Source of the DNA: Candidatus Sigynarchaeum calidifontis
GTDB taxonomy: Archaea; Asgardarchaeota; Lokiarchaeia; Sigyniarchaeales; Sigyniarchaeaceae
Assembly: GCA_030587475.2 (NCBI GenBank)
Contig: JAUQYZ020000105.1
Span: forward strand, 1-12,915
DNA length: 12,915 bases
Direction: 5' to 3'
The position numbers were made by a program, and so were the translations under genes. The notes beneath the pieces are model-generated. The model made no database searches. It worked only from the letters and a program-made list of their open reading frames with translations, and was not told the origin of the DNA. Position 1 is the stretch's first letter. Each line of letters opens with the position of its first letter. Shown in pieces: positions 1 through 12,915 of the stretch.

Positions 1-514
1 AATTTGGCGCGACGTTGATGATCTGTTCGAGCGGGGTGCTCGTATCTATTTTATCGAGGTCTTGCATTGTCGATTCGAATGCACCAGCTTGCGATGCTGC
101 TTGTGCTTCCAACGTGCTTTGCATCTCGAATAGCTGGAGCGCATGCAATTTCTGTTCGGAACGGGGCCGTTGCACGAGCTGGGACTTGTCGACGTTGAAG
201 GCCTTGAGAAGGAATTCAAAAGAGTCCTTGAGAAGTGCCTTCACCGCAGTGGATCGATCCTTCTCATCGTCGGGGAGGCAGAGATACCCCTTTTTTACCT
301 TCATTTTATGTTTATCGAGGATTTCTTGAACACTTGATTTAAATTCCTTGTTTTTATCGAGTTGTAAAGCAGCATAAAATAGATTTTCGGCGATCTTTCC
401 ATCTCTTTCCAAGACTTTTTTCAATTGCGCGAGACGAGATTTAAACAGATCAGCATTCGTCGTTTCGCTCAAGTTTTCCACCCGTTCCCTAGTTCGCGCG
501 CTTGTCTTGGTCAT
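1..514 (-). CDS. Hypothetical protein, N-terminal 171 aa; runs off the left edge
   Basis: Manual translation from ATG at 514 gives MTKTSARTRERVENLSETTNADLFKSRLAQLKKVLERDGKIAENLFYAALQLDK...DLDKIDTSTPLEQIINVAPN with no stop for 171 codons. An in-frame TAG at 548-550 bounds it upstream. The composition is charged and helical. It is absent from the ORF track because its stop lies outside the window. No family recognised. Confidence 0.8.
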   Translation of the reverse strand, partial: MTKTSARTRERVENLSETTNADLFKSRLAQLKKVLERDGKIAENLFYAALQLDKNKEFKSSVQEILDKHKMKVKKGYLCLPDDEKDRSTAVKALLKDSFEFLLKAFNVDKSQLVQRPRSEQKLHALQLFEMQSTLEAQAASQAGAFESTMQDLDKIDTSTPLEQIINVAPN

Positions 515-561
515 GTTTCGATAGCCAGTGATGGCTTCGGCGATGATCTACCCTTGCCGGC

Positions 562-588
562 AATAGAATTCATCCCGATGATTCTATT
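562..588. promoter_or_regulatory. Inverted repeat in the divergent intergenic region (candidate operator or hairpin)
   Basis: AATAGAA-T-TCAT-CCCG-ATGA-TTCTATT: 11-bp arms with one bulge. A second AT-rich palindrome, AGAAT-ATA-ATTCT, lies at 601-613. Function is inferred from position only. Confidence 0.35.
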
Positions 589-737
589 CTCCACTGCAAC
601 AGAATATAATTCTTTTTACCCGGAGCGAAAATTGCTCACGTCGAGAACTTGATCGAATTCCAAAGCAATATTCTGTTGCGATCAAGGTTAAATTGCGTGG
701 AAATCGATATAGCATAACGAATCGAGTTGACCGGCAC

Positions 738-1106
738 ATGCACGTGCGAGCTTGCATCGTGAAGACTGCCCAATACAAAGCCAGCGGGGAAGAAGGCAAG
801 TATTCGGAAGCGTACAGGCGAGAGGCAACGGTTTTGCTCGTGCACCCCGATGACATGGTCGCGTGGCAATTCAAGGAAGGGATGCACGTCGCGTGTTCTA
901 ACCAAGAGAAAAAACAAGCCGTGATCCTCGCCGTGAAACAAACGAGAAATGTTCGCAAAGGTATGGTGAACATCATCGCTTCGCCATGGACAGCTTGCTT
1001 GTTGCAAGACGATCGCCGCTTCGTCGACCTCGATGTCGAGCCGTCGACCGAGGAGATTCTCCCGCTCGATCAATTATTATCGATCAAGAGGCCTGGTGCC
1101 AGGTGA
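738..1106 (+). CDS. fwdD: Formylmethanofuran dehydrogenase subunit D-like protein (molybdopterin dinucleotide-binding fold), divergent
   Basis: 122 aa from ATG 738. GKYSEAYRREATVLLVHPDDM...KEG...GMVNIIASPW...VEPSTEEILPLDQLL follows the FwdD pattern (K.S..Y...A....NPEDM..LG..EG...G.VFIP.GPW...VEPT.E.VL...LL). It lies directly upstream of an fwdA homologue. Confidence 0.8.
   Translation: MHVRACIVKTAQYKASGEEGKYSEAYRREATVLLVHPDDMVAWQFKEGMHVACSNQEKKQAVILAVKQTRNVRKGMVNIIASPWTACLLQDDRRFVDLDVEPSTEEILPLDQLLSIKRPGAR
1101..1106 (+). promoter_or_regulatory. Shine-Dalgarno-like AGGTGA overlapping the fwdD-like stop codon
   Basis: AGGTGA-GC-ATG(1109). The spacing is short, but the arrangement suggests translational coupling of the two genes. 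Confidence 0.4.
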
Positions 1107-1108
1107 GC

Positions 1109-2743
1109 ATGAACTCCATCTTGATTCGCAACTGTAGCTGCCTCGACCCCCTCCATGGCACACAGTTCGAGTCGAAAGACCTCCTCATCAAGGATGGCTT
1201 TTTTCGACCGAAAGTTGATGGTAATTCAGAGAACACGAGAGAAATCGATGCAAATGGCCGGGTAGTGGTGCCAGGCGGGATATTGCCATCATTTAAATTG
1301 CCGGCGGGGTTAACATTCGAATCCTCTCTAGATCTCGCCGCTAGTGCACGTGCACTCGTTGAAACGGGATTCACGACTGTCGTCATCGACGGCATCACGC
1401 CATTCACGGCACTTGATGCTCACCAGCGGATACAACGCCTCCCGGTCGTGAACAAGGTGCCAATCATAGACTTTGCGAACTTCCAATTCTTCACCGGTTT
1501 CTTGAAAAACGGGGTATCGAACTACGCAGCTGAAGTCGCGGCCTCCATCCTCCGCAAGATGAAGGGCCATGGCATATCAGCCATCGGCCCGGGAAGCACG
1601 CTCGAATGGAGCAAGTCTACAGAACCCGGAACCCGCACCATGAGCGCGCCAATTCCTTTTCTCGGCATGAACATCGAGAAGCTGGTGATCGAGCTCGTCG
1701 GCATCCACGATCACGGGTTTTTCAAGCCAGGAATGCTTCTAGAAACGGGCATCGAGGGTTTCCCCGCTTCCAGGGCGCAACTCGACGGTTTATTAGCACG
1801 CATAACTGGCGCGATAAAAAGCGGGGGAAACGAGCCACTTGTAGCGATAAAACAGCTCGCGAGATATGCTCTGGATCCCGATTACAAGGGTGGCGAAATC
1901 GCCGAGAACGTGCCCGTCGCCGAGGCTGCAATGGCAGCAGCGGACAACATCGCGGGGTTGGTCGATCTTCCAAGCATGGATTTCACACGCACCACATACA
2001 TAGACAACGCGGCATCGCCACTCCACGATTCCAAAGGCATACTCTCCCGGGGCATCATCGAGGGCGAGCTTTTCGTGATCACCTATTCCATAAGCGAAAA
2101 AGAAAAGCTTGATCTCGCTGCACGGTTCTGGCTCGCCGGGATGAAATTTGCCCTCGACATGCCAGCACCACTCAAGGAACGAGTGGCTTTTAGCTTGATG
2201 CCGCAGCTCATCAATAGCAATTCAAGCATAGCGGGCAACATGGGTTGCCTCCTTAGCGAGCGGTACCGTCTCTCCAAAAGGATGGTGTTCCCCGACGCGT
2301 CGAGCAAGTCACGCGCCGCGGAATTACTGAAAGGCAAGGAAATGACCTTTCCGGAGCTAGTGAACTTCACCCGGGCAGTTCCCGCTAAGATATTCGGACT
2401 GGACAAGCTCCTCGGTGGTTTCGGGGACGGCCAGATTGGCGATGTTATCATCTTGAACGCCCGGCCAGGAGATCTCGACCGGTTGCGAGACGAACCGGAT
2501 CATTTGCACGATCTGCTCACTAATCCTTTCGCCGTGATAAAAGGGGGAATGGTGGCACTCGAGAACGGGCACTTTAACCCGGTGATCCGGGGATACACGA
2601 TGCTCCACGAGGTCCAGGGCGATTCAACTATTGCCGACAGCATCGAGCAGAACTTGGACAAGCAATTCTTGAAATACTACTCGACACATCTCGACGGGAA
2701 GATCGTGCCAGCATCGCTCGTCGAACCGGCGATCACAGATTGA
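1109..2743 (+). CDS. fwdA: Formylmethanofuran dehydrogenase subunit A-like amidohydrolase-fold protein, predicted catalytically inactive
   Basis: 544 aa from ATG 1109, collinear with FwdA along its length: ILIRN...DPLHG...KDLLIKDG, IDANGRVVVPGG, GFTTVV, KG.GI.AIGPG...W, PIPFLG, W..GM.FAL, LLS..YR, EMTF.EL...TRA.PAKI.GL, G..GD..I, VIKGG, F..YYS. The metal-ligand positions are substituted (see findings). Confidence 0.85.
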   Translation: MNSILIRNCSCLDPLHGTQFESKDLLIKDGFFRPKVDGNSENTREIDANGRVVVPGGILPSFKLPAGLTFESSLDLAASARALVETGFTTVVIDGITPFTALDAHQRIQRLPVVNKVPIIDFANFQFFTGFLKNGVSNYAAEVAASILRKMKGHGISAIGPGSTLEWSKSTEPGTRTMSAPIPFLGMNIEKLVIELVGIHDHGFFKPGMLLETGIEGFPASRAQLDGLLARITGAIKSGGNEPLVAIKQLARYALDPDYKGGEIAENVPVAEAAMAAADNIAGLVDLPSMDFTRTTYIDNAASPLHDSKGILSRGIIEGELFVITYSISEKEKLDLAARFWLAGMKFALDMPAPLKERVAFSLMPQLINSNSSIAGNMGCLLSERYRLSKRMVFPDASSKSRAAELLKGKEMTFPELVNFTRAVPAKIFGLDKLLGGFGDGQIGDVIILNARPGDLDRLRDEPDHLHDLLTNPFAVIKGGMVALENGHFNPVIRGYTMLHEVQGDSTIADSIEQNLDKQFLKYYSTHLDGKIVPASLVEPAITD

Positions 2744-2790
2744 TCGAACATTTCCCGGCCATCGTGCACGATGTATTAAGAGAAAAACAA

Positions 2791-2796
2791 AGGAGG
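2791..2796 (+). promoter_or_regulatory. Shine-Dalgarno AGGAGG for hdrA
   Basis: AGGAGG lies 9 nt before the in-frame GTG at 2806, which immediately precedes the HdrA N-terminal motif RIGIFICHCG. Confidence 0.65.
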
Positions 2797-2805
2797 CAAG
2801 GTTTC

Positions 2806-5139
2806 GTGACCACCCCGAAAGAACGCATCGGGATATTCATTTGCCATTGCGGTTTCAACATCGCTGGCGTGCTGGACATCAAGCGCATCATCGAACACTT
2901 TTCGCGCAAGGACAACTATCCCGACGTGGCCATCACCGAGCACAAGTATTTTTGCTCAGATGCAGGGCTCCTCCAGATGAAACAAGATATCAAGGAGCTC
3001 GGAATCTCGAGGATGATCGTCGCGGCATGTACCATGAAGCTGCATGGCGAGCTTTTCAGGAATGTTGCAGAGGAATCGGGCATCAACAGGTTCCTCGTCG
3101 AGTTCGCAAACATCCGGGAACAAAACTCGTGGGTTCACGCACACCAGCCGGTCGAGGCGACCGACAAGGCCATCGACCAGATCAACATGGCGATCCAGAA
3201 GGTGCGCCTCGCCATCGCGCTCGACGTGACCACGAGCCCGGTTGCCCGCGCCGCGCTCGTGATCGGGGGCGGCGTGGCCGGTATAAAGGCCGCGCTCGCC
3301 CTCGGCGACGCCGGCATCAAGACTTGGCTCGTCGACCGCCAGCCCACGATAGGCGGCCACATGGCATTGTTCGACAAGACCTTTCCCACGCTCGACTGTT
3401 CTATCTGCGTGCTTGGTCCGGAGATGGTGCACGTCAAGGAGCACCCGAACATCACGTTGCTCACGTATTCTACCATCGAAGAAGTCTCTGGTTTCGCCGG
3501 GAACTTCACGGTTCGCATCCGGAAAAAAGCCCGCTTGATTGACGAGAAAAAATGCGCGGGCTGCTTCAACGATTGCTGCGACGTTTGCCCCGTTGACGTG
3601 GATGATCCCTACTATCCGCGCCACGCGATATACGTTCCCTACCCCCAAGCCGTGCCCTTGATACCCGTGATCGACGCGGAGAAGTGCATTCACTGCCGAG
3701 CTTGCGAGATAGGCTGCCAGCGGGAGGCGATCAAGTTTGAACAGCAAGACGAGATCGTGGAGGTCCAAACAGGTGCCATCATCGTAGCGACGGGATTCGA
3801 AGCCTTCGATCCAACCATCAAGCGCGAGTTCGGTTATGGGGTGCACGCAGACGTCATCACCGGCATGGAGATGGAGCGCATGCTCAATCCCTATGGTCCC
3901 ACGGGCGGTAGGATCATCAAGCCATCAACGGGCGAGAAGCCGGCGAGCATCGCCTACGTGTTGTGCGTCGGGGCGAGGGATGACAAGGTCGGTAACCCGT
4001 GGTGCTCCCGTGTCTGCTGCAATTATTCAATCAAGCAAGCCATCCAGCTCAAGGAGCGCGTTCCCGAAGTCCAAGTTCAAGTTTTTTACACGGACTTGCG
4101 CGCAACGGGGAAAGGTTGTGAAGAGTTCCTGAACCGGGCGAGATCAGAGTTTGAAATCAAATTCACGCGAGGACGTGTTTCCAGGATAGCTAGGGAGGAT
4201 GTTGGGAACAAGTTGGTGATCGAGGCGGAGGACACGCTCGTCCAGAAACGGATCGAATGCCTTTTCGATCTCGTCATCTTGTCAACGAGCATGGTGCCGC
4301 CGCAAGACACGAAGAACCTGGCCAAGGTCCTGAACATCAGCACCGGCGCGGATGGTTTTTTTCTGGAGGATCACTTGAAGATGCGTCCCGCACAGAGCAC
4401 GCTTCGGGGAATATTCTTGGCCGGCGTGGCACAAGGGCCAAAAGACATTCCCGAGTCCATCGCCCACGCGGAATCTGCCGCGAGCAAGGTTATCGGCATG
4501 ATCTCCAGGGGTTTTATCGAAATCGATCCGCGAAAGATTCGCTATGACGTGAACAAGTGCATCAAGTGCAAACTCTGCACGCAGATATGCACGTTCGGTG
4601 CACTCGAGTTCAAGGACGACCGGGTCGAAGTGGCACTGCCAAACTGCACCGGATGCGGCGCATGCCAGGCGATGTGCCCGTCCAGCGCGTTATACATACC
4701 GGGTTTCACGAAAAACGAGATATTGACCCAGATCGATGCTGCCACGAAAGAAAAAAAGATATCACCCCTCATCATCGCGTTCCTATGCAACTGGTGCTCC
4801 TACGCGGGCGCGGATCTTGCAGGCACGGCAAAAATGCAATACCCGCCCAACGCGAGGATCATACACGTGATGTGCTCCGCCATGGTCGATCCGCTCTACG
4901 TGTTCACGGCATTCGCAAGAGGGGCAGATGGTGTTCTCGTCGCGGGGTGTTACGAGCAAGATTGCCATTATGCCACGGGTTTCGCAAAAACAAGGGCGCG
5001 AGGCGAGGCGATCAAGACCATAATCGAACAAATGGGAATAAAAGATTACCGGTTCGTCGTGGAAAGCGTTTCCGCGGGCGAGGGAAAAAAGTTTCAGGAG
5101 CTCATTGAAAAATTCACCGCACGCTTGAGGAACCTTTGA
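2806..5139 (+). CDS. hdrA: Heterodisulfide reductase subunit A fused to a C-terminal MvhD/FlpD [2Fe-2S] domain
   Basis: N-terminal CHCG...FCS...AACT...NIREQNSW; FAD-binding IGGGVAG; DKTFPTLDCSIC; inserted ferredoxin (CAGCFNDCCDVCP, CIHCRACEIGC); EMERM; CVGAR...CSRVCC...KQA; GVAQGPKDI; C-terminal 2x[4Fe-4S] (CIKCKLCTQIC, CTGCGACQAMCP). The MvhD domain starts at ~4771 (FLCNWCSYAGAD, VMCS, GADGVLVAGC...DCHY, SAGEG). An alternative start is TTG 2740, overlapping the fwdA stop. Confidence 0.96.
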   Translation: MTTPKERIGIFICHCGFNIAGVLDIKRIIEHFSRKDNYPDVAITEHKYFCSDAGLLQMKQDIKELGISRMIVAACTMKLHGELFRNVAEESGINRFLVEFANIREQNSWVHAHQPVEATDKAIDQINMAIQKVRLAIALDVTTSPVARAALVIGGGVAGIKAALALGDAGIKTWLVDRQPTIGGHMALFDKTFPTLDCSICVLGPEMVHVKEHPNITLLTYSTIEEVSGFAGNFTVRIRKKARLIDEKKCAGCFNDCCDVCPVDVDDPYYPRHAIYVPYPQAVPLIPVIDAEKCIHCRACEIGCQREAIKFEQQDEIVEVQTGAIIVATGFEAFDPTIKREFGYGVHADVITGMEMERMLNPYGPTGGRIIKPSTGEKPASIAYVLCVGARDDKVGNPWCSRVCCNYSIKQAIQLKERVPEVQVQVFYTDLRATGKGCEEFLNRARSEFEIKFTRGRVSRIAREDVGNKLVIEAEDTLVQKRIECLFDLVILSTSMVPPQDTKNLAKVLNISTGADGFFLEDHLKMRPAQSTLRGIFLAGVAQGPKDIPESIAHAESAASKVIGMISRGFIEIDPRKIRYDVNKCIKCKLCTQICTFGALEFKDDRVEVALPNCTGCGACQAMCPSSALYIPGFTKNEILTQIDAATKEKKISPLIIAFLCNWCSYAGADLAGTAKMQYPPNARIIHVMCSAMVDPLYVFTAFARGADGVLVAGCYEQDCHYATGFAKTRARGEAIKTIIEQMGIKDYRFVVESVSAGEGKKFQELIEKFTARLRNL

Positions 5140-5141
5140 TT

Positions 5142-5360
5142 TCACGAATTGCCCGGGATCGTGCCTTTTCGCTGCTTTTTCAACGCGACCATCTTGCGAA
5201 CGAGCATCAAGGCAAAAACAGCGATGACGAGAACGTAGATCATCCATGTCGCCCCGAATATGAAATGAAATATGAAAAGGATTACCACGACCCCGATTAT
5301 AACGAGAACAGCGAATAATCCGTTTTTCATGGAATCGCTAAGGGGCGCGGGCATCGGCAT
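5142..5360 (-). CDS. Small membrane protein, 72 aa, two predicted transmembrane helices
   Basis: MPMPAPLSDSMKNGLFAVLVIIGVVVILFIFHFIFGATWMIYVLVIAVFALMLVRKMVALKKQRKGTIPGNS: two hydrophobic segments and a basic tail. It fills the gap between hdrA and the GTPase gene. The start could be 5360, 5354 or 5330. Confidence 0.75.
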   Translation of the reverse strand: MPMPAPLSDSMKNGLFAVLVIIGVVVILFIFHFIFGATWMIYVLVIAVFALMLVRKMVALKKQRKGTIPGNS

Positions 5361-5400
5361 CACGACGGGTTGCGAAATTAAGAAAAGAACTCGTGGGATG

Positions 5401-5919
5401 TCACTTGAATTTATTATAGAAGTACTCAGCGAGGACTTCCACGGGCTTCGAGACATTCTCGCCAGTCTTGCTACTCGTGCGAAAATATGCAAGGATACCG
5501 TTGCTCTTGATGAATGCCTTGATTTCTTCGTCGGGCACGCGCATCTCCTTGTCTTCCAGGTCAGCCTTCGTGGCGATGAGGACAAGAGGAAGGTCAGGTT
5601 TCTCCGATCGTAACAAGTTGGCCCATTCACCGAGGTTCATGAAGCTCTGGACGCGATCGAGGGCGAAGAAAAGGAGTCCAGCATGCGCGCCGCGAACGTA
5701 AGATTTTAAGATGAAGCGAAACTGCTCTTGTCCCCCAAGATCCCAAATCGCAAAATTAAAAACTAAATCGCCAAACGGGATAATCTTGTTGAGAAAGTCC
5801 ACGCCAACGGTCAACCGGGTATCGGCCAAGAAGACGTTGGTACAATACCTGTGCAAGAACGTGGTCTTGCCGACTCCACCATCCCCGCCAACCACGACCT
5901 TGTTCACTATCGTCTTCAA
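5401..5919 (-). CDS. Rab-like small GTPase (Ras superfamily, Asgard-type)
   Basis: G1 GDGGVGKT, G2/RabF1-like TVGVDF, G3 IWDLGGQ, EQFR, RabF4-like YVRGA, G4 TKAD, G5 TSSK. TTG start with GGTGA (5931-5927) 7 nt upstream. No C-terminal Cys. Confidence 0.95.
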   Translation of the reverse strand: MKTIVNKVVVGGDGGVGKTTFLHRYCTNVFLADTRLTVGVDFLNKIIPFGDLVFNFAIWDLGGQEQFRFILKSYVRGAHAGLLFFALDRVQSFMNLGEWANLLRSEKPDLPLVLIATKADLEDKEMRVPDEEIKAFIKSNGILAYFRTSSKTGENVSKPVEVLAEYFYNKFK

Positions 5920-6084
5920 AGCCCGTTCACCATTCCAATCGTTTTGTCCCGATCTTTATGCTGCATACCCTCCAGATTTCGTCCGCACGAGAGATTGAAT
6001 GGAATCCGCGTCGCGAAATCGCTCGCCACGCTTGATCGTGCACGTGAGGGGCTTTTTGCTTGATCTACTATTAGACGTGAATCA

Positions 6085-6090
6085 TTTATA
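6085..6090. promoter_or_regulatory. Candidate archaeal TATA box in the divergent GTPase/acyl-CoA dehydrogenase intergenic region
   Basis: TTTATA on the + strand reads TATAAA on the - strand, near the middle of the 324-bp gap. No transcription start data. Confidence 0.3.
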
Positions 6091-6243
6091 CGTTATGACC
6101 AATTCCTAAGGAAAAACATCACCAATTATCCGGCCAATCTTGCCTCGTTTTACCCGATGGATTCCATCCCTGCAACTCTCTTTCAATTTGCCACTTCACG
6201 CGTGCGGATAATTCTTATTTTGTCCCATCGCTTTGTTCCCTTG

Positions 6244-7407
6244 ATGGATTTCCAGTTCACCCCGATCCAACTGTTGATTCAAAGGTCGATTCGCCGGTTC
6301 GCCAAGGAAATGCTTGCAGTCTTGGCACCTATACTGGACAAGGAACACCAGACGCACCCGAAAGAGATCATCAACCAGCTCGCGGCCCAGAACCTCTACG
6401 GGATCCAGGTTCCCGAGGAGTACGAGGGCGCGGGGCTGGACTCGATTTCCTACTGCCTGGCGATCGAGGAGATTTCGAAAGCTTGCGCCGCGACGGGGCT
6501 CATGGTGACCGTGCACAACTCGGTCGTGGCTTTACCCATCGCAACCTTCGGAACGGATGACCAGAAACGACGATACTTGTCAGACCTGGCCTCGGGGCGC
6601 AAGATCGGCGCCTTTTCGATCACGGAACCGAATGCGGGCTCCGACGTCTCGGGAATGCAGACGGTCGCCGTGAAGGACGGCAACGATTACGTGCTCAACG
6701 GGATGAAATGCTTCGTAACCAACGGCGCGATCGCCGAGACCTATATCATCGGTGCGACCGTGGACCGAAAGGCCGGGAACAAGGGCGTCGCGCTTTTTTT
6801 GGTCGAGAAATCTTTTCCGGGCGTGTCCGTTGGGAAGATCGAGCGGAAAATGGGCATGCGAGCGAATCCCGTGTCCGAGTTGTTCTTCGACAATGTCCGG
6901 GTACCGAAAGAGAATGTGTTAGGCAAGGTCACCGATGGCTTCAAGCTATCGATGAAGATCCTTGACATGGGAAGGATCGGCATCGCGGCCCAATCGCTGG
7001 GGATCGGCATGGCCGCGTTCGAGGCCGCCGCGAGGTATGCCACGGAACGAAAGCAGTTCAACCAACCGATCGGGGAGTTCCAAGCGATCAAGTTCAAGCT
7101 CGCGGAAATGAAGGCAAACCTGGAATCCGCACGGTATCTGATCTATAGAGCAGCCGACCTGAAGGACCATGGCTTGCCGTACTCGGAGGCTTCTGCCATG
7201 GCAAAGTATGTGGCGGCCGAAAATGCCATGAAGGCGTGTACCGATGCAATGCAGATCTTCGGCGGGTACGGCTACGTGGAGGAATTACCCGTCGAACGGT
7301 ACTTTCGTGATTGCAAGATCACCCAGATTTACGAGGGAACGAGCGAGATCATGCAGATCATAATAGGAAATGCCATTTTAAAGGAATTTTCCGGAGGGTT
7401 TTCCTGA
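6244..7407 (+). CDS. Acyl-CoA dehydrogenase (short/branched-chain, butyryl-CoA dehydrogenase-like)
   Basis: 387 aa from ATG 6244 (MDFQFT...). Motifs: PEEYEGAG, GAFSITEPNAGSD, LNGMKCFVTNG, KMGMRA, GRIGIAAQSLG, RKQFNQPI..FQAI.FKLA, QIFGGYGY, RD.KITQIYEGTSEI with the catalytic Glu in YEG. Confidence 0.96.
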   Translation: MDFQFTPIQLLIQRSIRRFAKEMLAVLAPILDKEHQTHPKEIINQLAAQNLYGIQVPEEYEGAGLDSISYCLAIEEISKACAATGLMVTVHNSVVALPIATFGTDDQKRRYLSDLASGRKIGAFSITEPNAGSDVSGMQTVAVKDGNDYVLNGMKCFVTNGAIAETYIIGATVDRKAGNKGVALFLVEKSFPGVSVGKIERKMGMRANPVSELFFDNVRVPKENVLGKVTDGFKLSMKILDMGRIGIAAQSLGIGMAAFEAAARYATERKQFNQPIGEFQAIKFKLAEMKANLESARYLIYRAADLKDHGLPYSEASAMAKYVAAENAMKACTDAMQIFGGYGYVEELPVERYFRDCKITQIYEGTSEIMQIIIGNAILKEFSGGFS

Positions 7408-8192
7408 TGCTCAACATCGCGGTTCTCGTCAAGCAAGTTCCCGCCAATAAATCGGTGAAAATGAACCCGGATGGGACCTTGGTGCGCGAGGGTGCCCTCG
7501 TCGTCAACCCGGATGATTTGAACGCGACCGAGGCTGCGTTGGCCATCAAGGAGCAATACGGCGGGAAAATCACCGCCATCAGCATGGGGCCACCCCAGGC
7601 AAAAGATGCCATCATCGAAGTGAAAGCAATGGGGGTCGACAAGGGCGTGCTGATTTGTGACCCGAAGCTCAAGGGTTCCGACACGTGGGTGACGACGAAG
7701 GTCTTGGTCGCGGGCTTGAAGAATCTAGGGCCTTTTGACTTGATCTTCGCGGGCGTGGAGGCGATCGACGGCAACACCGCCCACGTGCCTTATCAAGTCT
7801 CGCAATTGATGAAAATACCCTTGATCACGCAGTTCCAGAACTTGAGGGTTGAGGAGGGGAAGTTAATCACGAACCGTATAAAGGGACACGAGTTCCAGCT
7901 CGTGCGGGCCCCGCTCCCGGTTATCATCACGGCTAGCAAGCAATCGAACCGGCCGCGTTATTACAATTTACGCCGGATCAAGCACGCTTTCGACGAGGAG
8001 GTGGAAGTCCTCGATCTAAAACAGCTCGGGATCGACGAGAAAGAGGTCGGCGCGGTTGGTTCTCCTACCCGGGTATTGAAAATAACACAGAACGTGCATA
8101 AGCGACAAAATAAGAAAATAGAGGGAACAGACAAGGAGATCGTTAATAAATTCATCGAGTTATTAACCCGGAATAATTTATTGAAGACATGA
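7407..8192 (+). CDS. etfB: Electron transfer flavoprotein beta subunit (EtfB/FixA family)
   Basis: The ATG overlaps the acyl-CoA dehydrogenase stop (TGATG). Motifs: VKQVP, GTL.R, NP.D..A.E.AL, SMGPPQA, GSDTW.T, G.EAIDGNTAHV, N.PRY, G..GSPT.V. 261 aa. Confidence 0.95.
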   Translation: MLNIAVLVKQVPANKSVKMNPDGTLVREGALVVNPDDLNATEAALAIKEQYGGKITAISMGPPQAKDAIIEVKAMGVDKGVLICDPKLKGSDTWVTTKVLVAGLKNLGPFDLIFAGVEAIDGNTAHVPYQVSQLMKIPLITQFQNLRVEEGKLITNRIKGHEFQLVRAPLPVIITASKQSNRPRYYNLRRIKHAFDEEVEVLDLKQLGIDEKEVGAVGSPTRVLKITQNVHKRQNKKIEGTDKEIVNKFIELLTRNNLLKT

Positions 8193-8207
8193 GAGGTTGA
8201 ACGCAAA

Positions 8208-9287
8208 ACGCCGGCTGGAATCGGCTCGTCCCAATACAAAGACATCTGCGTCTTTGTCGAGATCAAGGATCACGAGGTGGTCCATCCAGGGAGCATCGAG
8301 CTGCTCGGGAAGGCGCGCGAGATTGCAGACCAACTGCACCAGGAGGTAATGGCCTTCACGTTCGGGATGGATTGCGAGCAATACCTCGATTCGATCCAGG
8401 GCTACCGGCCTGACAAGGTCTTTTACTATTCCACGCCAAACCCCGACAAGACGTTCAAGCATTTTAACGAGGAGATAATAGTTCCATTATTCGTGGAGTT
8501 TCTCAAGCAACACAAGCCCTCCATCGTTTTACTGGCCGCGACCGAAACGGGAAGGGAATTGGCAGCCAGGATTGCCCAAGAGCTCGACACAGGCTTGACG
8601 GCAGATTGCACGGACTTGTCGATCGAAAGCCACCCGACATACGGGAAAGATTTACTCGTGATGGCAAAACCGGCATTTGGTGGCAATTTCCAAGCATCGA
8701 TCATTTGTCCGACACGTCGCCCCCAGATCTGCACTGTTCGGCCAGGCACGTTCCACCGGCCGAAGCATGACCCGAAATGCAAAGCGGACATAATCCGCCT
8801 CACGCCAACTTCCCTGCCAAGCCTCATCGTCGGGTTACTGGCCGATCCCACGCGATACAGCCTCCCGTGTTCGAGGCTTGAAGAATCGGACATCATCGTC
8901 GCGGGAGGGAACGGGGTCGGTTCCAAGGAGGGCTTCAAGTTGCTGGAAAAACTCGCGTTCATGCTCCGGGCAGAGGTCGCGGCCACCCGGGTGGCGGTGT
9001 TCAACGGCTGGGCGAGCGAGGACAAGATCATCGGGCAAACCGGCCACATCGTCAGGCCCAAGTTGTACCTGGCATTCGGTATCAGCGGCCAGATCCAACA
9101 CACCATGGGCATGAACGAGTCCGGCATCATCATCGCCATCAACAACGATCCAAACGCCCCGATCCACGATATCGCCGATTACTCGATCATTGCCGACATC
9201 AAGACTTTTCTCCCGACACTTATCACCGAGCTTGAAAAATTCGTGAATCTACGATTCCGAAACAGCAATTTTTCAGAACAGAAATAG
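8208..9287 (+). CDS. etfA: Electron transfer flavoprotein alpha subunit (EtfA/FixB family); start codon uncertain
   Basis: Motifs: YKDICVFVE, SIELLGKAR, GRELAARIA..L.TGLTADCT, KPAFGG, PQ.CTVRPG, IVAGG.G, ATR.AV..GW, IGQTG..V.PKLY.A.GISGQIQH..GM, AIN.D..API. Homology begins at ~8235, upstream of the first canonical start (GTG 8277). The coordinate given is an ACG downstream of an SD-like element. Confidence 0.92.
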   Translation, partial: TPAGIGSSQYKDICVFVEIKDHEVVHPGSIELLGKAREIADQLHQEVMAFTFGMDCEQYLDSIQGYRPDKVFYYSTPNPDKTFKHFNEEIIVPLFVEFLKQHKPSIVLLAATETGRELAARIAQELDTGLTADCTDLSIESHPTYGKDLLVMAKPAFGGNFQASIICPTRRPQICTVRPGTFHRPKHDPKCKADIIRLTPTSLPSLIVGLLADPTRYSLPCSRLEESDIIVAGGNGVGSKEGFKLLEKLAFMLRAEVAATRVAVFNGWASEDKIIGQTGHIVRPKLYLAFGISGQIQHTMGMNESGIIIAINNDPNAPIHDIADYSIIADIKTFLPTLITELEKFVNLRFRNSNFSEQK

Positions 9288-9301
9288 AAAGTTTATGGTT
9301 T

Positions 9302-10798
9302 TCAAGTTTCCTTCCGTGTTTTCTCGACCGCCTCGAACTGGAATTGGATCTTGCCAAGCCCGCCCCTTTTTTCCCAATTGATAAAGACAAACAACCCGAT
9401 CAGCATCGGGATGATGACCACGAATCGAGCGACGAGCACGACCAACGTGCCAAATCCCAGGTAATTTTTCACGACTATGTAACCGCTATACCCGAGGAGG
9501 AGCAGCCATGCAAAGACATGTTGATCAACGTTCACGTGAACGATGTCGTATATTATCAGACCTTTCCGATACCGCGCGGAGTCGGCCGACAGGTTCAACC
9601 CGATGAGCGGGATGATCCAGGTGATGTAATGGTAATTTATAGACGGGTATATGAGGAGCAGAAGGAGGATGCTATTGATGAAAAACTTGAAGTCGATCTC
9701 CTTGACATGAAAGAGAACGTAATAGAGTAACACGATGATTATCAACAAGGGTGGGAGGTAATTCAAGAACGGGATGTTCAAGTATTTTAAATAATAACTC
9801 CAGTTCAAATTATATGCCTCTTCCCAAACAGTGAAGTGCCAGCCAAATCTAAGCAAGTTTTCGAAGAATACAAGGCCCTCGATTATGAAATAGATGCCAA
9901 CCTGCAAAAACCCGGAAATCAACGTCGAAAACAAGTAAACCTTGAAGGCCTTCCATCGCCTCGTTTTCAACAAGTACACCAGGATGCCCGCAAGCCATAA
10001 AAACGCGTATACTTTGAAAAAACCGCAATAAACGAAGATAAAGGCCGAGCGAAACCACTTTTTCTCGAGCAAGTAGTATATGCCGGCAAGCGACAAGAAA
10101 ATGACGAAGATATCGAACTTTTGATATAACACGACGATGAATGCTTGAATCGCGGAGAACGTGTAAAAAAGCAACGCAGACGTCGTGGAATTTGCATCCA
10201 GTCCCAACGCCTTGATCCGGGTGATTTTCAAGACCAACCAGGACGCGCCCAGGTCAAAAAAGAGCATCTGCATGCGAAAGACGAGGGGACTCTTGGCCGG
10301 GTTGATCAGATAGAGGAAAACGAAGAAGAGCGAGCACCCCGGCGGGTAATAGAAGATGCTTTGATATTCCGTGCCAGGAACGTCCAATATCTGGCCATAG
10401 AGATATTTTCGCCCGTACTCGTAATCCGTGATGAAATTATCGTTTCCAGGAAACACGCCCAGGAGCTGCAAGATAACGGTAATCACCATCTTGACGAAAA
10501 ACGCCCCGATCAAGAATTGGAGCGGGTTTCTCAGTGACCCACCTTTTCGGAAAAAAACGGGATAGAGCAAAATGAGGAACGAATAACACAACGAAGAACC
10601 GATTTGTATGATAACTATGTTCCGGTCAGAAACAGACATGTCAATGAGCAATGCAGGCGCAAAAAGAATGTATGAGCTCAAGACAAAGGCCATTATGCTT
10701 AAATAAATTGTATAAAACTTAGCGTTCTTCTTGAAAAGGGCGCCTAACTTGGAAAATATCGATGATGGGGGCGCATTCCCAAAATTTGATATTTCCAT
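9302..10798 (-). CDS. Polytopic membrane glycosyltransferase, GT87/DUF2029 (GT-C, mannosyltransferase-like)
   Basis: 498 aa with roughly a dozen hydrophobic segments. Motifs typical of GT87/PIG-M-like proteins: D..Y...Y.YPP, Q.D...I, G..K.Y, and .Y..W..P (HYITWIIP). Substrate unknown. Confidence 0.7.
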   Translation of the reverse strand: MEISNFGNAPPSSIFSKLGALFKKNAKFYTIYLSIMAFVLSSYILFAPALLIDMSVSDRNIVIIQIGSSLCYSFLILLYPVFFRKGGSLRNPLQFLIGAFFVKMVITVILQLLGVFPGNDNFITDYEYGRKYLYGQILDVPGTEYQSIFYYPPGCSLFFVFLYLINPAKSPLVFRMQMLFFDLGASWLVLKITRIKALGLDANSTTSALLFYTFSAIQAFIVVLYQKFDIFVIFLSLAGIYYLLEKKWFRSAFIFVYCGFFKVYAFLWLAGILVYLLKTRRWKAFKVYLFSTLISGFLQVGIYFIIEGLVFFENLLRFGWHFTVWEEAYNLNWSYYLKYLNIPFLNYLPPLLIIIVLLYYVLFHVKEIDFKFFINSILLLLLIYPSINYHYITWIIPLIGLNLSADSARYRKGLIIYDIVHVNVDQHVFAWLLLLGYSGYIVVKNYLGFGTLVVLVARFVVIIPMLIGLFVFINWEKRGGLGKIQFQFEAVEKTRKET

Positions 10799-10885
10799 AT
10801 CAAAGCGATCCGTGCCTCGCGCCCTACATTAATTCATCGAATAATGGGCAATCAATCAACGATAACCAGGGGGTAGCAACGTGGG

Positions 10886-11107
10886 AAGATTATGAGACGA
10901 ACAAGGCGTCTCGCAATCTTTGCGAGCATTATCACGATATCCATTTTGTCCATGAGCAGGTGGCATCACCAATCAACACGAGAAGGATCTTTAAAGGAGG
11001 CGTGATGATTCCTTCGGCCACGACCATCATCAAAGGTAATGCTGGCGGCTGCATTCCCCGGGAATGCATTTATCGGATATCAAGCCTTAATTGCCGGAGC
11101 ATTATCA
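10886..11107. repeat. Cluster of inverted repeats and one direct repeat in a long intergenic region (candidate structured RNA or regulatory array)
   Basis: Hairpin 10886-10920; overlapping alternative hairpin 10910-10926; TGATGAT/ATCATCA at 11003-11032; palindrome TGCATTCCC-C-GGGAATGCA at 11050-11068; stem 11035-11043/11098-11106; direct repeat GAGCATTATCA at 10924 and 11097. Confidence 0.5.
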
Positions 11108-11284
11108 AATTAGCTTCATTTCAACGAAATTGCTTATCTTTTTGCTTCCATGTAAGCGTCCATTCTCATACTTTCATTCGCCTGGGAACTTGATCGGACG
11201 GGGAGGCGCGAGCGCTTTTGTCGTTAAAAAGAAGTTAATATGATAAACTCAAGTAATTGTAGTAGTGTTCGATAACGTGTAATA

Positions 11285-12721
11285 TCACCAGAGAAGATGG
11301 ATGAAAAAATCCCGGAACGACAGTATCTTGTTTTTGAGCTGGGATATCTGGAAATATTTTATCGAGAGAAGAATCGTCTGGATTATTCCTGGAAACCTGA
11401 ATAACTTTCTCCGAAAAGCGCTTTTCTGGGACGTGAATAAATATTCTGGAGATAAAGTTCCCAGGAGGAAACCGTTCCTTTGCGTGTATGTAGTTAACTT
11501 GTTCCAATCAAAATTCAATAAATCTTTTCCCTTTGACCAATTCTCGAAAAGCTTAGAACCTGGAAGGGGTTTCAAGAGAAAGAATTCGGAATATGTAAAA
11601 GGAACGGAAATGGCATACCGTATCGTTTTTTCGATGGTTTCCTCCGTGTCTTCGGGAAATCCGATCATGAAAAAGCTGTTTATCAAGAAACCCATTTTTT
11701 TTGCGATGACCGTGTTATACATGATTTTCTTGAGATCGGTGAATTTTCCATTCGATCTTAAGATCCGAATCGAAGCCGATTCGACAGCAAATGTAAGCTC
11801 ATAAAACCCGGCCTGCCGCATCAGCTTCAGAAGCGATTCATCCAGGGTATCGACTCTTAGACCATTGGGTGTGCCGAATGCCAAGTGGTTTAACCTGCGT
11901 TTGATTATTTCTGTACAAATTCCCACGATATGCTCCCGCCGCAGCGTGACATTGTCGTCCCAAAAGTGGATCTCCCGGATGCCAAATTTCTCGTGTAAAT
12001 ATTGGATCTCGTCGACGACGTTTTTCGGACTGCGGTATCGGATCTTTCGTTTCCAAAACTGGCATGAAGCACAATAGGCGCAATCATACGGGCATCCACG
12101 TGAAGAGATGATGGATGCAAATTTCTTATATTTCAAGACCACGCCATGTGGAACCCTTGGATAGCGGTTCGGGTTGATCTTGTGCCATGCAGGGAAAGGG
12201 ATCGTGTCCAGGTCCGGTATCAAAGCTCTCTCCTTGGACATGACGATTTTGCCACTCGCGAGGAATGCCAGGCCGGCAATCTTGCTTGGATCTGGATCGC
12301 TCTTGAGCATCTCCTTGGCGAGTTCTACCATGGTTTCTTCCCCCTCGCCTATGACCACGAAATCCGCGCGACATTCGACGAGGCATTCGGAGGGCAATGC
12401 ACTCGCATGGACACCCCCCAAGACGATTCGTATTCCTGGAAGGTGTTCCTTGATATACAACGAGATTCTCTTCATCCCGTTATAATATGCAGTTAAAGCC
12501 GAGATGCCAACGAGTACCGGTTGTCTCTTTTTTAAAAACGTGCACAGCACGTCCAGTGAGACGTTTTTAAGGGATAAATCAACAATGTCCGCTCTAAAAC
12601 CCGCATTTTCCAAGCACGATGCGATATAACCTAGTCCAATCGGAGGATTTACTTGCCGGAAACTCTCCGGGATGGTCGATTCAAAACCGGGGCGGATTAA
12701 CACGACGCAAGGTCGATTCAT
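11285..12721 (-). CDS. Cobalamin (B12)-binding radical SAM protein (class B methyltransferase-like)
   Basis: N-terminal B12 domain (PPIGLGYIA, VGISA, IVLGGVHAS, DFVVIGEGE), then SRGCPYDCAYC (CxxxCxxC), RSP.NVVDEI, F.DDN, ESAS, FMIGFP.DT, P.PGS.L. AGGTGA SD lies 7 nt upstream of ATG 12721. Confidence 0.93.
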   Translation of the reverse strand: MNRPCVVLIRPGFESTIPESFRQVNPPIGLGYIASCLENAGFRADIVDLSLKNVSLDVLCTFLKKRQPVLVGISALTAYYNGMKRISLYIKEHLPGIRIVLGGVHASALPSECLVECRADFVVIGEGEETMVELAKEMLKSDPDPSKIAGLAFLASGKIVMSKERALIPDLDTIPFPAWHKINPNRYPRVPHGVVLKYKKFASIISSRGCPYDCAYCASCQFWKRKIRYRSPKNVVDEIQYLHEKFGIREIHFWDDNVTLRREHIVGICTEIIKRRLNHLAFGTPNGLRVDTLDESLLKLMRQAGFYELTFAVESASIRILRSNGKFTDLKKIMYNTVIAKKMGFLINSFFMIGFPEDTEETIEKTIRYAISVPFTYSEFFLLKPLPGSKLFENWSKGKDLLNFDWNKLTTYTQRNGFLLGTLSPEYLFTSQKSAFRRKLFRFPGIIQTILLSIKYFQISQLKNKILSFRDFFIHLLW

Positions 12722-12915
12722 TCAATTATCACCTGCGATCATTGCTTGCTCCTTTAATCTTTCGATTCCCAGTATTCGCTCTCGCACGGTGAACATGTTC
12801 CCCGTGTTCGCCTTCGCATCGAACGACGATGTCCGCCGTGCCCTTCGCCACGATCACCCGATGCTCGATGGTCGCCCACGGGCCCCCCATCACGATTTTC
12901 CTCGTAGGACACGTT
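12722..12915 (-). pseudogene. Truncated B12-binding radical SAM paralogue (3' part; begins outside the window)
   Basis: The frame from 12914 reads TCPTRKIVMGGPWATIEHRVIVAKGTADIVVRCEGEH, a clear B12-domain motif set. It then loses similarity and stops at TGA 12731-12729 with no CxxxCxxC domain. Not in the ORF track. Confidence 0.7.

Follow-up and report, generated by a model that had tools for sequence, protein, structure and literature searches.

Why would an archaeon keep full-length FwdD- and FwdA-like proteins that lack cofactor motifs directly next to an intact HdrA-MvhD? This question is raised by a contig of Candidatus Sigynarchaeum calidifontis (GCA_030587475.2, contig JAUQYZ020000105.1, positions 1-12,915, forward strand; this whole stretch of 12,915 nt is called the window). 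It carries a tight co-directional cluster of three genes, here termed the trio, encoding D', A' and a HdrA-MvhD fusion (Table 1). The first-pass annotation had located the three genes and their close packing correctly, as well as the divergent gene to the left and the convergent gene to the right. D' and A' are separated by 2 nt. For the A'-hdrA junction a 62-nt gap and a TTGA overlap with a start at TTG 2740 had both been proposed: the gap is supported, with hdrA starting at GTG 2806, by homologues of 777 aa and by the conserved GGAGG, and the overlap was dropped. The GGAGG core or a one-base variant of it was found at the equal position in 7/7 aligned A'-hdrA spacers, and the spacers of these loci show no TATA-like element that is conserved. 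Judged from these alignments, the conserved Shine-Dalgarno sequence before hdrA would fit an internal cistron of a single transcript.

Table 1. Features of the trio locus in the window.
Feature	Position	Strand	Basis or remark
Left neighbour	2-514	-	divergent from trio
D' (FwdD-like beta-barrel protein, 122 aa)	738-1106	+	PF01568 and NCBIfam FwdD matches, AlphaFold fold
A' (FwdA-like pseudo-amidohydrolase, 544 aa)	1109-2743	+	TIGR03121 match, predicted FwdA fold
Shine-Dalgarno-like GGAGG	2792-2796	+	9 nt before hdrA start, within the A'-hdrA spacer
HdrA-MvhD fusion (HdrA2 type, 777 aa, intact)	2806-5139	+	NF040770, PF02662
Right neighbour	end at 5142	-	convergent with trio

A' had been described as a full-length fwdA-like open reading frame without cofactor motifs, and this description was borne out: the FwdA fold is kept and the zinc ligands are replaced. 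In family searches A' stays below the FwdA cut-offs (118 bits against TIGR03121, cut-off 392.75; 97 bits against NF042911, cut-off 950); the canonical FwdA of the same genome scored 763 bits in the FwdA/FmdA family test. The best FwdA sequence match in the PDB is 5t5i_A (E 1.7e-23). The predicted model (pLDDT 88.7, pTM 0.93) superimposes on 5t61_G, 5t5i_A, 8rja_A and 7bkb_G with TM scores of 0.83-0.87 and on FwdA, FmdA and FhcA chains overall with 0.77-0.87, compared to only ~0.5 for generic amidohydrolases. The predicted fold is that of a full-length FwdA with the amidohydrolase barrel and the FwdA-specific domains, at high model confidence. All ligands of the binuclear zinc site (HxH, carboxy-Lys, two His motifs and Asp) are replaced in the A' of the window, and the site is destroyed in 14/14 full-length family members examined, with P0023 alone keeping one His. 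From the sequences, A' is thus probably non-catalytic. Three former ligand positions are occupied by Ser (12/14), Ser (13/14) and Glu (12/14); the remaining ones vary or are hydrophobic, and every member shows changes in the segment of the catalytic Asp. The conserved Ser/Ser/Glu could also indicate that the pocket was rebuilt and is not dead. In the tree the A' clade is monophyletic and sits on a long stem, and its most conserved stretch is the C-terminal K-x-F-x-x-Y-Y-S region, which is common to canonical FwdA. The closest FwdA relatives that still bear ligands (P0027 type, with Asp changed to Asn) gave no match in the genomes of the class at E 1e-150, and no fused A'-HdrA or D'-A' forms longer than 952 aa were found, a null result of little weight. 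One weak FwdA match on C74 was rejected as an ordinary, unrelated amidohydrolase beside methylmalonyl-CoA mutase and MeaB.

D' exceeds the cut-off of the Pfam family PF01568 (Molydop_binding; 28.5 bits, cut-off 26.8) and falls below that of NCBIfam FwdD (NF042908; 30.8 bits, cut-off 175). The top seven PDB fold matches of its AlphaFold model (pLDDT 85.6) are all FwdD/FmdD chains with TM scores of 0.72-0.81, the best five reaching 0.78-0.81. Compared to the canonical FwdD of its own genome, D' is shortened by an 8-residue deletion and has diverged in its N-terminal segment, and it appears to lie outside a definition of FwdD that combines the NCBIfam cut-off with the pterin-dinucleotide capping loops. 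Among the 12 known orthologues Cys53 is invariant and a 'KTAQ' motif is conserved. Like A', D' is probably non-catalytic.

The third protein presents a different picture. HdrA-MvhD scored 972 bits against the HdrA2 model NF040770, colinear over 1-770 of 777 model positions, and 157 bits against PF02662; as the former value lies below the 1100-bit 'exception' cut-off, it is not the Methanosarcina orthologue. The HdrA domain order and the C-terminal MvhD are kept, and so are all Fe-S cysteine motifs and the FAD GxGxxG, as the first-pass annotation had stated. The protein is ~50% identical to the solved HdrA 8rvu with every cysteine motif aligned, and its C-terminus matches MvhD chains. Trio-linked HdrA-MvhD orthologues are 68-72% identical, whereas the best HdrA-MvhD from outside a trio reaches 50-56%; they constitute one distinct, slowly evolving clade across Asgard lineages.

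At least 12 independent contigs of Asgard archaea carry the gene order D'-A'-hdrA/mvhD, and the ligand-less FwdA, the degenerate FwdD and hdrA-mvhD stay together across Asgard lineages. The D'-A' junction is a 4-nt overlap or a 2-nt gap. Values of dN/dS were 0.10-0.19 for D', 0.18-0.23 for A' and ~0.10 for HdrA-MvhD. This range of 0.10-0.23 indicates purifying selection on all three genes and is not near 1, which argues for A' and D' being degenerate paralogues of Fwd subunits and not pseudogenes. In L009 (integrase/GT2), L036, L037 and the P0021 contig the trio has unrelated flanks. ACAD-EtfBA genes downstream of the trio are conserved in Loki-type contexts only and are missing in these four, and they were rejected as members of the system and attributed to synteny by descent. 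In the closed genome G280 the hdrA of the trio is truncated while A' and D' are still open, which is odd if A' and D' depend on HdrA.

Apart from the trio, the genome has a separate canonical Fwd set and hdrABC: fwdA adjoins hdrCBA, and fwdDB and fwdC are present as well, with the single Ftr gene on C249. A canonical FwdA is encoded in 4/4 A'-bearing genomes of the family (this genome and three relatives). Since the genome contains ~17 genes with a CCG domain (HdrB/D-like) and no fewer than seven HdrA paralogues, the assignment of a partner to the HdrA of the trio is not unique. Linkage of FwdA-like and HdrA genes recurs: besides the canonical fwdA-hdrCBA, two further FwdA-like clades with damaged metal sites adjoin HdrA(-MvhD) genes. 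In L069, the proteins of 186 and 308 aa encoded between a FwdA-like gene of one such clade ('dead2') and HdrA-MvhD are not D'-like.

A second locus (C264) offers candidates for the subunits that the trio lacks. Here a gene pair for a ferredoxin (G') and a dead FwdB (B') is divergent from a pair for HdrC' and HdrB', and the arrangement is repeated in three related genomes. G' comprises 134 residues, B' 407, HdrC' 196 and HdrB' 323. B' matches 5t5i_B (E 4.5e-40) and keeps the N-terminal cysteine cluster, but the Cys-His of the tungsten site is replaced by Ile-Phe, with loss of the tungsten-ligand cysteine. HdrC' (55-85 bits) and HdrB' (202 bits) are divergent and stay under their family cut-offs. 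A' and B' are each confined to the identical 4/400 genomes of the phylum, although all four belong to one GTDB family, so that this co-occurrence is partly one evolutionary event; HdrC' and HdrB' share the distribution of B'. In the protein database, judged from locus-tag and accession patterns beyond the 400 genomes, both families occur in matching MAGs (prefixes JW839, VKM55, ACTSWN and ACTSUE, neighbouring MHA and MFX accessions, and also Sigyn and Hod labels). The two loci are unlinked, being 2.8 Mb apart by coordinate in G280. Neither of them contains FwdC, a FwdF polyferredoxin, a hydrogenase/Fdh donor or an Ftr-like gene. The earlier view of a stand-alone HdrA-MvhD without fwdB or hdrBC is not supported, given this locus in the same genomes, and C264 likewise argues against the conclusion, drawn from the flanking genes, that the window holds the complete unit.

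We propose, with about an even chance of being right, that the trio and C264 together encode a paralogous Fwd'(A'B'D'G')-Hdr'(A-MvhD, B', C') complex split over two loci, in which the Fwd part has no catalytic role and serves as scaffold and Fe-S wire. The seven proteins (~2,500 residues in all) would assemble into one complex. HdrB' and HdrC' would pair with the HdrA-MvhD of the window (FAD, six [4Fe-4S] and one [2Fe-2S] clusters), and together these proteins would contribute the redox part: a core for flavin-based bifurcation that includes a site of the disulfide type. Neither catalytic centre would be left in the Fwd-derived part, as the zinc site of A' and the W/Mo-ligating cysteine of B' are lost, and A'B'D'G' could be kept as a structural scaffold. 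The clusters of G' and the N-terminal [4Fe-4S] of B' may constitute a short Fe-S wire that connects to, or docks on, the MvhD/HdrA side, and electrons would presumably take this route through the complex.

Could the trio instead be a self-contained unit of three proteins, in which the pseudo-Fwd pair serves a stand-alone HdrA-MvhD as scaffold or adaptor, and C264 belong elsewhere? It is the trio alone that moves between differing genomic contexts, and HdrA2-type proteins are able to act without dedicated donors (PMC12054007). However, the sole site for an electron donor or acceptor would then be HdrA itself, and B', G' and HdrB'C' match the narrow distribution of the trio exactly and are the very subunits that it lacks; we regard a self-contained trio as rather improbable. 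A different role for A'/D' would be that of decoys which replace FwdA and FwdD on the canonical Fwd, resulting in a formate-releasing FwdBC-based enzyme or a regulated Fwd, with the adjacency to hdrA reflecting co-regulation only. The canonical FwdA that accompanies A' in all four family genomes is compatible with this, and the shared K-x-F-x-x-Y-Y-S region might be a retained subunit interface. Such decoys are nevertheless very unlikely: the dedicated dead B' of the same genomes gives A'/D' a B partner of their own, and the trio-linked HdrA, which constitutes a clade of its own with high conservation, speaks for a specific partnership.

The re-lined pocket of A' leads to two further readings. 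A' may have been rebuilt into a ligand-binding or metal-free catalytic subunit, whose Ser/Ser/Glu pocket binds a small molecule (a methanofuran-like or other cofactor, or a substrate) and feeds or gates HdrA-MvhD. The family-wide polar residues at three ligand positions, the retention of the whole fold including the barrel and the strong selection on A' agree with such a function. At the same time, the other ligand positions and the catalytic-Asp segment have not been kept and no motif that would be typical of a cofactor site has newly appeared, and the same data fit a structurally filled-in pocket as in the CRMP pseudo-hydantoinases among the fold matches; we consider a rebuilt A' unlikely. 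More far-reaching and similarly doubtful is the idea that A'B'D'G' as a whole was rebuilt into an enzyme or receptor: A' and B' would bind a new substrate or cofactor in their re-lined pockets, and the Asgard-specific HdrA-MvhD/HdrB'C' would couple flavin-based electron bifurcation to a reaction new to Hdr/Fwd systems.

The proposed two-locus Fwd'-Hdr' set would use the same protein families as the Hdr-Fmd/Fwd supercomplexes of methanogens (Fdh-Hdr-Fmd of M. hungatei, 7bkb; Mvh-Hdr-Fmd of M. marburgensis, PMC13580544): HdrA, MvhD, FwdA/B/D and ferredoxin are common to both, the divergent HdrB' and HdrC' would stand for HdrB/C, Fwd and Hdr genes are genetically coupled, and the HdrA core is highly similar, given its identity to the solved HdrA. 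In contrast to these supercomplexes, the Asgard set lost both Fwd catalytic centres, its MvhD is fused to HdrA, FwdC, FwdF and a hydrogenase/Fdh donor are missing, and it occurs in an Asgard archaeon that is not a methanogen and possesses a normal Fwd besides. Partial analogues are already in print. In Methanosarcinales and ANME-2, hdrABC-mvhD-fdhB clusters carry a cofactor-less molybdopterin oxidoreductase, 'Molybdop' (PMC12054007); as in the Asgard set, an Hdr/MvhD module is accompanied by a FwdB/FdhA-like protein without the metal-ligating cysteine. Methanosarcina fwdG2B2D2 is a partial G-B-D set without A and C (PMC2838876). Neither of these has a FwdA-like subunit, whereas a dead FwdA is the largest Fwd-derived component of the Asgard set, in which furthermore D' travels with A' and not with B' and the genes are split over two loci. 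Candidatus Methanonezhaarchaeum YNP3N carries a second FwdBD(FG)-HdrABC cluster beside a separate canonical FwdABCD, which was read as repurposed (PMC12700198); however, its FwdBD was proposed to be an active formate-oxidising module and has no FwdA, while the Asgard A and B homologues are without catalytic residues.

The Fhc complex of methylotrophs (FhcABCD, 6s6y) is also Fwd-derived; its FhcB is without pterin chemistry and has a structural role, and the A' model matches FhcA with TM scores of 0.77-0.81. Fhc combines an active hydrolase FhcA with an Ftr-like FhcD and FhcC and has no Hdr, whereas A' is dead, without a metal site, would be partnered by HdrA-MvhD and has no Ftr- or FwdC-like gene at either locus. 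The first-pass annotation had viewed the locus as an inversion of Fhc; this contrast fails, since both A and B are dead in the Asgard set. A scaffold role resembles that of FhcB in Fhc or of the dead molybdopterin domain kept in NuoG of complex I. CRMP/dihydropyrimidinase-like pseudoenzymes, which the A' model matches more weakly, likewise retain the amidohydrolase fold and function as scaffolds after loss of the metal ligands, but they belong to an unrelated eukaryotic lineage and process and serve as analogy only. In our search of the published literature we did not find a description of a ligand-less or dead FwdA or of a D'-A'-HdrA-MvhD trio.

Hdr-Fwd supercomplexes are the core of methanogen energy conservation, and the Asgard archaea, to which eukaryotes are more closely related than to any other known group, raise the question of how their parts are reused where there is no methanogenesis. 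The genome studied here is a clean case, as it holds a normal Fwd beside a Fwd paralogue that is doubly dead and probably tied to an HdrA-MvhD, HdrB and HdrC of its own. In databases these genes are labelled 'formylmethanofuran dehydrogenase subunit A/B' or hypothetical proteins, and such annotation can inflate reconstructions of the Wood-Ljungdahl pathway. If the parts assemble, a whole CO2-reducing enzyme would have been kept purely as architecture or wiring for a bifurcating flavoprotein, and with the defined set of seven genes it could be probed from which donors Asgard Hdr complexes take electrons and to which acceptors they pass them.

The product of the second gene of the trio, A′, scores 118 bits against the FwdA model (cut-off 393) and aligns with FwdA chains of solved structure at E 1.7e-23. 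Compared with the canonical FwdA of the same genome, A′ lacks ~25 residues after the HxH position, and the HxH motif itself, the carboxylated lysine, both histidine motifs and the aspartate segment have all been substituted or lost. The first-pass annotation, which had described this fwdA-like reading frame as lacking cofactor motifs, is therefore borne out for the zinc ligands. The metal site is destroyed in all 14 full-length A′ family members examined, with a single histidine left in one. Among 1.84 billion representatives searched exhaustively with a profile, 11 fell into the A′ family at E ≤ 1e-92; below the gap that follows, ordinary FwdA with complete ligands appears at 1e-29. Serine, serine and glutamate are conserved at three former ligand positions in the family, which is compatible with a rebuilt pocket. 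The AlphaFold model of A′ (pLDDT 88.7, pTM 0.93) superimposes on FwdA, FmdA and FhcA with TM 0.77–0.87 and on other amidohydrolases with only ~0.5, so the complete FwdA architecture is retained. The product of the first gene, D′, lies barely above the Pfam Molydop_binding threshold and matches NCBIfam FwdD weakly (30.8 bits, cut-off 175). Relative to the genome's own FwdD it lacks 8 residues and its N-terminal segment has diverged, and its model (pLDDT 85.6) finds its best matches in FwdD chains (TM 0.78–0.81).

Coordinates of the trio, its surroundings and related loci (window positions unless a contig or locus is named)
Feature	Position	Strand	Remarks
D′ gene	738-1106	+	122 aa; Pfam Molydop_binding, weak NCBIfam FwdD
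A′ gene	1109-2743	+	544 aa; FwdA models, solved FwdA chains
HdrA-MvhD gene	2806-5139	+	HdrA with fused C-terminal MvhD
Inverted repeat	596-607 / 668-679		GCAACAGAATAT / ATATTCTGTTGC
Left neighbour	2-514	-	divergent
Left-neighbour protein in relatives	L008:5364-7151; L037:3747-5450
Acyl-CoA dehydrogenase, EtfB/EtfA genes	6157-9287
HFX_2341_N / Csa3-like protein	C264:2843-3739 (L077)		298 aa
Canonical fwdA, hdrC-hdrB-hdrA	C136:3105-8836 (L021)	-	fwdA 763 bits; hdrA unfused
FwdD-FwdB	C118		own genome
FwdC	C12		own genome
Ftr	C249		own genome
Further FwdA-like clades near HdrA(-MvhD)	L062:8165-9718 (G130); L070:3478-4968; L069:6001-11731		metal ligands partly or fully lost
FdhA-like gene set	L063:6933-9653 (G270)		precedes HdrA-MvhD
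Truncated trio hdrA and adjoining fragments	L042 (G280:C1:2822000-2840000), 4025-8071		closed 3.7-Mb relative

The 2-nt gap between D′ and A′ in the window corresponds to a 4-nt overlap in most relatives, and the spacer between A′ and hdrA measures 12–68 nt. Because the hdrA homologues are all 777–783 aa long and a GGAGG lies 9 nt 5′ of the window hdrA start, at a position conserved with one-base variants at six other loci, the start was assigned to GTG 2806 and TTG 2740 was ruled out. The gene coordinates agree with the described flanks, a divergent gene on the left and a convergent one on the right. Nei–Gojobori estimates for the less saturated pairs gave dN/dS values of 0.10–0.19 for D′, 0.18–0.23 for A′ and ~0.10 for HdrA-MvhD; the range of 0.10–0.23 across the three genes identifies them as real, selected genes. 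Synteny across Asgard genomes was also found: the order D′-A′-HdrA/MvhD is kept on at least 12 independent contigs, whose labels are Lokiarchaeia, Promethearchaeota, Hodarchaeota and Sigynarchaeota. The flanks of several of them are unrelated; locus L009, for instance, has an integrase and a glycosyltransferase there. A′ occurs in 4 of 400 sampled genomes of the phylum, all from one GTDB family. A search for fused forms of the trio proteins found none.

The divergent intergenic region 5′ of D′ contains an inverted repeat with two perfectly matching 12-nt arms separated by 60 nt, and a TATA-like ATATAG lies ~26–31 nt 5′ of the D′ start codon. The left neighbour represents the N-terminal portion of a protein of 570–610 aa that is conserved but has no match in Pfam or NCBIfam; in Loki-type contexts and in one distant context a class I methyltransferase follows it. 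Three different arrangements have an arginyl-tRNA synthetase gene close to the trio. Downstream of the trio, every Loki-type context has genes for acyl-CoA dehydrogenase and EtfB/EtfA, which are absent from Sigyn-, Hod- and other distant contexts; their proximity probably reflects synteny by descent and not a component of the system.

HdrA-MvhD had been considered intact, and indeed its HdrA part is ~50% identical to the solved M. marburgensis HdrA with all cluster motifs aligned, while its C-terminus aligns with MvhD chains (972 bits on the HdrA2 model, 157 bits on FlpD/MvhD). The trio-linked proteins form a distinct, slow-evolving clade, sharing 68–72% identity in lineages where A′ identity falls to 31–35%; in the ~350 other Asgard genomes that gave a match, the best HdrA-MvhD reaches only 50–56%. 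At L042 the trio hdrA ends after ~390 residues, up against a fragment of an unrelated acyl-CoA synthetase and a transposase-like ORF of 578 aa. The rest of this closed genome has no orthologue of the missing C-terminal half, and A′ and D′ are still open and intact there despite the truncation.

The trio had been taken as a unit complete within the window, a claim that is not supported: a second locus on contig C264 of the same genome shares the distribution of A′. It consists of a divergent pair. One strand encodes a 2×[4Fe-4S]-type ferredoxin (G′), placed as fwdG is in G-B-D clusters, and B′, a FwdB-like protein; the other encodes HdrC-like (55–85 bits) and HdrB-like (202 bits) proteins, both below cut-offs. 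B′ (205 bits, FwdB cut-off 328; E 4.5e-40 to 5t5i_B) retains the N-terminal cysteine cluster and carries Ile-Phe where FwdB has the tungsten-ligating Cys-His, with valine in its orthologues. The four-gene arrangement is also present in the three other genomes of the family, and the 4 of 400 genomes in which B′ was detected are precisely those with A′. In a 5.8-billion-protein collection the B′ family comprises ~26 members (38–72% identity), separated by a gap from canonical FwdB at ≤30%. Both families have the locus-tag prefixes JW839, VKM55, ACTSWN and ACTSUE in common, occupy neighbouring accession blocks in three MHA assemblies and one MFX assembly, and include Sigynarchaeota and Hodarchaeota labels. 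The linkage of the two loci is well supported but not proven, because kin have features in common and the matches between MAGs are indirect. Adjoining B′ is a Rossmann and winged-helix protein of HFX_2341_N / Csa3-like type, conserved in this position throughout the four family genomes (54–79% identity) and a candidate regulator of the locus.

Separate canonical genes exist in the same genome: FwdA, FwdD-FwdB, FwdC and hdrC/hdrB/hdrA, besides at least seven HdrA paralogues and ~17 CCG-domain genes. Canonical FwdA was also present in all three related A′-bearing genomes. On C136 the genes immediately following fwdA are hdrC, hdrB and an unfused hdrA, and the other fwd genes are on different contigs; a genetic tie to Hdr thus exists even for the normal FwdA. 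A 206-aa gene to which no annotation could be assigned immediately precedes fwdA.

FwdA-like proteins are associated with HdrA in other cases as well. A quick maximum-likelihood tree recovers A′ as a monophyletic clade on a long stem (SH-aLRT 100) and places two other clades, whose metal sites are damaged, apart from it. The first of these retains HxH and Asp and has lost Lys and one His. In a sister-family genome its gene shares 4 nt with the start of an HdrA-MvhD gene (56% identical), and in another MAG an HdrA-like gene follows 8 nt downstream. One member of the second clade lies three genes upstream of HdrA-MvhD; for another, no HdrA was found within the available contig. In yet another family, at L063, an HdrA-MvhD with 55% identity is preceded by a diverged FdhA-like molybdopterin protein (207 bits, cut-off 666) and a protein with a CxxCxxCC domain.

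Related arrangements have been described: cofactor-less molybdopterin proteins in hdrABC-mvhD-fdhB clusters of Methanosarcinales and ANME-2 (PMC12054007), the partial set fwdG2B2D2 of Methanosarcina (PMC2838876), a second FwdBD(FG)-HdrABC cluster in a Thermoproteota methanogen (PMC12700198) and solved Hdr-Fmd supercomplexes (PMC13580544). Unlike the trio, none of these contains a FwdA-like subunit devoid of the zinc site, and a full-text literature search found no published description of a ligand-less FwdA or of the D′-A′-HdrA/MvhD trio. Since related Hdr-Fwd sets are in print, the trio and the C264 locus are not a categorically new system. Jointly the two loci encode A′, B′, D′, the ferredoxin, HdrA-MvhD, HdrB′ and HdrC′, and we infer that these proteins assemble. 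In the most likely mechanism, HdrA-MvhD and HdrB′C′ would constitute the redox-active core, and the A′B′D′G′ part, presumably non-catalytic after losing CO2 and formate chemistry at both ends, would be kept as a scaffold and a short Fe-S relay in the electron path.
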